NCBI GenBank assembly: GCA_963842945.1
Contig: CAWJIM010000021.1
Coordinates: forward strand, 288,001-352,000
Source: an uncultured Gemmatimonadales bacterium
Lineage (GTDB): Bacteria; Gemmatimonadota; Gemmatimonadetes; Gemmatimonadales; GWC2-71-9
Reading direction: 5' to 3'
Length of the DNA stretch: 64,000 nucleotides
Below, piece after piece: positions 1-64,000 of the stretch (position 1 is its first letter; each line of letters opens with the position of its first letter). The notes under the pieces were generated by a model. That model was not told the origin of the DNA. It saw only the letters and a program-made list of their open reading frames with translations, and searched no databases. A program made the position numbers and the translations under genes.

Positions 1-1076
1 GGAAACCCTACGCCTGGAGCTCAAGGGCCTACGAGATCGGAGCCCGACCCCGGCTCAGCTGGATGCCATTGCCGCGCGAGGAGAGCTATGGAGCTCCAGG
101 CTGGTGGCCGGCGCGCTGGGTGGCTGCCGGCATCAATGTCACCTGGATCGACATCCGACCGATCATGGTGACTGACGCACGGTTCACCCGGGCCACTCCC
201 TACATGCAGGTCATCAACACCCGGGCTCGGGAGTGTCTGCGGCCGCTGTGCCAGGCAGGACAGGTTCCGGTCACCCAGGGGTTCATCGGCGCCACCGCTA
301 CCGGCGCCACCACCACCCTGGGCCGGGGAGGATCCGACTTTACCGCCGCGCTGCTCGGGGCGGCGCTCGAGGCCAGCCGGGTCGAGATCTGGACCGATGT
401 GGATGGCCTCATGACGGCCGATCCGCGCATCGTGTCCGGTGCTCGCACGCTCAAGGCGGCGAGCTACGAGGAGGCTGCCGAGCTCGCCACTTTCGGGGCC
501 AAAATCCTCCACCCGGCAACGGCGCTGCCACTCGTGCGGTTGGGCATACCGATCGTGATTCTCAACTCCCGGCACCCGGACCGCACCGGAACCACGATCG
601 AACCGGAAGCCGTGATAGAGCAGGTGGGAGACTCGCCCATTCGCTCGATCTCCTGGAAGCAGGGGATCACCGTGATCAACATCCGCGCGCCCCGAATGCT
701 GGGCGCCTTCGGCTTTCTTCGGGCGCTGTTCGAGATCTTCGAGCGACACGAGACGGTGGTGGACGTACTGGCGAGTGGCGAGATCAGCATCTCCATCACC
801 ATCGAGGACCGCTCCCGGCTCACCCCGCTGCTGCGCGATCTGGAGGAGCTGGGCGAAGTATGGGTCGAGGAGCGGCGGGCGATTATTGCGGTGGTGGGAA
901 TCGGTCTGCGCAACACCCCAGGCCTGGCGGCGCGGGTCTTCAACGCCGTCTGGCCGGCCAATGTCGAGGTGATTTCCCAGGGCTGCTCTTCGATCAACAT
1001 GACCTTCGTTGTGCGACAGGAAGACGGTCCTGACGTGGTGCGGAGGCTGCACCGTGAATTCTTCGGGAGCGACTGA
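1..1076 (+). CDS. lysC: Aspartate kinase, 5' end outside window; apparent extra G near 118-120
   Basis: TQGFIG, TTLGRGGSDFTAA, EIWTDVDG, YEEAAELATFGAKILHP motifs and two ACT domains. An upstream frame reads LDAIAARGELWSSRLVAGAL and joins the main frame across a G run. Confidence 0.95.
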   Translation, partial: KPYAWSSRAYEIGARPRLSWMPLPREESYGAPGWWPARWVAAGINVTWIDIRPIMVTDARFTRATPYMQVINTRARECLRPLCQAGQVPVTQGFIGATATGATTTLGRGGSDFTAALLGAALEASRVEIWTDVDGLMTADPRIVSGARTLKAASYEEAAELATFGAKILHPATALPLVRLGIPIVILNSRHPDRTGTTIEPEAVIEQVGDSPIRSISWKQGITVINIRAPRMLGAFGFLRALFEIFERHETVVDVLASGEISISITIEDRSRLTPLLRDLEELGEVWVEERRAIIAVVGIGLRNTPGLAARVFNAVWPANVEVISQGCSSINMTFVVRQEDGPDVVRRLHREFFGSD

Positions 1077-1087
1077 CGCAGGCTACC

Positions 1088-1783
1088 ATGCGGATTGCCA
1101 TCATCGGCAACGGGAGGATGGGCAAGGCGGTCGCGGCGCTCGCCCGGGAACGAGGGCACATCATCCATGCCGTGATTCAGCGCGCCGAGAATGTCGATGG
1201 CCAAGCCCTGACCGAAGAGCGGCTGAAGGGCGTGGACGTGGCGGTGGAGTTCACTCGGCCCGACTCCGTACTCAGAAACCTGGAGCGGCTGAGCGAGCTC
1301 GGCATCCCAACCGTGACGGGAACGACGGGGTGGGGAGACGAGCTCGCGCAGGTGAGTCAATGGTTCCAGCAGCGGCGGGGCGCCTTGCTCCACGCGGCAA
1401 ACTTCGCCGTGGGAGTCCACCTCTTTCTCCGCGCTGCCCGGGAGCTGGCCCGAGGATTTCGCGCCTTGCCGGAGTTCAGCGCCTCGATCGAGGAAGAACA
1501 TCATCAGTCCAAACTGGACGCCCCTTCAGGCACGGCGCTCCTGTTGCAGCGCCAGCTCCGGGCTGAAGATCACGGCCGCAACATTCCGATCTCCTCGATC
1601 CGCCAGGGTAATGCCGTCGGCACGCACACGCTGACCTACCAGAGCGCGCACGAGACCGTCACCTTGCGTCACGCCGCCCAAAGCCGGGAGGTGTTCGCGG
1701 CGGGTGCCTTATCAGCGGCTGAATGGTTGCCTGGCCACGAGGGCGTCTTCACCTTCGAGCAGATGTTGTTCGGACCTGCATGA
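1088..1783 (+). CDS. dapB: 4-hydroxy-tetrahydrodipicolinate reductase
   Basis: GxGRMG, VEFTRP, VTGTTG, ANFAVG, HHxxKLDAPSGTA motifs; DAP operon context. Confidence 0.95.
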   Translation: MRIAIIGNGRMGKAVAALARERGHIIHAVIQRAENVDGQALTEERLKGVDVAVEFTRPDSVLRNLERLSELGIPTVTGTTGWGDELAQVSQWFQQRRGALLHAANFAVGVHLFLRAARELARGFRALPEFSASIEEEHHQSKLDAPSGTALLLQRQLRAEDHGRNIPISSIRQGNAVGTHTLTYQSAHETVTLRHAAQSREVFAAGALSAAEWLPGHEGVFTFEQMLFGPA

Positions 1784-2664
1784 CACGCCTGCAAGGGTGT
1801 GGGACGGCGCTGGTCACTCCGTTTACCGATTCGGGATCGGTAGATTTTCCGGCGCTGCGGGCCTTGGTCGATTGGCAGATTGCCGAGGGCGTCGATTTCC
1901 TGGTGCCCTGCGGATCCACCGGTGAAGCGCAGACCCTGAACGATTCCGAGCGTGAGCGTGTCGTAGCCGCCGTGGTGGAGCTCGCCAACGGCAGAGTGCC
2001 GGTCATGGCAGGTGCTACCAGCAACGACACGGCCAAGGCGGTCGACGAAGCTCAGCGCATGTGCCGGCTCGGCGCCGATTACGTGCTCAGCGCCACTCCC
2101 TACTACAACAAGCCCGGCCAGGAAGGTCTGTTCCGGCATTTCAGCGCCGTCGCCGATGCCGCCACCAAGCCGGTCTGCCTGTATAACGTCCCAGGGCGCA
2201 CCGCGGTCAATCTCCGGCCCGACCTGGCGCTCCGCCTGGCCGAGCACCCGAACATTATGGGTATCAAGGAAGCCAGCGGCGATCTGAGCCAGATCATGAC
2301 TCTCCTTCAATCGAGACCGGATGACTTCGCGGTGCTCTCGGGAGACGACTGGCTGACCTTACCGGTGCTGGGCGCCGGCGGCGATGGCCTGATATCGGTT
2401 GTCTCCAACGAAATTCCAGCGGCCATGACCGCCCTGGTGCACCTGCTTCTCTCGGACAACATCCATAACGCCCGCTCGCTCCACTACCGCTTACTCCCCC
2501 TGATGAACGCCAATTTTTTGGAGACCAACCCCGCTCCGGTCAAGGCTGCGCTCCACTGCATGGGCCGGATCCAGAACGTGCTCCGGCTTCCGCTGCTGCC
2601 GGCCAGCCAGGCAACAGTTCTGGCCCTCCGCCAAGCGCTGCAGGGGGCCGGGGTAGCTCTGTGA
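1780..2664 (+). CDS. dapA: 4-hydroxy-tetrahydrodipicolinate synthase
   Basis: TALVTPF, GSTGE, PYYNKP, YNVPGRT, GIKEASG; ATGA overlap with the dapB stop. Confidence 0.96.
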   Translation: MTRLQGCGTALVTPFTDSGSVDFPALRALVDWQIAEGVDFLVPCGSTGEAQTLNDSERERVVAAVVELANGRVPVMAGATSNDTAKAVDEAQRMCRLGADYVLSATPYYNKPGQEGLFRHFSAVADAATKPVCLYNVPGRTAVNLRPDLALRLAEHPNIMGIKEASGDLSQIMTLLQSRPDDFAVLSGDDWLTLPVLGAGGDGLISVVSNEIPAAMTALVHLLLSDNIHNARSLHYRLLPLMNANFLETNPAPVKAALHCMGRIQNVLRLPLLPASQATVLALRQALQGAGVAL

Positions 2665-3518
2665 AAGACAGCGGGCGGTCTCGGGAGGAGCTGAGAGCCG
2701 AGATCGAGCGTTATGCCACTGGGGTGCCTCAAGGAGACGAAGCCAAGGCGCTGCGAGCCTTTGAGGCGCTCAAGCAACTGCTCAACAGCGGCACGGTACG
2801 AGCCGCCGAGCGTGCCGCGGATGGAAGCTGGCGAGTAAACCCCTGGGTCAAGAGCGGCATTCTCCTCGGCTTCAGGCTCGGACGGGTAGCTGAGGTGCTC
2901 ACCTCCGGCCCCTTTCCGTTCTTCGATAAGGACACGTACCCTTTGCGCACCGTCAGCCCGGCAGACGGCATCCGCATTGTCCCTGGAGGCTCGGCCATTC
3001 GGGATGGGTGCTACGTGGCTCCCGGAGTGGTGTGCATGCCGCCGATGTACATCAACGTGGGCGCCTATGTCGGCGAGGGGACAATGGTCGACTCACACGC
3101 CCTGGTCGGCTCCTGTGCCCAGATCGGGCGACGGGTCCATCTGTCCGCGGGGGCACAGATCGGGGGAGTGCTGGAGCCGGCAGGTGCCCTTCCAGTGATC
3201 ATCGAAGACGAGGTGCTGGTTGGGGGCAACTCCGGGGTATATGAAGGGACCATCGTGCGGGAACGCGCGGTGCTGGCTCCGGGCACCATTTTGAGTGCCG
3301 GCACCAGCGTCTTCGACCTGGTGCGCGATCGGGTCTACCGCCGTGAGGGAGATCGTCCGCTCGAGATTCCCGCCGGCGCGGTAGTTGTGCCGGGGACCCG
3401 CCCGGTCCGGTCCGGTCCCGGCGCCAAAGCCGGTGTTGCGTTGTACACGCCGGTCATCGTGAAATACCGGGATGAGAAAACCGATACCGCGACAAAGCTG
3501 GAAGAGCTGCTGCGATGA
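2661..3518 (+). CDS. dapD: Tetrahydrodipicolinate N-succinyltransferase
   Basis: [37 protein letters not shown] hexapeptide region; GTGA overlap. Confidence 0.95.
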
Positions 3519-3940
3519 CCAGCCATACGCACTATCTCTGGTTCGAGACCAGGAAGCGTCAGGAGATCATCGACATCACGGACCAGGTCGCGGAGCAGGT
3601 GCAGGCCAGCGGGGTGCGTGAGGGATTCGTGCTGGTCTCGGCCATGCACATCAGTGCATCCGTGTTCGTCAACGATCATGAGTCAGGGCTGTGGCAGGAT
3701 ATCCTGGCCTGGCTGGAGAACACCATAGCGCCGTGGGACCCCGGCCGATATCAGCACAACGAGACCGGAGAGGACAACGCCGCGGCTCACCTGAGGAGCC
3801 TGACCGTGGGTCACGAGGTGATTGTCCCCATCACTGCCGGTAAGCTGGATTTCGGCCCCTGGCAGCGGGTCTTCTACGGTGAGTGGGACGGCCAGCGCCG
3901 CAAGCGGGTGGTGATCAAGGTCCTCGGCGACAAGAGCTAG
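3515..3940 (+). CDS. yjbQ: YjbQ / UPF0047 family protein
   Basis: [44 protein letters not shown]. Confidence 0.9.
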
Positions 3941-3949
3941 AAATGACAA

Positions 3950-3977
3950 GGCCAGGGCGCTCACCGACGCCCTGGCC
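3950..3977. terminator. Intrinsic terminator-like hairpin between convergent genes
   Basis: GGCCAGGGCG / CGCCCTGGCC perfect 10-bp stem; T-rich tail on the minus strand. Confidence 0.7.
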
Positions 3978-3998
3978 CTGCCGCTAGCGACTTCTATT

Positions 3999-6059
3999 TT
4001 AGTGGCCGAAGATTCGGCGAATTACCGGCCCACCCCTCGGCGCGCTAACGAAGCGGAAGAGCGCTTCGTGAGTGCTGCCATCAGCCAGCGTCAGCACAAA
4101 CACGCGGCAAGTGCCCGCCCAGCTCGGATTGGTCTTCCATACATAGTTGTAGCTGTACCCGAGCGACCGGAGGCCAGGGAGTACGGCCAGGCCGGGACGC
4201 ACGACATTCTCCGGGGCACCCGCCGGACACGCCACCTCAGTAGAGGTCGGCGTCTGCAGCAGGACGCTCCTACCCCGGTATCCACCCACCGTGAACTTCA
4301 CGGGGATGGCGCTTCCGGCCTGAACCGCGTTCACGTACGGCATGTTCCTCAGTGGCGCAAAGAACCCGGCGAACCTCATGGCGCCCGAGACGGTGATCGA
4401 AACCGCCTTGGACGCCGCACTATAATTGCCACTGGCCGGCGTAAACTGCACCGACAGAGAGTAGGTTCCGGCGGCGAACGAGGTCCCGGCCGCGGGAGTA
4501 TAGCTGAAGCTGCCGGTCAGAGGCGCGCCGCCCACACCGGTGGCCGTCGCATTGAGCTGCGAAGGACCGAGCGGAGTGCCCGACCCCAGCGAGCCAGGCG
4601 TCCAGTGCAGATCAGGAGCGGCCTGACGGATGGTCAGAGTTCCACTCGCCGCCGGGGCCTGGTAATTCGGGTTATTCAGCGTCGCGCTCACCACGTAGAC
4701 GCCAGCGTTGATCGGCTGGGCCACCGGGGAGCCGTTCAGGGTATAGCTGACAGTCACGCCACTCAGCCCCGAGGGGTTGGTGGTGATGGCGGCACTCTTC
4801 ACCGTTCCGTCATAGGTGAACTCGGTACCGACCGCGATGCTGGCCGGCGCCTTGGTAATCGCAAAGGTCCGCGAAACATCGGCAGCGGGGGCATAGGCAT
4901 CGTTACCCGCCTGGTGGGCGGTGATGGTGCACGAGCCCGCGGCATTGATCGACACACTGGAACCGACTACGGCACAGTTGCCGGTCGCCGTGAAGTTCAC
5001 CGGCAGGCCGGAGCTGGTCGAGGCACTCACTGCAAACGCCAGGTCACCAAAGACCTTGTCGCCCAGCGGGTCGAAGGTGATCGTCTGGGGCACGGCAACC
5101 ACGGCACCCGACGCCGCAGCCCAGCGGACCGCGTTCAGATACAGGTGCTGCACATTGGGATCCTGCAGCGTCAGCAGGTCGTGCAGGTTACCGAGATCAT
5201 CCCACGGATAGTTCGGGGCAAAGCTGAAGTTGACCACACGGCCGGACCCCAGCTCACGCACCAGCACGGCGGGGCCGCCGGTAGAGACCTGCATCAGCAC
5301 GGTCGCAAAATCCTTGGCCGGACCTGCGTCGTGACCGTCCGCCGGCACGGAGAACGACGCCGGTAATCCGGCCAACACCGGGTGGCCCTGACCGGCGGTT
5401 ACGCGCTCATAAGTCACAGTACAACCGCTGCAGTTATGCTCCGGGCCGCCGGGATCGAAACCGGTGCCGAGCAGGACGAGCTCGGTAAGACCGGCTTGCG
5501 GCTCGTAACTGTCCCACTGGGAGCCGACAAAGCCGCCACCATTCTGGACGAAGTTGGTGAGGGCCTGCTGGGCCTCGGCCGACAGCGGGAAGTCGTAGGT
5601 CGCACCATTCAGGTGAATGACGACGTCGAAGCCATTCAGGCTTGGGTTCGTTCCGTCCCAGGTGTACTCCGGGGCCGGACGAAGGGTGACCTGAACGCCG
5701 GAATCCGCCAGGCTCGCGGCCAGGGCACTGGTCGCGACCGCGTCGGTGTCGGCGAGGATGAGTACGCTCGGTCCCTCACCGGCGGCCTGACCGACACCAA
5801 AGCTCGGGCTCGCCTTCAGCGAGACGAGAGCCTTGGCCGGACCGGAGCTGGCCACCGCCATCGAGGACGGAGCAAGCTTGGCCCTGGGGTGGGGACCACT
5901 GGTCGCCACCAGGGGCTGCGTCTTTATGGAAGTCGTGGGTTCGGTAGGCTGGTCGCTACTGCACGCCAGCTGTCCCGCCAGAATGATTGCGATGAATGGC
6001 AGGAGGAGCCGAGCCCGTCGGCGGTGCGGGTGCAAGGTCAAGAACAGTGGGCCGGTCAT
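3999..6059 (-). CDS. Exported lipoprotein: class-I-amidotransferase/ThuA-like domain, MBG/Ig-like repeats, C-terminal PxKF domain
   Basis: Lipobox-like LAC; FVQNGGGFVG and ELGSGRVV motifs; QTITF...CTITAHQAG..Y..A and YDG...NAGVY..NPNY repeats; FAGFFAPL..GSAIPVKF..YNYVWKT. Confidence 0.7.
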   Translation of the reverse strand: MTGPLFLTLHPHRRRARLLLPFIAIILAGQLACSSDQPTEPTTSIKTQPLVATSGPHPRAKLAPSSMAVASSGPAKALVSLKASPSFGVGQAAGEGPSVLILADTDAVATSALAASLADSGVQVTLRPAPEYTWDGTNPSLNGFDVVIHLNGATYDFPLSAEAQQALTNFVQNGGGFVGSQWDSYEPQAGLTELVLLGTGFDPGGPEHNCSGCTVTYERVTAGQGHPVLAGLPASFSVPADGHDAGPAKDFATVLMQVSTGGPAVLVRELGSGRVVNFSFAPNYPWDDLGNLHDLLTLQDPNVQHLYLNAVRWAAASGAVVAVPQTITFDPLGDKVFGDLAFAVSASTSSGLPVNFTATGNCAVVGSSVSINAAGSCTITAHQAGNDAYAPAADVSRTFAITKAPASIAVGTEFTYDGTVKSAAITTNPSGLSGVTVSYTLNGSPVAQPINAGVYVVSATLNNPNYQAPAASGTLTIRQAAPDLHWTPGSLGSGTPLGPSQLNATATGVGGAPLTGSFSYTPAAGTSFAAGTYSLSVQFTPASGNYSAASKAVSITVSGAMRFAGFFAPLRNMPYVNAVQAGSAIPVKFTVGGYRGRSVLLQTPTSTEVACPAGAPENVVRPGLAVLPGLRSLGYSYNYVWKTNPSWAGTCRVFVLTLADGSTHEALFRFVSAPRGGPVIRRIFGH

Positions 6060-6217
6060 ATTTCCTCCAGTGCCGCGAAGGTGGAACTACGGTTAAAAGC
6101 CCTCATCGTTGAGCGTGAACTAGATCAGACTCCGGGGACCTGTACGAACTTGTTGTGTGATCTGACTACCCCTGGTCCTGGTACTAACCTGTTGTCTGTC
6201 CCAACTCACCCCTGCCT

Positions 6218-8125
6218 TTACCGGCCTTTCTTCTCCTTCCTGGCCGGTACTACAGCCTTCGACTTGGGTGCCACTTCCGGAGGCTCGAGCACGAACGTAG
6301 CCCGCGCCTCGGTTCCCCTCACTGCCGCCACCAGCGTGCGTCTGCCCTCTTTGCTCGCCGGCGTCCACCGGGTGTGAGCTCGCCCGTGGGCATCGGTCAT
6401 CACTCGAGCCGGACTGACGCTCCCGAACTTCGTGGTGAACACCACCGGTTGATCGGCGGCCGGGTTGCCGTACGCGTCAGTCAGATCCACATCGAGTGAC
6501 TGCACCGCCCTGGTTGCCGTTCCCGGCTTGGGAGTCACGAAGGCCAGGTTAGCGGGACTCGCCGCCCGGGCTCGTGCCGTGATCTCCAGTGGTCGATCGA
6601 TCCCCTCCACTCTCACCTTCAGGTGCTGGGCCCCGATGGAGTGCCCCAGCGTCCAGGGAAGCTTTGCCCGGCCAGTCGCATCGGTGGTGATCACGCTGTC
6701 GCTCACCGAGCCGGCCTGCGGCTCCAGCGTGAGCGGCACGCCGGGAACCTCGTTCCCCGCCAGGTCCACCACCTTGATCTCAACCGCGGGCCGGAGGGGC
6801 TGTCCCACCGTGCCCTCGTACTTGGCGGTACCCACGGCCGCAGCCTTGGCCGGCGCTCCGGCCACCGCATTCGCCGCGACCACAAAGCGAGGCACGGTCC
6901 TGGCGCTTCCTACCTGGACGTAGGCTCGCTGCTCTCCGCTCCGGGCTCCGAGTGTCCAGCGGGCCCGCGTCTCGCCCAGAGAGTCGGTTCGCGATTCGGC
7001 CGCCACGATGCTGCCATCGTCCGCCGCCGACCACGCCACCGGCACATCCGCCAGAGCGACTCCGCTGGTGTCCGTCACTCGTACCGTCACCGGCTCGGGC
7101 AGCGCGGAGCTCACCGGTCCCCGAAGCTCTTCGGTCACCACGGTGAGCCTGGTATTGGCCGCTACCGGCTCCGCCTCCGCCGTCACCACGGTCGGTGTCG
7201 CCACTCCATCGGCCATTACCGAGAGGGTCTGACGCCCAGGCGATCCGCCGAGAATCCAGCTGGCCCGAGCCACGCCCTGTGCATCCGACGAGTCGGCCTG
7301 GGGCTCGGCTCGTCCTTCGTTCTCCTGCAGGACAAACCGCACCGGGATCCCCGGAACCGGCCGTCCACTGCGGGAGACCACCTGCACCGACACCGGCTGC
7401 GGCACTCGGCGTCCGGCCGGTGCCCGCTGTCCGTCTCCTGAGAGCAGCGTCAGCGACGAGGGCACGGGGTACACTTCCACCGGCAGCTGCGTCGCCATCG
7501 CGTTATTGCTGACGGTGAACACCGTCTTTCCCGGTGCCACTCCCACCGCGTTCCCCACGCTGTCGACGCTGGCCACCGAAGGGTCGGCAGAACGCCACCG
7601 CACGATCGCCCCCTGGATCTCGTTGCCTCTGGCATCGACCAGCTTTGCCGCCACGATGCCCTGATCACCTTCGGGCATGCCGAGGATCGTGTCCCCAGTG
7701 ACGGTCAAGGCTGCCGGTTGCTGCTGCACATACACGTGGGCCCGTACCGTCTTGTTGCCCACCGTGACCATGATGACGGTCGCTCCACCACCCTGAGCGA
7801 TTACCGTTCCCGCGCTATCGACCGATGCCACGGTCGTGTCGCTGCTATTCCACAGCGTGGGGGCTCCTGGTAAGGCGTTCCCCCGCGTGTCCGTTGCCGT
7901 CACCGCCAGTTGAATCGTGTCACCGATCGAGGTCGCCGTGTCCGCCGTGGGCGTGACTCCGACCCATCTCACGGTGGTGACACCCAGCGAGTCCGCCTCG
8001 AACTTGGACTTGAGCGAGTGGGTGTACGAGAGAATCGACACCAGACCCGCTCCCGCCGAGATCACACCTGCGCCCCAGCGCCACGCATTGCTGATCAAGC
8101 CCTGAGGTGGCAGGACTCTGGGCAT
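6218..8125 (-). CDS. Membrane-anchored protein with multiple bacterial Ig-like (Big_2/Big_1, invasin-like) domains
   Basis: N-terminal hydrophobic segment; W.SSD..VASVD..G repeats; repeated V.V.D..G...GV.V.W...TD..G.A...WTLG units. Confidence 0.75.
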   Translation of the reverse strand: MPRVLPPQGLISNAWRWGAGVISAGAGLVSILSYTHSLKSKFEADSLGVTTVRWVGVTPTADTATSIGDTIQLAVTATDTRGNALPGAPTLWNSSDTTVASVDSAGTVIAQGGGATVIMVTVGNKTVRAHVYVQQQPAALTVTGDTILGMPEGDQGIVAAKLVDARGNEIQGAIVRWRSADPSVASVDSVGNAVGVAPGKTVFTVSNNAMATQLPVEVYPVPSSLTLLSGDGQRAPAGRRVPQPVSVQVVSRSGRPVPGIPVRFVLQENEGRAEPQADSSDAQGVARASWILGGSPGRQTLSVMADGVATPTVVTAEAEPVAANTRLTVVTEELRGPVSSALPEPVTVRVTDTSGVALADVPVAWSAADDGSIVAAESRTDSLGETRARWTLGARSGEQRAYVQVGSARTVPRFVVAANAVAGAPAKAAAVGTAKYEGTVGQPLRPAVEIKVVDLAGNEVPGVPLTLEPQAGSVSDSVITTDATGRAKLPWTLGHSIGAQHLKVRVEGIDRPLEITARARAASPANLAFVTPKPGTATRAVQSLDVDLTDAYGNPAADQPVVFTTKFGSVSPARVMTDAHGRAHTRWTPASKEGRRTLVAAVRGTEARATFVLEPPEVAPKSKAVVPARKEKKGR

Positions 8126-8156
8126 TGCTGGCTTGGATGCAACCACCGGTGCTGGT

Positions 8157-8570
8157 TTACTCCATCCGGTCACAGAGCGGCACCCTTTCTTCACCCGCCA
8201 TTTCTCCGTCGCCGTCGGTCTTCGGGAGCTCCGCGCCATTCAGCGCGCCGACAAAGACGACGCAGCTCCGACCCGGCCGCGTTCGATGGGTTGCCTTGGC
8301 GCGCCACCCACCCGGGCCGGCGCCAAGAATCTCAACCTTCACATCCGCATCCGGATCCACCTGCAACGCCTCCAGGGTGCTCGCGAATCCCGGATGCGAC
8401 GCCCGATACTTGTCCTGGGCGGAGACCACCGTCCGCAGTGAGCTCTTGAGGATCGATGCCGGCGTCGCCTGCCACGCTGCGCCCACAGTCTGGGCTGGAG
8501 CGCCGCTAGGCGCCCCGAGTCCCAGTCCGAGAACCAGGGCGTGGGCTGCGAGTTGTCCCGCTCGAGACAT
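8157..8570 (-). CDS. Exported protein resembling a pilin globular domain
   Basis: AGGAGG SD; signal peptide; LKSSLRTVVSAQDKY...GW.AKATH...C...C pattern; no class III prepilin motif. Confidence 0.55.
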   Translation of the reverse strand: MSRAGQLAAHALVLGLGLGAPSGAPAQTVGAAWQATPASILKSSLRTVVSAQDKYRASHPGFASTLEALQVDPDADVKVEILGAGPGGWRAKATHRTRPGRSCVVFVGALNGAELPKTDGDGEMAGEERVPLCDRME

Positions 8571-8818
8571 CGCTCCTCCTGCATTCGGACCAGCGTACGA
8601 CGCTGACGAGGGTTCAGCCGCTCGTCTGTCCCTCACGTGCCGAAGGCTTTGGGGCACAGGTATTTTCGGCAAGAAGCCCTAAAGTCTCAATTCGTAAGAA
8701 AGTGACAGCGTATAGAATGCAGGCAGCGCTAAAACGGCAGGAACGACAAAACTGCAGAATCAGTTGTGCGGCACGAGGCTACGTCATGCAAGCGATCGCA
8801 GCGGCAGGCTGCAGCGGG

Positions 8819-10474
8819 TCACATAAGCCGGTACTTGGGTCCGCTCCCACCCTCCCGGGGCGTCCAGCGCGGACCCACCACATCGGTGGCCTTACAATCG
8901 ACACAATTGGGCGCGTTGACCCGGAGCTGTCCATCGACCACCTCATAGACGCCCGCGGGACACAGGTGGGAGTAGAACTGGGCCAGCTCCGGACTCACAT
9001 CCCGGCCAACCAAGAGGTGGGAAGGGATGGTGTCGCGAGTCGCATTTCCTGACTTGAACACCGCGTCGAGCTTGCCGAAGGTGAGCACGCCGTCCGGGCT
9101 GAAGGGCGATGCTCCATCGCTGACGCGGGGCACCGATGCATCGGATGGCATCGCGATCCTGCCGCCGGGAAAACGGCCTCCGGTCAGGGTCATCAGTCCG
9201 GCCTTGGCGCCACCCAGAAAGAATCCGTCCTTGAAGGCGAGCCTCATGTTCCGAGTGCGATACAGATCGCTCGCGATATAACTGTCGGCCACCATACGGT
9301 CGTATGCTCCGAGCGACGCCGCCGAGTTGTCTCCCGATTTGAGGGCCTGAAAAGCCACTCGGGCCGCAAAGATTCCCGACTGCATGGCGTAATGAATTCC
9401 CTTGAGAGAGGGGACATCCACAAACCCGGCAGCGTCGCCCAGGATCATGACCCCCGCGCCGTACCGCCGCTCCGGCAGCGAGTAATAGCCCCCTTCGGGA
9501 ATGGTCTTCGCTCCCCATTCCAGAAGCTGCCCTCCCTCCAGGTAAGGCCGAAAGAGTGGATGCAGCTTCATCCGCTGGAGCAATTGATGGACATCAAGCG
9601 CCGCATTGTGGTAGTCCAGTCCCACAACCAGCCCGAGAGCTATCTGGCTCGAGCTCAGCGGATACATGAAACTTCCACCGAACGCGTCAGTTGGCAGCGG
9701 CCATCCCAGAGTATGGACCACGCGGTCCAGCGGGCGTTTAGTCTCCCACACCTCTTTGACGCCGAGGGCGAACAGTTGTGGATTCGGAGAGCCGATCTTC
9801 TGCCACTGGGTGTAGGCCTGGGAGAGAAGTCCCCGAGTGCCCTCGGCCAGCATGGTGATTCGGGCGGTGACCTCAGTCGGCTCGGTGTAACCGCCGCCGG
9901 GTGTGCCGTCCCGACTCAAGCCCGACGGCGTAGTGCGCACTCCGCGGACCGATTCCCCATCCACTAGCAAAGCATCGACCGGGAAGCCGGCAAAGAGATT
10001 GATGCCCGCTTCCTCCGCCCGCTGACCCAGCCAGCGCACCACCTCACAGACAGATGCCGTGTAGTACCCGGAGTTGTGCATGGTGGGCGGAGTGGGAAGC
10101 CGCTGAGCCCTGCGTTCGGTCAACAGATAGACCGCCTCGCGCGACACCGCCTGGCGAAAGGGCATCTGCTCGATAGGGAGGTCGGGAAAGAGCTCGCGGA
10201 AGGCGCGGGGATTGATGACCGCACCCGACAGGTTGTGCTCACCCAGGCTCTCGGCCTTTTCCAGCACCGCGATGTTGAGCTCGGACATACCTCCGCCCGT
10301 CTCCTGCTCCTGCTTGGCCAGACGGCTCAGCTCGATGGCGCAGGCCAGCCCGGCGGGACCGGCGCCCACAATGAGCACATCCATCTCCATGGCTTCCGGC
10401 CCCGGCGGCTGGCGAATGATCAATCGGTCAAGCGGAAGCGCGGGCTGGTGCTGGGCGGGAAGGACGGTGGCCAC
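8819..10474 (-). CDS. Electron transfer flavoprotein:quinone oxidoreductase
   Basis: DVLIVGAGPAGL, HNLSGA, ALGVKEVWE, GAKTIPEGG, KGIHYAM.SG, C-terminal CPAGVY; GTG start after AGGAG; follows etfBA. Confidence 0.92.
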   Translation of the reverse strand: MATVLPAQHQPALPLDRLIIRQPPGPEAMEMDVLIVGAGPAGLACAIELSRLAKQEQETGGGMSELNIAVLEKAESLGEHNLSGAVINPRAFRELFPDLPIEQMPFRQAVSREAVYLLTERRAQRLPTPPTMHNSGYYTASVCEVVRWLGQRAEEAGINLFAGFPVDALLVDGESVRGVRTTPSGLSRDGTPGGGYTEPTEVTARITMLAEGTRGLLSQAYTQWQKIGSPNPQLFALGVKEVWETKRPLDRVVHTLGWPLPTDAFGGSFMYPLSSSQIALGLVVGLDYHNAALDVHQLLQRMKLHPLFRPYLEGGQLLEWGAKTIPEGGYYSLPERRYGAGVMILGDAAGFVDVPSLKGIHYAMQSGIFAARVAFQALKSGDNSAASLGAYDRMVADSYIASDLYRTRNMRLAFKDGFFLGGAKAGLMTLTGGRFPGGRIAMPSDASVPRVSDGASPFSPDGVLTFGKLDAVFKSGNATRDTIPSHLLVGRDVSPELAQFYSHLCPAGVYEVVDGQLRVNAPNCVDCKATDVVGPRWTPREGGSGPKYRLM

Positions 10475-10501
10475 TCGAGACTCCTGAACCTTCAAGGGTT
10501 T

Positions 10502-11491
10502 CTAGCCGTGGCTTCTAACCTTCTTCACCTCGGCAGTGAGCCGGGGAACGATCTCGAACAGGTCGCCCACGATTCCGTAATCCGCAATCTTGAAAATGGG
10601 AGCGTCCTTGTCCTTGTTGATGGCCACGATCGTTTTGGCAGTGCGCATCCCGGCGAGATGCTGTATGGCCCCCGAGATCCCCACCGCAATGTAGAGGTCG
10701 GGGCTCACCAGCCGTCCGGTCTGGCCGATCTGGTCCGTGGCAGGACGCCAGCCGTCATCGGTGACAGCCCGAGTGGCTCCTACCGCGGCATTGCCGATGG
10801 CGGCAGCCAGGTCTTCTACCAGCTTGAAGTTTTCCGCCGCGCGCAATCCGCGCCCACCACTCACGATGATCGGGGCTTCGCCCAGATCGAGCTTGGTCGT
10901 GCTTCGTTGAGCCAGCTCAGTGACCTGCACCCGTGCCGCCGCTGGGTCCATGGCGGGCTCCAGGGTCTCCACTCGGGCATCACGCGGCTGCTCGGCCGGG
11001 GTGACGAAGCCGGGACGGAGCGATATCAGCGCGGGAGACCCTGTTAGTCTCAATGTGACGTTCACCTTGCCGGTATATCCAGGGTGCTGCGCAATTACCG
11101 CATCATTCTGGATCTCGAACTCCGTCACATCTGAGGCGATGCTCACCCCTAGCCGGGCCGCAACCCGTGGGGCCAAGTCCCGTCCCTCGGCCGAGGCGGT
11201 GAAGAACGCAGCCCGATATTGGCCTGAACGTATCCGCTCAGATAGCGTCGCCGAGTACACCTCCGGGTTGTACCGCTCGAGACCGGAATGCTCCACCACG
11301 TACACGACGTCGGCGCCGTTCCGGCCAAGGGCTTGAGCATGTTGGGCCACACCGGGAGCACCGACGAGTACGGCGTGCACCTCGCCGCCACCAGTCGAAT
11401 CCGCCGCTTGCCGGGCCGCAGTAACCGCCTCGAACGCCACCTTCCGCAGCCCGCCGGCGCGAGTTTCGGCAAAAGCCAGGAACCCGGACAT
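10502..11491 (-). CDS. etfA: Electron transfer flavoprotein alpha subunit
   Basis: IVSGGRG, GATRA, QIGQTG, YIAVGISGAIQHLAGM, AINKDKDAPIF. Confidence 0.96.
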   Translation of the reverse strand: MSGFLAFAETRAGGLRKVAFEAVTAARQAADSTGGGEVHAVLVGAPGVAQHAQALGRNGADVVYVVEHSGLERYNPEVYSATLSERIRSGQYRAAFFTASAEGRDLAPRVAARLGVSIASDVTEFEIQNDAVIAQHPGYTGKVNVTLRLTGSPALISLRPGFVTPAEQPRDARVETLEPAMDPAAARVQVTELAQRSTTKLDLGEAPIIVSGGRGLRAAENFKLVEDLAAAIGNAAVGATRAVTDDGWRPATDQIGQTGRLVSPDLYIAVGISGAIQHLAGMRTAKTIVAINKDKDAPIFKIADYGIVGDLFEIVPRLTAEVKKVRSHG

Positions 11492-12243
11492 CACAACACC
11501 TTGGCTTCGGTTTGCAGGAGCCGGAGAAGCTCGGGCACCGCATCGGCTCCCTCCCCGATTATCCGTCCAGGGGGCCGATCTGCCGGCAGGTCCATTTGCT
11601 GCACGGTGAGATTGGCGGGGCCCAGCTGAGCCGGCTTGGTCTCGAGTGGCTTCTTCTTCGCGGCCATGATCCCCTTGAGCGAGGCCAGCCTGGGCCGGGC
11701 GATACCTTCGTCGATCGTGAGCACGGCGGGCAGAGGGAATTGAACAGTTTCCGAGGCTCCCTCCAGATCTCGTCGGGCGGTGCCGCTACGATCGGCCAGC
11801 TCGAGCTGGGAGATTCCGGTGACGCAAGGGAGGTCCAGCAGCTCCGCGGTCATGGGCCCAACGGTGCCATTCGCCGTGTCGGTCGCCATCCGCCCGAAGA
11901 GAATCAGATCGTAACCGCCGCTCCGAAGCTCCTCCGCCAGCGCGTTCGCTATGGCCAGGCCGTCGAACGGGACCTGATCGACCTTGAGCTGGACTGCCCG
12001 GGTGGCTCCCATCGCCAGACCCTTTCGCAGAATCTCCTGCACCCCATCGGGACCGAGCGACAGAACGACCACCTCCCCCGGACCATGCTTCTCCGCGAGC
12101 TGCAGCCCAACCTCGAGCGCATACCCGTCGAAGTCGCCCATTTCGTATTTCATGCCGGTCTGATCGAGCGAGGTGCGGTCGGCCGCGATGCTGAATCGCA
12201 TCTCCATGTCCGGCACGCGCTTGATGCATACAGCGATCTTCAC
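11491..12243 (-). CDS. etfB: Electron transfer flavoprotein beta subunit
   Basis: MKIAVCIKRVPD, YALE, LAMGA, G.MATD, PR..SLKGIMAAKKKP. Confidence 0.95.
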   Translation of the reverse strand: MKIAVCIKRVPDMEMRFSIAADRTSLDQTGMKYEMGDFDGYALEVGLQLAEKHGPGEVVVLSLGPDGVQEILRKGLAMGATRAVQLKVDQVPFDGLAIANALAEELRSGGYDLILFGRMATDTANGTVGPMTAELLDLPCVTGISQLELADRSGTARRDLEGASETVQFPLPAVLTIDEGIARPRLASLKGIMAAKKKPLETKPAQLGPANLTVQQMDLPADRPPGRIIGEGADAVPELLRLLQTEAKVL

Positions 12244-12313
12244 GTCTGGCTCCGTTGGCCGCGAGTCGTGTCTGGTCGCGGCAAAGCTATCCCGCCTCCG
12301 GATGCAAATGCAA

Positions 12314-12337
12314 CGAGGCCACCGTGGGGTGGCCTCG
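12314..12337 (-). terminator. Terminator-like hairpin after the TM-helix gene
   Basis: CGAGGCCACC-GTGG-GGTGGCCTCG 10-bp stem. Confidence 0.65.
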
Positions 12338-12357
12338 CGTTTCGATTGGGCGGAGGC

Positions 12358-13269
12358 TTACGAATTGTCGCCGCCGCTGCGCCGATCCCGAATTCCGGGG
12401 CGGCCTACCCTCCGGCGATCAACCGTGGCACGCTCGATCCAACCATTTCCTGCAACGCCTCTGGAGCCCTGGGTGGCCTGCGAATGCTGGGCCATGTCCT
12501 GCACCTCGTGGCTCATGCCCTGGGCCTGATGACGAGCGGCATTGGCTGCCCGCTCCAGCCGTGGCCCTGCCTGCTCGAGATTGCGGCCCGCCCGGTCGAG
12601 CATCTGCGCCGCACGATCCCGACCTCCCAGCCCGAAGGCGAGGCCGAAGGCCAGGGCAAGCGCGCCCACGATCGCGACCAGCAGTGTGTTGATGATCGTG
12701 GTGGCGATACCCAACTGATTGACCGCGACGACGATGGTAAAGCCCCAGACGGCAACCCGGGTGACCGTGGCGAGCATGTCGGGATTGGTGAATCCGGCTT
12801 CGGCCGATGCGCCTCGCACGAGCTGTGAAAGCGCTTTGGCAGCAAGTCCGCCGATCACCAGGACAACCAGGGCAACCACCAGGTTCGGCAGCCACAACAG
12901 CAACTGCTGGAGCACGTTTGAAACGGCCGGAAGACCGAGGGTGTCGAAGGCCACCACCAGGGTGATCAGCCGGACAAACCACTTGACGATCCCGGCGATT
13001 ACCGCGGAGGAGTCGTCTTTGACGCCCATCTTGTGCACGAAATCGGCGAGTCCGGCCCGGCGCGCCAAGTCGTTGAATTTCACCGCATGCAACAGGGCCT
13101 GCACCCCGCGGGCCAGCAGCGAGGAGATGATCCAGCCGACGATGAGAACGACAACAAAGCCGATGATCCGGGGAATGGCCGCAAAGAAAGTGTTGAGCGC
13201 TCCGGTGAGCGATGCCTTCAACGCGTCGCCGGTGTCCCGCACCGGCACCGCAACCGCTGTAGCCTGCAT
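12358..13269 (-). CDS. TM-helix repeat membrane protein (CmpX / MscS-related)
   Basis: Two repeats P.I.G..V.L.VGW / LP.LV.A..VL.IG; ALAFGLAFGLGGR. Confidence 0.85.
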   Translation of the reverse strand: MQATAVAVPVRDTGDALKASLTGALNTFFAAIPRIIGFVVVLIVGWIISSLLARGVQALLHAVKFNDLARRAGLADFVHKMGVKDDSSAVIAGIVKWFVRLITLVVAFDTLGLPAVSNVLQQLLLWLPNLVVALVVLVIGGLAAKALSQLVRGASAEAGFTNPDMLATVTRVAVWGFTIVVAVNQLGIATTIINTLLVAIVGALALAFGLAFGLGGRDRAAQMLDRAGRNLEQAGPRLERAANAARHQAQGMSHEVQDMAQHSQATQGSRGVAGNGWIERATVDRRRVGRPGIRDRRSGGDNS

Positions 13270-13386
13270 TGTGCGCCTCCACCGCAAGTGAGCCCGTCCA
13301 TTTAACCTGCAACAGTCTGAGGGCCTCACCCCTGACGGTCGGTGATTGAGGTCACGGGCTCCCAACCGAATTTTGGGGTCGAGTGG

Positions 13387-15591
13387 CTACTGGGCGTCTC
13401 CGCCGAACGACCGGCGGACGACGAGCTTGAACGAACGGGCGTTGAGAGGAGTGAGGAAGCGCTCCAGCTCGCCCGTCTGCCGGTTCTCATTGAAGGTCCC
13501 GAAGATGGGCTGGTGGGAGTTGAAGACGTTGCTGGCAATGGCTGAGACGTCCCAGCGGGCGTGGCTGAAGCCAAGGCGCAGGTTGCCCACAAAGTACCCG
13601 CTCAGCGGAGAGGTCTCATTGGCCTCATCGCCCCGGAGCCACTGTCGTCCGATGTAGCGGCCGTCCAGCCCGAATTGAAAGCCCGAGGAGGTGGTATACA
13701 GCCCGCCGAACTTCACCTGGTGGTCGGGCACCAGGGGCAGCCGATCACCCTCGGCCACCGCGTTGGGGCCAGACAGCGAGGCTCCCGCGAATGCACTGTC
13801 GGCTCGGATGCTGAAAATTTCGGCAGGATCGCGAAACGTGGCCCGGGTGAAGCCGTAGTTGGCGTATAATGAAACATGCTCGCTGGGGATGACCTGCACC
13901 GAAAGCTCGACGCCCTCCCGCCGTGTGGTCCCGATGTTATCGAAGAACCCCTCGAACACCGCGTTCTCCGACTGAATGAACGAGATGTCGTCCTGAACAT
14001 TGGTCCGATAGAGCGACGCGTCGAATATTGCGGGGCCGTGGACCCACTTGCCTCCGATCTCGAATGTGGTGCCAACCACCGGATCGAGCGGTGGATCATC
14101 GCCCAGAGCAAAGGGCAGCGGACACGCGGCTGTTTCATCGGCGCAGGCCAGCTCGAGAATAGCGGGAGCCCGGAAGCTCTGCCCCACCGACAGATAGGCC
14201 GAAGCTCCGGGCGCGATGTCGAAGCTCAAGCCACCGCGGGGACTCAATCGGCTGAAATTGTTGGTGGTGTCGGCCGTGGGATCGAGCTGGTCCTGAAAAG
14301 GAATGTGGATGTAGTCGAAGCGGAGTCCTCCGGAGAAGGTCACCTCGTTGATCCGCAGATCGGCAAGAGCGTAGCCGGCGACATCGTAACTGGGGCTCTT
14401 CACATCAGTGGTGAGGTCACTGGTAGAGGGGACGGTCGGTGTCTCCTCCAGCAGCTGAATGTGCACCTGGTTGGCACCACCATCCGCGCCGAGCCGGAGA
14501 GAGAGGTTCCCATTGGGCCGAGGGGTGCTCCAGCGCCAATCCAAGTTCCCCCCGATAGTCCGGTTGTTGGTGAAGCTGCGAACATTGTTATCGGGAAGCT
14601 GATTGACATTGAAGCGCTCGGCCGTGGTGCGCCTGATGTACCCGGTAAAGGCGGCCTGGCTGCTTCCCCAACGGGTATATCCGGAGAGTGAAGCCTGCAG
14701 CTGATCGAGGTCTTCGAAGTCACCGACGGTAAAGTTGGTGCGGGGGGCGGTGTCGAAGATGCTTTCCGGAAGCGATCCCGCGGTTTCGGCCCGGGACTCG
14801 GCTCCAAAGGCCTGGAGGCTGAAGCCCCGTTCGGGCCCGCGCCGACCCAGATTGAGAAAGCCGTTCAGGTTCTCCGCGTTGGTGGCATCACGCCACCCAT
14901 CTTCATTCTCGTAGCCGCCGGCGAGATAGTAGTCCCATCCGCGTCCGCTGGAGCCGGCGATCGACGCCTCTCCCGAGTATGCGCCGTACGAGCCGCCGGA
15001 AATCTCGGCCTCCCCCTCCATCGGTCCCGACCCTCGCCGAGTGATCAGATTGATCGCTCCGCCCAGTGAATTGGGCCCGAGCAGTGAGCCGGAGCCGCTC
15101 AGGAGCTCGACCCGTTGCACGTGCTCCATCGGGAGCAGATCGAAGTTCACCTCGGCTGCGTCAGGCTCGTTCTGGCGTACTCCGTCGAGGAATACCGACA
15201 CTCCCGGCGGCAACCCTACCACCGGCCCGACGTTGAAGCCGCGGGTACTGAGGTTGAGCTTGAACGGCGAGCCGAGATCGTCGTACAGCGAAATGCCGGG
15301 CTGGGTGGCGAGCGCGTCAGCCAGCAGCCGGGGTTCCCAGGCATCGATCGCCGCGCCGGTTACGGTCGAGATTCGGGCTGGAATTCCGGAGCCAATCGTG
15401 GGCCCCGCCGTCGGGGCGATGGAGCTGGTCACCTCGATGGTCTTCAGCTGAGTGACCCGGGTCGTGTCGGTTCGGGTGGTGTCGGCTCGAGTGGTGTCGG
15501 CTCGAGTGGTGTCGGTCTGTTGGGCATTCCCGGATGAAGGAAGCACCACCATGACAAGCGGAAGGATAAAGAGCGTGCTGGAAAATCGCAT
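13387..15591 (-). CDS. TonB-dependent receptor
   Basis: Signal peptide; TonB box-like TIEVTS; plug motifs LSTRGF, FLDGVR, VQRVELLSGSGSLLG...GGAINLIT; beta-barrel with NVFN. Confidence 0.92.
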   Translation of the reverse strand: MRFSSTLFILPLVMVVLPSSGNAQQTDTTRADTTRADTTRTDTTRVTQLKTIEVTSSIAPTAGPTIGSGIPARISTVTGAAIDAWEPRLLADALATQPGISLYDDLGSPFKLNLSTRGFNVGPVVGLPPGVSVFLDGVRQNEPDAAEVNFDLLPMEHVQRVELLSGSGSLLGPNSLGGAINLITRRGSGPMEGEAEISGGSYGAYSGEASIAGSSGRGWDYYLAGGYENEDGWRDATNAENLNGFLNLGRRGPERGFSLQAFGAESRAETAGSLPESIFDTAPRTNFTVGDFEDLDQLQASLSGYTRWGSSQAAFTGYIRRTTAERFNVNQLPDNNVRSFTNNRTIGGNLDWRWSTPRPNGNLSLRLGADGGANQVHIQLLEETPTVPSTSDLTTDVKSPSYDVAGYALADLRINEVTFSGGLRFDYIHIPFQDQLDPTADTTNNFSRLSPRGGLSFDIAPGASAYLSVGQSFRAPAILELACADETAACPLPFALGDDPPLDPVVGTTFEIGGKWVHGPAIFDASLYRTNVQDDISFIQSENAVFEGFFDNIGTTRREGVELSVQVIPSEHVSLYANYGFTRATFRDPAEIFSIRADSAFAGASLSGPNAVAEGDRLPLVPDHQVKFGGLYTTSSGFQFGLDGRYIGRQWLRGDEANETSPLSGYFVGNLRLGFSHARWDVSAIASNVFNSHQPIFGTFNENRQTGELERFLTPLNARSFKLVVRRSFGGDAQ
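15458..15517 (-). repeat. Four 15-nt tandem units encoding (DTTR-x)4 after the TBDR signal peptide
   Basis: CGRGTSGTGTCGGYY x4 on the plus strand. Confidence 0.85.
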
Positions 15592-15736
15592 GAAGACTGC
15601 CCGAGGAGGAGCTGCGTCGGTCACGTCATGAACGTGGATAGCTGGGCTCGGTTCCGGTGGCTTGAGTCGGGGCAAGCAGCGTGATCTTGAAGAATGGGCA
15701 TCACAGGATGATGAGACCGGTGTCTGGTGGCTAAGG

Positions 15737-15768
15737 AAAGCCCCCCGAGCGGTGCACCGGGGGGCTTT
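15737..15768 (-). terminator. Intrinsic terminator-like hairpin
   Basis: AAAGCCCCCCG...CGGGGGGCTTT inverted repeat downstream of the 77-aa ORF. Confidence 0.7.
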
Positions 15769-15790
15769 GGAAATGACGCTCGGCGAAGGC

Positions 15791-16024
15791 TCACTGCCTT
15801 CCAACGTCCATTGCCGGTCGGCTCCGGTTGGCCTCCAGCCATCCCAATATTTTTTCCTTGACCGATGCGGGAGCCTCTCCCGGCTCTGCCGCAAAGCTGG
15901 TCAGGGGTGCTCCCTCGTGCAGCAATTGCCAGGTCGAGGCTGTATTTGCTTCGGCAGCAACGCCATTCTGCCTGACCGCGTCGTATTCCTCACCCTCCCA
16001 CCACACCGTGACCCGATTTGCCAT
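15791..16024 (-). CDS. Small hypothetical protein (77 aa)
   Basis: AGGAG SD, ATG start, protein-like composition, own terminator. Confidence 0.65.
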   Translation of the reverse strand: MANRVTVWWEGEEYDAVRQNGVAAEANTASTWQLLHEGAPLTSFAAEPGEAPASVKEKILGWLEANRSRPAMDVGRQ

Positions 16025-16034
16025 TGCTGAAACT

Positions 16035-16062
16035 CCTGTAGAGGTCTCAACGCCTCTACAGG
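16035..16062 (-). promoter_or_regulatory. Hairpin overlapping the SD of the 77-aa ORF; may also terminate the acyl-CoA dehydrogenase transcript
   Basis: CCTGTAGAGG / CCTCTACAGG 10-bp perfect stem; its 3' arm supplies AGG of AGGAG. Confidence 0.55.
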
Positions 16063-16097
16063 GTCGTCAGTTAGAGCTTAAATGGCCGTGACGAGGG

Positions 16098-17300
16098 TCA
16101 CGTGTATGCGGCGTGCCCGGTAATGGCCTCGCCCACGATGAGGGAATGCATATCGTGGGTGCCCTCATAGGTATAGACCGATTCGAGGTTGGCCATGTGG
16201 CGCATGGAGTGGTACTCGGCCAGAATGCCGTTGGCCCCGAGGAGCCGGCGGGCCTCCCGGGCGCATTCGCAGGCCATGCTCACATTGTTCCGCTTGCAGA
16301 GAGACACCTGATAGGGCGTCATGGTGCCGGCATCCTTCAGCTTGCCGAGCTGCAACGTCATGAACTGAGCCTTGGTGATCTCGGTGAGCATCTCCACCAG
16401 GCGGACCTGCTGGATCTGGGTGGCGCCGATAGGCTTGTCGAACATGATCCGCTGGCCGGAGTAGCGCAGGGCCTCGTCGTAGCACGCCATCGCGGCGCCA
16501 ATTGCTCCCCACGCAATTCCATACCGCGCCTGGGTGAGACACATCAGCGGGCTCTTCAGACCGCCTGACTTCGGCAGGACGGCGCTCTTGGGCAGCTGCA
16601 CGTCTTGCAGGTGGATCTCACTGGTGTCCGAGGCCCGAAGCGACAGCTTCCCCTTCTGATCCCGGCCGGCGTATCCCTTGGTATCGGTGGGAACGATGAA
16701 TCCGCGGATCGACTTGGGGTCTCTCAGATCGCCGGTCTTGGCCCAGATGATCGAGACGGTGGCCTGAGAGCCGTTGGTGATCCACATCTTGGTGCCATTG
16801 AGGACCCAGCCATCCCGGGTTTCTCGGGCGGTGGTGACCATGCCGCCGGGGTTCGAGCCGTAATCCGGCTCCGTCAGGCCAAAGCAGCCGATCTCCTGCC
16901 CGGAAGCGAGCAAGGGAAGCCAATGCTGCTTCTGCTCGTCACTGCCAAAGGCGTAGATCGGGTACATCACCAGCGCCCCCTGAACCGAGGCGAACGATCG
17001 AATGCCGCTGTCGCCCCGCTCCAGCTCCTGCATGATCAGGCCATAGGCCACGTTGTTCAGTCCGGCGCAGCCGTACTCCTCGGGAAGGTTGGCGCCGAAG
17101 AGGCCCAGCTCTGCCATTCCCGGAATCAGCTGTTTGGGAAACTTTCCCTCGATATACGCCTGGCCGATGATCGGAATCAGGTTTTCGTCCACCCAACTCC
17201 GGACGGTATCGCGCACCGCGCGCTCTTCCTCGGAGAGCAGCGTGTCGAGGTTGAGAAAGTCGACGCCGGTGAACTGCGACGTGCCTGTAGCGGTGGCCAT
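16098..17300 (-). CDS. gcdH: Acyl-CoA dehydrogenase, glutaryl-CoA dehydrogenase-like
   Basis: ELERGDSG.RS..SVQ, GCFGLTEPD.GS.P, KMWITN, ARYGIAWG, LGANGI, NLESVYTYEGT. Confidence 0.88.
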   Translation of the reverse strand: MATATGTSQFTGVDFLNLDTLLSEEERAVRDTVRSWVDENLIPIIGQAYIEGKFPKQLIPGMAELGLFGANLPEEYGCAGLNNVAYGLIMQELERGDSGIRSFASVQGALVMYPIYAFGSDEQKQHWLPLLASGQEIGCFGLTEPDYGSNPGGMVTTARETRDGWVLNGTKMWITNGSQATVSIIWAKTGDLRDPKSIRGFIVPTDTKGYAGRDQKGKLSLRASDTSEIHLQDVQLPKSAVLPKSGGLKSPLMCLTQARYGIAWGAIGAAMACYDEALRYSGQRIMFDKPIGATQIQQVRLVEMLTEITKAQFMTLQLGKLKDAGTMTPYQVSLCKRNNVSMACECAREARRLLGANGILAEYHSMRHMANLESVYTYEGTHDMHSLIVGEAITGHAAYT

Positions 17301-17317
17301 TCGTGCCTCGTGGAGAG

Positions 17318-18436
17318 TCAGTGACTAGGCTGGGAATATAATGCTGCGGGTCGGACGAGCCGCCGGTAGGCCTCGAGATGCTGGGCGATTGCCGCGTCGA
17401 ACCCGTATTTCTCCGACACATATGCCTGCGCGTCCTCGCCCTTCCTCCGCCAGGCATTGTTCTCCAACAGCAGGCGCAGACCCCGGGCAAAATCGTCGTC
17501 CTCCACCCGGTAGCCGAAGCGGGAAGCAAAACCGTCGGGATCGACTCGGCTGAGGATGGCGCACTTGAAGGCAGCCGCCTCGAGAAACGAACGGGGCAGA
17601 CCTTCTCGCAGCGCGCTGTTCACCAGAATCCAGCTCTGAGCCAGAATCTCCTGAAACCGGGTGGAGGAGAACTGATCGACGAAGCCCTCCAGCTCCAGGT
17701 TGGGAAGCCCACCGTACTGCTGGTGTAGCAGCTCGGTCAGCTCCGCCGTGCGGGCCTGACCCATGGCGATGAACCTCACCTGAGGAAAAGCCTGGGCCAG
17801 GCGGAAGAAGATCTCCGGCCGCTTCCGCCGGTCCCACCGCCCGAGGAAACAGACCGTGGGCTGCTGAGCCTTCTGAATCGGGACAGTCGGAGGCCGAACC
17901 GGGTTGGGCAAGAAACCGGGAAGCTTGTCCAGCTTGTACTTTGCCTGGGCTATCGGGCGGGAGAACTCGTTGGGACAATACACCGCGTCGGCCGCGCGGA
18001 CCGACCGGGTGACCAACAAGTTGTTCTCGTAGGGGAAAGTCAGCAGGGTCCGGAAGCTACGGTCCAGGAACCACGACCGGAGCTCGATCAGCCAGTCGGC
18101 GGAGACGCGGGTGTCGCGACAGGTGACGACGTGAGCGCTCCGGGGAGCCGCTTTTCGCGCCAGCCAGGTGCCGAGCGAGGGCTCCTGCGAGTGATAGACG
18201 TCGGCTCGGCAGTCGCGCAGGAGACGAAACTGGGTTCGCAGCGACTGTGCGGGGTAGGACAGCACGGTCACTCCCTCTACCTCCTCCCGCTCCGGCTGAG
18301 CCCCCCGCGCCGGGGTCACGACGGTGACGCCGAAACCCCGCCGCACCAGCTCGGTCGCCAAAACACGGGTGGCGGTGCCATACCCGCCGTACTTCCCCCA
18401 CGCAAAAAACTCGCTGACGATGAAGCACACCCTCAT
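17318..18436 (-). CDS. Glycosyltransferase family 4
   Basis: FLGRWDRRKRP and EGLPRSFLEAA (EX7E). Confidence 0.88.
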   Translation of the reverse strand: MRVCFIVSEFFAWGKYGGYGTATRVLATELVRRGFGVTVVTPARGAQPEREEVEGVTVLSYPAQSLRTQFRLLRDCRADVYHSQEPSLGTWLARKAAPRSAHVVTCRDTRVSADWLIELRSWFLDRSFRTLLTFPYENNLLVTRSVRAADAVYCPNEFSRPIAQAKYKLDKLPGFLPNPVRPPTVPIQKAQQPTVCFLGRWDRRKRPEIFFRLAQAFPQVRFIAMGQARTAELTELLHQQYGGLPNLELEGFVDQFSSTRFQEILAQSWILVNSALREGLPRSFLEAAAFKCAILSRVDPDGFASRFGYRVEDDDFARGLRLLLENNAWRRKGEDAQAYVSEKYGFDAAIAQHLEAYRRLVRPAALYSQPSH

Positions 18437-19623
18437 TCCTGCGTGGCGCGCTCCCAAATCACTCGATGATAAATGTCTTCGGTCAGCTCAGCCGACCGGC
18501 CCCAATCGTGCTTGTCCTGAACCAGCCTTCTGGCGTTTTGTCCCATCGCGCTGGCCAGTTCGGTGTTGGACAGCAAGGTGAGAGCGCCCTCGGCGAACCC
18601 GTCCACGTCTCCGTCCGGAACCAGCCAGCCGGTCTGCTGATGACACACGCCCGGCGCCGATCCGGCAAAGGACAGGACCGGCTTCCCCGCGGCCATGTAG
18701 TTGAGGAGCTTGACTGGGATGCCATCGCACTCGGTGCGCGGGTTCACCGCCACGGTCGCGCCGGCCAGCAGCATGGGGATGTCCTCGAACTGAGCCCGGA
18801 CCAGCTCGATCGATCCGGAGACGCCGAGCTCACGGGCCAGCGCGTCGTACTGCTCAAACGATGACTCGGTGACGATCTTGAGCTGCACGTCGCTTCTTCG
18901 GTTCAGCACCTTGCGCAAGGCCAGGAGCATGAGATCGATGCCCTGGTAGGGAGCCAGGTTGCCGGTGAAGATGAGGGTTGGACGGCCGTTCGCCGTCTTT
19001 GCGGCGCGATTCCGGCTGTCGGAGAAGAGGTCGCACTCCACGCCGTTGGGCACCACCGATACCCGCTCTTCGGGAACCCGGCCTAAGCGAAGCAGCCGCT
19101 GCCGAATCCGCTCGGTGACCGTGATGACGTGGTCGGCCATGCCGGGAAGCCGCCGGTCGAACGAACCGGCAATGCTGTTGGTGACCCAGCGAGGGAGTCG
19201 GAGCGGATAGAAGGGCAGCTCCGACGTCAGCAGGGTATGCGCGTCGAAGACGAGTGGAATTTTCCGCCGCAGTCGGGCGGCGGCGGCCACCAACAGTCCT
19301 TCGAAGTGGTGGGCGTGAATGACGTCCACCTGATGCTGCCGGAGCACCTGCCACAGCTTGACCGTGAGCAGCGGGTCGAGCAGCCCCAGCTTCACGTAGG
19401 TGGGGCCGGGGGACAGGTTCTGATAGGACTTGATCTGAGGGATTCGGTGAACTGAGAGGCTGGGACCCGGCTCGGAACTCCCGTAGTGATAGGTCACCAC
19501 GTGGACCTGGTGTCCGCGCGCAGCCATGCCCTCCGCCAGTCGCTGGATCCGAATGGGCGTACCCCGGCGAGCCGGGTACGGACAGGCCGCGACCATGGCG
19601 ATCTTCGTAGTGAATTCCTCCAC
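18433..19623 (-). CDS. Glycosyltransferase family 4
   Basis: DVIHAH, VPNGV, FTGNL..YQG, P.KLLNYMAAGKPV. Confidence 0.88.
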   Translation of the reverse strand: MEEFTTKIAMVAACPYPARRGTPIRIQRLAEGMAARGHQVHVVTYHYGSSEPGPSLSVHRIPQIKSYQNLSPGPTYVKLGLLDPLLTVKLWQVLRQHQVDVIHAHHFEGLLVAAAARLRRKIPLVFDAHTLLTSELPFYPLRLPRWVTNSIAGSFDRRLPGMADHVITVTERIRQRLLRLGRVPEERVSVVPNGVECDLFSDSRNRAAKTANGRPTLIFTGNLAPYQGIDLMLLALRKVLNRRSDVQLKIVTESSFEQYDALARELGVSGSIELVRAQFEDIPMLLAGATVAVNPRTECDGIPVKLLNYMAAGKPVLSFAGSAPGVCHQQTGWLVPDGDVDGFAEGALTLLSNTELASAMGQNARRLVQDKHDWGRSAELTEDIYHRVIWERATQE

Positions 19624-19806
19624 CCGGCGCGGCGTCCGCTATCCCACGATGCCGCCATCGGCTCGGGTGACTACGGGTCGAGCACAGGCCTTCTAATTCA
19701 TTGCTGGAGAAAACGTTACAAGGCGGGACCGGGCCTGGGTGAAGCTGAGCCCGCTCAACTCACCTTTAATAGAGTATAGCGACCGTAAACAACTAGTACA
19801 GGGGGG

Positions 19807-20508
19807 TTAGCCGGCGCCTGCGGACATACCGAGGCTCCGCCGAGCTGCCGGCAGTACGCCAACCTCACGGGCTTTGGCTCTAAACCGGGAACCATGGTCC
19901 ACGGGGTGTCCGTTTTCCGACTGCCATTGATGCACCATCTCATGGAGCATCGTGTGCTCGACTTCGCTCCAGGAATGTCGGGCGACGTGCCTGCGGCTGA
20001 TTCCGATTTCCTTGATACTGTTGTCGTTGTGGTCGACTGACAGCTCACCAAGGCGGGTTTTCATCCGGCCCGAAAGCCGGATCGGGATTGAGCTCAGAGA
20101 CCCGCCGAAATGGCGGATGTTGAGATCCCGGTGCATGGCCTCCAGGCGTCTGAGCAGTGCGCCGTCGCCGGGGCGGGACCGATCTCTGCGAGGCGACCGC
20201 TCTGAGGGCCGGCTGTAGGCCCAAACCGGAAATCGGAGAAATTCGCGTTCAGCTTCCTGCCTCAGGTGCCGAGGCACGCGTGGGCTGAGGAACCGAACGA
20301 TCGCCTTCAGCACTCCATCGGGCGCAAATCCGTAGCCCCGGTGGATCCGCAACACTCGCCGATTCAGGCTGAGCATCACGGTCCGATTGGTGTGGGTCAG
20401 GATTCTGTCGACGTCTCGCAGACCCAGCATGCGCAATCGGTCGGATAGAGAATCCTCGAACAGAAAAAACTGTCCCGCTGTCGCGCTGCCCCGCCGCCCC
20501 GCCTTCAC
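19807..20508 (-). CDS. SprT-like zinc metalloprotease
   Basis: RMKTRLG, LHEMVHQWQ, HGSRF. Confidence 0.85.
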   Translation of the reverse strand: MKAGRRGSATAGQFFLFEDSLSDRLRMLGLRDVDRILTHTNRTVMLSLNRRVLRIHRGYGFAPDGVLKAIVRFLSPRVPRHLRQEAEREFLRFPVWAYSRPSERSPRRDRSRPGDGALLRRLEAMHRDLNIRHFGGSLSSIPIRLSGRMKTRLGELSVDHNDNSIKEIGISRRHVARHSWSEVEHTMLHEMVHQWQSENGHPVDHGSRFRAKAREVGVLPAARRSLGMSAGAG

Positions 20509-21368
20509 AACCCCTGGTCCCCGCCTGCCACCGAGACCGCCACCTTCGGTGCCCCCCGTCGGGCAAAGGAGAACTTGTCGGACGCAATGAACTGCCGGTC
20601 GGCGGAGACCCAGCGGAAATGCTGGATGTGCACCGATTGAGCTTCGAGGGTGACCAGATTGAACACCGACGGTCTGCCGCCCCGCTGGCGGTAGCTGTGG
20701 GTGCCGGAGGTGCTGACCGCCACGCCGCCCTCGATCTGACCGGCGCCTTCATAGTGATCGTGCCCGCAGAGGATGACGTCGGCACCCGTATCGAGCAGCC
20801 GCTTGTGGGCCGCTCGCCATCGCGCCAGACCCATGCGACCGGTGCCTCCGGCCAGCACGTTGTGGTGAACCACCATGACCTTGGCCAGACCAGGCGGGGC
20901 CTGCTCGAAGAGCTTCTTGATCCGTTTGGTCTCCGATCTGGGGAGGTGTCCCTTGACCGCGATATCGCGCACGTTCCAGGTGAGTGAGCCCAACGAGAAA
21001 CCATAGCTGCTCAACGCTCCGGCGGCGATCATGCCGGGGGCCTCCAGTACCGGCCGGAGCTCGCTGTAGTAGCGGAGATATTTTGCGTACTTCCTCTTCT
21101 CGCCCAGCAGTCCGAGCGGACTCTTCCACCATTCGATATCGTGGTTTCCGGGCACCACGATCGCCGGGATCTTCATCCGCATGCGATGCATGAACACATG
21201 CGCCGCCTGAAACTCTCCATGCCGGGCGCGCTGGCTGAGATCGCCGGAGACGACCAGCGCGGTGAGATTGAGGGTGGGGAGAAATTCCTCGAGCGCTTCG
21301 ATCTGTTTGAGGTCGGCATATCCGCCGAAGTGCAAATCGGAGAGATGAGCGATGGTGACGATAGTCAC
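20505..21368 (-). CDS. Metallophosphoesterase (calcineurin-like)
   Basis: HLSDLHFG, SGDLS, PGNHD, HH, LCGHDH; GTGA overlap with the upstream stop. Confidence 0.9.
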   Translation of the reverse strand: MTIVTIAHLSDLHFGGYADLKQIEALEEFLPTLNLTALVVSGDLSQRARHGEFQAAHVFMHRMRMKIPAIVVPGNHDIEWWKSPLGLLGEKRKYAKYLRYYSELRPVLEAPGMIAAGALSSYGFSLGSLTWNVRDIAVKGHLPRSETKRIKKLFEQAPPGLAKVMVVHHNVLAGGTGRMGLARWRAAHKRLLDTGADVILCGHDHYEGAGQIEGGVAVSTSGTHSYRQRGGRPSVFNLVTLEAQSVHIQHFRWVSADRQFIASDKFSFARRGAPKVAVSVAGGDQGL

Positions 21369-22837
21369 CAGATTACCCGAATGCGATAGGTCAGCACCGC
21401 TTCTCCCCGGGCCGGCACCCGCACCCGGAAACGGGTGAGAGTGGAAGAAACTTTTTCGGCCGGTACCGAGCTCGCCAGCACGCTCCACTCTCCGGCCCGC
21501 TCCTCCTCCACCGCGATCGTCGTCGCGCTGTCGGTGGCGTTCTTCAGGGTAACCCGGTAGTCGGCCGTAGCCACTGTGTGCACGCCCTGAGCCTTGGTGC
21601 TGTCCCGCCGGGTGACGTAGCTGGTCTGCACTCGCCTGGCGGTCAGATCGAAGGCGTTGCCGGCGTTCAGCCGGAGGTCATTCCCTGCGGGGGTGTGATC
21701 CAGCGACGCCTCACCAATCAGCTGCAATCCGCCGGAGCTGTCCGGCTGGTACAACCTGGCTACGCCTGCAGGGAGCGGCCGATCGCCAAAGTCCGTCTTA
21801 CGGGGACGCTCCAGGGTATACGTCACTTCCACCGGTGGCTGCAGCTCCTCACCCTGCTGGGGGAGAAAACCCCAGTAGGGCACATCTCCATGTACCACAT
21901 AGCTGCGCCCGTACTTCACCTGGACCGGATCGAACAGGGCCACCGACGTGGTTTGGCCGGGCTGCAGCGTGCTCCGCCCCGGCAACGTGTACAGGTGAAA
22001 CTCGCCGACCCGCTGTTCGGTCGCAGCGTCGCGCGCCATCATGTCGGCGGCAGCAAGAGCCTGCTTCCGGGCCAGCGGTTGTGGAGGAGCACCCGGCTGC
22101 TCGGCCCGTCCGACTGAGCCGGCCAGAAGGTGGACTTCCGCATTCTCGGCCCGCAGCGATTCGGACGGCAGTACGGCCATGCCGGTAACTCGGGCATCCT
22201 CCCGCGCCAGCACCATTTGATAGCTCGCCTGCCAGGAGGCTCCGCTGGTGAAGTAGCCCAGCCGCATCTGATCTCGAGAGCGGGCGCTCCGAACGGCGAG
22301 CGACACGGTGGGCTCCACGACCACGACGTCGCGGGGGTAGAGCGCCAGGCCGGGCGGAGTGAAGCTGATCCGGCCGTCCGGCAGCTGCAGCCGGAGCGGG
22401 TCCACCCCCAGCACCAGGGCGCTCACGGTATCGCGGGGATCGCTGAGCCGAAAGACCAGCCGCTTACCCACCGAGCGCCGTAGCACGCTGGCCTCATCCA
22501 CCGCGCCGTCATAGGAAACGCGGTCCACAATCACCGACGAATCCAGTGAAAAGATTGTTGCCGGATCCAGCGCGCCCAGCGTCAGCCGCTGGTTGGAAGC
22601 TCCCTTGGGGATAGTGGCCGGAACACTGCGCCGGACCAGCACCCGGCCGTCGTTGTAGATGGTGAGGGAGGTCTGGGCGTGCAGAGGAGCAGCGAGGCAG
22701 AGGGGCAGCAGGGCAGCTATGGCAAGAAGCGTGGCCGAACTGCGCAGCAGTGACCCGACCGAGCCTACCCATTCGCCTAAATGGCCTCGACTGAAGTTCT
22801 GCCCCGCTGCCCTGCTGCCCCGCTGCCCGTCTGTCAT
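21365..22837 (-). CDS. DUF4139-domain exported protein
   Basis: LTIYN, Y.T.G.SW.A.Y, EFHLY.L, PLPAG..R.Y, LIGE..LDHTP; ATGA overlap; start could lie further downstream. Confidence 0.8.
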   Translation of the reverse strand: MTDGQRGSRAAGQNFSRGHLGEWVGSVGSLLRSSATLLAIAALLPLCLAAPLHAQTSLTIYNDGRVLVRRSVPATIPKGASNQRLTLGALDPATIFSLDSSVIVDRVSYDGAVDEASVLRRSVGKRLVFRLSDPRDTVSALVLGVDPLRLQLPDGRISFTPPGLALYPRDVVVVEPTVSLAVRSARSRDQMRLGYFTSGASWQASYQMVLAREDARVTGMAVLPSESLRAENAEVHLLAGSVGRAEQPGAPPQPLARKQALAAADMMARDAATEQRVGEFHLYTLPGRSTLQPGQTTSVALFDPVQVKYGRSYVVHGDVPYWGFLPQQGEELQPPVEVTYTLERPRKTDFGDRPLPAGVARLYQPDSSGGLQLIGEASLDHTPAGNDLRLNAGNAFDLTARRVQTSYVTRRDSTKAQGVHTVATADYRVTLKNATDSATTIAVEEERAGEWSVLASSVPAEKVSSTLTRFRVRVPARGEAVLTYRIRVIW

Positions 22838-23124
22838 TTCATATACTCCATTGCCACTTGAGTGGCGATACGACGAACGATGATGTAGGTGGCCAGGACC
22901 GCGATGACCCCGTACAACCGCGCCATGGGGGCGCCGGTCATGCGCAGCGCAACGTACGCCGCCATCAGCACCGTTGCGGCGAGGGAGATGCGGCTGGCAA
23001 GTCTTCTTGCACGGACCTTTCGCTCGCGCAGACAGTCCGGGCACAGCTCGCCCCAGCCCAGTCCCCACACCCGCCGCCCGCACCGGCCGCAGGGAACCTC
23101 AGGCTGCCCGTCTCGCAACCGCAT
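22834..23124 (-). CDS. Small membrane protein with N-terminal zinc-ribbon-like CxxC..CxxC
   Basis: CGRC...CPDC followed by two hydrophobic helices. Confidence 0.6.
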   Translation of the reverse strand: MRLRDGQPEVPCGRCGRRVWGLGWGELCPDCLRERKVRARRLASRISLAATVLMAAYVALRMTGAPMARLYGVIAVLATYIIVRRIATQVAMEYMK

Positions 23125-24115
23125 GTCCGAACTCCTCCGTGCTGGCGGTGCCTCCAAGGTCCCGGGTGCGGATTCCGTCGCTCACGATCGTGGTGACAAT
23201 GGCATTCCGGATCCGCTCGGCCCGGTCCAGCTCACCGATATGATCCAGCATCATGGCGGCGGCAAACATCTGGGCGGAAGGGTTGGCGAGGCCCTTACCG
23301 GCAATGTCCGGAGCGCTTCCATGCACGGCCTCGAAGATCGCGGCCTTGGCCCCGATGTTGGCGCCCGGCGCGAGCCCCAGTCCGCCCACCAGACCGGACA
23401 CCTCATCACTCAGGATGTCGCCAAACATGTTTGTGGTCACCATGACGTCGAACTGCTCCGGGCGCATCACCAGCTGCATTGCGGTGTTGTCCACGATCAT
23501 GTCGTTGGATTCGATTTTGCCTTCATAGTCCTTGGCAATGCTGCGGCCCACCTCCAGAAACAGGCCGCTTACCATCTTCAGGATGTTGGCCTTGTGCACG
23601 ATGGTGACCTTGCGGCGGCCGTGCTTTACGGCGTAATCGAAGGCATACCGGATTATCCGCTCGCAGCCCCGCCGGGTGACGATCGCCATGGACTCCCCCA
23701 CCGCCCGGGGATCATCGCCGATGGCGATAAAGTGCTCCACCCCGATGTAGAGTCCCTCGAGGTTCTCCCGTACCAGCACGATGTCCACGTTTTCGAAGCG
23801 TCCACCGGGAACGATGGTGCGGGCGGGGCGAACGTTGGCGAACAACTCGAATTCCTTGCGCAGGCCCACGTTGACCGAACGAAATCCGGTGCCCACGGGC
23901 GTGGTCAGCGGTCCTTTGAGTGCCAAGGCGTTCTTTCGGATGCTCTCCACCGTGGCGTCGGGGAGCGGTGTACCGGTGGCTTCCACCGCGGCCACGCCGG
24001 CCAGCTCTTCGTCCCAGTTGAAGCGGAGCCCGGTGGCCTCCAGCACCTTCACCGTCTGCGTGGTGATCTCTGGTCCAATGCCGTCGCCAGGGATCAACGT
24101 GACATCGTAGGTCAT
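23099..24115 (-). CDS. Isocitrate/isopropylmalate dehydrogenase family (NAD-dependent IDH-like)
   Basis: IPGDGIGPEI, LKGP.TTP, SVNV.LRK, VRENLEG.Y, HKANI.K, NMFGDILSD, FEAVHGSAPDIAGK. Confidence 0.9.
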   Translation of the reverse strand: MTYDVTLIPGDGIGPEITTQTVKVLEATGLRFNWDEELAGVAAVEATGTPLPDATVESIRKNALALKGPLTTPVGTGFRSVNVGLRKEFELFANVRPARTIVPGGRFENVDIVLVRENLEGLYIGVEHFIAIGDDPRAVGESMAIVTRRGCERIIRYAFDYAVKHGRRKVTIVHKANILKMVSGLFLEVGRSIAKDYEGKIESNDMIVDNTAMQLVMRPEQFDVMVTTNMFGDILSDEVSGLVGGLGLAPGANIGAKAAIFEAVHGSAPDIAGKGLANPSAQMFAAAMMLDHIGELDRAERIRNAIVTTIVSDGIRTRDLGGTASTEEFGHAVARRAA

Positions 24116-24768
24116 GGACTTCCGGACACCGGCAGAAGAGCGGCCATCGCTGCCTTGATCGCCTGATCGGGCGAGCCCCCGCGGCCGTAAGAGACACTCC
24201 GCCACACCACTTTGCCGCTTCGGGTATCCGCCAGGACCATCGTCAAGTCGGCCCGGATCTGGCCGTTGGGCTCGGGGCCAAAACCGAGCGAGGCCGGCAC
24301 CAGGGCCATCCTGCCCCCGACCAAGGCCACCAGCCCGCGCAGGGAAGACCGGAGGGGATCCGGCACCTTGGTCATGTTGGGTGAGCGAAGCACGGCCTGT
24401 CCCATCTGATCGGGGTCCTCGACAAAGCCGGCCGCCCGGCGCGCAACTTTGCGGACTTCGGGTGGAAGCACCCAGTGGACCTCGGGGCCTCGGCTCACCA
24501 GCCCCTCACCAATGAGGGAATCGGCGCGAAGCAACGCCGGCCGGTGCTCCTTGTAGGGAGCATAGGCGGTGCTGGTCTCGAGTTCGGGATCGGCGACGAC
24601 GAGAGTGATGGGAAGGACTGCAATGTTCTGGCCCGAGAGCATGCCGACGGGCAGCACCGGGACCGGCGGTAGTGGCTTCAGCTCGTCTTGCGCGTGCAGA
24701 CTGCAGGCGACCAGCGCCAGCAGCCCCGCGTGGAACGCGGACCAGCAGCGTCGGGGAGTGGGAGGCAT
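24112..24768 (-). CDS. Exported hypothetical protein
   Basis: Signal peptide ending LHA-Q; ATGA coupling to the next gene. Confidence 0.7.
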   Translation of the reverse strand: MPPTPRRCWSAFHAGLLALVACSLHAQDELKPLPPVPVLPVGMLSGQNIAVLPITLVVADPELETSTAYAPYKEHRPALLRADSLIGEGLVSRGPEVHWVLPPEVRKVARRAAGFVEDPDQMGQAVLRSPNMTKVPDPLRSSLRGLVALVGGRMALVPASLGFGPEPNGQIRADLTMVLADTRSGKVVWRSVSYGRGGSPDQAIKAAMAALLPVSGSP

Positions 24769-24791
24769 CGTGAAAACTTAAGTGGTGACTC

Positions 24792-25658
24792 TCACTCCAG
24801 GGAGAGTCCTCCGTCCACCACGATCGTCTGTCCGGTGATATGACGGGCAGAGTCAGAGCAGAGAAAGGAAATGACGTGGGCGACATCGTCGGGCTCCGCG
24901 ACCCGGCCGAGCACCGAGCTTTTCTGGGCTCGTTCGATCACCTCGGAGGGAAGCATTCCCATTCGCTCGGTGCGGATGAATCCGGGGGCAACCGCGTTGA
25001 CGTTGACGTTGGCGGGCCCCAGCTCCACCGCGGCGGCGCGGGTAAGACCCAGCAATGCTGCTTTGCTGGCCGCATAATTGGCCACGCCGAACCCGGGACG
25101 CTCGGCCTGATGCGCGCTCACGCTCACGATCTTCCCGAAGTGCTGGGCCCGGAAAATCGGTGCCACGGCCCGAATACAATTGAAAGTTCCGGTCACATTG
25201 GTCTCCAGCACCTCGGACCAGGCTTCCTGAGAGAGACGCCAGAGTGCCCCGTCGTTCGCAATGCCGGCATTGTTGACCAGGAAGTGAACGCCGCCCAGCC
25301 GCTGCTTGGTTTCCCGCACGAATTCCTCGACCGCTGCACGATCGCGGACGTCGCAGCGTTGGGCGTAGACCTGAATTCCCGTTCCCGTGAGAGCGGTCTC
25401 GGTCAACAGAGCCTGCTCGCTCACATCGCGTCCAGGCATGCTGACAAAGCAGAATGCCACGTGGCAGCCCAACCGGCCAAACTCCATGCAGATGTGCCGG
25501 CCCAGTCCGGTGGCTCCCCCGGTGACGATGACCACCTTGCCGCGCCAGCCCCTTACGATGGGCTGGCGGCGGGGTTCCTCGAGGGCGGCACCGGTTCCCT
25601 CCGGTGCCTCATACTCCCATGAGGGCCGGTGACCGAAGCCAAACGGTGGCAAAGGCAT
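24792..25658 (-). CDS. SDR oxidoreductase, FabG-like
   Basis: TGGATGLG, VNNAGI, YAASK, VNAVAPGFI, ITGQ...VDGG. Confidence 0.9.
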   Translation of the reverse strand: MPLPPFGFGHRPSWEYEAPEGTGAALEEPRRQPIVRGWRGKVVIVTGGATGLGRHICMEFGRLGCHVAFCFVSMPGRDVSEQALLTETALTGTGIQVYAQRCDVRDRAAVEEFVRETKQRLGGVHFLVNNAGIANDGALWRLSQEAWSEVLETNVTGTFNCIRAVAPIFRAQHFGKIVSVSAHQAERPGFGVANYAASKAALLGLTRAAAVELGPANVNVNAVAPGFIRTERMGMLPSEVIERAQKSSVLGRVAEPDDVAHVISFLCSDSARHITGQTIVVDGGLSLE

Positions 25659-25684
25659 GGAGGTCGAAGCTACGGGCGGGAATA

Positions 25685-25746
25685 AGGACGGGCAAGACGG
25701 GAAGGACGGGTAAGACGGGAACCTTTCCCCTACTTCCTGTCTTCCT
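25685..25746. repeat. 9-nt tandem array with inverted degenerate arm, upstream of cstA
   Basis: ARGACGGGN x4 followed by TCCCCTACT TCCTGTCTT. Confidence 0.8.
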
Positions 25747-25758
25747 TAACGTTCGAGC

Positions 25759-27798
25759 ATGCTGCTCAAGTATCTCGGCTGGCTGGTGCTGGCCGTCGCC
25801 GGCGCGGTTGCCTGGGGCATGTTGGGCCTGCATCGCGGTGAGACCATCAGCGCCGCCTGGTTGGTGCTGGCCGCTGTGGGCACCTACCTCCTGGCGTATC
25901 GCTTTTACAGTCGCTTCCTGGCCACCAAGGTGTTTGGACTCAACGACCGGCGAGCCACTCCGGCCGAGCGCCTGATGAACGGCCGAGACTTCGTGCCGAC
26001 GTCTCGCTGGGTGCTCTTCGGACATCACTTTGCCGCTATTGCCGGAGCCGGACCGCTGGTAGGCCCGGTGCTGGCGGCTCAGTTCGGTTACCTGCCCGGC
26101 GCTATATGGATCGTCTTTGGCGTGGTGCTGGGCGGAGCAGTCCAGGATTTCGTGATCCTCTTCGGCTCCATGCGGCGAGACGGCAAGTCGCTGGGGCAGA
26201 TGGCCAAGGAGGAGACCGGCCCGATCACCGGCATCCTCGCCATGGTGGCTGTGCTGGCCATCATGGTCATCCTGCTGGCGGTTCTGGCGCTCGTGGTGGT
26301 CAACGCGCTGAAGGACAGCCCCTGGGGAATCTTTACCATCCTCTGCACCATACCGATCGCCGTCCTGATGGGCTTCTGGATGAAGGTCTGGCGCCCCGGC
26401 CGCACACTGGAGGCATCGGTTGTGGGCGTGGTGCTGCTCCTGCTGGCGCTCGTCGGTGGGAGATACGTCGCAGGATCACCCGGTCTGGCTCCCTACTTCA
26501 CCGCCTCCGGATTGACCATCGCCTATGGCTTGATCGCCTACGGGTTCATTGCCAGTGTGCTCCCGGTATGGATGCTGCTCTGCCCCCGGGACTATCTCTC
26601 GACCTTCATGAAGATCGGGACGATTCTTCTGCTGGCCGTGGGCATTCTCATCGCCCTGCCTCCGCTGAAGCTTCCGGCTCTGACTCGATTCATCGACGGC
26701 ACCGGCCCGGTCTTCGCCGGCAAGCTCTTTCCCTTTGCCTTCATCACCATCGCCTGCGGCGCGATCAGCGGGTTTCACGCCCTCGTCGCCTCGGGCACCA
26801 CGCCCAAGATGCTGACCCGCGAAAGCGATGCCCGCCTGATCGGCTATGGCGGAATGTTGATGGAGTCGTTCGTGGCGGTCATGGCCTTGTGTGCCGCCGC
26901 CTTGCTCGAGCCGGGAGTGTACTTCGCCATCAACGCTCCGCTCGCGACGCTCGGTGGAAGTCTGGAATCAGCGGTTGGGGTGATCCGGAATTGGGGCTTC
27001 ACGGTTACGTCCGAGCAGCTTCAGGGACTGGCTTCGGCTGTGGGCGAGAAGAGTCTGCTCGGCAGAACCGGCGGCGCACCGTCACTGGCGGTGGGCATGG
27101 CGCACATCTTCAGCTCCGCATTCGGCAGCGGCCTGATGGCGCTGTGGTATCACTTCGCCATCATGTTCGAAGCGCTGTTCATCCTCACCACCATTGATAC
27201 CGGAACCCGGGTGGGCCGCTTCATGCTGCAGGAGCTGGCCGGGCATGTCTGGCGTCCGCTGGGCAGAACCTCCTGGTACCCGAGCACCGTGCTGGCGTCC
27301 GGGCTGGTGGTGGCAGGCTGGGGGTACTTTCTGGTCCAGGGCGTCCTCGACCCGCTGGGAGGCATCAACTCGCTCTGGCCCCTGTTCGGCATCAGCAATC
27401 AGCTGCTGGCGGCGGTGGCACTGTGCGTCGGCACCACCCTGATCATCAAGAGCGGCAGAGCCCGCTACGCCTGGGTCACGCTGCTGCCGCTGTGTGGGGT
27501 GCTGACCGTGACACTGACCGCCGGCTGGCAGAAGATTTTTGCGGCCGACCCCAGGCTGGGCTTCCTCTCCCATGCTGCAGCGGTAGCGTCCCAGATCTCG
27601 GCAGGGACAGTGGACCCCACCCACGGCGCCAGGCTGATCTTCAACGACCGGCTGGACGCCGTACTGACCATGATCTTCATCGTGGTCACGGTGCTGGTGG
27701 TGCTCTCCTCGGCCAGGGAATGGGTGTTGATCCTCACCCGGCGTAAACCTGCCCGAGTGCAGGAGTCTCCTTTTGTGGAGACGGCATATGCGGGGTGA
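25759..27798 (+). CDS. cstA: Carbon starvation protein A (peptide/pyruvate transporter family)
   Basis: GHHFAAIAGAGPLVGP, PRDYLSTFMK, ITIACGAISGFH, GRTGGAP.LAVGMA, WPLFGISNQLLA. Confidence 0.96.
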   Translation: MLLKYLGWLVLAVAGAVAWGMLGLHRGETISAAWLVLAAVGTYLLAYRFYSRFLATKVFGLNDRRATPAERLMNGRDFVPTSRWVLFGHHFAAIAGAGPLVGPVLAAQFGYLPGAIWIVFGVVLGGAVQDFVILFGSMRRDGKSLGQMAKEETGPITGILAMVAVLAIMVILLAVLALVVVNALKDSPWGIFTILCTIPIAVLMGFWMKVWRPGRTLEASVVGVVLLLLALVGGRYVAGSPGLAPYFTASGLTIAYGLIAYGFIASVLPVWMLLCPRDYLSTFMKIGTILLLAVGILIALPPLKLPALTRFIDGTGPVFAGKLFPFAFITIACGAISGFHALVASGTTPKMLTRESDARLIGYGGMLMESFVAVMALCAAALLEPGVYFAINAPLATLGGSLESAVGVIRNWGFTVTSEQLQGLASAVGEKSLLGRTGGAPSLAVGMAHIFSSAFGSGLMALWYHFAIMFEALFILTTIDTGTRVGRFMLQELAGHVWRPLGRTSWYPSTVLASGLVVAGWGYFLVQGVLDPLGGINSLWPLFGISNQLLAAVALCVGTTLIIKSGRARYAWVTLLPLCGVLTVTLTAGWQKIFAADPRLGFLSHAAAVASQISAGTVDPTHGARLIFNDRLDAVLTMIFIVVTVLVVLSSAREWVLILTRRKPARVQESPFVETAYAG

Positions 27799-28021
27799 AG
27801 GCAGGGCAGCGGGGCAGCCGGGCAGCGCGTCAGCCGGCGTACGGGCGGTGCTTCGGCGTGCGCTGTCAGCCGTGCGGCGCATTGCGGGCATGCCGGATTA
27901 CGTGGCCTACGTGGAGCATCTGCGCCGTCACCATCCCGACCGGCCGGTGCCGACGGAGCGGGAGTTCTACGATGAGTTCACGCGGGTGCGCTACGGCGAT
28001 GGCCCCACCCGCTGCTGTTAG
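27788..28021 (+). CDS. YbdD/YjiX family small protein (Cys form)
   Basis: GMPDY..Y..H....HP...P....F....RY....RCC directly after cstA. Confidence 0.88.
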   Translation: MRGEGRAAGQPGSASAGVRAVLRRALSAVRRIAGMPDYVAYVEHLRRHHPDRPVPTEREFYDEFTRVRYGDGPTRCC

Positions 28022-28935
28022 CTCCCAGCTTCTAGCTCCCAGCTTCCAGCTTCTTCACCCAGTCGGTTAGCCATTGGCCCGGTCCGCGAAATCACCGCGG
28101 AACTGTCATTGGCCAGAAAATCGTAGCCACCCCGCGCGAGGCTGGAATCCGCATAGACGCCTCGCCTCCGGGCCTCCGCTCGGGCGTCCAGCAGCGCTTG
28201 CAGACTCTCCTCGGTTCCGATCCAGAGCAATCCATCCGATGCCCTGATGGCGTATCGCTTGGGGACTCGGAAGCTGTCCGGCGCGGCGTAGACCCGGGCA
28301 AGCAGTGGGATCAGCTTCGGGTCGGTGAAATACGACAGCAGCGTGAGATAGCGAACCCGGAACTCTTCCGTGTCTGCGGTGCGGAAGCGGGCGGCGACCG
28401 AATCGGCGGCACCGGCTTTCAACCGCCCGAGGACCCAGGCGTCACCATGGTCGTAATCCTTGTTCGGAATCCGCCGCAGGATGTCGGCCAGAACGGCCGA
28501 ATCACCCTGCACCGTGCGCCGTCGCTCCAGGAGGATGGCCTGAAGAGACGGCAACAAGTCCTCCGCCTTAAGACCGGGATTGCCGGGGAACGGAGGGAAG
28601 GGCGCGCCCTCCAGCCGCCGGCGCAGTTGGCCCGCGCTATCGGCATAGAGTCGACTCCTGAGCTCGGCGAGACGCGTCAGCCCGATCAGCGCCGAGTTCC
28701 AGTCTCCCGTTCCGGCCAGCGCCGAGCGCATCAAGCGCCAAAGCCGGGCGGGCGAGCGGGAGCGCTGGATAGCGGTGACGGAGTCGGCCTGCGGGGTTCC
28801 GGCTTTCAGGGCTTCGTGCAGCTCGGAATAGGTGGCCCGGGTGGAATCGCCCACCCGAACCTGAACCTGCCCGGCGGCGGGTCGCGGGGACACTCCGGCC
28901 AGAGCCAGAAAGACGACGAGCGCTCGCCGGCTCAC
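28018..28935 (-). CDS. Exported helical hypothetical protein
   Basis: GTGA overlap with MFS stop; signal peptide (SRRALVVFLALAG...AAG-Q); fused to the MFS in the ORF track only because of a frameshift. Confidence 0.65.
   Translation of the reverse strand: MSRRALVVFLALAGVSPRPAAGQVQVRVGDSTRATYSELHEALKAGTPQADSVTAIQRSRSPARLWRLMRSALAGTGDWNSALIGLTRLAELRSRLYADSAGQLRRRLEGAPFPPFPGNPGLKAEDLLPSLQAILLERRRTVQGDSAVLADILRRIPNKDYDHGDAWVLGRLKAGAADSVAARFRTADTEEFRVRYLTLLSYFTDPKLIPLLARVYAAPDSFRVPKRYAIRASDGLLWIGTEESLQALLDARAEARRRGVYADSSLARGGYDFLANDSSAVISRTGPMANRLGEEAGSWELEAGS
28020..28053. repeat. 7-nt tandem array (AGCTYCY)n at a convergent gene junction
   Basis: AGCTCCC AGCTTCT AGCTCCC AGCTTCC AGCTTC. Confidence 0.8.
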
Positions 28936-30204
28936 GGTGCTCCTCCACGGGAATCTGATTGCGCCGACACCGAACCGGTGCCTGCGGGCGAGACCGCCAA
29001 CCAGGCTACCACCGATGCCAGCATTCCCGCGGCCGAAGCCCATAGTGCCGCGTGCCCTCCAACTGATTGATAGAGCTCCCCAAATACCAAACCCGCCGGG
29101 AGTGCGGCGATCCCGGTGAGCGCGTGGTAGGCCCCGAACCCCCGCCCCATCCGCACCGGGGCGAGCCGGGCAATCATGCTGCGCTCCCCGGACTCGGTGA
29201 GGCCGGCGACCAGGCCTAACACAAGGAACAGGGTAACTAGCCGCCACCGGCCCGACCATGAGGCCGAGGGCAAATGCGATCAAGGCAAAGAGAATCCCGC
29301 CTGCCGCGACCACCAAACGGGCCCCTCGCCGGTCGGACAGACGGCCCCCGGGATAGGAGCTGGCACTCCGTACCACATGGAGACCGGCCCAGATCAGGGG
29401 AACCAGAGCAACCGGCACGCCGCGGTCCTGCAGCCGAAGGATCAGGAGAGTCTCGGGAAGCCGAAAGAAGCTGAGGGCGGTAAGGGCGAGCAGGGGGGGC
29501 CAGAGCGAGTCGCGAGTCGGGAGACTCGAGTCGCGAGTTGACGGTTTCGAGTCTGAGGTCGAAGGGCTGGACCCGGACGTAGTCTCGTGACTCGTGACTC
29601 GTGACTCGCGACTCGCGCGCAACACCCCCGCCAACACCACGAAGGCCACCACTCCGGGCACCACACTCCAGCCGATGACGCTTCGGACGTCGGCCCCCTG
29701 CCGCAGGAGCCACCAGGCGGCGAGTGAGCCGAGAACCGCGCCGAAGTGATCGGCACCCCGGTGATAGCCGAAGGCGCGGCCTCTGAGCTCCGGGGGGGTG
29801 ATCTCCGCGATCAGCGCGTCGCGCGGTGGGGTCCGGAGGCCTTTCCCGATCCTGTCGACCACCCGAAAGCCCACCACCTGCCACGCCGCACTGGTGCTCG
29901 CTATCAGCGGGCGCACCAGAACGGCGGTCGCATAGCCTGCCAGGATCAGAGGCCGCCGCCAGCCGGGTCGGTCGGCCAGGCGACCGCTGATCCACTTCAG
30001 TGCGGACGCCGTCAGCTCCGACGCCCCGTCCAGCAGGCCGAGCGTCACCGCACTGCCTCCCAGAGTGCGGGTGACAAAAGCCGGAAGGAGGGGATACACC
30101 ATCTCGCTGGCGAAGTCGTTGAACAGCGAGACCAACGAGAGCCCTTTGACCCCAGCCGGGACCCCGGAGTCCTCCCCGCCCTGCCTCGTGTCAGGGGCAG
30201 CCAT
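28932..30204 (-). CDS. MFS transporter with apparent frameshift near 29240
   Basis: SLFNDFASEM.YPLLP, GRLADR, DRIGKGLRTPPRDALIA, GRAFG.HR; C-terminal helices continue in ORF 28932-29273. Confidence 0.85.
29503..29617. repeat. Inverted pair of 7-nt arrays, in frame within the MFS central loop
   Basis: (GACTCGT/C)n at 29581-29617 opposite degenerate (GCGAGTC)n at 29503-29560; encodes SRESRVTSHE...TRDSSLPTRDS. Confidence 0.8.
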
Positions 30205-30311
30205 ATCGGTCCGGTTTGAGGGCATAGGCGGAGAATGTAAGTCGGTGACGGCGGTCCGGCTCCGTGACGCCTGACCTGCGGCGGATGAATGGGCGGCTAT
30301 ATCTTGTCGGC

Positions 30312-31343
30312 ATGCATGCCGAACCCGCCCGGTTTCACGAGTCCAACCTCTGGTCCACCCCCATCCGGGATCTCGGTCTCACCATCGAAGGCACCCGGCT
30401 GGAGCCGATCCTGGCCGAGTTCACCGAGGAGCTTCGCCGGATCGGAATCACCCGGGTCCGGCCCCGGTTCTATCTCTCCACCGAATGGGGCGTCCCCTTC
30501 GAGACCGTGGCCATAGCGATTCCCTTCTACCTGGCCCGGCCCGATCTCACCGCCCTGCATGCTGAAAGGGTGGGGCACGTGGAGGGTTTTGACCGGGCCG
30601 ACATCCTCAAGTACCTGCGGCACGAGATGGGGCACGTGATCAACTACGCCTACCGTCTTTACGACCAGGAGGAGTGGGTCAAGCAGTTCGGCTCGATCAC
30701 CCAGCCGTATTTCGAGGAGTACCGGCCCGAGCCGTTCAGCCGGCGGTACGTCCGACATCTGCCGGGCTGGTACGCGCAGAAGCATCCGGATGAGGACTGG
30801 TCGGAGACCTTTGCCATATGGATGACCCCGGGCCTGGACTGGCGGGCGGAATACGGCGGCTGGCCCGTGGCTTACGCCAAGCTCACCTACTGCAGCCGGA
30901 CCATGAACGCGCTGCGTGACAGGGACCCCGAGGTGACCAGCAGTGAGCTGGATGAGGACGTGGCGGAGATCGAGTACTCGCTGGACCAGTACTACGGCCG
31001 CTCGTCCGACTCACCCGGGGAGTTGCCGCCCGGTCTGGATGGGGCCATTCGGGCCATCTTCGAGGATCTGGGAAGCTTCGACCGCCCGTCGCTCGACGGT
31101 CCGCTCAAGCCTGCCGCCGACCTGATCCGCCGGCTGGAGCCCGAGCTCATGGCCAACGTGTTCCGCTGGACCGGTCATTTTCCGGAGCGGACCCGGGTTC
31201 TGCTCCGCTATCTCGCGGAGCGCGCGGCCCAACTGGAACAGGGATATCCGGGGGAACGAGAGGACTCGGCCATCATCGGCCTGACCACCCTGGTGACCGG
31301 GCTGGCGATGAACCACGTGCAGCGGGGAAGTTATTTGCCGTGA
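30312..31343 (+). CDS. Putative zinc-binding metallopeptidase
   Basis: LRHEMGH and YAQKHPDEDWSETFA.W. Confidence 0.82.
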   Translation: MHAEPARFHESNLWSTPIRDLGLTIEGTRLEPILAEFTEELRRIGITRVRPRFYLSTEWGVPFETVAIAIPFYLARPDLTALHAERVGHVEGFDRADILKYLRHEMGHVINYAYRLYDQEEWVKQFGSITQPYFEEYRPEPFSRRYVRHLPGWYAQKHPDEDWSETFAIWMTPGLDWRAEYGGWPVAYAKLTYCSRTMNALRDRDPEVTSSELDEDVAEIEYSLDQYYGRSSDSPGELPPGLDGAIRAIFEDLGSFDRPSLDGPLKPAADLIRRLEPELMANVFRWTGHFPERTRVLLRYLAERAAQLEQGYPGEREDSAIIGLTTLVTGLAMNHVQRGSYLP

Positions 31344-31344
31344 T

Positions 31345-31469
31345 GGGAAGGACGGAAAGGTCGGGCAGGACGGGAAGGTATGATGGATAGGGAGTAGGGG
31401 GTGAAGGGGTATGCGCCTTGCTGCCTTTCGGCCTGTCCCGCATACCTTCCCGCCCTTCCCGTCTTTCCC
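31345..31469. repeat. Inverted pair of 9-nt arrays filling a convergent intergenic gap
   Basis: GGGAAGGAC-like x4 (31345-31380) and TACCTTCCC/GCCCTTCCC/GTCTTTCCC (31443-31469). Confidence 0.8.
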
Positions 31470-31471
31470 TT

Positions 31472-32452
31472 CTACCTCTTATACCGCTCAAGCGCCAGCT
31501 CCACAATCCGCTCGATCAGCTTGGGGTACTCGATCCCCGCAGCCCCCGCCGACATCGCGAACTCACTGGAGCGCTCGAGATAACAGCTGGCGTTCACCTC
31601 GAGCACGTAGATATCGCCGGTGTCGGTGAGCCGTAGGTCCACCCGGCCGTAGTCGCGAACCCGGAGCGCCCGGTAGGCATCCACCGCGACCTTCTGAAGC
31701 CGGGCCCTGAGCTCGTCCGGAAGGTTCGCCATGACCGATTTCGTACCCTTGAACTCCTTGCTTCGCTCATCCCACTTGGCCTTGCTGTCCAGCACCTTCG
31801 GCGCTCCCTCGGGGAAGCCGGTGAAATCCACCTCGACCGGCGGCAACGCCCGGGGCTGGGAGTTTCCCAGCACCCCGACGTAGAACTCCCGGCCATCGAT
31901 GAATTCCTCAGCCAAGGCGGAGTCGTTGAGCTCCTTCCGAATGACAGCAACCCGTTCCATCAGTGCGCCGGCGTCGTGCACCAGCGACTTACCCCCGATG
32001 CCGATCGAAGAGTCGGATCTGAGCGGCTTGACGAAAAGCGGCATCCGAAGATTGCCGCCGGTCTCGAACGCCTGCTGCCGGGAGAAGACCGCGAAGCGCG
32101 GATAGAGGATCTCCTCGAAGGCGAGAAGCTTCTTGGTCAGGCCCTTGTCCTGGCTGAGATACAGCTCGCCGGGGCCACTGCCGGTGTACTTGAGCCCGAG
32201 CAGATCGAGCAAGCCTGCCACCGGAATGTCCCCGAAGACATTGTCTCCGAACATCTCCATGAGGTTGAAGACCAGGTCGGGCTTGCGGCGGGAGAGCCCG
32301 GCGATGAGCCGCTTGACGTCTACGTGCACGCCGAGGATGGACACCCGATGTCCCAGGCTCCGCAGGGCCTTGGCGACCTGGGGAACGACCGCCTCGTACT
32401 CCTTCGAGTTCTCGTCTTCGCTGTCGAGATACGTCAGGACGGTGATCTTCAT
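31472..32452 (-). CDS. D-Ala-D-Ala-ligase-like ATP-grasp protein
   Basis: DLVFNL.E, YTGS, DK.L.K, FVKP...SS.GI, EEFIDGRE, YGRVDLR, LEVN. Confidence 0.85.
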   Translation of the reverse strand: MKITVLTYLDSEDENSKEYEAVVPQVAKALRSLGHRVSILGVHVDVKRLIAGLSRRKPDLVFNLMEMFGDNVFGDIPVAGLLDLLGLKYTGSGPGELYLSQDKGLTKKLLAFEEILYPRFAVFSRQQAFETGGNLRMPLFVKPLRSDSSIGIGGKSLVHDAGALMERVAVIRKELNDSALAEEFIDGREFYVGVLGNSQPRALPPVEVDFTGFPEGAPKVLDSKAKWDERSKEFKGTKSVMANLPDELRARLQKVAVDAYRALRVRDYGRVDLRLTDTGDIYVLEVNASCYLERSSEFAMSAGAAGIEYPKLIERIVELALERYKR

Positions 32453-32454
32453 GG

Positions 32455-34077
32455 TTACTCCGGCAGGTCCATGCCCCAGCGAGCCAGGGAAACCGGCAGG
32501 CCCCCATACTGCATCAGATCATCGTGAAACCGGCGGAGATTACCGCCTCTACCAGCGCGTTGCTGGTATGACTGTCGCAGGCTCAGCAACTCCCGTCGTC
32601 CAACGGCATAGGACAACTGGTATGTGGGCCATGCGCAATATCGCCTGACTTCCGCTTCAGCATTGGGCCGCTCGATTGGCAGGTGCTCCACCATATAATC
32701 GGTGGCTTGAGCCGGCGTCATGCCGCGAGTGTGCAGCCCGACATCGAGCACCACCCTGATGGCTCGCCACAGCAGGTTGACCAGGCGAAACAGGCGCGTC
32801 TCGGTGGTCTGATAATAGCCTGCCTCCTCCATCAACTGCTCGCAGTAAAGCGCCCAGCCCTCCACCATGATCGGGGTCCAGACGTGACGGCGAACCTCGG
32901 ACCCGAGTCCTTGCAGCGTATCCAGGTGAAGATGGTGGCCGGGGTACACCTCGTGCGCCACCATCACCGGCAGCGCGTGGCGGCAATGACCCCGGAGTTG
33001 CTGGGCCAGAGCGGCAGGTGGGAGCTTGGGGTCGGGCTCGGTCACATAGAACCGGCCCCGGTGCCGGTCCAGATAAATCGGCGGCGGCTCATAGGCGGCA
33101 AAGGGCACCAGCCCGGCCAGATAGGCCGGCGTCGGCACCACGTCCACTCCGCTCTCCGGCACCGTGACCAACTCACGCTCGGCCACGAACCCGCAGGCCC
33201 GCTCGACTTCCGAACGGTAGACCGAGAGCAGCTCGCCTGCTGGAGGCGACTCGCCCTGGAGCTTCTCCACCATCTCTCGCCAGGGCCGTCCGTCGAGCTG
33301 CCGAGCCAGGGTCGCGAGCTCCTGCGTCGTTTCCTCCTGGAGCTGCTGCCCGTATCGCCACAGCTCTCCAGGCCCCGCCATCAGTGCGTGCTCGTGCTGC
33401 AGTCTCCGGTTGAATTGTTGCTCGCCAACGGCAAACGCCTGCGGGTCCGAGGCGGGCTCGATCTGGTCGCGCAGCGCGGTGCCGAACTCGACCAGCGCCT
33501 TGAGCGCCGCTTCTCCCGACTGCTTGAGCTCGTCGGCGAATTCACCAGCCACGCCGCCGAAGCCGGCAACGACCTGGGCAACGAGCTGTCCTCCGCCAGG
33601 GAGCATGGCGAGCGCCGTGTCGACGAAGACCGCCGGCGGTTCATCGATGGTAGCCCGGGCTGCCTCCAGAAACGCTGGGGTATCCCGCAACCGAGCCAGC
33701 ACGGCCGATGCCCGAACCGCAGGCTCCGGCTCACCGCGGGTCAACAGCGAGTACAGAGCCTGGAACAGGTGGGAAAGCCAGAATCCCGGATTCCGGACGT
33801 GGGGCTGCTCCTCGGCAAAGCGATATCCGGTGCTGCGAATCTCTCCCAGCAGTGCCGTGCGGTCGATCTCGCTCTGGAGATCGTCGGTTTCCAACTCCTC
33901 GATCCCACCAGAAACCGACCGGAGAGCCGAGAGGTGCTCCCGGGTTGTCTCGACGTCGAACCTGCCCAACCGGCTGTCGGCGCTGACCAGGCCCGCCGAG
34001 CTCGCGGCGGCTGGATCGAAATGGTACTTGAGATCCAGATAGGACCGGCAGAGGTCGTCAACCGGGGAGTTGGGCAT
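32455..34077 (-). CDS. DUF885 family protein
   Basis: HEVYPGHHL, EGWALY.E, RA.R.V.D.GLH, EV.RY...P.YQLSY..G. Confidence 0.88.
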   Translation of the reverse strand: MPNSPVDDLCRSYLDLKYHFDPAAASSAGLVSADSRLGRFDVETTREHLSALRSVSGGIEELETDDLQSEIDRTALLGEIRSTGYRFAEEQPHVRNPGFWLSHLFQALYSLLTRGEPEPAVRASAVLARLRDTPAFLEAARATIDEPPAVFVDTALAMLPGGGQLVAQVVAGFGGVAGEFADELKQSGEAALKALVEFGTALRDQIEPASDPQAFAVGEQQFNRRLQHEHALMAGPGELWRYGQQLQEETTQELATLARQLDGRPWREMVEKLQGESPPAGELLSVYRSEVERACGFVAERELVTVPESGVDVVPTPAYLAGLVPFAAYEPPPIYLDRHRGRFYVTEPDPKLPPAALAQQLRGHCRHALPVMVAHEVYPGHHLHLDTLQGLGSEVRRHVWTPIMVEGWALYCEQLMEEAGYYQTTETRLFRLVNLLWRAIRVVLDVGLHTRGMTPAQATDYMVEHLPIERPNAEAEVRRYCAWPTYQLSYAVGRRELLSLRQSYQQRAGRGGNLRRFHDDLMQYGGLPVSLARWGMDLPE

Positions 34078-35060
34078 CAGGCCCGGTTGGCGGTCGCTTC
34101 GGAATGATCGCCCAGGCTCGCACTCCCCCGGAAATTCTCCAGGATGACGCTGTTGCCCAGGAGCGAACCCTCCAGCTCCACTCCGGTGAGCCGGGCGTCC
34201 CGGCCGACAATCGAGTTGCGAACTCGGCTGCCACTGATCCTGGTTCCCCGCTCGATGGAGACGTTGGGTCCGATCTCGCTCCGCTCGATGCTGACTCCGT
34301 CCTCGATGTACACCGGATCGTGCACGGTGACGCCGGGGAACTCCACTCGCCGAGCCGCGCCTTTGCGGAGCAGGATCTCGTTCGTTTCCAGCAGCGTGTC
34401 GAGCTTACCGCAGTCGTACCATCCTCCGACCTCTGCGGTCAGGATTCGCTTTCCATGCTCGATCATCCACTGAAAGGCATCGGTCAGATACCATTCTCCC
34501 TTGTTGGCCGGATTGGCGAGCACGTGATCGATGCCTTGCCACAGGCTGTCGGTGGCCTTGATGTAGTAGAGCCCGATGTTGGCGAGCTTGCTGATCGGCG
34601 TCGAAGGCTTCTCCACGATCTTTGTCATGTAGCCTTTCGCGTCGGTGACGACCACTCCGAACCGCTGATAGTCCTCTACCTCCTTCGCCCAGATGATGCC
34701 GTCGGCGTCGGTGCGATTCACCAGGCTGAGATCGGCTTCGAACACGGTGTCCACAAAGATGATCAGTACCGGGCCGGTGACATAGGGCCGCGCCAGGTTG
34801 ATGGCGCCTGCGGTGCCGTCTTGGACCTTCTGTTCGATGTACCGCGAAGGAATCCGGTACCGCTTGCGGGCAAACTCTTCGACCTGCTCCTTCAGATGCC
34901 CGGTGATGAAGATCAGCTCGGTGATGTCCAGGCCTTCGAGCCGGTCCATCACCCAGTCCATGACCGGCCGGCCTGCCACCTTGAGCAGAGGCTTGGGCAC
35001 CAGGTGGGTCTGAGGCCGGAGGCGGGTACCCTTCCCGGCGAGTGGGATGATCACTTGCAT
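34077..35060 (-). CDS. Sugar-phosphate nucleotidyltransferase
   Basis: IPLAGKGTRLRP.T...PKPLL.VAG, RFGVV, IVEKP, WYDCG; C-terminal LbH. Confidence 0.9.
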   Translation of the reverse strand: MQVIIPLAGKGTRLRPQTHLVPKPLLKVAGRPVMDWVMDRLEGLDITELIFITGHLKEQVEEFARKRYRIPSRYIEQKVQDGTAGAINLARPYVTGPVLIIFVDTVFEADLSLVNRTDADGIIWAKEVEDYQRFGVVVTDAKGYMTKIVEKPSTPISKLANIGLYYIKATDSLWQGIDHVLANPANKGEWYLTDAFQWMIEHGKRILTAEVGGWYDCGKLDTLLETNEILLRKGAARRVEFPGVTVHDPVYIEDGVSIERSEIGPNVSIERGTRISGSRVRNSIVGRDARLTGVELEGSLLGNSVILENFRGSASLGDHSEATANRA

Positions 35061-35061
35061 C

Positions 35062-35412
35062 TCAACCTCTTCCGTAGCGGTCCTCGAGGCGCACCAGATC
35101 ATCGAGCTCGGGCGTCGATGCCTCGAGCACGTCGCTGTCCACAACCGCCTCGATCTGGTGGACCAGCTTGGCGGGGATGTGCACGGTCTCGCCCGCCCGG
35201 AACGCACGGGTGATCATGCCGTCACCTTGCCCGGTGCGGAGCTTGAGCTCACCCCGCAGCACGTGCATGGTCTCGTCCTTGAAGTTGTGGTACTGGAGGC
35301 TGAGCACGTGTCCGGCCTTCACGTGAAGAATCTTCCCCACGTATCGGTCGGTGCGGGCCCAGATCAACTCGTAGCCCCAGGGCTTCTCCACCCGGTAGGG
35401 GGCCTCAGGCAC
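35062..35412 (-). CDS. Cupin (mannose-6-phosphate isomerase-like)
   Basis: VEKPWGYE, LSLQYH..KDET, E.STPEL.D.VRL.D.YGR. Confidence 0.85.
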   Translation of the reverse strand: MPEAPYRVEKPWGYELIWARTDRYVGKILHVKAGHVLSLQYHNFKDETMHVLRGELKLRTGQGDGMITRAFRAGETVHIPAKLVHQIEAVVDSDVLEASTPELDDLVRLEDRYGRG

Positions 35413-35460
35413 TCACAATCTCGACAGACTCGGGTTTGAACATGGGCGGGAATATACGCG

Positions 35461-35504
35461 GGGCAGTTGTCAGCGGGGCAGCGGGGCAGCGAGAGGAGCA
35501 GGGG
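35461..35504. repeat. 8-nt CAGCGGGG array after the M1 peptidase stop
   Basis: CAGCGGGG CAGCGGGG CAGCGAGA. Confidence 0.75.
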
Positions 35505-35510
35505 AAAATG

Positions 35511-38500
35511 TCAGAACGGCTGCTCGAAGCTGAACACCCAGCGGAAGGCGACGTCCTCATCTCCGGCGGTACCATCCGGCGCCAGCTCCGGGCGAGAGAC
35601 GAAGAAGGGGAAATCGAATCGGGTGACGAACTCCGTATCGCCGATGCGATGCGCCGCGCGAACACCGAGACCCGCATCGGACAGGAAGCGGATGGTGCCG
35701 GTAGCCGGCGTCTGGCTCATGCTGCCGATGCCCTGGGCCAGGTCGGAGAAGAGGGCAATGCCCACCCGCTTGAATAGATGGGACTCGGGGCGGGAAAGCA
35801 GATCGTGCTCGACATCCAGATTGAGCGCGGCAATGGCGGAGGTGGACAACCGCGGGTCGACCCCCCGCACGCCGGCCCCACCGGGTGAGTGGTAGTGGAT
35901 GTCCTCTCGGACCAGCAGAGCGCCACGCGAGCGAAGAAATGGGTTGTACAACTGGCTCAGCGGATCCGAGCCCTGGAAATAGACCTGCCGCTGCTTGGCC
36001 GCATCGTGGTCGCTCACGCCGGCCGCCAGATAGCCTCGCACCCCCAGACGGAGGCCCCGCGCCAGATCTCGCCGGGCGATGCCCTCGATGAATCCATTGA
36101 AGTAGAAGGGATCCAGGTCGGATCGTCCGCTGGCCGCCAGGCCGTCGCGGTTGTAGGCCAATCCGCCGCCGAGCGAGCTGCGAGCGGAGAGCTCCCATTG
36201 GCCGCTCTCGGTCGAAATTCCGCTGCCGAATTGCAGCTCAACGATCCCAACGTCGTCGTAGTAGCCCGGATCCAGATACCGAGTGTCGTCGATCGCCACC
36301 CACCGAAGGCTCATCCGATGACTCCGGGTCGGGCCGAAGGTCAGGTGCGCTCGGCGGGACCATTCGAGATTGGCGGCGGCACCGTAGCGTCCTTCGATCT
36401 TGAAGGCATCGAAGGTCTGAGACAGGTTCGGCCCCCGGAGCACCACCGGGTTCTTGCCTCGGAGGAAGAAATCGATGTCCTTGACGTCGTCATCCACTCC
36501 CCAGCCCGTGCTCCCCCAGAGCATCGCAACGTTCTGCTCGAAGCGGCCGAGATAATCATCCCGGCTGCGGAGACCGAGGGTGACTCCTCCGGCATCGTTG
36601 TACCACAGCGTAGGCTGCACGCCGACCGTGAGCCCCTCCCGGCGGGATCGGGTGGAGAAGTACGGATGGAAGTAGAAATCGGTGTTGGGGGGCGGGAGCA
36701 AGGCTCTGAGGAAGGGCCAGCCACCCAGCCGCTTCCGGTTGTTGAGCATGTTCCAGTCGTGAGTCTGCACCCGCGGGTCGAGCACCACTTCCTTCGGCTT
36801 GCTTCGGGTTCTCAGCGTTAGCCACTCCCGTTCGGCGAGTCCTTCCACTCGATTTACCGTAGTGTCCTGCTGGGCGATCACGGCCACCTCTACCGGGATT
36901 CGGCCATTGCCCCTCCGCACTACTTCAACCCGGGTCAGCCAACCGTCCTCACGTTCCGCAGGGCCCCCACGTTCCTCAGGTTTCTCACGTGCCGTCTTTA
37001 CCTCACCCACCGCATAGTCGTAGAGCTCCGTCGTGTGCAGCCACTGGGCAAAGAAGGTCGAGAGATCCCGCTGGGACACTTCCTCGGCGACCGCGCGGAA
37101 GGCGGCCTCGTCCACGTGCTTCAGCTTCCAGCGCTGGTAGAACGTCTGGAGGATGCGATGCATCGTCGCATCGCCGACGATGTACCGGAGCTGCTGAAAG
37201 AACAGCTTGCCCCGGACGTAGATCGCGGTGTTGTAGGAGCTGAAATCGCGATAGTTCTCCGCCACCAGGCTGGGCGGTTCCGACTGGTCCTCGAGATCCA
37301 GCTGCAGGATGCCGGCCTCGGTTTCCTGGTACGTGCTCGGCCGGCCCATCACTTCCCAGAACAAGTCGGTCTGAAAGCTGCTAAATCCCTCGTCCAGCCA
37401 GCCTTCCCGCCATTCATTGTTGGCCAGGATCCCCATGGTGTAGTTATGCCCCAGCTCGTGGACGATCAGCCCCTGATCGACCGAGCCGTTCATCATCATC
37501 ATGGGGAACTCGGTGCCGCCGCCCTCGATCCGGTGGACGTTGGTGATCTGCGGCCAGGCGAAGGGGCCGTACAGCTGGCCCAGCCAGGCCAGCGCGGTCT
37601 CGGTTCGCTGCACCGCGAAGTTTCCACCCCAGGTGCTCTCGTCTCCGGGCTGGTAGAGGACATGCACCGCGACGTTGCCGTTGCGGCCTCCCTCGTAGCG
37701 GTAGTCGGGATTCAGCGAGAGCGCGAAGTGGTGTACGTCTCGGGCATACCAGCGCACAATCTTTCGTCCGGCGGCTGCCCCGTCGCAGGCCGCGGGCGGC
37801 GTATCGGGGCCGTAGTAGTCGCGCTGATACTCGATTGGTCTCGAGCGGTTGCGGTTGGCCCGCTCCCATCCGGGATCCCCGCACACCGGAACGCCGGTGG
37901 CGCCGATGACCTGATCCACCGGCACGTCGAGGTCCACCAGGAAAGTGGCGAACTCACCGTAGAACTCGCCGGCAGGATACAGCGGATGTTCCTCCCAGCC
38001 GTAGCGGTCGTAGACCACCACCTTGGGATACCACTGGGCAAAGTCGAAACGGCGGCCCTGCCGGCCCTGCCGCCGGGGCACGGTGGAAGGTCGCGCGTCC
38101 CACTCGAGGTCTACCGAGACCGAATCGCCGGGCCGGAGCCGCTGGGGCAGAGCGAATCGCACGATGGTGCTGTCGGGCGTAAAAGGATAGACCGGCTCTA
38201 CCGGGGTTCCGCCGATGCGCACGTTGCGCACGTGATTGAAGGCGAAGTTCGGCTCCTGAAGATCGTTGAACCGGCGCCGTCCTTCGGCCGAATCCGCGTC
38301 GGACCAGCGGGAGCCGGGCCGGAAAGCGTTGAGATAGAGGTGGAGAGAGAATGAGCTCAGCGTATCGGGCGACCGGTTGACGTAGCGGATCTTCTCGGTC
38401 CCGCTCAGTACCCCACGCGGCTCGTCGAGGTGGGCGGAAATCTCGTAGGCAACCTGCTGCTGCCAGTAAGGATTTGGGTTTGAGGCTGGAGCGGCGGGTT

Positions 38501-38534
38501 GCTGAGGCAGAAACAGGATCGCTGCGAGAATCAC
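35511..38534 (-). CDS. M1-family metalloaminopeptidase with C-terminal outer-membrane beta-barrel-like region (start uncertain, 38534-38615)
   Basis: YWQQ.V.Y.I, AQWYP, GGTEFP, HELGH-x18-E (WLDEGF), Y.RG; amphipathic strands ending RFDFPF...FSFEQPF. Confidence 0.85.
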   Translation of the reverse strand: MILAAILFLPQQPAAPASNPNPYWQQQVAYEISAHLDEPRGVLSGTEKIRYVNRSPDTLSSFSLHLYLNAFRPGSRWSDADSAEGRRRFNDLQEPNFAFNHVRNVRIGGTPVEPVYPFTPDSTIVRFALPQRLRPGDSVSVDLEWDARPSTVPRRQGRQGRRFDFAQWYPKVVVYDRYGWEEHPLYPAGEFYGEFATFLVDLDVPVDQVIGATGVPVCGDPGWERANRNRSRPIEYQRDYYGPDTPPAACDGAAAGRKIVRWYARDVHHFALSLNPDYRYEGGRNGNVAVHVLYQPGDESTWGGNFAVQRTETALAWLGQLYGPFAWPQITNVHRIEGGGTEFPMMMMNGSVDQGLIVHELGHNYTMGILANNEWREGWLDEGFSSFQTDLFWEVMGRPSTYQETEAGILQLDLEDQSEPPSLVAENYRDFSSYNTAIYVRGKLFFQQLRYIVGDATMHRILQTFYQRWKLKHVDEAAFRAVAEEVSQRDLSTFFAQWLHTTELYDYAVGEVKTAREKPEERGGPAEREDGWLTRVEVVRRGNGRIPVEVAVIAQQDTTVNRVEGLAEREWLTLRTRSKPKEVVLDPRVQTHDWNMLNNRKRLGGWPFLRALLPPPNTDFYFHPYFSTRSRREGLTVGVQPTLWYNDAGGVTLGLRSRDDYLGRFEQNVAMLWGSTGWGVDDDVKDIDFFLRGKNPVVLRGPNLSQTFDAFKIEGRYGAAANLEWSRRAHLTFGPTRSHRMSLRWVAIDDTRYLDPGYYDDVGIVELQFGSGISTESGQWELSARSSLGGGLAYNRDGLAASGRSDLDPFYFNGFIEGIARRDLARGLRLGVRGYLAAGVSDHDAAKQRQVYFQGSDPLSQLYNPFLRSRGALLVREDIHYHSPGGAGVRGVDPRLSTSAIAALNLDVEHDLLSRPESHLFKRVGIALFSDLAQGIGSMSQTPATGTIRFLSDAGLGVRAAHRIGDTEFVTRFDFPFFVSRPELAPDGTAGDEDVAFRWVFSFEQPF

Positions 38535-38693
38535 CGAGGGCTCGAGGTCAAGTGGTCTGAGTACCCCTGTGGGGATGGCCCGCAACATAAATCTCGCCCG
38601 GTGATTTAGCACCACAGTGCGCGGCCATGGTGGAGACGCGGAGGGCCTTTGGGGCTACGGTGGATCGCTCTGGCAACCCGGCATTCGGTATCC

Positions 38694-39146
38694 ATGGCTG
38701 ACACGTATCTGTCGTTGCGGGTCCATCTGGTCTGGGCCACCAAGAACCGGAGGCCCTGGCTCGATCCGGAATGGAGATCTCGGCTGTTCGCCTCTGTGGC
38801 CGCGGTTGTGGCCCGTCGGGGTGGCGAGCTACTCTGTGCCGGTGGCACCCGGGATCACATCCATCTCTACCTGGAGCCTCCCAGCACCCTGGCCCTCTCA
38901 GACCTGGTCGCCAGTATTAAGACCACCACCACCAGGTGGATTCATGAAACATTTGCCCACCGACGAGATTTCCGTTGGCAACACGGATACGGGGCATTCA
39001 GCGTTACGCCATTCGAAGACAGCTACATCCGCGACTACATCCGCAACCAGGAGATCCATCACCGGGAAGAACGGTTTGCCAACGAATACACCTCCCTGCT
39101 GCAACGCCACGGTGTCATTTTCGATCCGGCGCACGTAACGGATTAA
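38694..39146 (+). mobile_element. tnpA: IS200/IS605-family Y1 (HUH) transposase, no tnpB
   Basis: HLVWATKNR, DHIHL, F.WQ.GYGAFSV, YIRNQEIHH. Confidence 0.92.
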
Positions 39147-39179
39147 TGGGGCCGTGCAGATCGGGCGGGGCAGCGGTTT

Positions 39180-39232
39180 GCGGTCCGGAGGACCGCCGAT
39201 ACACAAGAGGGCCACCCTCATGGGTGGCCCTC
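39180..39232. repeat. Two GC-rich REP-like palindromes downstream of tnpA
   Basis: GCGGTCC-GGA-GGACCGC (39180-39196) and GAGGGCCACCC-TCAT-GGGTGGCCCTC (39207-39232). Confidence 0.75.
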
Positions 39233-39303
39233 ACACGTGATGGGAATCGCAAAGCCGCGGCGTCACCAACACACGCGATTGGGACCGCAACGCCGCGACA
39301 CCA

Positions 39304-39840
39304 TCAACGGGATAACAAGTGCCGCCGCAGCTTGGTCATCCGGCGCCGGAGCGATCCGTCGAGCACCCGCTCGCCCACGCGCACGATGGCGCCGCCGAGG
39401 ATTTCGGGGTCTACCGAGAAGGCGGGTATCACCTGTTTCCCCAGCTGCCGGCTCAACGCTTCCTGGATGTTGCGCTTGAGCTTCTCATCGGGAGTCCGGG
39501 CCAGCGTCACGCCCGCCCGGACCCGGTCCAACTTCTGGTCCAGCAGATTCATGTACTGGATGGCCACGGCGCGCAGAATCTGCTGGCGGCCCCGGCGCAC
39601 CAGAGCCTGCAGGAACAGCACGAATTCCCGCGGCGTGTCACGCAGGGCTCCGCCCAGGAGCTGCGCCTTTTCCGACTTGTGAATCCGGGGCGACATCAGG
39701 ATCGCCTCGACTCGAGGGGTCTGCTCCACCGCGGCTGCCACGGCATCGAGCAGGTTGGCGTAGAGCTCGACGTTGCCGCTGCGCTCGCCCAGCTCGAACA
39801 GGGCTTCGGCGTAGTTCCGGGCGACCGTCTCGGTTCTCAA
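39304..39840 (-). CDS. atpH: ATP synthase delta subunit
   Basis: VARNYAEALF, VDPEILGG..VRVG..V.DGS; TTGA overlap. Confidence 0.95.
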   Translation of the reverse strand: MRTETVARNYAEALFELGERSGNVELYANLLDAVAAAVEQTPRVEAILMSPRIHKSEKAQLLGGALRDTPREFVLFLQALVRRGRQQILRAVAIQYMNLLDQKLDRVRAGVTLARTPDEKLKRNIQEALSRQLGKQVIPAFSVDPEILGGAIVRVGERVLDGSLRRRMTKLRRHLLSR

Positions 39841-40370
39841 TGGTTGCTTCCCAGACTGGCCAGATACTCCTGCACGATCTTGCGATCGTTCTCGGAGTTG
39901 AGCCGCTCACCGATCAGCTTCGACGCTGCGGCCAGCGAGAGATCCACCGCCTCGCGCCGGAGCTCGGCCACCGCCCGCTCCCGCTCGGAGATGATGTCCC
40001 GGCGAGCCCGCTCCAGCAGCTCCTCCTGCTCCTGCCTCGTCTTTTCCATCGCCAAAGCCCGCTCCTTCTCCGCCGCGGTTCTCGCTTCGGCCAGCAGCCC
40101 ATGCGCCGCGGTGCGGCCCTCGGCCAGGAGCTTCTGGTGCTCCGCCAGGAGACGGGCGGCCTCGGCTCGATTCCGCTCGGCCTCGGCCAGCTGTTCCTCG
40201 AGCGCGCGTTCACGGGCCTCCACCGCTCCCAGAATCGCGGGCCAGGCATACTTCCTCAGAATCAGGAGCAGCGCCACGAACACCAGCACGGTCCAGATCA
40301 TGAGACCGGGCTCGACCGACAGCGGGCCGCGGGCCACGTGTTCTTCCTGGAGGAGAGCGAGCGCTAGCAT
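39837..40370 (-). CDS. atpF: ATP synthase subunit b
   Basis: PGL.IWT...F..L...L.KYAW..I, coiled coil, AASKLI. Confidence 0.95.
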   Translation of the reverse strand: MLALALLQEEHVARGPLSVEPGLMIWTVLVFVALLLILRKYAWPAILGAVEARERALEEQLAEAERNRAEAARLLAEHQKLLAEGRTAAHGLLAEARTAAEKERALAMEKTRQEQEELLERARRDIISERERAVAELRREAVDLSLAAASKLIGERLNSENDRKIVQEYLASLGSNH

Positions 40371-40380
40371 CTGTTGTCCT

Positions 40381-40453
40381 CGAGTCTGAGGTCTAGAGCC
40401 TAGAGTCTAATGCGCGGTTCGGCACCTAGACTCTAGACTCTCGACTCTCGACT
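40381..40453. repeat. Inverted pair of 7-nt arrays between atpE and atpF
   Basis: (GAGTCTA-like)n versus (GACTCTA/GACTCTC)n around a GC spacer; forms a long hairpin. Confidence 0.8.
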
Positions 40454-40457
40454 GGCT

Positions 40458-40742
40458 TTAGAACGTGATCTTCGACTGAATCAGGAACCCGATTACCGCC
40501 ACGAACAGGGCAACACCTTCGATCAGGGCGGCCGCGATGATCATGGCCGTCTGAATCCGCGCCGTTGCGTCAGGCTGGCGGGCAATGCCCTCAGTGGCCG
40601 AGCCACCGATTCGGCCGATGCCGACCCCGGCGCCTAGCACGGCGAGTCCGGCCGCCAGACCGGCGCCGATGAGACCTAATCCGCGGCCTGACGCCCCAGC
40701 GGCGGCGGCCGTTTCCTGCAAGAGAGCGAGAATGTACAGCAT
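40458..40742 (-). CDS. atpE: ATP synthase subunit c (H+-type motif)
   Basis: GAG.G.G, ARQP, ALIEGVALF. Confidence 0.96.
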   Translation of the reverse strand: MLYILALLQETAAAAGASGRGLGLIGAGLAAGLAVLGAGVGIGRIGGSATEGIARQPDATARIQTAMIIAAALIEGVALFVAVIGFLIQSKITF

Positions 40743-40748
40743 TGTTCA

Positions 40749-40920
40749 CTCCGCATGAGCGGGAGACCCAGAATTCACCTCTGCGCTCGCCAGCAGCGAT
40801 GGCCGACTCTCCCGAACGGCCTGCCCTGGTGTCCCACCATCGTTCCCAAGGGAACAGTGGGCTTCGTCCGCCACTCGGCGGAGTACGTCACGGCCGGTTA
40901 GAGCGCCTCCCGACCAGGTC
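40749..40920 (-). ncRNA. Candidate structured cis-regulatory RNA in the atpB-atpE spacer
   Basis: At least five hand-identified stems, one covering the atpE SD (see findings). Confidence 0.5.
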
Positions 40921-41008
40921 CCTCGTTCGATTTCTCCTTCTTCCACACTCTTCCGCGCTTCCCTATCTTCTTCCCCTGCCCCGCTGCCCCACCGCCCCGC
41001 TGTCCGAC

Positions 41009-42008
41009 CTAGTGCTCCGCCCGCATCAAGCCGATGAACACGGCGGTGAGCAGGGTAAACACGAAAGCCTGCAGGAACGCCACGAATACCTCGAGCAACA
41101 TGACGCCGGTCGCCAGGATCGAGGCTCCGATTCCGACGTAATAGCTCTGAAAGAGGAACGTCAGCCCGAGCAGTGCCAGCACCAGCACGTGGCCCGACGT
41201 CATATTGGCAAACAATCGGACGGCGAGCGCAAACGGCTTGGCCAGCTTCCCGATGATCTCGATCGGCGTCATCACGATGAGCAGCAGCACCTTGAGTAAC
41301 GACCCGCCGATCCCGCCCGGCAGTCCCGGAGGCAGGTAGAAGATCGTCTTCATGTAGCCCTTGAAGCCAAGCGCGCGCATGCCGGTGACTTCGATGACCA
41401 GGAAGGACACGATCGCGAGCGCCGCAGTCACCGCGATGTTGCTGGTGGCGGTCGCACCCCAGGGCAGCAGCCCCAGCAGGTTCATGGCCAGGATGAAGAA
41501 GAAGACGGTCAGCAGATAAGGCGCGTAGCCTTCGCCATGGGCACCGACGTTGGGAAGCACTACCTCCTGGCGGACCCAGAGCGTCATCGCTTCCATTGCT
41601 CCGGGAAAGCCCTTCGGCGGCTGACCGCGTGATTGCTGCCGCACCAGGATGCGGGCACTGGGGATAAAGACCAGGGCGACCAGAACTGCCGCCAGCAGCA
41701 TGTAGACCAGGTGACGGGTGGGGGAGAGATCGAGGTATCGGGGTTGCCCGTGGGCGTCGCGGCCCAGGGGAATCTTCCAGTTGGTGGGCAGGTGGAGCAC
41801 ACCAAACGGGGTCTCCACGTCACTGGCGTTGCCGATGTGGTGGGCGATGTCCACTTCGTTTCGGCTGGCCTGATGCTGGGACTCGGCGGCAACCGCCTCC
41901 CGCCCCACGTCTTCCGCCCGCTCCTGCGAAACAGCCGGAGACGAGAGCCCCAGCGCCTCCGAGGAGGACCATCCATGCCAGAGCGATTGCGCGATTCTTT
42001 CCCGTCAT
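41009..42008 (-). CDS. atpB: ATP synthase subunit a with signal-peptide-like N-terminus; apparent extra G near 41957
   Basis: F.FIL.MNLLGL.P, ATSNI.VT, PFALAVRLFANM.SGH, LE.FVAFLQAFVF; ATG at 42008 joins the main frame if one G is removed. Confidence 0.92.
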
Positions 42009-42009
42009 C

Positions 42010-42372
42010 TCACTTCAACCTGGAATGTTCCCGAACCGCCGTTACCGCCTCGACCAGGAGCAGTGCCAGCAGGGTCGCCACCAGCGTCAGAAGCAGGGCG
42101 CCTGCGTCCCAGCGGTATACTCGGGCCAGGACCAGCGCTGCCAGGGCGACTACGACAATGCGGATGATCATGCCACCCACCCAGACCAGCTGGAACTTCT
42201 CGGTTCCGATGCTTCGAAGCGTCCACCAACCCAGGGGAGCCTGAACCAGCAGTGCCATCAGCACGCCGGCCCCGACCTCGTGCTGGGAGCCGGGAGGCGC
42301 TACGGCGGCTGCGATTGCGCCCACCATGCCCACGATGAGCAGGCCGAGCAGATACCGGCCCCGCCCGCTCAG
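42010..42372 (-). CDS. AtpI-like membrane protein (possible CTG start)
   Basis: Four hydrophobic helices, G..IRI motif, position between atpZ and atpB. Confidence 0.7.
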   Translation of the reverse strand: MSGRGRYLLGLLIVGMVGAIAAAVAPPGSQHEVGAGVLMALLVQAPLGWWTLRSIGTEKFQLVWVGGMIIRIVVVALAALVLARVYRWDAGALLLTLVATLLALLLVEAVTAVREHSRLK

Positions 42373-42590
42373 TCGCCCTGATCCTTCTCTTTAAGAGAGC
42401 GGATCAGCCAATACATTGTGCCGCCGAACCCAACGAAGGCGAAGATCACCGTCAAGAGTCCGCCGGTAGCGAAGCGGCGATCGGCCCATTGCCCGATCCA
42501 CACGAAAACCAGCAGGCTCACCGCGAGCTGCACGCCGAGCCCGGCGTAGCGCATCCCCGTGCCCCGCTTCTCCGGTTCAGGGGTTTTCAC
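42369..42590 (-). CDS. AtpZ/AtpI family (ATPase gene 1) protein
   Basis: Y.GLG.QL......WIG.W.D.RF.T, two TM helices. Confidence 0.85.
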   Translation of the reverse strand: MKTPEPEKRGTGMRYAGLGVQLAVSLLVFVWIGQWADRRFATGGLLTVIFAFVGFGGTMYWLIRSLKEKDQGD

Positions 42591-42607
42591 GGCGCAAACC
42601 TACCCGC

Positions 42608-42625
42608 TTGTGAAATTTTTCGCAA
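42608..42625. promoter_or_regulatory. Rex-like operator upstream of the atp operon
   Basis: TTGTGAA-ATTT-TTCGCAA versus consensus TTGTGAA-N4-TTCACAA (1 mismatch). Confidence 0.7.
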
Positions 42626-42713
42626 GCAAATTCTCCTGCGTCAGAATGGCATCTGCTAGCGCTGTTCCCTCGGTCCCGGTTAAATCTCACCTCATGAACC
42701 TCATTCAACGCTC

Positions 42714-43727
<1,014 letters not shown>

Positions 43728-43781
43728 CAGCGGGGCAGCGGGGCAGCGGGGCAGCGGGGCAGCGGGGCAGCGGGGCAGCGG
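43728..43781 (+). repeat. Perfect 8-nt tandem array (CAGCGGGG)6 plus a partial unit, starting at the MoxR stop
   Basis: Read directly; degenerate opposite-orientation copies at 43864-43888. Confidence 0.92.
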
Positions 43782-43806
43782 AAATAGCATCACTGACAAA
43801 AAGAGA

Positions 43807-43831
43807 AAGCCCGGCCGCTATGGTCGGGCTT
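43807..43831. terminator. Terminator hairpin between convergent genes
   Basis: AAGCCCGGCC-GCTAT-GGTCGGGCTT with a T-run on the minus strand. Confidence 0.7.
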
Positions 43832-43892
43832 CTCGTGTTCAACTCACTTCCTATCTCAGCCTACTGCCCCGCCGCCCGCTGCGCCGCTCTCA

Positions 43893-45002
43893 TCATGCCT
43901 GGTCGAATAACGCTCCAACCGGGGCCAGCATCTGATCGAAGGAGACAAAGGCATTCGCCTGCAGCTCGAAAACCCCGTCGAGCGCCTGCAGCTCGTCATC
44001 CGTGAGCGGCGTCCCATCGCTCCGGACGATCGTCGTGGTGGTGCCGTCGGTGGTAATCGTGGCGAAGGCATGCCCATTGACCAGGATATTGAACGTCCCG
44101 GTGGTATCGGTGAACTGACCGGTCATGGTGATGGTGCCGTTGGGGCCGGCCATGACCAGGTTCACGTTGATGGGACTGTTCTGCTGGCTCACGTCACTCA
44201 CGTTGACGCTGAGATCGATCGAGACATCGCGCTGGGGCAGATCCAGCGAGTAGGTCAGGGTCAGGCCGGCGGTAAAGGTGATGGTCGACCGCAGGTTGAT
44301 GTTCGCCTGGGTGGTTCCATCGGTTACCATGCCGATCACCGTGACCCGGCCACTCGAGGTTCCGCTGGTCGCGGTGACGGTGTAATCCACGTAGGTCGTC
44401 CCGCCCGACACCACCAGCACCCGCGCGGCCTGGGTGGTGCCGCCGCTGAGATCGATCAGATCGACGTGTCCGGTCTCGACCAGTGGCTCGACCGGGATGT
44501 AGCTCACCGGATCCACCGCATACACGATGAAGCGGACCCCGTTGTTCGGAGCGCCGGTCAGATCCGAGAGGACGTACGCCTGGGTGCTGGGATCATAGAC
44601 AAAGGTCTTACCCGCGACTTCAGCGGGGACCGCCGCGGCCGCGACCCGGCCCGACTGCAGCGAAGCTCCCTGCCGGCGCTGGAGCATGGCGCCCAGTCGC
44701 TGCGCGCTTCGAACCGCCGCCGCGCGCATGCCCTGCGCGTTCTTGCCGCGGACGTCGATCGCCGCCACCGACGAGGAGATGATCGGCGAGCCGCCCAGGG
44801 CGGCGTCGAACATCACGCTGAAGGTCGAGAAGCTCGCGAACGCGTCCGAGCCAAAGGTCGAGTTCATCGCCTGAAGATCAGTCGAGGTGCCGGTCGGGTT
44901 GAACGGCGCATCCGGAGTCGATCCGCCTTCGCAACCGGCCAGTACGACCGACACCAACGCCACCGTCACGACAGATCGCTTGGCGAATTGCAGCACGCGC
45001 AT
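43893..45002 (-). CDS. Hypothetical lipoprotein, beta-rich
   Basis: GGAGG SD; lipobox LAGC; Thr/Ser-rich beta strands. Confidence 0.78.
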   Translation of the reverse strand: MRVLQFAKRSVVTVALVSVVLAGCEGGSTPDAPFNPTGTSTDLQAMNSTFGSDAFASFSTFSVMFDAALGGSPIISSSVAAIDVRGKNAQGMRAAAVRSAQRLGAMLQRRQGASLQSGRVAAAAVPAEVAGKTFVYDPSTQAYVLSDLTGAPNNGVRFIVYAVDPVSYIPVEPLVETGHVDLIDLSGGTTQAARVLVVSGGTTYVDYTVTATSGTSSGRVTVIGMVTDGTTQANINLRSTITFTAGLTLTYSLDLPQRDVSIDLSVNVSDVSQQNSPINVNLVMAGPNGTITMTGQFTDTTGTFNILVNGHAFATITTDGTTTTIVRSDGTPLTDDELQALDGVFELQANAFVSFDQMLAPVGALFDQA

Positions 45003-45161
45003 GGGTTCCGCCTCCATCAGGAGTGAGCAGTTGAGGGCGGCCCGTGCGTTGAGACGCGGGTCGAAAGCCGCCAAATCACCGACAGAAATGCTCTTGGGGG
45101 TGTCCCCAGGCCCTGCACTCTTCGCGCAGCGGCCCGGGACTGGGGCGGGATCAGGCAACGG

Positions 45162-46766
45162 CTATGCCAGCGTTTGCATTTCCTCTCTGGGTTCCACGGG
45201 AAATCCTTCGGCCTGCCAGGCTGCCCAGCCTCCTACCAAGGCTCGGGCCCGGGGCCATCCTCCCGCTCGAAGCTCTCGCGCCACCCGGGCGCTTGTGGCT
45301 TCGTCCTTTCACGCACAGTAGAGCACTACCGTGGCGTGATGGTCGAGCCCCAGTTGACGGGCTCGTCGGACCGCATCGTCAGGCGGAAGACGTATGGCGC
45401 CGCGAGCGATGAGTTTGTCCGCCGAGAAGCTGCGGTCGGTGCGGACGTCGGCCAGGATCACCGGCGCGCCGGCCTCCTGCAGCTGCCGCAGCTCGTCCAG
45501 GGTGATGCGCTCGGGTACCTGGATCTTCAGATCCGGCTCGGTAGTCACCGGAGCGCTGGTAACCGCCGCCGGCTCGGCGACCTGCCCTTCGCTCTTGCGG
45601 AGGAAGATCGCGATGCCGGTGCCGTGCAGCAGCACGGACAGCAGGACCACCAGGCAGGTAATGACGAAGAGGCGCTCGCTTCCGGGCGCCCCGGCAAACA
45701 CCGGCAGCAGGACCAGCAGAAGGGAGCTCAAGCCCCGCGGTCCGGCCCAGGCAAGGATGCGGCGCGTTTTCCGCTCCACCCCGAGACGGCCCAGGACCGG
45801 CAGCAGGACCGCTGTCCGAGCCAGCAGCGCGACACCCGCGAACGCCAGTGTGGGTAGATCGACGGCGCCAAGGCCGCTCCAGATCAGGCCTGCGCCGAAG
45901 GCGACAAAGGTGAACAGCAGGAACATCTCCGCCGTCGCCTGACCGTAGTCGAGGAAGCAGTCACAGAGCTCCACGTCGAGCCGGGCGATCACCACACCGG
46001 CCGCGAAGGCCGCCAAAAATCCGCTACCGCCCACTGACTCCGCGGCAGCATAGGCGGTGAACGCCACGCCCAGCGCGTATAGCGATTCGTAGTCCCGCCG
46101 CACGCTCACCCGCTTTCGCACCTGTTCCAGCAGCGTGATGGCGACATAGCCGATCAGGGCACCGAGGAGAGGCCCCAGGAGAAAGAGCCCCACCGCGTGC
46201 CGGCCCAGCTCGGACTCGAGGTCGGTATCGGAGTGGAGCGCCAGCATGCCGAGCACCACGATGGGGAGCAACACCACATCGTTGATCCCACCCTCCAGGC
46301 GTAGCGCCTCGCGGGCCGCTGGGGGAAGGCTGGAGCGCCGGGTCAGACTCCTCAGCATCACCGGATCGGTGGAGGCCAGAGCCGCGCCCAGAATCAGCGA
46401 ACGAATCACTCCCAGATCGAGCAGCAGCCAGGCCGCTAGCGCGATGAGTACCGCGGGAATCAGCGTTGCCGGACCGAGGATCGTCAGCAGGAGCCGGCGG
46501 GGCCGGCGGATCTCGCTGAAGTCCAGCGCGATCGCGTCGGTGAACAGCACCAGCACCAGGCCGAGCGTCGCGATCCACTGGAGGGTGGGTGAGGCCAGCG
46601 TAAGCTCGACCAGATTCAAGCCCTGCGGGCCGACGATGACCCCGAGCAGGAGGAAGATCGCGACCTGGGAAACTCCAGTCCGCTCCACCAATCCGGACAG
46701 GAGCGAGGAGACCAGGATGACGATCCCGATCAGGGCGAGCGCGGGCGCTAAAGATTCGGCAGCCAT
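45162..46766 (-). CDS. CPA1 (NhaP-like) cation:proton antiporter fused to a rhodanese domain; in-frame TGA at 45309-45311 predicted as selenocysteine (534 aa)
   Basis: LASTDPV, EGGINDV, SGFLAAF, GPRGL.S; rhodanese I...EL...ADVR...GAI...VVLYCA-TGA-KDEATSARVA..L..GGW.AW...G.PVE ending in TAG at 45162. Confidence 0.85.
45268..45303 (-). promoter_or_regulatory. Candidate bacterial SECIS element
   Basis: UGA-AAGGA-CGAAGC-CACAA-GCGCC-CGGGU-GGCGC-GAGA-GCUUCG: two-tier stem, G-containing apical loop starting 22 nt after the UGA. Confidence 0.72.
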
Positions 46767-46846
46767 GCGCGAAGTATGCTGTCAGCAGGAAGTCATTGCG
46801 AGGGCAAGGTCATTGCGAGCCCGCGGAGAGCGGGCTAACCTCGCCC

Positions 46847-48325
46847 ATGACCTCCGAGCCCGAGTCCACTGCCCTCCTGCTCACCACCTGCGGCGTCCTG
46901 CTCGGCGTGAGCGTGGTGTTCAGCCGGGCATCCCAGCGGACCGGTGTGCCCATCGCGCTGCTCTTCATCCTCGTGGGAATGCTGGCCGGCTCCGAGGGGC
47001 TGGGCCACATCGCCTTCGACGACTATCGCTTCGCCTTCCGGGTGGGCACAGTTGCCCTCGCGCTGATCCTGTTCGATGGCGGACTCAACACGCCACTCAG
47101 CGCGGTCCGCAAGGCCGCCGCCCCAGCCGGCGTACTGGCAACCGCGGGTGTCGCGGGCACGGCGCTGTTGGTGGCGGTCGGGGCAAATGCCGTTGGACTG
47201 GGTTGGCCGGAGGCGTTGCTCCTCGGCGCCGTGGTCTCGTCCACCGATGCCGCAGCCGTCTTCTCGGTGCTCCGCGGCAGCGGACTTCAGCTCAAGCGGC
47301 GGGTCGGCGTCACCCTGGAAGTAGAGTCGGGCATAAACGACCCGGTGGCCTTCATCCTCACCACGGTGCTCACCGGTAATCTGCTCCAGCCGGGCTCGGC
47401 CGCGGGCCTCCGCATCCCGCTCGAAATCCTGTTTCAGCTGATAATCGGCACCGCGGTGGGAGCCGGTGCCGGTTATGGCGGTCGCCATCTCCTGTCGCGG
47501 CTCCGCCTGTCGGCCGGTGGCCTCTATCCGGTACTGACGCTGGCGCTGGGGCTCAGCGCCTTCGGCGCGGCAACCCTGCTGCACGGAAGCGGTTTCCTGG
47601 CGGTGTACCTGGCCGGACTGCTGCTGGGCAACGGTCCCCTGCCCTATCGCACCGGACTCCTTCGGGTGCACGACGCTCTCGCCTGGCTGAGTCAGGTCGG
47701 CATGTTCCTGATCCTGGGACTGCTGGTGTATCCCTCCCGCCTGCTCGACGTGGCAGCTATCGGCCTCGGCCTCGCGCTGCTGCTCGCGATAGTCATCCGT
47801 CCGCTGGTGGTCGCGCTGTGCCTGCTTCCCTTTCGCTATCCCGGGAGGGAGGTGCTCTATATCGGCTGGGTGGGACTTCGCGGAGCGGTTCCCATCGTGC
47901 TCGCCACCTTCCCGGTGCTGGCCGGTGCTCCTGGTGCCGGCCGCCTGTTCGATCTGGTGTTCTTCATGGTGGTGGTGACCGCGCTGGTTCCCGGCGCCAC
48001 GGTAGCCTGGGTCACTCGCCGGCTCGGCCTCCAGAGCAAAGAGCCGCCCGCGCCTCAGGCCGTCCTCGCCATCGAATCGCGCCAGCCGCTCCAGGGTGAG
48101 CTGATGTCCTTCTATATAGATGAAGCGCTGGTGGTAGCCGGAATGCCGGTGGGAGAGCTGCCGCTGCCTGAAGGATCGGCCGTGACGCTCATCGTGCGGA
48201 ACAACCGCCTGCTTCCCCCGGCTGCCGATACGCGGCTGGAGCCGGGAGACCACGTGCATCTGATCGCCCAGCCGGAGGACCGGGGGCTGATTCAGCTGAT
48301 GTTCGGCAGACCCGAGGAGGAGTGA
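46847..48325 (+). CDS. K+/H+ antiporter NhaP2/CvrA-like with C-terminal TrkA_C (RCK_C)
   Basis: ILFDGGL.T, VSSTDAAAVFS.LR, LE.ESG.NDP.A, GSGFLAVY, WVGLRGAVPI.LA. Confidence 0.92.
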   Translation: MTSEPESTALLLTTCGVLLGVSVVFSRASQRTGVPIALLFILVGMLAGSEGLGHIAFDDYRFAFRVGTVALALILFDGGLNTPLSAVRKAAAPAGVLATAGVAGTALLVAVGANAVGLGWPEALLLGAVVSSTDAAAVFSVLRGSGLQLKRRVGVTLEVESGINDPVAFILTTVLTGNLLQPGSAAGLRIPLEILFQLIIGTAVGAGAGYGGRHLLSRLRLSAGGLYPVLTLALGLSAFGAATLLHGSGFLAVYLAGLLLGNGPLPYRTGLLRVHDALAWLSQVGMFLILGLLVYPSRLLDVAAIGLGLALLLAIVIRPLVVALCLLPFRYPGREVLYIGWVGLRGAVPIVLATFPVLAGAPGAGRLFDLVFFMVVVTALVPGATVAWVTRRLGLQSKEPPAPQAVLAIESRQPLQGELMSFYIDEALVVAGMPVGELPLPEGSAVTLIVRNNRLLPPAADTRLEPGDHVHLIAQPEDRGLIQLMFGRPEEE

Positions 48326-49013
48326 CTCGCCAGCAGGCTCAGAGCCAGCGTGTCCTGAAAGGCGTGGGCCACCACCACCGGCCAGAGCCGCCTTGTGCGA
48401 ACGTAGTACAGCGTGAAGACAATTCCGACCGGTAGCACCGTCACCAGAGCCAGCGGGCCCTGGTACCCATGAGCCAGGAGCCGGAGAGCGGCGCTGAAGG
48501 TTCCCGCCACTCCCATTCCGAACCGGCGGAAGGCGGCAAAGCCGAGGCCCAGCCAGAGCAGCTCTTCGAACACCGCATTGATGATCGAATAGGCGAGTGA
48601 CAGCGAGAGCCGGGGACCGCCCAGGATCTCGGTCTCCTTTGCCACCGCGAAGAGGTGGGGAAACACCGTGCGGCAGACCAGCACCCAGAGCGCCACCGCT
48701 CCAACGGCGCAGGCCCAGAGGACCATTCCGCGGGCGAGATCGAGCGGCTGAAACGGGTAGGTGGCGGTTTTGAGCGGCCGCCAGCCACGGCGCCAGAGCC
48801 AGTAACCGATGGTGACTGCGAGCACCAGCTCGATCGCGACTCGCCTCAGCAAGCACCGTATCGCTCAAGGCGATGGGCCGCGGCACTGCCGTCCTTGTAC
48901 GAGAGGGCAGACGGCAGGAGCATCAGCGCAACCGGAAGCAACAGGCCTACGGCCGCAACCCGTTCGGAGAGCTGCTCCGGGGGTAGCGCCGAGCTCGCAG
49001 GCGGGTCGGTCAG
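48292..49013 (-). CDS. CPBP family intramembrane glutamic endopeptidase; apparent frameshift near 48870; possible CTG start
   Basis: FEELL..G, H.YQG, RRLWP.VVAH...D; N-terminal TM helix in the adjacent frame. Confidence 0.78.
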
Positions 49014-49195
49014 CGCGTTGGAGATTGCCGTTCCACCGCTGGGGACAGGTCGAGCTTTCGCATGGCGTCCACCGCCACCTCCCATGCCCCCTCAGCGCAA
49101 AGACCGCGCACCGCAGCATCTTCATACGCCGCCAATGCCGCGCGGATCAGCTCGGCCCGGACCCGCTCGGTCATCCGCTGAGTCTCAGGCTCCAT
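49010..49195 (-). CDS. Small conserved-looking protein (AYEDA...GLC.EGAWE motif)
   Basis: Overlaps the DUF3565 gene; helical motif with a central Cys. Confidence 0.7.
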   Translation of the reverse strand: MEPETQRMTERVRAELIRAALAAYEDAAVRGLCAEGAWEVAVDAMRKLDLSPAVERQSPTR

Positions 49196-49403
49196 CGCCC
49201 GTTCCCTCAGCCCGGCATAAGCCACAGGTCAGCCTCGTGCCGAGCCGGCTGCCTCGACCCTCGCTGGAGAGCACCCACGCGCGCTCCTGCCAGGGAGGAT
49301 CGTGCCGCACGTGCTGGTTGTGACCGCAGTCGAGCTCCGCCACCCAATCACCCTCCTGGTCCTGATGGAAACCAATAATGAGCCGCTCGGAGCTTGCCTT
49401 CAT
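49185..49403 (-). CDS. DUF3565 domain protein
   Basis: GFHQD.EG.WVAEL.CGH.QHVRH.PPW..R.WV...G...LG..L.C..C. Confidence 0.85.
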   Translation of the reverse strand: MKASSERLIIGFHQDQEGDWVAELDCGHNQHVRHDPPWQERAWVLSSEGRGSRLGTRLTCGLCRAEGTGDGA

Positions 49404-49445
49404 CGATAAACATCGGTGCTAAGAATGTTGAAGGTTCCGTCTGCC

Positions 49446-50471
49446 TCAGGGCTTGAGCACCGTCCACTCGATTTCATTCAGCAGATTTCCAACCGCCTCC
49501 GCGGAGTCGCTGGTGTAGGAGAAGCAGCCGGGTCCACCCGTAGCGCTGACCCCATCCAGCCGACCTACCGTATTGCGGACCCAATCGTCCTCAGTAACGA
49601 GCGCCGGAGACAGAACTTCACCTGGTAGGGCTTCTCCAGCTTGAGCGGGCGGAGCTCGGCCGCCTTCACCCGTCGGACCGCCCGTGCGGCGGCCTGCCGC
49701 AGCAGCCGGTGGACCGTTGCCGGCGGGAGGACTGCCGCCGCGGAACGGGAGAAGGCGGTCTTGGTGGTAACCGTCTCCAGCGGTCCCAGCATCTCCCGCG
49801 TCTCCCTGGTGAGCACGTCGTCGCCACTGGCCAGGGCCATGGGCACGCCCATCTCGCCGCCGATGAACCCCGCAATGCCTGCCTCGTTGAGCGGCTTGCC
49901 GTTCACGGTAAAGGAATCGAAGGCGAAGTTGTGCGAGATGACTCCCGGACTTCCGGCGTTGGCGTGGGCGCCGACGATCATCATCGCATCTACCATCGGG
50001 ATTCATCCCGGTGGACATCACGATCGGCTTGGGATAGCCGCGGATCAGGATCGCCTCCGGATCGAGCCGGTCGACCAGAATGTTGCGGAACAAGGTTCCG
50101 CCATGTCCCTCGTTCACGATGAACTGGGTGGCGCCGGCCGACCGGGCGCCCGCGATCAGCGCATTCACCTCATCGGTCAGCTCCTGGCGAAAGCGCTCGT
50201 GCTGGGGCGACCCGCCCCGGCTCACCGGACGCATCTCGGTGGCATTCCGCACCACCCCGGCCAATCCCTCCATGTCGGCGATGATGTACACGCTGAAGCC
50301 ATCGCGCTGCATGTCCTGCTCCAGCTTTTCCCTCGCCTGGCGATACTCGGTGACTCCGAACGCGGCGGCCGGCGGCGTGGTGTCGCGCGGCGCGCTGTCG
50401 CGGGCAGGTTGTCCCTGGGCCCAGACCCGCGTGGCAACCAGGAGCGCGGTGACGGAGAGGAGCCGGATCAT
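49446..50471 (-). CDS. M55 family (DppA-like) peptidase B, exported; apparent frameshifts near 49997 and 49595
   Basis: Signal peptide; ADMEG, VNEGHG, GAHANAG, HNF, LNE, SGDD; ATGA overlap. Confidence 0.82.
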   Translation of the reverse strand: MIRLLSVTALLVATRVWAQGQPARDSAPRDTTPPAAAFGVTEYRQAREKLEQDMQRDGFSVYIIADMEGLAGVVRNATEMRPVSRGGSPQHERFRQELTDEVNALIAGARSAGATQFIVNEGHGGTLFRNILVDRLDPEAILIRGYPKPIVMSTGMNPDGRCDDDRRRPRQRRKSGSHLAQLRLRFLYRERQAAQRGRHCGVHRRRDGRAHGPGQWRRRAHQGDAGDAGTAGDGYHQDRLLPFRGGSPPAGNGPPAAAAGRRTGGPTGEGGRAPPAQAGEALPGEVLSPALVTEDDWVRNTVGRLDGVSATGGPGCFSYTSDSAEAVGNLLNEIEWTVLKP

Positions 50472-51453
50472 CGGAGCACCGCCTCTTCGATGGCGTCCAG
50501 CAGCCAACCCATCTGCCGCGCGCTGTCGGTCACGTAGCTGAAGTGCCGGTCGCCTTTGCGCTCCAGCTTGAACTCCTGCGAGCCCTGCCACCGCCTGAAC
50601 GATGCTGTCGGCAAAGGTTCGCCTGAGCGCAAACTCGACCCGGTAGGGCCGCTCCATGGTGAACGGCTTGAAGTCGCCCCGAAGCTCTCGCTTGACCGCC
50701 TCCGCGGCCCCGTTCTGCAGCATCCGCCTGACCTTGGCCGGGCTGTAGGTGATAGCAGCGCTTCGGCCCACCGCCCGCTTGGTCACGATGGCGACAAAGC
50801 CGTTCGGCAGCATTTTCTTGGTCTCGTCGATCAGGACGTCGTCTCCACTCACCAGCGAGACCGACACGCCGAGCTCGCCGGCGATCAGGGCGTTGATCCC
50901 CACCTCGTTCAGCGGCTTGCCGTTCACCGTGAAGGTGTCGAAGGCAAAGTTGTGCGCCAGCACGCCGGGACTGCCCGCGTTGGCGTGGGCACCGGTGAAC
51001 ATCAGGGTGCCGAAGCTGCTGTCGATCCCGGTGACCATCACCAGCGGCTTGGGAAAGCCCCGCACCAGGATCGCCGAGCTGTCCAGCTCCCAGGGCAGCA
51101 CGTTGGCGAACAGGTTGCCGCCGTGTCCCTCGTTCACCACGAAGCTCCTGGCGCCGGCGCTGCGGGCGCCCCGGATCGTGGCGTTCACCTCCCGAGTGAG
51201 CAGCAGCCGAAAGCGGTCCCAGTAATCCGGGCTGGTCAGCTCCTTGTAGCGCTCGCCCTCATTCCCGGCAATGACCTCGTGGATGTCCACCGCGCTTCCC
51301 ATGCCTTCCATATCCGGGACGAGGAACACCCGGAACCCCGGCTCGTGGGGGATCTGCTTGTCGCGGAAGGGGGCCGATGAGCGGCGGCGGCGGATTCTGC
51401 GCCTGGAGCAGCGAGGCCAGGCACAGCAGGGCAGGAACCAGAAGCGGGCGCAT
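50468..51453 (-). CDS. M55 family (DppA-like) peptidase A, exported; apparent frameshifts near 51370 and 50580
   Basis: Signal peptide MRPLLVPALLCLASLLQA-Q; PDMEG, VNEGHG, GAHANAG, HNF, LNE, SGDD. Confidence 0.82.
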
Positions 51454-51478
51454 CAGTTCTCCAGAGGAGGAAGTCGGT

Positions 51479-52463
51479 TCACCGGAAGTACGGCGCGACG
51501 TTTCGGGCAATTCGGTCGAGCTCCTCCGGGGTGAGCGGTAGCCGGCGAATCGCCGCCCATCCCTCCCGCGGCCGGAGGTTCCCACCGACAGCCGCATCCG
51601 AGCCATACAGGACACGGTCCACTCCGACCCGGCGAATTCGCTGCACCATCAGCGCCGCCTGGGCGGCGCTGATGCTCGAGTCCATGATTCCGGCCACGTC
51701 GAACCAGAGATGGCCGGTCCGCGGATCCTTCCGGTGCACCGCCTCGGCCAGGAAGGCCATGACGCTGTCGGCCGGAGGATCGTCGTAGCCGGGACCGGTA
51801 CCGGCGAGATGGGCCACCTGCACCGGAACATCGGGAGCCTCGGGCAGGAGCTGCTCCAGAAAGGCGCGGGCCTGGGTGGGCCCGTAAGGGCGCTTGCGGG
51901 AGATGGACGCCCGCATGTGCAGCACGATGGCCATGCGGTGCTGGTTGGCCGCCCGGAACACCTGGCGGAGCCGCGCGACGTGATCGGGATTCTCCAGCTG
52001 CACGTCCGAGTTCCCCAGGTGAAGCTTGATCCCGCGGTTGAGACCCGGGGTTCTGGCGCAGCGGGCTAGCTCGTCCAGCGCGTAGTCCTTGAGCGGATTG
52101 AAGCTGCAGAAGGCGATCAGCCGGTCGGGGTACTCGGCGGCCTGCCCGGCGGTCCAGTCGTTCTCCGCCCGCACCTTGGCGTACTCGTCCTCGACCGTCC
52201 GCTGTGGACTCCCGTACATGTACGCCACCGAGAGTATCACCGCGCGCCGGATGTGAGCGGAGTCGAGCAGGGGGACCACGTCCCGGGCAGTGAGCGCCGG
52301 GGGAGCGTCGGGCCCTCCGCCGCCGAGCATTGTCACCGCGGCCGGACTGAAGAGGTGCTGATGGTGGTCCGCTACCGGCGCCTGCTGGGCAGCGATGGAA
52401 GGTCGCGCGGAGCATCGCAGCCAGGAGCGCGAGGCGGACCCGCGGCCTGAGGCCCCGCCTCAC
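51479..52463 (-). CDS. Amidohydrolase family protein, exported; apparent frameshift near 52410
   Basis: DHHQH, ENDW, GIKLH, AHL.G, LYGSD; GTGA overlap. Confidence 0.82.
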
Positions 52464-53747
52464 TCCACGAAGGTGGCGCATCCGCTCTCGTCGGTGATCA
52501 CCGCCAGACCTCCGGAGAAGCCGAACGCGATCCGGCGGGGGACGCGGCCGCAGCTGTTGATCGTCCGGGCGATCGTTTTCGAGGCGGCGTCGATCACCTG
52601 GATCAATCCGGGATCGCTGCTGGTGATGACTCCGACATATACGGTCGAGCCATCGGGCGACATGGCCAGCCCGAAGGGGCCGCCGATGCTGGTCGTTGCG
52701 CCCGAGGGAATGGACGCTTCCACGACGTTGCGCACCAGGTTCAACACGTTGATCGCTCCCGAGCCGGCTTCATCGGCGACAAACAGCTCGTTCCCGTCGG
52801 GCGAGAGCGCGAGACCCTGGGGCTCGCCCCCCACGATCAGCAGGCGGGCCACCGACTGGGACGCGACGTCGATCTCGGAGATGGTGCCGGTGGTGAACGA
52901 GCTGGCGTAGAGCAGCGTGCCGCCGGAATTGAATGCCAGGTGGTTCGCCCGGCTGTCGGACACTCCCAGATCGATGGAGCCGGTCACGGTGGACGAGGCG
53001 ACGTCGAACACCAGCACCCGTCCGTCGTTGGTGCCGAGATAGGCGGTCTGGCTGTCGGGCGCAGTGATCGCGGAGAATGCCGGCACATCGAGCGTGCACC
53101 TGGGTCAGGACCTTCTCGGTGGCAAGGTCGATCACGCTCGCATCGTTGGTGTCGGGTCCCGACGGCGTCACCAGAGCGGTGCCGTGCCCCAGCAGCGCAA
53201 TCGAGGTCGGCGTGCCACCGCCCAGGTCTCCGGTGGTGAAGTCACTGACCGGATAGAGACTGGAGGCCACTCTCCCGCTGTTGGTCTGCGAGATGAAGAT
53301 GTGGCCCTCGGCATCTACCGCTACGCCGAAGGGGCCGTCGCCCTGACCGTCCCCGGGCAGCCGGGCCGTTCTGGTGGTGGTGCCGAGCGGGTGGCCCGAG
53401 CCCAGACCGCTGTAGGGGATCACCGTGAGCAGTTCACCGCCGCTGACTCTGATCTCCGCCGGGCCTGCGCCGATGTACGTCACCAGGCCGCTGCCGGAGA
53501 CCGAGGCTCGGCGCGGATCGCTGGAGACGAAACTCAGCTCGACTCCGGGAACCTCCCCGCCGCTCTCGTCGAGGACCTTGGCCGAGAGCTGCCGGGACAT
53601 TCCGAGTCCCATGACCAGTGTGTCGGGGGTGACGTCGAGCGTGTGTGCGGGAGCCGCCGGGGAGGTCAGCTCATCGGAACCGCAGCCCGTCGAAGCGAGA
53701 GCGAGAGGGATTGTGAGTAAGCAGATCAGGCGGCGGAGGTCGTTCAT
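52460..53747 (-). CDS. Lipoprotein with Ig-like domain and YncE/YVTN-like beta-propeller; apparent frameshift near 53093
   Basis: Lipobox STGC; SSDP..ASVS..GLVT; repeated P.GLA.SPDG..L.V blades. Confidence 0.8.
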
Positions 53748-53790
53748 TCTATACCCGGATCTCTGGCGACCGAGGGGCCGCATCAGCTTC

Positions 53791-53931
53791 AGCGATTAAC
53801 CGAATCTAGGCTCAAAAATGAGAACCCGGGAGTTCCAGAATGGGGAGATCAGGCGGCCAGCTTGGTACTGGCAACAACGACTTCATGCGGGTCTTAATAC
53901 CCTTCAAGATTTTGGAGCCTCGCTAATCGCT
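53791..53931. other. Nested inverted-repeat (rod-like) intergenic element
   Basis: AGCGATTA/TAATCGCT, AGGCTCAAAAAT/ATTTTGGAGCCT, ACCCG/CGGGT, GGAGTT/GACTTC, CCAG/CTGG in nested order. Confidence 0.5.
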
Positions 53932-54809
53932 CAGGAACGGGCCCGATTCATCAGCCAGGCGCCGCCCACACAAACCGCAGCTCCCAATATGGACAGCGCG
54001 GCCACGTGCTCGTGCCGCACCAGGACGCCGAGCACGAGCGCCACCGGCGGAATGAGGAACGCGGCGGAGGAAGCGCGGGCCGATCCGACCCGTCCCGCCG
54101 CGATGGTAATTATTACGAACGCGACCCCGGTCCCGAGCACGCCCAGCGCCAGCAAGGCGAGCACCGGCCCGGTGGCCCAGTGCGCGTGCAGGAGATCGGA
54201 AAGTCCCAGTGGAGCTGTGAGCACCAGGGCCGCGGCCTGGGCCCGCCAGACGATCGGTAACGCGCCGTTCCGCTGCTGAAGCGGTCGCGCGAGATTGATG
54301 GCGAATCCATAGGAAATCAGTGCGGCCAATATCAGCAGCACCCCCAGCACGCTGCTCCGGCCCTCGTGCAGCGCCGGCCAAGCCATCAGCACTGCTCCGC
54401 TCATTCCAACCGCCAGACCGCCCACAACTCCGCGCGAGGGAAGTCGTCGAGCCACAACCGCCGCGACCATGACGGCGAACAACGGCACTGCAGCGTTCAA
54501 CATTCCAGTGAGCGCCGAGGAGACCCGCTCTTCGGCGAAGGGAAACATGCTGAGCGGAAACGCCATCCAGACGAGCCCAAGCAGCGCCGTCCCGCCGCGA
54601 TCCGCCTTTGCCACCGGTCGCCGCGCCGCCGGAACCAGCGCGAGCGTCAGAAAGCCGACCAGAATTCGCGCGAAGGTCACACCTTTCGGCCCAACCGATT
54701 GCAAACCTTCGGCAATAAATAGAAATGACGCGCCCCAGATAATCCCCGGCAGGGTAACCAGCAGCCAGTCTGTGCTGCCCTGAGCGGCGGGAGGGGCCGT
54801 GCTCGCCAT
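53931..54809 (-). CDS. DMT/EamA family transporter
   Basis: IWGASF, two EamA repeats, about 10 TM helices, P..A..LG...E. Confidence 0.9.
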   Translation of the reverse strand: MASTAPPAAQGSTDWLLVTLPGIIWGASFLFIAEGLQSVGPKGVTFARILVGFLTLALVPAARRPVAKADRGGTALLGLVWMAFPLSMFPFAEERVSSALTGMLNAAVPLFAVMVAAVVARRLPSRGVVGGLAVGMSGAVLMAWPALHEGRSSVLGVLLILAALISYGFAINLARPLQQRNGALPIVWRAQAAALVLTAPLGLSDLLHAHWATGPVLALLALGVLGTGVAFVIITIAAGRVGSARASSAAFLIPPVALVLGVLVRHEHVAALSILGAAVCVGGAWLMNRARS

Positions 54810-54953
54810 AGTCGGCGTTTCCGAATCGACGGAGGGGTTGGTAGGGCTTCAGGTAGCGTGGGCTCCGCACACCCAGTCCGAATCTTGGCAAGCCGCATTT
54901 GATTAACGGCAGGTGACTTCCGGTGGCCCGTGTGGATTCCGGTGGCCCTGGCC

Positions 54954-55512
54954 TTAGTGGCTGCTGGCGTTGGGATCGGGCTGGAACGTCACAAAGCCGC
55001 CGAGGGTCCAGGTCACTCCGCCATCCCGTGAGCGCTCGATCAATTGTTCGTAGCCGGCCTTACGCGGGACGCCAGGTAAGGCGCACCTGAATCGGGACAC
55101 CTTTATCCAGGCGGGTCCGGAAGAAGCGCCATTCGGCGGCATCCCGTCGTCCCTCGTAGACCTGGGAGTTCAGCTGGTCATCGACATAGTGCACCATCCA
55201 GCGCTGAGTGGAAGCATCGTACGCCCGTATGACCTTCGCGGTGAAGAGCACCTGATCGTCTTTGATCGCTTCCCAGTGCTCCTCCAAGGCACAACGACCA
55301 AACAGCGACTGACTGTGCACCTTCATCAGGGCATCCAACACGGTATCCCGGCCGGAGACACTATAGCTGCGACCCTGCCAGTGGCCTTGAAGGAACGCGA
55401 CAGTCTTGGCCAGGGAGTCGGCACACGCGGGCGGGGCTGAGGCTTGGGCGTGGGCTGCGCCGCCGACACTGGAGAGTAGCGTGGGGAGAAGAAACATTAG
55501 CGGGGGACGCAT
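54954..55512 (-). CDS. Exported DUF1579-like beta-barrel protein; apparent frameshift near 55063
   Basis: Signal AHA-Q; FL.G.W, CAL.E.W, YD....W; the other frame supplies ERSRDGG.TW. Confidence 0.7.
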
Positions 55513-55651
55513 AGGAACTCGTGGAAGGGCTTTTCACCTCTACGGTCTGGCGTGAAATGAAGTTTCGTGGGCTCCATGACCTAAGAGGGTCTTTCCCATT
55601 GGCGAGCCCCGGTGCGATCTTCTCCCAAGGTCATCAGCCCGTAGGAGCAGC

Positions 55652-55924
55652 ATGACAGAGAAGTCTCTCAGGACACTGGTCGCCGGACTCCGCGCGGAAC
55701 TCGCCCAGGCACACGACCTCGATGCCGATGCCCGGGAGGCGTTGCACAACCTGGCTGAGGAGGTCGAGGCGTTGCTTCTACGTCCGGCCGCAGGCTCTCA
55801 GCCGGCGGAACCCCCACTGCGCGATCGTCTGGCTGATCGCGTGACAGAGTTGGAAGCGTCACACCCGGCCCTCTCCAGGACGGTCGGCAACATCGTCGAC
55901 ACTCTGGCCTTCTACAACCTGTAG
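55652..55924 (+). CDS. DUF4404 family protein
   Basis: AGGAG SD; E.SHP.L....NI.D.L C-terminus. Confidence 0.78.
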   Translation: MTEKSLRTLVAGLRAELAQAHDLDADAREALHNLAEEVEALLLRPAAGSQPAEPPLRDRLADRVTELEASHPALSRTVGNIVDTLAFYNL

Positions 55925-55944
55925 CGACGCGCCTGAGCTGAGAC

Positions 55945-56245
55945 GAGGAGGTACGCCGCCGGTGACGATCAGATTGGCGCCGCTGATGTAGCTGGCCAGG
56001 TCGGATGCCAGGAACAACACCGCTTTGGCGATCTCGTCAGCATGGCCCGAGCGGCCAGCGGCATCCGGGTGGTCAGCATCTGGGCGAAGGCCCCGCTATT
56101 CACGCTGGCCTGCAATTGTTCCCGGCCTTGCCCATCGGCGTGTCGGATGCGCCGAACGTGCCGCGGCGTCGGTAGACAGCAGGTTGATGATGCAGCCGCC
56201 GTGACCGGCGCTAATCATCGACCTGGCCGCGAATTGGGCAAGGCG
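55945..56245 (-). pseudogene. Degraded SDR oxidoreductase fragment
   Basis: AQFAARSMISAGHGGCIINLLS then, in another frame, GHADEIAKAVLFLASDLASYISGANLIVTGG; no Rossmann N-terminus and no YxxxK. Confidence 0.75.
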
Positions 56246-56263
56246 TTGCGCCGCCTCGATCGG

Positions 56264-56704
56264 TTACTTGAAGATCAGCTCTCGCAGCTGGCGGTTGCCG
56301 ACGATGTCCCGCATCTCGCTGCGTTTCGCCATCGCCTCCTCGGACTTGTCCAAGGACCCGTACACCTGCCGGGTGATTGGGTCCACCCGATCGCGAAGGT
56401 TGTCCAGCGCCGCCATGTTCTTGTAGTCCGTCGTGAGGACGATGTTCCAGTCGTTCTCGTCCCGGTTATCCGATTGGTACGCTGCCCAGCCGGTGATCAC
56501 CCCCGCCTTCTTCTGCGCCTCCATCTGCTGCTTGTAGGGCCCGGCCAGGAACGTCATGTACTCGTCGAAGTGGCCCGGTTTCACCCGGATGTACTGTACC
56601 TCCCTGACGCCACCATCGGTGTAGGGGCGCGATGTCTGTTGCGCGGCGGCGGGCACTGACAGCACGAGGGCAACGCCAAACAGGGACAGCGAACGATAGC
56701 GCAT
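56264..56704 (-). CDS. Exported hypothetical protein (NIPSNAP-like alpha/beta pattern)
   Basis: GGAGG SD; signal AAA-Q; I.VKPG..DEY, KKAG.I, Y.NMAALD, R...R.I. Confidence 0.75.
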   Translation of the reverse strand: MRYRSLSLFGVALVLSVPAAAQQTSRPYTDGGVREVQYIRVKPGHFDEYMTFLAGPYKQQMEAQKKAGVITGWAAYQSDNRDENDWNIVLTTDYKNMAALDNLRDRVDPITRQVYGSLDKSEEAMAKRSEMRDIVGNRQLRELIFK

Positions 56705-56992
56705 GACTTACCTCCGGAGGGAGCTGCGTGAAGAGACCGGTTTCGACCGCGGGCGTACGCCGTTGCGGCTTTGGATGGTGACGTGGTGCCGAGACTTACA
56801 GGCTGGTACCGGCGCGGTCAATGAGACGACGAGATCAGCGGCTGGCTGCTGTCCTGCCTTGCCGCAGTAACGTTTGGCGCATACCCTCAAAGACCGGTGG
56901 CGGTCTCTCCCCTGGAAAGACAGCGCGTATACCAGTTGCCGCGATCCGCGGTCGCGGATCCGCATTGCCAACCAATGGCCAGGATGATGTGC

Positions 56993-58854
56993 ATGCGTTT
57001 GATTCGGCGCGGTATGGTCCTCGGTGCCGTCATGATCTGCTCCGCCACTGCACCCTTGACGCGCAGTCGGTGCAGGCGTCGAAGAAGATCCTGATGCTGT
57101 ACTCGTACGACCCCAACGCCCCCGGGACCGTGGCGTTCGCGGAGCAGTTGAAGGCCGTGGTGAGTGAGCAGTTTCCTGACCGCGCCGAGATCTATGACGA
57201 GTATCTGGACACGAACCGCTTCCCGGGTCGAGACCGCTCCCTGGAGTTCGCCCGCTACTTTGCCGCGAAGTATCAGGGGTTCAGACCCGACGCCATCGTG
57301 GCCCAGGGGACGCCGGCACTGCGATTCGCTACGGAGCGGCTGAGTAGCCTGTTTCCGGGCGTACCGATCGTGTATGGGCAGGCCTTTGAACCGGGCCTGG
57401 ATTTCTCCGCCCTCCCCGAAATGTCACCGGCCGGCGACAGCCGTTGCCGTTCGTCTCGACCTACTCACTGGCGCGGGCGCTCCAGCCGGATGCGAAGCGG
57501 GTGGTCGTGGTAACCGGCGCTGCGCCGATGGACTCCCTCCTTCTCTCCGTGGCGCTGCGCGAGATCACCCCGCGCTTGAACGGAATGGAGTTGAAGGTGC
57601 TGCGGGATTGGTCCTATGAATCCCTGATCGACAGTCTCCGTCACATCCCGCCTCGAACGTTAGTGATCTTCTCGTCCTTCTCGAAGGACCAGTACGGACG
57701 AAAGATCTATGTCGGGGACCTCATCGCCAGCCTCACCCGCCTGGCCTCCGCTCCGGTGTACGGGATCGCCCGCAACTGGGTCGGAAACGGAATCGTGGGT
57801 GGCGCGGTGATGCAGTTTGCGGACGACGGCAGGCGTACGGGCGGCCTCCTCGTGCGGGTCCTTCGGCGGGCTCCGGGTCAGCCGATGCCCCCACGGGAGG
57901 TGGCCCCCACCCCGCTTGTCGTCGATTGGCGGGAGTTGCAGCGCTGGGGCTTGTCCGAAGACCGCCTTCCGCCGAACACCGAGGTCCTCTTCCGCACGCC
58001 GTCGCCCTGGGAGCGCAACCGGACGACGGTCCTGGCGACTCTCGGCGTCCTTCTGCTGCAGTCGGCGTTGATCCTGTGGCTCTTTGTCGAGCGCCGCGGG
58101 CGCCGCCGGAGCCAGGCCGCGCTCCGGAAGAGAGCGAGCAGCGAGCTCGCGCACCTGGGGCGCGTCGCGCTGGTGGGCGAGCTATCGACCGCACTGGCCC
58201 ATGAGATGAAGCAGCCCCTCGCAGCAATCATGGCAAACGTGAGCGTCGGCCAGCGTCTCCTGCAAGCCGACGGTGCCGCGACGGCTGAGCTGCGCGCGAT
58301 CCTCGAGGACATCGCTGCGGACGACCGGCGCGCGAGGGATGTGATCGACCACTTGCGCGACCTCGTCAAGAAGAATGGGACCACAGCGCATCTGCTGTCG
58401 ACGAACGCGGTCGTCAGCCAGGTGCTCGCGTTGGTGCGCTCCGATCTACAGCGTCGTGGCGTGGTGGTCAGCACCCGGTTCTGTGAGCCCGCGCCGCTGG
58501 TCCTGGGGAGACCGCGTGGAGTTACAGCAGGTGGTCTTGAACCTGGTGATGAACGCATGCGATGCGATGAGTGACACGCCTCCTGGCGAGCGCCTGCTGG
58601 TCGTCTCCACCACGGCGCAGGGTGGCGCGCGAATCGAGGTGCGCGACCGGGGAAGCGGGATCGCTCCCGATGCCCTGGCAAAAATCTTCGAGCCGTTCGT
58701 GACCACGAAGCACGACGGGCTGGGACTGGGGCTCGCGATCTGTCGCTCGATCGTAACGGCCCACGGCGGAGACATATCGGCGAGAAACAATCCTGAACGC
58801 GGAGCCACATTTACCGTCTCCTTTCCGCTCACGCCGCCGCCCCCCCGATGTTGA
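56993..58854 (+). CDS. Sensor histidine kinase with periplasmic substrate-binding-like domain; apparent frameshifts near 57058, 57421 and 58505
   Basis: EYLD..RF, DWRELQRWG....LP, TM helix, LAHEMKQPL, QV.LNL..NA.DAM, D.G.GI, F.PF.TTK..GLGLGL. Confidence 0.85.
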
Positions 58855-58957
58855 TTCCCACCTTGGCTCATCTTAAGTCCTGAACGCTGAGGTCTTGGTC
58901 CTCACTGCGATGCTTCAGCCGCCCCGTCTTTCCCAAGAACGCCAGACAAGGACCTTA

Positions 58958-59806
58958 ATGAGACCAACGGCACGCGTCCGGCATAATCCTGTGCTCAGGA
59001 CAGCGGCAAAACTCTGCCGTCAATATCTCAAATGGTTCGGCAACGCGAGCTATAAGCCGGCCCGGAATGGTGAGCGCTGGCTGCTGGAGAGCCTTCGCGC
59101 GGAACCGATTCATACCGTGCTGGATGTGGGGGCCAACGTGGGCAACTGGTCTCTCATGGCCACGGAGCTCCTCCCGCAGGCGACCATCTACGCCCTGGAA
59201 GTCGTCCCCAATACCGCGGCAACGCTTCGAGAGCGGGTAGCAGGACACGACCGAATCAAGCCTTTCTCTCTCGGGCTTGCGGCCGAGACGGGAACCTTGT
59301 CTTTGCAGTACAATAAAGTTGCGAGCACTCACGCAACCTTCACTGATTATCCCCACAGCTGGGCAGGAGACCGGATCGACTGCCCGGTCATGCAGGGCGA
59401 CGAGTTCTTGGCCAAGGAGGGGATAGGCCGGGTGGATTTTCTGAAGATCGACGTGGAGGGCGCCGAGCATCTGGTGCTGCAAGGACTGGAAGAGTCATTG
59501 CGGAAGGGACGGATCCGCTTCGTGCAGTTCGAGTACGGGCTGGTCAACATCCTGACCCATTTTCTTCTGCGGGATTTCTATGAATTGTTCCGGGGATATG
59601 GCTATGCGGTGGGAAAGATCTACCCCGATTACGTGGAGTTCCGAGAGTACGATCTGAGGGACGATGACTTTCTGGGACCGAATTACCTGGCCTGCCGGCT
59701 CGACGACAAGGCGTTACACCATCTCGCTGGACGACAGGTCAAACTCCCTGGTCAATTCCCCAGCCCCCACTCCGTTCCTCGGGTGAGAGATTTGGCCGAT
59801 ACATGA
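58958..59806 (+). CDS. FkbM family methyltransferase
   Basis: NGE, LDVGANVG, LKIDVEGAE, QFEYG. Confidence 0.88.
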   Translation: MRPTARVRHNPVLRTAAKLCRQYLKWFGNASYKPARNGERWLLESLRAEPIHTVLDVGANVGNWSLMATELLPQATIYALEVVPNTAATLRERVAGHDRIKPFSLGLAAETGTLSLQYNKVASTHATFTDYPHSWAGDRIDCPVMQGDEFLAKEGIGRVDFLKIDVEGAEHLVLQGLEESLRKGRIRFVQFEYGLVNILTHFLLRDFYELFRGYGYAVGKIYPDYVEFREYDLRDDDFLGPNYLACRLDDKALHHLAGRQVKLPGQFPSPHSVPRVRDLADT

Positions 59807-60122
59807 TGACCCGGGCCCGCTCGAGGGTGATGAGGCCGCCACCGATCATACTGTCCAGCTCCGGAAGGATTGACTGGATCTTCTCCTCGGTCTCCACCAC
59901 CTCGATCACCATCGGCAGGTCCAGAGAAAGCACTTCGATCCGGTCGGTGCGTACCCTCGCGCTGGCGCCGAAGCCTGTCATGGCCCTGAAGACGGTGGCC
60001 CCAGCGTATTGTCGTTCTCGCAGGAGATCCACAATGGCCTTGTAGAGTGGCCTTCCTTTCCACTTATCCGATTCGCCCACGTGGATGCGCATCAGTGTGC
60101 GCTCTCCCTTGAAACCGTGCAT
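59739..60122 (-). CDS. DUF190 (PII-like) protein
   Basis: GE.D...G.PLY..I, GATV.R...GFG, LS.DLP..IE.V; usual crcB neighbour. Confidence 0.9.
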   Translation of the reverse strand: MHGFKGERTLMRIHVGESDKWKGRPLYKAIVDLLRERQYAGATVFRAMTGFGASARVRTDRIEVLSLDLPMVIEVVETEEKIQSILPELDSMIGGGLITLERARVIMYRPNLSPEERSGGWGIDQGV

Positions 60123-60131
60123 GGCCACCTC

Positions 60132-60521
60132 CTAGGCTGGGTGCCGAAGATCGAGCAACAGCCGGGCCCCTGCCAAACCGATCATCGTTGCGCCCAGCGA
60201 CCCGAGCACACTGAGCACCACGTAGAGCGCGGCGCGACGCCAGTCCGCATCTTGAATGAGAGCCACGGTCTCATAGCAGAAGGTGGAGAACGTGGTGTAG
60301 CCGCCGCAGAGCCCGGTGGTGAGCAGCGCCCTGATCTCCGGGCTGATTACGGATGTTTGGAGCACGTATCCGGCGAGGAAACCGAGGAGCAGACAGCCGG
60401 TGAGATTGACCAGCAGGGTGCCGATTGGAAAATCCAGACCGCTCCGGCTCTGAACCGTCAGGCCGACTAGGTATCGGGCCACGCTCCCAACAGCCCCGCC
60501 CAGTGCGACGTACCAAACCAT
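60132..60521 (-). CDS. crcB: Fluoride channel Fluc/CrcB
   Basis: GGA.G...RY, FP.GTL.VN..G, G.CGGYTTFSTF. Confidence 0.95.
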   Translation of the reverse strand: MVWYVALGGAVGSVARYLVGLTVQSRSGLDFPIGTLLVNLTGCLLLGFLAGYVLQTSVISPEIRALLTTGLCGGYTTFSTFCYETVALIQDADWRRAALYVVLSVLGSLGATMIGLAGARLLLDLRHPA

Positions 60522-60556
60522 TTTTGCGGCCTCCGTATTGGGCGCAGCGGGCATAC

Positions 60557-60638
60557 AAAAGCCCCTACGCCAGGACACTCACGTAGGAGCTATCAGCCGG
60601 ACCACGACACGGCGGTTCAGGGGTGAGCCCCATCACCC
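60557..60638 (-). ncRNA. Fluoride riboswitch with intrinsic-terminator expression platform
   Basis: GGTGATGGGGCTCACC...AACCGCC...GGCTGATAGCTCCTAC, then CGTAGGGGC-TTTT pairing with the aptamer 3' end; directly upstream of crcB. Confidence 0.93.
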
Positions 60639-60674
60639 GATCTTACTTCCAACCTAGCTCCGTGCGAGCGGCTG

Positions 60675-61136
60675 TCAAATCAGCAGGGACCAATCGATCA
60701 GCTCCCTCGCGCCTGCCGTCGCGCGGCAAGCATAATCCACACTGAATGGCCCCGCCCCGGTGGCCGCAAGGTAGAGGTAGATGAAGCAGTAGAGCACGGT
60801 GTGCTCACCGCCGTTCAGAATTGGCCAGAAGTTACGGGGCGCGTGGGCCGTGAAGTACGCCACCGCCATCTCGCCCGCGAGCAGGAACGCCACCGGACGG
60901 GTGAGGAGGCCGAGGACGATGAGGAGCCCGCCGAAGGTCTCGAGCACGCCGGCAAACCAGAACTGGGAGAACATGGGCGGCGGGCCGTGCCAGGGCTGGG
61001 ACGGGTCCACCAGCAGTCCGAAGAGCTTCTGGAGCCCGTGTTCCATGAAGAGTGCGCCGGTGATCACCCGCAGCAGCGCATGCGCTGCGCCGGGTATCCA
61101 CGCAGGCGTACGGGTGCCCATCCTGGTACTGGTCAT
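60675..61136 (-). CDS. DoxX family membrane protein
   Basis: LLR...G.LF..HG.QKLFG, E..GG.L..LGL.TR, GEMAVAYF..H, N.GE, G.GP.S.D. Confidence 0.9.
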   Translation of the reverse strand: MTSTRMGTRTPAWIPGAAHALLRVITGALFMEHGLQKLFGLLVDPSQPWHGPPPMFSQFWFAGVLETFGGLLIVLGLLTRPVAFLLAGEMAVAYFTAHAPRNFWPILNGGEHTVLYCFIYLYLAATGAGPFSVDYACRATAGARELIDWSLLI

Positions 61137-61408
61137 CCTGAATTCTCCGTTAAGGTATCCTGCCCCTGGCTTTCCTTCCCTTCTACGACAGGCCGGCGGG
61201 TCGATGAAAGGTGTAGCCCAAACGATAGTCTCTCCCCACCGATCACCAAACCCTCATTCAGGACTGAACTAGTTTCTGGTCAATGAACGTGTACAGCTTT
61301 GACACGACGCAGGCCACACGGCAAGATCGTGCTTCGTGTGGCCTAGACACCTTCAACGAGTGACACGGCCATGAGGCCGATGATGCCAGACCACCGCGGG
61401 AGCTCTTT

Positions 61409-62011
61409 ATGCGCAAGGCGCCGATGACCCCAAAACGGTGCTCCTGGGTCCGCGGGGATGATCCCCTGATGCTCCGATATCACGATCGCGAATGGGGTGT
61501 CCCAGTCCACGAGGACCGGACGCACTTCGAATTTCTTGTGCTCGAAGGCGCGCAGGCCGGATTGAGCTGGGCGATCGTCCTGAAGAAGCGGGAAGGTTAT
61601 CGGCGCGCTTTCGCAGGGTTCGATCCCGAGAAAGTCGCGCGATTCTCGGCCCGACGAATGGAGAAGCTCGCGTCCGATTCGGCGATCATTCGCAACCGGA
61701 TGAAAATCAAAGCGGCCGTGCGGAACGCACGCGCATTTCTCACCATCCAGGAAGAGTTCGGAAGCTTCGACTCCTATTGCTGGCGTTTCGTTGGCGGACG
61801 TCCGAAGGTGAACCGGTGGAAGACCATAGGGCAGATCCCGGCAACGTCAGCCGAATCTGATGCCTTCAGCAAGGACCTGAAGCAGCGCGGATTCAGCTTC
61901 GTTGGCTCGACGGTCGTCTATGCCCACATGCAGGCCGTCGGAATGGTAAACGATCACCTCGTCGATTGTTTCCGGTATCGGGAGATCCGACAGGATTTGA
62001 AGAGATCGTGA
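61409..62011 (+). CDS. tag: DNA-3-methyladenine glycosylase I
   Basis: RC.W, YHD.EWG.P, LEGAQAGLSW, IIRNR.KI, F.FVG.T..YA.MQA.G.VNDH...C. Confidence 0.95.
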   Translation: MRKAPMTPKRCSWVRGDDPLMLRYHDREWGVPVHEDRTHFEFLVLEGAQAGLSWAIVLKKREGYRRAFAGFDPEKVARFSARRMEKLASDSAIIRNRMKIKAAVRNARAFLTIQEEFGSFDSYCWRFVGGRPKVNRWKTIGQIPATSAESDAFSKDLKQRGFSFVGSTVVYAHMQAVGMVNDHLVDCFRYREIRQDLKRS

Positions 62012-62049
62012 GAAGTTGATGAAGCGACCTCCGTGTGTCGAAGGGAAAT

Positions 62050-62634
62050 CTAGGGGTGCGCGTGCGCGACTCTCTGCTCGATTCGCCGATCCGGGATCAG
62101 CCACATGAGCGCGCCCGCCCCATACACCACTCCGGCAATCCACGGACGCAGAAAGGCGAGCGCAATCCCCAGGGCATAGAGCAGCAGAGAGACTCTGCCC
62201 TTCCGATCCTTGCCCACCGCCGCCGCCAGCATCGAGTGCGGCCCCTCTCGGACGAGGATGGCCCGTTGGAGCAGCAAATACGCGCAGGCGGCGAGCAGCA
62301 GAATCACTCCATACAACGCCGTCGGGAGGGCCGCGAATCGATTTTCGCCCATCCAGCCACTGGCGAAGGGGATCAACGACAGCCAGAACAGCAGGTGCAG
62401 GTTGGCCCAGAGGATGCCGCCGCTCACTTCGTGGGCAACACTCAGCAGGTGATGGTGACCGTTCCAGTAGATGCCGAGATAGACGAAGCTCAGCACGTAG
62501 CTCAGGAAGACCGGAAGCAAGGTGCTCAGAGCCGCGAGGTCGACCCCATGGGGAACCTTCAGCTCCAGCACCATGATGGTCATGATGATCGCGAATACCG
62601 CGTCGCTGAACGCTTCCATCCGGGCCTTGCTCAT
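62050..62634 (-). CDS. TMEM175 family K+ channel
   Basis: R.EAFSD.VFAI..TI.VLE, Y.LSF....YW..HH, WL.PD.R.E. Confidence 0.92.
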   Translation of the reverse strand: MSKARMEAFSDAVFAIIMTIMVLELKVPHGVDLAALSTLLPVFLSYVLSFVYLGIYWNGHHHLLSVAHEVSGGILWANLHLLFWLSLIPFASGWMGENRFAALPTALYGVILLLAACAYLLLQRAILVREGPHSMLAAAVGKDRKGRVSLLLYALGIALAFLRPWIAGVVYGAGALMWLIPDRRIEQRVAHAHP

Positions 62635-62655
62635 CACTCCGCTCCGCGACATTGC

Positions 62656-63081
62656 TTATTGAGCCGGCACCAGCACCGGGGCGCCTTGTGTTCTTCAACA
62701 GCAGCACCAGAAACTTGGCCGGCTTGGTGCTGCTGGCGTTCCGGCCGACGACATGGACATCGTCCGGCCCCTCATAGAACGTCTGCCCCGGCTGTCAGCG
62801 TCACCGGCTTTCCTCCCTTCAGCTGCATCACGATCGACCCCTCCAGTACATAGACGAACGCGTGCGCATTGTGCCGGTGGGCGGCGTCTTTGCTGCCAGG
62901 CGGGTACTCCACCGTGATCATCAGCGCCTCCTTCCCCGGCATGTCCGGCCAGCTCCTTCGTCATCAGCGGCGTGACCACGGCCTCCTGGGCGATCAGCCG
63001 ACCGCCGAAGGGAGACAGGAGGACGGCCACCAGCACTGCTTTGCGGATACTCACGCTCCGCTTCGTGTTGTCATTCGTCAT
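62656..63081 (-). CDS. Exported cupin protein; apparent frameshifts near 62945, 62787 and 62688
   Basis: Reassembled: PGKE.LM.TVEYPPG....HRH.AH.FVYVLEGS.VMQ..GG..VTL..GQTFYE.P.D.H...RNAS.T.PAKFLV. Confidence 0.8.
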
Positions 63082-63160
63082 GGGGCAAATCACTCCTTAT
63101 AAAGAGGCAACCGGCCCGACGTGACCGCGGTGCTAGCCGCGTCGCGCCGGAACATTGTCG

Positions 63161-63926
63161 TCAGGCGTGCACGGCCTGGGGCGCGGAATTGCCGAGCCAA
63201 TCCTCGAAGCGGATCTCGCCCAGCCTGGCGTCGGCCTCGGCACCAGCGTACGCTCGTCCATCCCGGTGCCGAAGTAGCGCGCCTGCGGGTCGGCGATGAC
63301 TGTCCGCGGATCCTGCCGTGCAGCGAGCCCCAGCCTGATGAATTCGTCGAAGCGAAACTGTTGCGGTCCGCCGATCTCGACCATGCCGTTCAGCGGGGCC
63401 GACACGGCGACTCGAGCTCACCGCCTTCGCGACGTCCTCCGCCGCTATGGGTTGGAACAGCACGGGGCGCGATGCGCACCGTATTCCCGTCGGTGGCCTC
63501 ATCTGCGATGCGCTTGAGGAACTCGAAGAACTGGGTGGAACGGATGATCGAGTACGGGATCGACGAGTTTCGGATCAGCTTCTCCTGGGCGACCTTGGCG
63601 CGGAGGTAACCGCTGTCGGGCGCCCGGTCGCTGCCGACGACCGACAGCGCGACGTGATGGCCCACACCCGCCGCCGCTTCGGCGGCCAGGAGATTGCCGG
63701 TCGACGTCTCGAAGAACTTCAGCACCGCCGCGTCTTCGAACGACGGCGAGTTCGACACGTCAACGACGACGGCCGCACCGGTGAGGACGTCGGCCAGGCC
63801 CTCGCCCGTGAGCGTGTTGACGCCCGAGTCCGGAGACGCCGGCACGGCCTCGTGGCCCTGCTCCCGAAGGCGGGTGACGAGCTTCGACCCGATGAGCCCG
63901 CTTCCGCCGATGATCACGACCTTCAT
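63161..63926 (-). CDS. NmrA-like / atypical SDR oxidoreductase; several apparent frameshifts in the 3' third
   Basis: IIGGSGLIG, GVNT.TGEGL, HHVALSVVG, Y.RAK..QE, R.TQFFEF; fragments FQPIAA.DVA, EIGGP, ARYFG. Confidence 0.85.
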
Positions 63927-64000
63927 GGTAAGTCCTTTCAGCGAGTGGTTGAGGGTGCGGAGCTCGGCTGACCGATCTTGTTCCTCTGTGCCTCTGTGGT

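What the first reader, a model, noticed from the sequence alone, without database searches (positions are those of the whole stretch)
45162..46766. Probable selenoprotein: NhaP-type antiporter fused to a CxU rhodanese domain, with a SECIS hairpin
Seen: the ORF track stops at ...VVLYCA-TGA, in mid-domain at the rhodanese active-site loop. The same frame continues 48 codons (KDEATSARVARELRAGGWPRARALVGGWAAWQAEGFPVEPREEMQTLA-TAG), supplying the rhodanese C-terminal signature, and has no start of its own. Directly after the TGA is a two-tier hairpin (CGAAGC/GCUUCG, GCGCC/GGCGC, loop CGGGU at +22). Known: bacterial Sec insertion uses UGA plus an adjacent downstream SECIS; related rhodanese domains (e.g. 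DedA fusions) have YCxCPxExxxA here; Sec-containing rhodanese-like proteins exist. Inference: a cation/proton antiporter gated by a selenol/thiol redox or sulfur-transfer domain. I do not know this fusion as a described selenoprotein family. The stop is in frame, unlike the indel errors elsewhere.
Basis: partly seen in the sequence, partly recalled or inferred. Interest (0 to 1): 0.92.

Follow-up and report, generated by a model that had tools for sequence, protein, structure and literature searches.

The report
Selenocysteine antiporter with rhodanese tail
The apparent stop codon inside this membrane ion-exchanger gene almost certainly encodes the rare amino acid selenocysteine, so the real protein carries a selenium-bearing tail domain that public gene calls cut off.

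Summary
On the minus strand, 46766..45162 is one frame of 534 codons. It is broken only by TGA at 45311-45309 and reads ...VVLYCA-U-KDEATS....

Read through, it is a Na_H_Exchanger domain plus a complete Rhodanese domain. The same TGA sits at the same codon in 66 distinct relatives' sequences. Coding periodicity continues after it. Third-position variation collapses over the next ten codons, where a 5-bp hairpin pairs in every sequence and shows two compensatory changes.

The genome holds selA, selB, two tRNA-Sec genes and a Sec-containing selD. Cys-form fusions exist elsewhere.

The rhodanese module is the known 'LYCAU / CxU form 3' selenoprotein kind, NCBIfam NF041203, but scores below its cut-off. 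I found no paper describing the antiporter fusion, and public calls stop at about 485 aa. Function is inferred: a redox-, thiol- or soft-metal-sensing regulatory tail.

The lower hairpin tier is not conserved outside the genus.

This scan has already reported the same fusion on other genomes.

The parts
45162..46766 (-). Whole coding sequence: 534 codons with Sec at codon 486, plus the TAG stop at 45162-45164
   Evidence: Pfam finds both domains only when the TGA is read through
45594..46712 (-). Na+/H+ exchanger (CPA1/NhaP-type) membrane domain, residues 19-391, about 13 helices
   Evidence: PF00999 at 3.1e-41. AF2 model has pLDDT 88.5 and pTM 0.86. Foldseek hits PaNhaP 4cz8 (TMt 0.73) and MjNhaP1 4czb (TMt 0.75).
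46365..46370 (-). T133-D134 of the ASTDP motif. It aligns with ATDP of PaNhaP.
46278..46283 (-). N162-D163, the 'ND' pair. It aligns with ND of PaNhaP.
45954..45971 (-). E266-L-C268-D-C270-F271 motif at the start of helix 265-300. It is specific to the rhodanese-fused paralogue.
   Evidence: Conserved in all A2 rows that cover it. In this genome it occurs only in the two fused genes. It is present in frame upstream of the Sec codon in 66 of 75 locus records. It is absent from the neighbouring paralogue in 10 of 10 loci where that helix was fetched.
45504..45593 (-). Low-confidence linker, residues 392-421
   Evidence: pLDDT blocks of 65 and 54; length varies among relatives
45207..45503 (-). 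Rhodanese-like domain, residues 422-520
   Evidence: PF00581 at 6.4e-11, 43 bits against a cut-off of 22.2. NF041203 rhodanese_LYCAU at 85.8-89.5 bits against a cut-off of 115.
45315..45317 (-). TGT, Cys484, the invariant first residue of the C-x-U motif
   Evidence: Invariant column in A2 and A3
45309..45311 (-). TGA, read as selenocysteine 486
   Evidence: Invariant in 66 distinct sequences. Cys sits at this column in P0121, P0123, P0125, P0128, P0134, P0144 and P0179.
45278..45292 (-). Core SECIS hairpin: GCGCC / loop CGGGU / GGCGC, with the stem starting 17 nt after the UGA
   Evidence: 100% of cells paired and 2 of 5 pairs compensatory. Third-position entropy is 0.405 here against 1.28-1.32 in the flanks.
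45268..45303 (-). Full two-tier hairpin including the lower helix CGAAGC/GCUUCG. The lower helix is only locally conserved.
46796..48325 (+). Divergently transcribed paralogue: NhaP with a C-terminal TrkA_C domain. It is context, not part of the gene.
   Evidence: It is adjacent and divergent in 26 of the 38 loci listed (my count from that table; one is from an unpublished genome).

Best explanation
This is one gene for a 534-residue selenoprotein.

Decoding. UGA-486 is decoded as selenocysteine by the bacterial Sec pathway (SelA, SelB, tRNA-Sec, SelD). The signal is a SECIS stem-loop whose conserved 5-bp upper stem begins 17 nt after the UGA.

The product. It is an NhaP/CPA1-type monovalent cation:proton antiporter with intact TD and ND ion-site motifs. 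A flexible linker of about 30 residues joins it to a C-terminal rhodanese-like domain. That domain carries a C484-x-U486 pair at the junction between the central strand and the following helix.

Proposed mechanism (inferred). The tail is a sensor or regulator rather than a metabolic enzyme. It occupies the place that regulatory domains hold in relatives: TrkA_C in the divergent neighbour, KTN in KefC, and cytosolic domains in SLC9C1 and SOS1. I propose that reversible chemistry at the selenol/thiol pair switches antiporter activity. That chemistry could be a selenenylsulfide, persulfidation, or binding of a soft metal or electrophile. It may involve the family-specific C268-D-C270 pair at the start of the following membrane helix. 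This would couple pH and cation homeostasis to redox or reactive-sulfur stress.

Odds. That it is a read-through selenoprotein fusion: about 0.93. That the tail is regulatory: about 0.45.
For: Shown:
- The frame, the TGA and the hairpin are as described.
- Both Pfam domains are complete only with read-through.
- The TGA is at the same codon in 36 of 36 motif-bearing loci of the genus and in 66 distinct sequences across the phylum sample.
- In a 401-genome phylum sample, 43 genomes match the domain at E<=1e-12 and 42 of them carry the in-frame TGA. The 43rd (G173) is a different rhodanese with YCKDTEC.
- The coding signal continues past the TGA. Third-position entropy against first-plus-second is 1.277 vs 0.68 downstream and 1.317 vs 0.822 upstream. 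It collapses to 0.405 over codons +2..+11.
- The upper helix is paired in 100% of cells, with two compensatory pair types.
- Sec machinery is present: selA, selB-like, two tRNA-SeC genes, and selD with TGA at GAGUACK.
- selA was found in 24 of 24 sampled genus genomes and in 42 of the 43 carriers.
- Cys-for-Sec homologues exist, including NhaP fusions P0123, P0125, P0128, P0134, P0144 and P0179.
- The best NCBIfam match of the domain is the selenoprotein family rhodanese_LYCAU.
- The NhaP fold and ion motifs are present.

For the regulatory reading (inference):
- The domain's position matches that of TrkA_C in the neighbour and the cytosolic domains of the KefC, SLC9C1 and SOS1 hits.
- The loop U-K-D-E-A-T is acidic, unlike the anion-binding loops of the thiosulfate sulfurtransferases it aligns to.
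- The ELCDCF motif is found only in the fused paralogue.
- The same CxU module with the same hairpin is fused to another membrane protein, DedA/VTT, in two genomes.
Against: - There is no direct evidence of selenium incorporation or of expression. The RNA-library contigs over the SECIS may be DNA or may come from relatives.
- selA is split over three frames, and selB scores just under its cut-off and in pieces, in this assembly. If these breaks are real rather than indel errors, this strain could not make Sec.
- One carrier genome (G407, 93% complete) showed no selA.
- On the single sequence the hairpin is not better than shuffles.
- Rfam has no match in the region.
- The lower helix is not conserved.
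- The domain scores below the curated cut-off of NF041203.
- One relative has Leu at the Sec position (P0001), and others have Ser (P0176 and P0215). The residue is therefore dispensable in some lineages.
- Nothing tested here separates a regulatory role from a catalytic or metal-binding one. I could not read distances in the model, so contact between U486 and C268/C270 is untested.
- It is unresolved whether C484 or U486 is the structural equivalent of the rhodanese catalytic Cys. Ungapped profile alignments favour U486. Gapped alignments, the model's strand end, and single-Cys relatives favour C484.
Confidence: 0.55

Rival explanations
1. Same selenoprotein, but the tail is a working enzyme. 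Under this reading it is a sulfur- or selenium-transferase or reductase whose C-x-U site carries a persulfide or perselenide. It would process a chalcogen species (thiosulfate, selenite, polysulfide) at the membrane, and the 'antiporter' would supply or remove a substrate or counter-ion.
For: The domain is a rhodanese by Pfam. Its nearest solved relatives include thiosulfate sulfurtransferases (1yt8, YnjE, GlpE). Weak NCBIfam matches go to the chromate-resistance rhodanese ChrE and the selenite/tellurite-operon rhodanese ExtH. Sec usually marks a catalytic redox residue, as stated in review PMC13188914 (abstract and passages seen). The module is also fused to DedA. From memory, a DedA-family protein has been linked to selenite uptake; I did not check this.
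Against: The loop has no Arg or Lys cradle. It reads U-K-D-E-A-T, with two acidic residues. The membrane part keeps the canonical cation-site TD and ND motifs of Na+/H+ antiporters. No sulfur- or selenium-metabolism genes lie beside it; the neighbours are ATP synthase, MoxR, a lipoprotein and a second NhaP. Relatives with Leu or Ser at the Sec position persist.
Confidence: 0.2
2. Same selenoprotein, but the C-x-U pair binds metal. Together with the membrane C-D-C pair, it would form a soft-metal or metalloid binding or sensing site (Cu+, Hg2+, Cd2+, Zn2+, As(III)). The tail would act like a metal-binding domain that gates or feeds the transporter.
For: Two closely spaced Cys/Sec pairs are both invariant in the fused family. 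Acidic residues follow the Sec. [quoted passage not shown] The paralogue on contig C19 has a P-type ATPase inserted beside it. The family also has secreted members with signal peptides.
Against: No metal-resistance genes lie at the window's own locus. The ion-site motifs are those of Na+/K+ antiporters. The P-type ATPase's subtype was not determined, and it sits in an insertion. No known metal-binding fold or motif was matched.
Confidence: 0.15
3. The TGA is a true stop. The cell would make a 485-residue antiporter with a truncated rhodanese stub. The conserved downstream stretch would be a remnant, a separate small ORF, or an RNA element with another role such as a terminator or attenuator.
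For: Every public gene call stops there: about 119 of the 120 best listed proteins are about 483-490 aa or shorter. A 40-aa GTG ORF exists inside the tail. Orphan copies of the tail alone exist on C19.
Against: The same-frame coding periodicity continues for 39 or more codons after the TGA in 67 distinct sequences. The tail supplies the missing half of the domain. Cys-form homologues read straight through. No terminator-like site was found. The Sec machinery is present.
Confidence: 0.04
4. The TGA is a sequencing or assembly error for TGC, TGT or TGG in an error-prone assembly.
For: This assembly has frame breaks elsewhere: selA lies in three frames, and the P-type ATPase on C19 is split.
Against: The TGA is present in 66 distinct sequences from independent assemblies. 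Contigs of four public runs show no alternative letter at 45309-45311.
Confidence: 0.01

Closest known systems
Rhodanese-related (seleno)protein 'rhodanese_LYCAU', NCBIfam NF041203. [quoted passage not shown] The review's source reference is Zhang & Gladyshev 2005, Bioinformatics 21:2580, which I did not read.
   Same: It has the same L-Y-C-A-U motif and the same domain. This model is the best NCBIfam match for the tail, covering positions 20-126 of 126.
   Different: The score is 85.8-89.5 bits, below the curated cut-off of 115. The model describes a protein of about 126 residues, whereas here the domain is the C-terminal tail of a 13-helix antiporter. Neither review contains 'antiporter', 'exchanger', 'NhaP', 'sodium', 'DedA' or 'Gemmatimonad'.
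NhaP/CPA1 Na+/H+ antiporters with solved structures: PaNhaP (4cz8) and MjNhaP1 (4czb)
   Same: The fold matches (TMt 0.73-0.75). The sequence match is E 5.5e-14, with aligned TD and ND motifs.
   Different: These have no C-terminal domain. At the position of ELCDCF, PaNhaP reads IEKEVHF. They contain no selenocysteine.
KefC, the glutathione-gated K+/H+ exchanger (8by2, 8bxg)
   Same: It is a CPA-fold transporter with a C-terminal cytosolic domain that senses thiol chemistry, and it is a Foldseek hit. The logic of 'thiol/electrophile state gates a cation/proton exchanger' is what I propose here.
   Different: KefC is CPA2 and has a KTN/RCK domain that binds glutathione and its adducts non-covalently (recalled). 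Here the protein is CPA1 and has a rhodanese domain with a covalent-chemistry Cys/Sec pair. The resemblance is functional analogy only.
DedA(VTT)-rhodanese fusions with YCxCPxE
   Same: They carry the same rhodanese subfamily at the C-terminus of a membrane protein. Cys forms are P0143 and P0172. Sec forms with the same hairpin core occur in two genomes of this phylum (L100 and L102).
   Different: The membrane partner differs. All four full sequences seen carry their own Cys pair, C-R-x-x-L-E-P-x-x-C. Whether that pair is restricted to fused forms was not tested.
Other predicted Sec-bearing transport proteins listed in the review: SO_0444 Cu/Zn efflux transporter (UxC), cation-transporting E1-E2 ATPase (UxxC), YeeE/YedE, and SaoP/SaoB/SaoX
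   Same: They set a precedent for selenocysteine in membrane transport proteins.
   Different: They have different folds and motifs, and none is a CPA-family antiporter.

Membership tests
Bacterial selenoprotein gene (UGA-Sec) | In-frame UGA conserved among orthologues, with the coding frame continuing downstream | tested here: met
   TGA invariant in 66 distinct sequences. Downstream third-position entropy is 1.277 against 0.68 for first plus second positions.
Bacterial selenoprotein gene (UGA-Sec) | SECIS stem-loop shortly downstream of the UGA. The criterion recalled from bSECISearch is an apical loop about 16-37 nt after the UGA with G in the loop. | tested here: met
   The loop CGGGU starts 22 nt after the UGA. 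The upper helix is 100% paired with 2 of 5 compensatory pairs. Synonymous variation is suppressed. bSECISearch itself was not run.
Bacterial selenoprotein gene (UGA-Sec) | selA, selB, selC and selD present in the genome | tested here: met
   selA scores 286.9 bits but lies in three frames. selB-like scores 235.2 bits (cut-off 242.25) plus further pieces. tRNA-SeC occurs twice. selD scores 366 bits with 1 TGA.
Bacterial selenoprotein gene (UGA-Sec) | Homologues with Cys at the Sec position | tested here: met
   P0121, P0123, P0125, P0128, P0134, P0144, P0179 and others have CxC.
Bacterial selenoprotein gene (UGA-Sec) | Selenium actually incorporated into the protein | not testable with these tools
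   Needs 75Se labelling or mass spectrometry.
NCBIfam NF041203 rhodanese_LYCAU | HMM score at or above the curated cut-off (115 bits) | tested here: not met
   85.8 bits for the whole protein and 89.5 bits for the domain alone.
NCBIfam NF041203 rhodanese_LYCAU | L-Y-C-A-U motif | tested here: met
   ...VVLYCAU...
NCBIfam NF041203 rhodanese_LYCAU | Small stand-alone protein (model length 126) | tested here: not met
   The domain spans residues 418-527 of a 534-residue antiporter fusion.
CPA1 / NhaP antiporter (Pfam PF00999) | Pfam score above the gathering cut-off | tested here: met
   141.9 bits against 26.2
CPA1 / NhaP antiporter (Pfam PF00999) | Ion-site motifs: TD in the unwound helix and ND in the next helix. 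The role of these residues is recalled from the PaNhaP and MjNhaP1 structure papers. | tested here: met
   ASTDP and IND align with ATDP and FND of 4cz8 and are conserved in A2.
CPA1 / NhaP antiporter (Pfam PF00999) | NhaP fold | tested here: met
   AF2 model with pLDDT 88.5. Foldseek 4cz8 at E 1.9e-11 and 4czb at TMt 0.75.
CPA1 / NhaP antiporter (Pfam PF00999) | Cation/proton exchange activity | not testable with these tools
   Needs transport assays.
Rhodanese sulfurtransferase (Pfam PF00581) | Domain score above the cut-off | tested here: met
   43 bits against 22.2, covering profile positions 1-102 of 102, only with read-through.
Rhodanese sulfurtransferase (Pfam PF00581) | Catalytic Cys at the start of a six-residue active-site loop | tested here: inconclusive
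   U486 aligns ungapped with the catalytic Cys of 6mxv (both domains) and 1yt8 domain 2. C484 aligns with it, with a 2-residue gap, in 3tp9 and 6pfz. The model puts C484 right after the strand and starts the helix at residue 487.
Rhodanese sulfurtransferase (Pfam PF00581) | Basic, anion-binding loop (CRxGxR type, recalled) | tested here: not met
   The loop is U-K-D-E-A-T-S, and Cys forms read C-P-N-E/D-x-T-S.

The most novel reading that the evidence does not exclude
The CxU (or CxC) rhodanese module is a portable chalcogen switch for membrane transporters. Fused to NhaP or to DedA, it would exchange a selenenylsulfide or persulfide, or share a soft-metal ion, with a Cys pair that only the fused transporters carry. 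That pair is E-L-C-D-C-F at the cytoplasmic start of a membrane helix in NhaP, and C-R-x-x-L-E-P-x-x-C in DedA. Ion transport would then be set directly by cytoplasmic redox, reactive-sulfur or selenium status. This would be a selenium-dependent mode of transporter regulation with no described precedent.

A second unexcluded oddity concerns the nucleotide-invariant SECIS-bearing 3' end of the gene. It may serve as an insertion site for genomic islands that bring their own copy of the tail. Two orphan tails on contig C19 bound 6.9-kb and 4.8-kb inserts.
Probability: 0.25. Interest if true: 0.8.

Novelty: new variant of a known kind. Interest (0 to 1): 0.6.

Why it matters
Selenoproteins are nearly all soluble redox enzymes. 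A selenocysteine on the cytoplasmic tail of a common Na+/H+-type antiporter would tie selenium to ion and pH homeostasis.

The gene is not rare. Of 36 sampled genomes of this genus, 35 carry a TGA-bearing match, and so do other genera of this soil phylum. The protein database holds hundreds of calls cut at about 485 residues and named only 'cation:proton antiporter'. Selenoproteome counts for soil bacteria therefore miss it.

The curated model that should catch the domain (NF041203) falls short of its cut-off on the fused form. A fusion-aware model would fix the annotation.

The natural series of Sec, Cys, Ser and Leu at one position, together with the partner C-D-C motif, gives a ready-made set of variants for testing what the tail does.

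Tried and rejected
- Single-sequence folding as evidence. The z-scores were +1.39, -0.54 and -0.64, so it is uninformative in GC-rich DNA. I relied on covariation instead.
- Rfam scan of 44800-47000 at E<=1 found no match. Rfam may simply lack this element.
- Searching the membrane part against the protein database to test whether ELCDCF occurs without a rhodanese tail. The 120 best rows were all close, truncated Sec forms, so the question stayed open. It was answered only locally.
- Sequencing runs. No run holds more than 0.26 of the words, all are contigs, and coverage is patchy. They show no letter other than TGA, but they prove neither expression nor habitat.
- Looking for an integrase between the orphan tails on C19. 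Pfam found none in 22 frames, and PF00589 matches elsewhere only. Serine recombinases were not searched.
- The only TGA-free match in the phylum sample (G173) is a different rhodanese, not a Cys form of this family.
- Promoter and terminator scans of 44850-47000 found nothing.
- I could not read coordinates of the AF2 model, so no distance between U486 and C268/C270 could be measured.
- Literature. Three-term and two-term searches found no paper on an antiporter-rhodanese selenoprotein. 'selenoprotein, antiporter, rhodanese' gave 7 papers, none relevant by title or abstract. 'rhodanese, NhaP' gave 0. 'Gemmatimonad, selenocysteine, selenoprotein' gave 8, none on this by title or abstract. The library lacks most subscription journals, including the 2005 bSECISearch paper.
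Full report
**1. What is there**

The finding lies on the minus strand. Table 11 gives an ORF from 46766 to 45309 (485 aa) that ends ...HHATVVLYCA followed by TGA. Reading TGA as U, the same frame runs 48 more codons (KDEATSARVARELRAGGWPRARALVGGWAAWQAEGFPVEPREEMQTLA) to TAG at 45164-45162. That gives 534 residues with U486.

With read-through, Pfam finds Na_H_Exchanger (residues 19-391, 3.1e-41) and a complete Rhodanese domain (422-520, covering profile positions 1-102 of 102, 6.4e-11).

- lower helix CGAAGC/GCUUCG
- upper helix GCGCC/GGCGC
- loop CGGGU, starting 22 nt after the UGA

On this sequence alone the fold is no better than shuffled controls (z +1.39 and -0.54). The hairpin's existence here is therefore not evidence by itself.

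**2. Comparative evidence that the UGA is read**

A six-frame search of 60 relatives found the gene in 36 of 36 genomes of the same genus. In 35 of them at least one listed match carries a TGA. G027's single listed match covers only residues 7-401 and shows no stop (one of the 36, G003, is unpublished, and its contig ended before the motif).

In 36 of 36 loci where the motif could be read, the TGA sits at the same codon, within YC[AT]-TGA-x-[DE]-E-A-T-S.

A phylum-wide sample of 401 genomes gave 43 genomes with a match to the tail at E<=1e-12. It was found in family f1 (35 of 166), f2 (6 of 93) and f5 (1 of 2). Forty-two of the 43 carry the in-frame TGA (G106 is unpublished). The one exception, G173, is an unrelated small rhodanese with YCKDTEC.

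I aligned 66 distinct 72-nt stretches around the codon, leaving out the unpublished loci L042 and L071:
- The TGA is invariant.
- The 5-bp upper helix is paired in 100% of 330 cells. GC>AU occurs in 8 sequences, CG>UA in 4, there is one wobble, and no pair is broken.
- These compensatory changes also change the protein (A>T and A>V, SARVA>STRVV). That makes them hard to explain without an RNA constraint.
- The lower helix is paired in only 81.8% of cells, and three of its six pairs depart only by mismatches. It is at most a local feature.

Per-codon entropies over 67 distinct 270-nt stretches show ordinary coding periodicity on both sides of the TGA. Third position against first plus second is 1.317 vs 0.822 upstream and 1.277 vs 0.68 for codons +14..+39. 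Third-position variation falls three-fold, to 0.405, over codons +2..+11, where the hairpin lies.

So the tail is translated in the same frame, and an RNA element overlaps its first ten codons.

**3. Machinery and error checks**

The genome (24 contigs, 86.9% complete, 6.0% contamination) holds:
- selA, 286.9 bits, but spread over three frames
- a selB-like gene, positions 1-211 at 235.2 bits against a cut-off of 242.25, plus C-terminal pieces on the same strand
- selD, 366 bits with one in-frame TGA, which falls at ...LSHGAGUACKLGP...
- two tRNA-Sec genes, 70 and 63 bits, both called tRNA-SeC(tca) by ARAGORN

selD's own UGA is also followed by a two-tier hairpin.

selA is present in 321 of 401 sampled genomes of the phylum, in 24 of 24 of the genus, and in 42 of the 43 carriers. 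G407, 93% complete, showed none. In relatives selA is in one frame. The breaks here therefore look like assembly indels, but that is not proven.

Contigs of four public runs cover 45271-45327 and list no alternative letter at 45309-45311. Together with the roughly 60 independent assemblies, this excludes a sequencing error.

**4. Homologues and public annotation**

Of the 120 best database proteins matching the tail region, all but one cover only the part before the UGA. Most are 483-490 aa and are named 'cation:proton antiporter' or 'NhaP-type...', several from Gemmatimonadales MAGs. A second search with the membrane part found 4552 proteins at E<=1e-10, and its 120 best are again of this truncated kind.

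The exception, P0001, is a partial protein with Leu at the Sec position (YCALMDEQTR).

A library-wide search with the 122-residue tail found many hits that end exactly at the residue before U. Full-length hits have Cys there. These include:
- NhaP fusions: P0123, P0125, P0128, P0134, P0144 and P0179, with F/YCxCPN[DE]xTS
- DedA fusions: P0143 and P0172
- small proteins, some with signal peptides

A few have Ser (P0176 and P0215). This Sec/Cys pairing is the classic signature of a selenoprotein family.

**5. What kind it is**

The best NCBIfam match of the tail is NF041203 'rhodanese_LYCAU, rhodanese-related (seleno)protein', at 85.8-89.5 bits against a cut-off of 115 and covering positions 20-126 of 126.

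[quoted passage not shown] The 2022 review PMC9312934 lists 'COG0607 form 2, CxU' (passages seen).

Neither review contains 'antiporter', 'exchanger', 'NhaP', 'sodium', 'DedA' or 'Gemmatimonad'. Full-text searches found no paper joining rhodanese with NhaP, and none on an antiporter selenoprotein.

So the module is known. The fusion is undescribed as far as these searches reach, and the library lacks most subscription journals.

**6. The membrane part**

An AlphaFold2 model built on a 43-row alignment (A2) has mean pLDDT 88.5 and pTM 0.86. It shows about 13 membrane helices, a low-confidence linker (residues about 391-420), and then the rhodanese fold.

Foldseek places the membrane part with PaNhaP (4cz8, TMt 0.73) and MjNhaP1 (4czb, 0.75). 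After these come transporters that carry cytosolic regulatory domains: KefC, SLC9C1 and SOS1.

The sequence alignment to 4cz8 puts ASTDP on ATDP and GGIND on SIFND. The cation-site residues of Na+/H+ antiporters are therefore intact and conserved in the family.

One feature is special to the fused family, the motif [ED]-L-C-D-C-F (residues 266-271) at the very start of helix 265-300:
- It is conserved in every aligned row that covers it, including a Cys form (P0179) and the Leu form (P0001).
- In this genome it occurs only in the two fused genes.
- It is present in frame upstream of the Sec codon in 66 of 75 locus records. Six of those records are re-fetches of the same place. The nine without it are contig ends, frame breaks, DedA or short forms, and G173.
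- It is absent from the corresponding helix of the neighbouring paralogue in 10 of 10 loci where that helix was fetched.
- PaNhaP has IEKEVHF there.

By the published 13-helix topology (recalled), this helix starts on the cytoplasmic side, the same side as the tail. I could not measure distances in the model.

**7. The Sec site**

The model ends the central strand at Y483, leaves C484-A485-U486 unstructured, and starts the next helix at K487.

The evidence on which residue matches the rhodanese catalytic Cys is split:
- Profile alignment to solved rhodaneses puts U486 on the catalytic Cys without gaps in 6mxv (both domains) and 1yt8 domain 2, giving the canonical C-x5-S spacing.
- It puts C484 on the catalytic Cys, with a two-residue gap, in 3tp9 and 6pfz.
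- C484 is invariant, and it is the residue kept in relatives with only one Cys.

I leave the question open. Either way the two residues form a C-x-U pair in the active-site region. The loop that follows (K-D-E-A-T) is acidic rather than anion-binding.

**8. Mechanism**

Shown: a UGA with a conserved, covarying hairpin; the decoding machinery; a full-length two-domain product; intact antiporter motifs.

Inferred: the tail regulates the transporter. Four arguments support this:
- The tail sits where regulatory domains sit, such as TrkA_C in the divergent neighbour at 46796-48325. That neighbour lies next to the gene in 26 of the 38 loci listed (my count).
- Its loop is unlike those of thiosulfate sulfurtransferases.
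- The same module with the same hairpin core is also fused to DedA/VTT proteins in two genomes of the phylum (L100 and L102).
- Only the fused transporters carry an extra Cys pair.

The most economical model is a selenol/thiol switch that changes antiporter activity. The switch could be an intradomain selenenylsulfide, an exchange with C268/C270, persulfidation, or binding of an electrophile or soft metal. This is analogous in logic to glutathione-adduct gating of KefC.

The rivals are a genuine sulfur/selenium transferase and a metal-binding site. Nothing I could run excludes either.

**9. Side observations**

The genome has a second copy of the whole arrangement on contig C19: ATP-synthase a subunit, lipoprotein-like gene, fused antiporter, divergent NhaP. 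The fused antiporter there is 64% identical to the window's, and the lipoprotein-like gene is 36% identical.

On C19 the antiporter gene is separated from the lipoprotein gene by about 11.8 kb of lower-GC DNA. That DNA carries a split P-type ATPase, a Ser/Thr kinase and a response regulator. It is punctuated by two orphan copies of the tail. Each orphan begins at the TGA, is 91% identical to the resident tail, and keeps an intact frame.

The pattern resembles islands that insert into the 3' end of a gene and bring a replacement end. No tyrosine integrase is nearby.

**10. Earlier notes of this scan and verdict**

After I had reached the NF041203 assignment, a look-up showed that this scan has already reported the same antiporter-rhodanese Sec fusion in at least 11 other genomes, with the same closest-known family. 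Those notes agree with my result but are not independent evidence.

Verdict: this is a real, widespread, systematically mis-annotated selenoprotein. It is a new architectural variant of a known Sec-rhodanese kind, and its function is not yet known.

Noticed in passing
G000 contig C19: 698570-698676 and 705579-705696 (locus L104); paralogue at C19:710456-712036: Two orphan copies of the post-TGA tail lie downstream of the paralogous Sec-antiporter gene. They are 107 and 118 nt long, about 91% identical to the paralogue's own tail, and each begins at the TGA and keeps an open frame. They bound 6.9-kb and 4.8-kb stretches of lower GC that carry a split P-type ATPase, a Ser/Thr kinase and a response regulator. 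The pattern looks like islands inserted into the SECIS-bearing 3' end that bring a replacement end. No tyrosine integrase was found there.
   Followed up: partly
G000 C2:138515-139839 (L001-L003) and C2:8832-10665 (L004): selA is split over three reading frames and selB is matched in pieces in this assembly. selA is in a single frame in relatives. The breaks are probably assembly indels, but a real loss in this strain is not excluded.
   Followed up: partly
G000 C15:14378-14471 and C1:150251-150344 (L015, L016): There are two tRNA-Sec genes. Each lies about 9.3 kb from an EF-like GTPase match (C15:23687, C1:159577). Together with the duplicated antiporter locus on C19 and 6% estimated contamination, this suggests either segmental duplication or two related populations in one bin.
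   Followed up: no
L100 (G433:C29, about 1258-2187) and L102 (G102:C11, about 1316-2296): These are DedA/VTT-domain membrane proteins fused to the same rhodanese module with TGA at the CxU position (YCSUPNEATS, YCTUPNETTS) and the same hairpin core. All four full DedA-rhodanese sequences seen, Sec and Cys forms alike, share C-R-x-x-L-E-P-x-x-C in the membrane part.
   Followed up: partly
protein P0001 (296 aa, partial, one short contig): This is a close relative of the fusion (73% identical in the tail) with Leu instead of Sec (YCALMDEQTRARVA). It still keeps the ELCDCF motif.
   Followed up: no
L012 (G000 C19:381780-382700): SelD of this organism is itself a selenoprotein. It has TGA at ...GAGUACK..., followed by its own two-tier hairpin with loop GUCC about 36 nt downstream.
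   Followed up: yes
window 46796-48325 (+): A second NhaP antiporter with a TrkA_C tail is transcribed divergently, with only about 30-80 bp between the two starts. This head-to-head pair recurs in 26 of the 38 loci listed. The two differently regulated antiporters may share a control region.
   Followed up: partly
window 43893-45158 (-): A gene with a lipoprotein-like signal sequence (MRVLQFAKRSVVTVALVSVVLAGCEGG...) and no Pfam match follows the antiporter gene after about 160 nt. A 36%-identical copy holds the same place at the C19 locus.
   Followed up: partly
window 45268-45323: Contigs from metatranscriptome libraries and soil metagenomes pile up on just this 55-nt stretch (summed word depth 20.9 and 10.4 in the two RNA libraries). 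The likely reason is that the SECIS core is nearly identical across many relatives, so this is not a measure of expression.
   Followed up: no
proteins P0150, P0162, P0167, P0168, P0178: These small CxC rhodaneses of the same subfamily carry N-terminal signal-peptide-like sequences. The module therefore also exists outside the cytoplasm.
   Followed up: no
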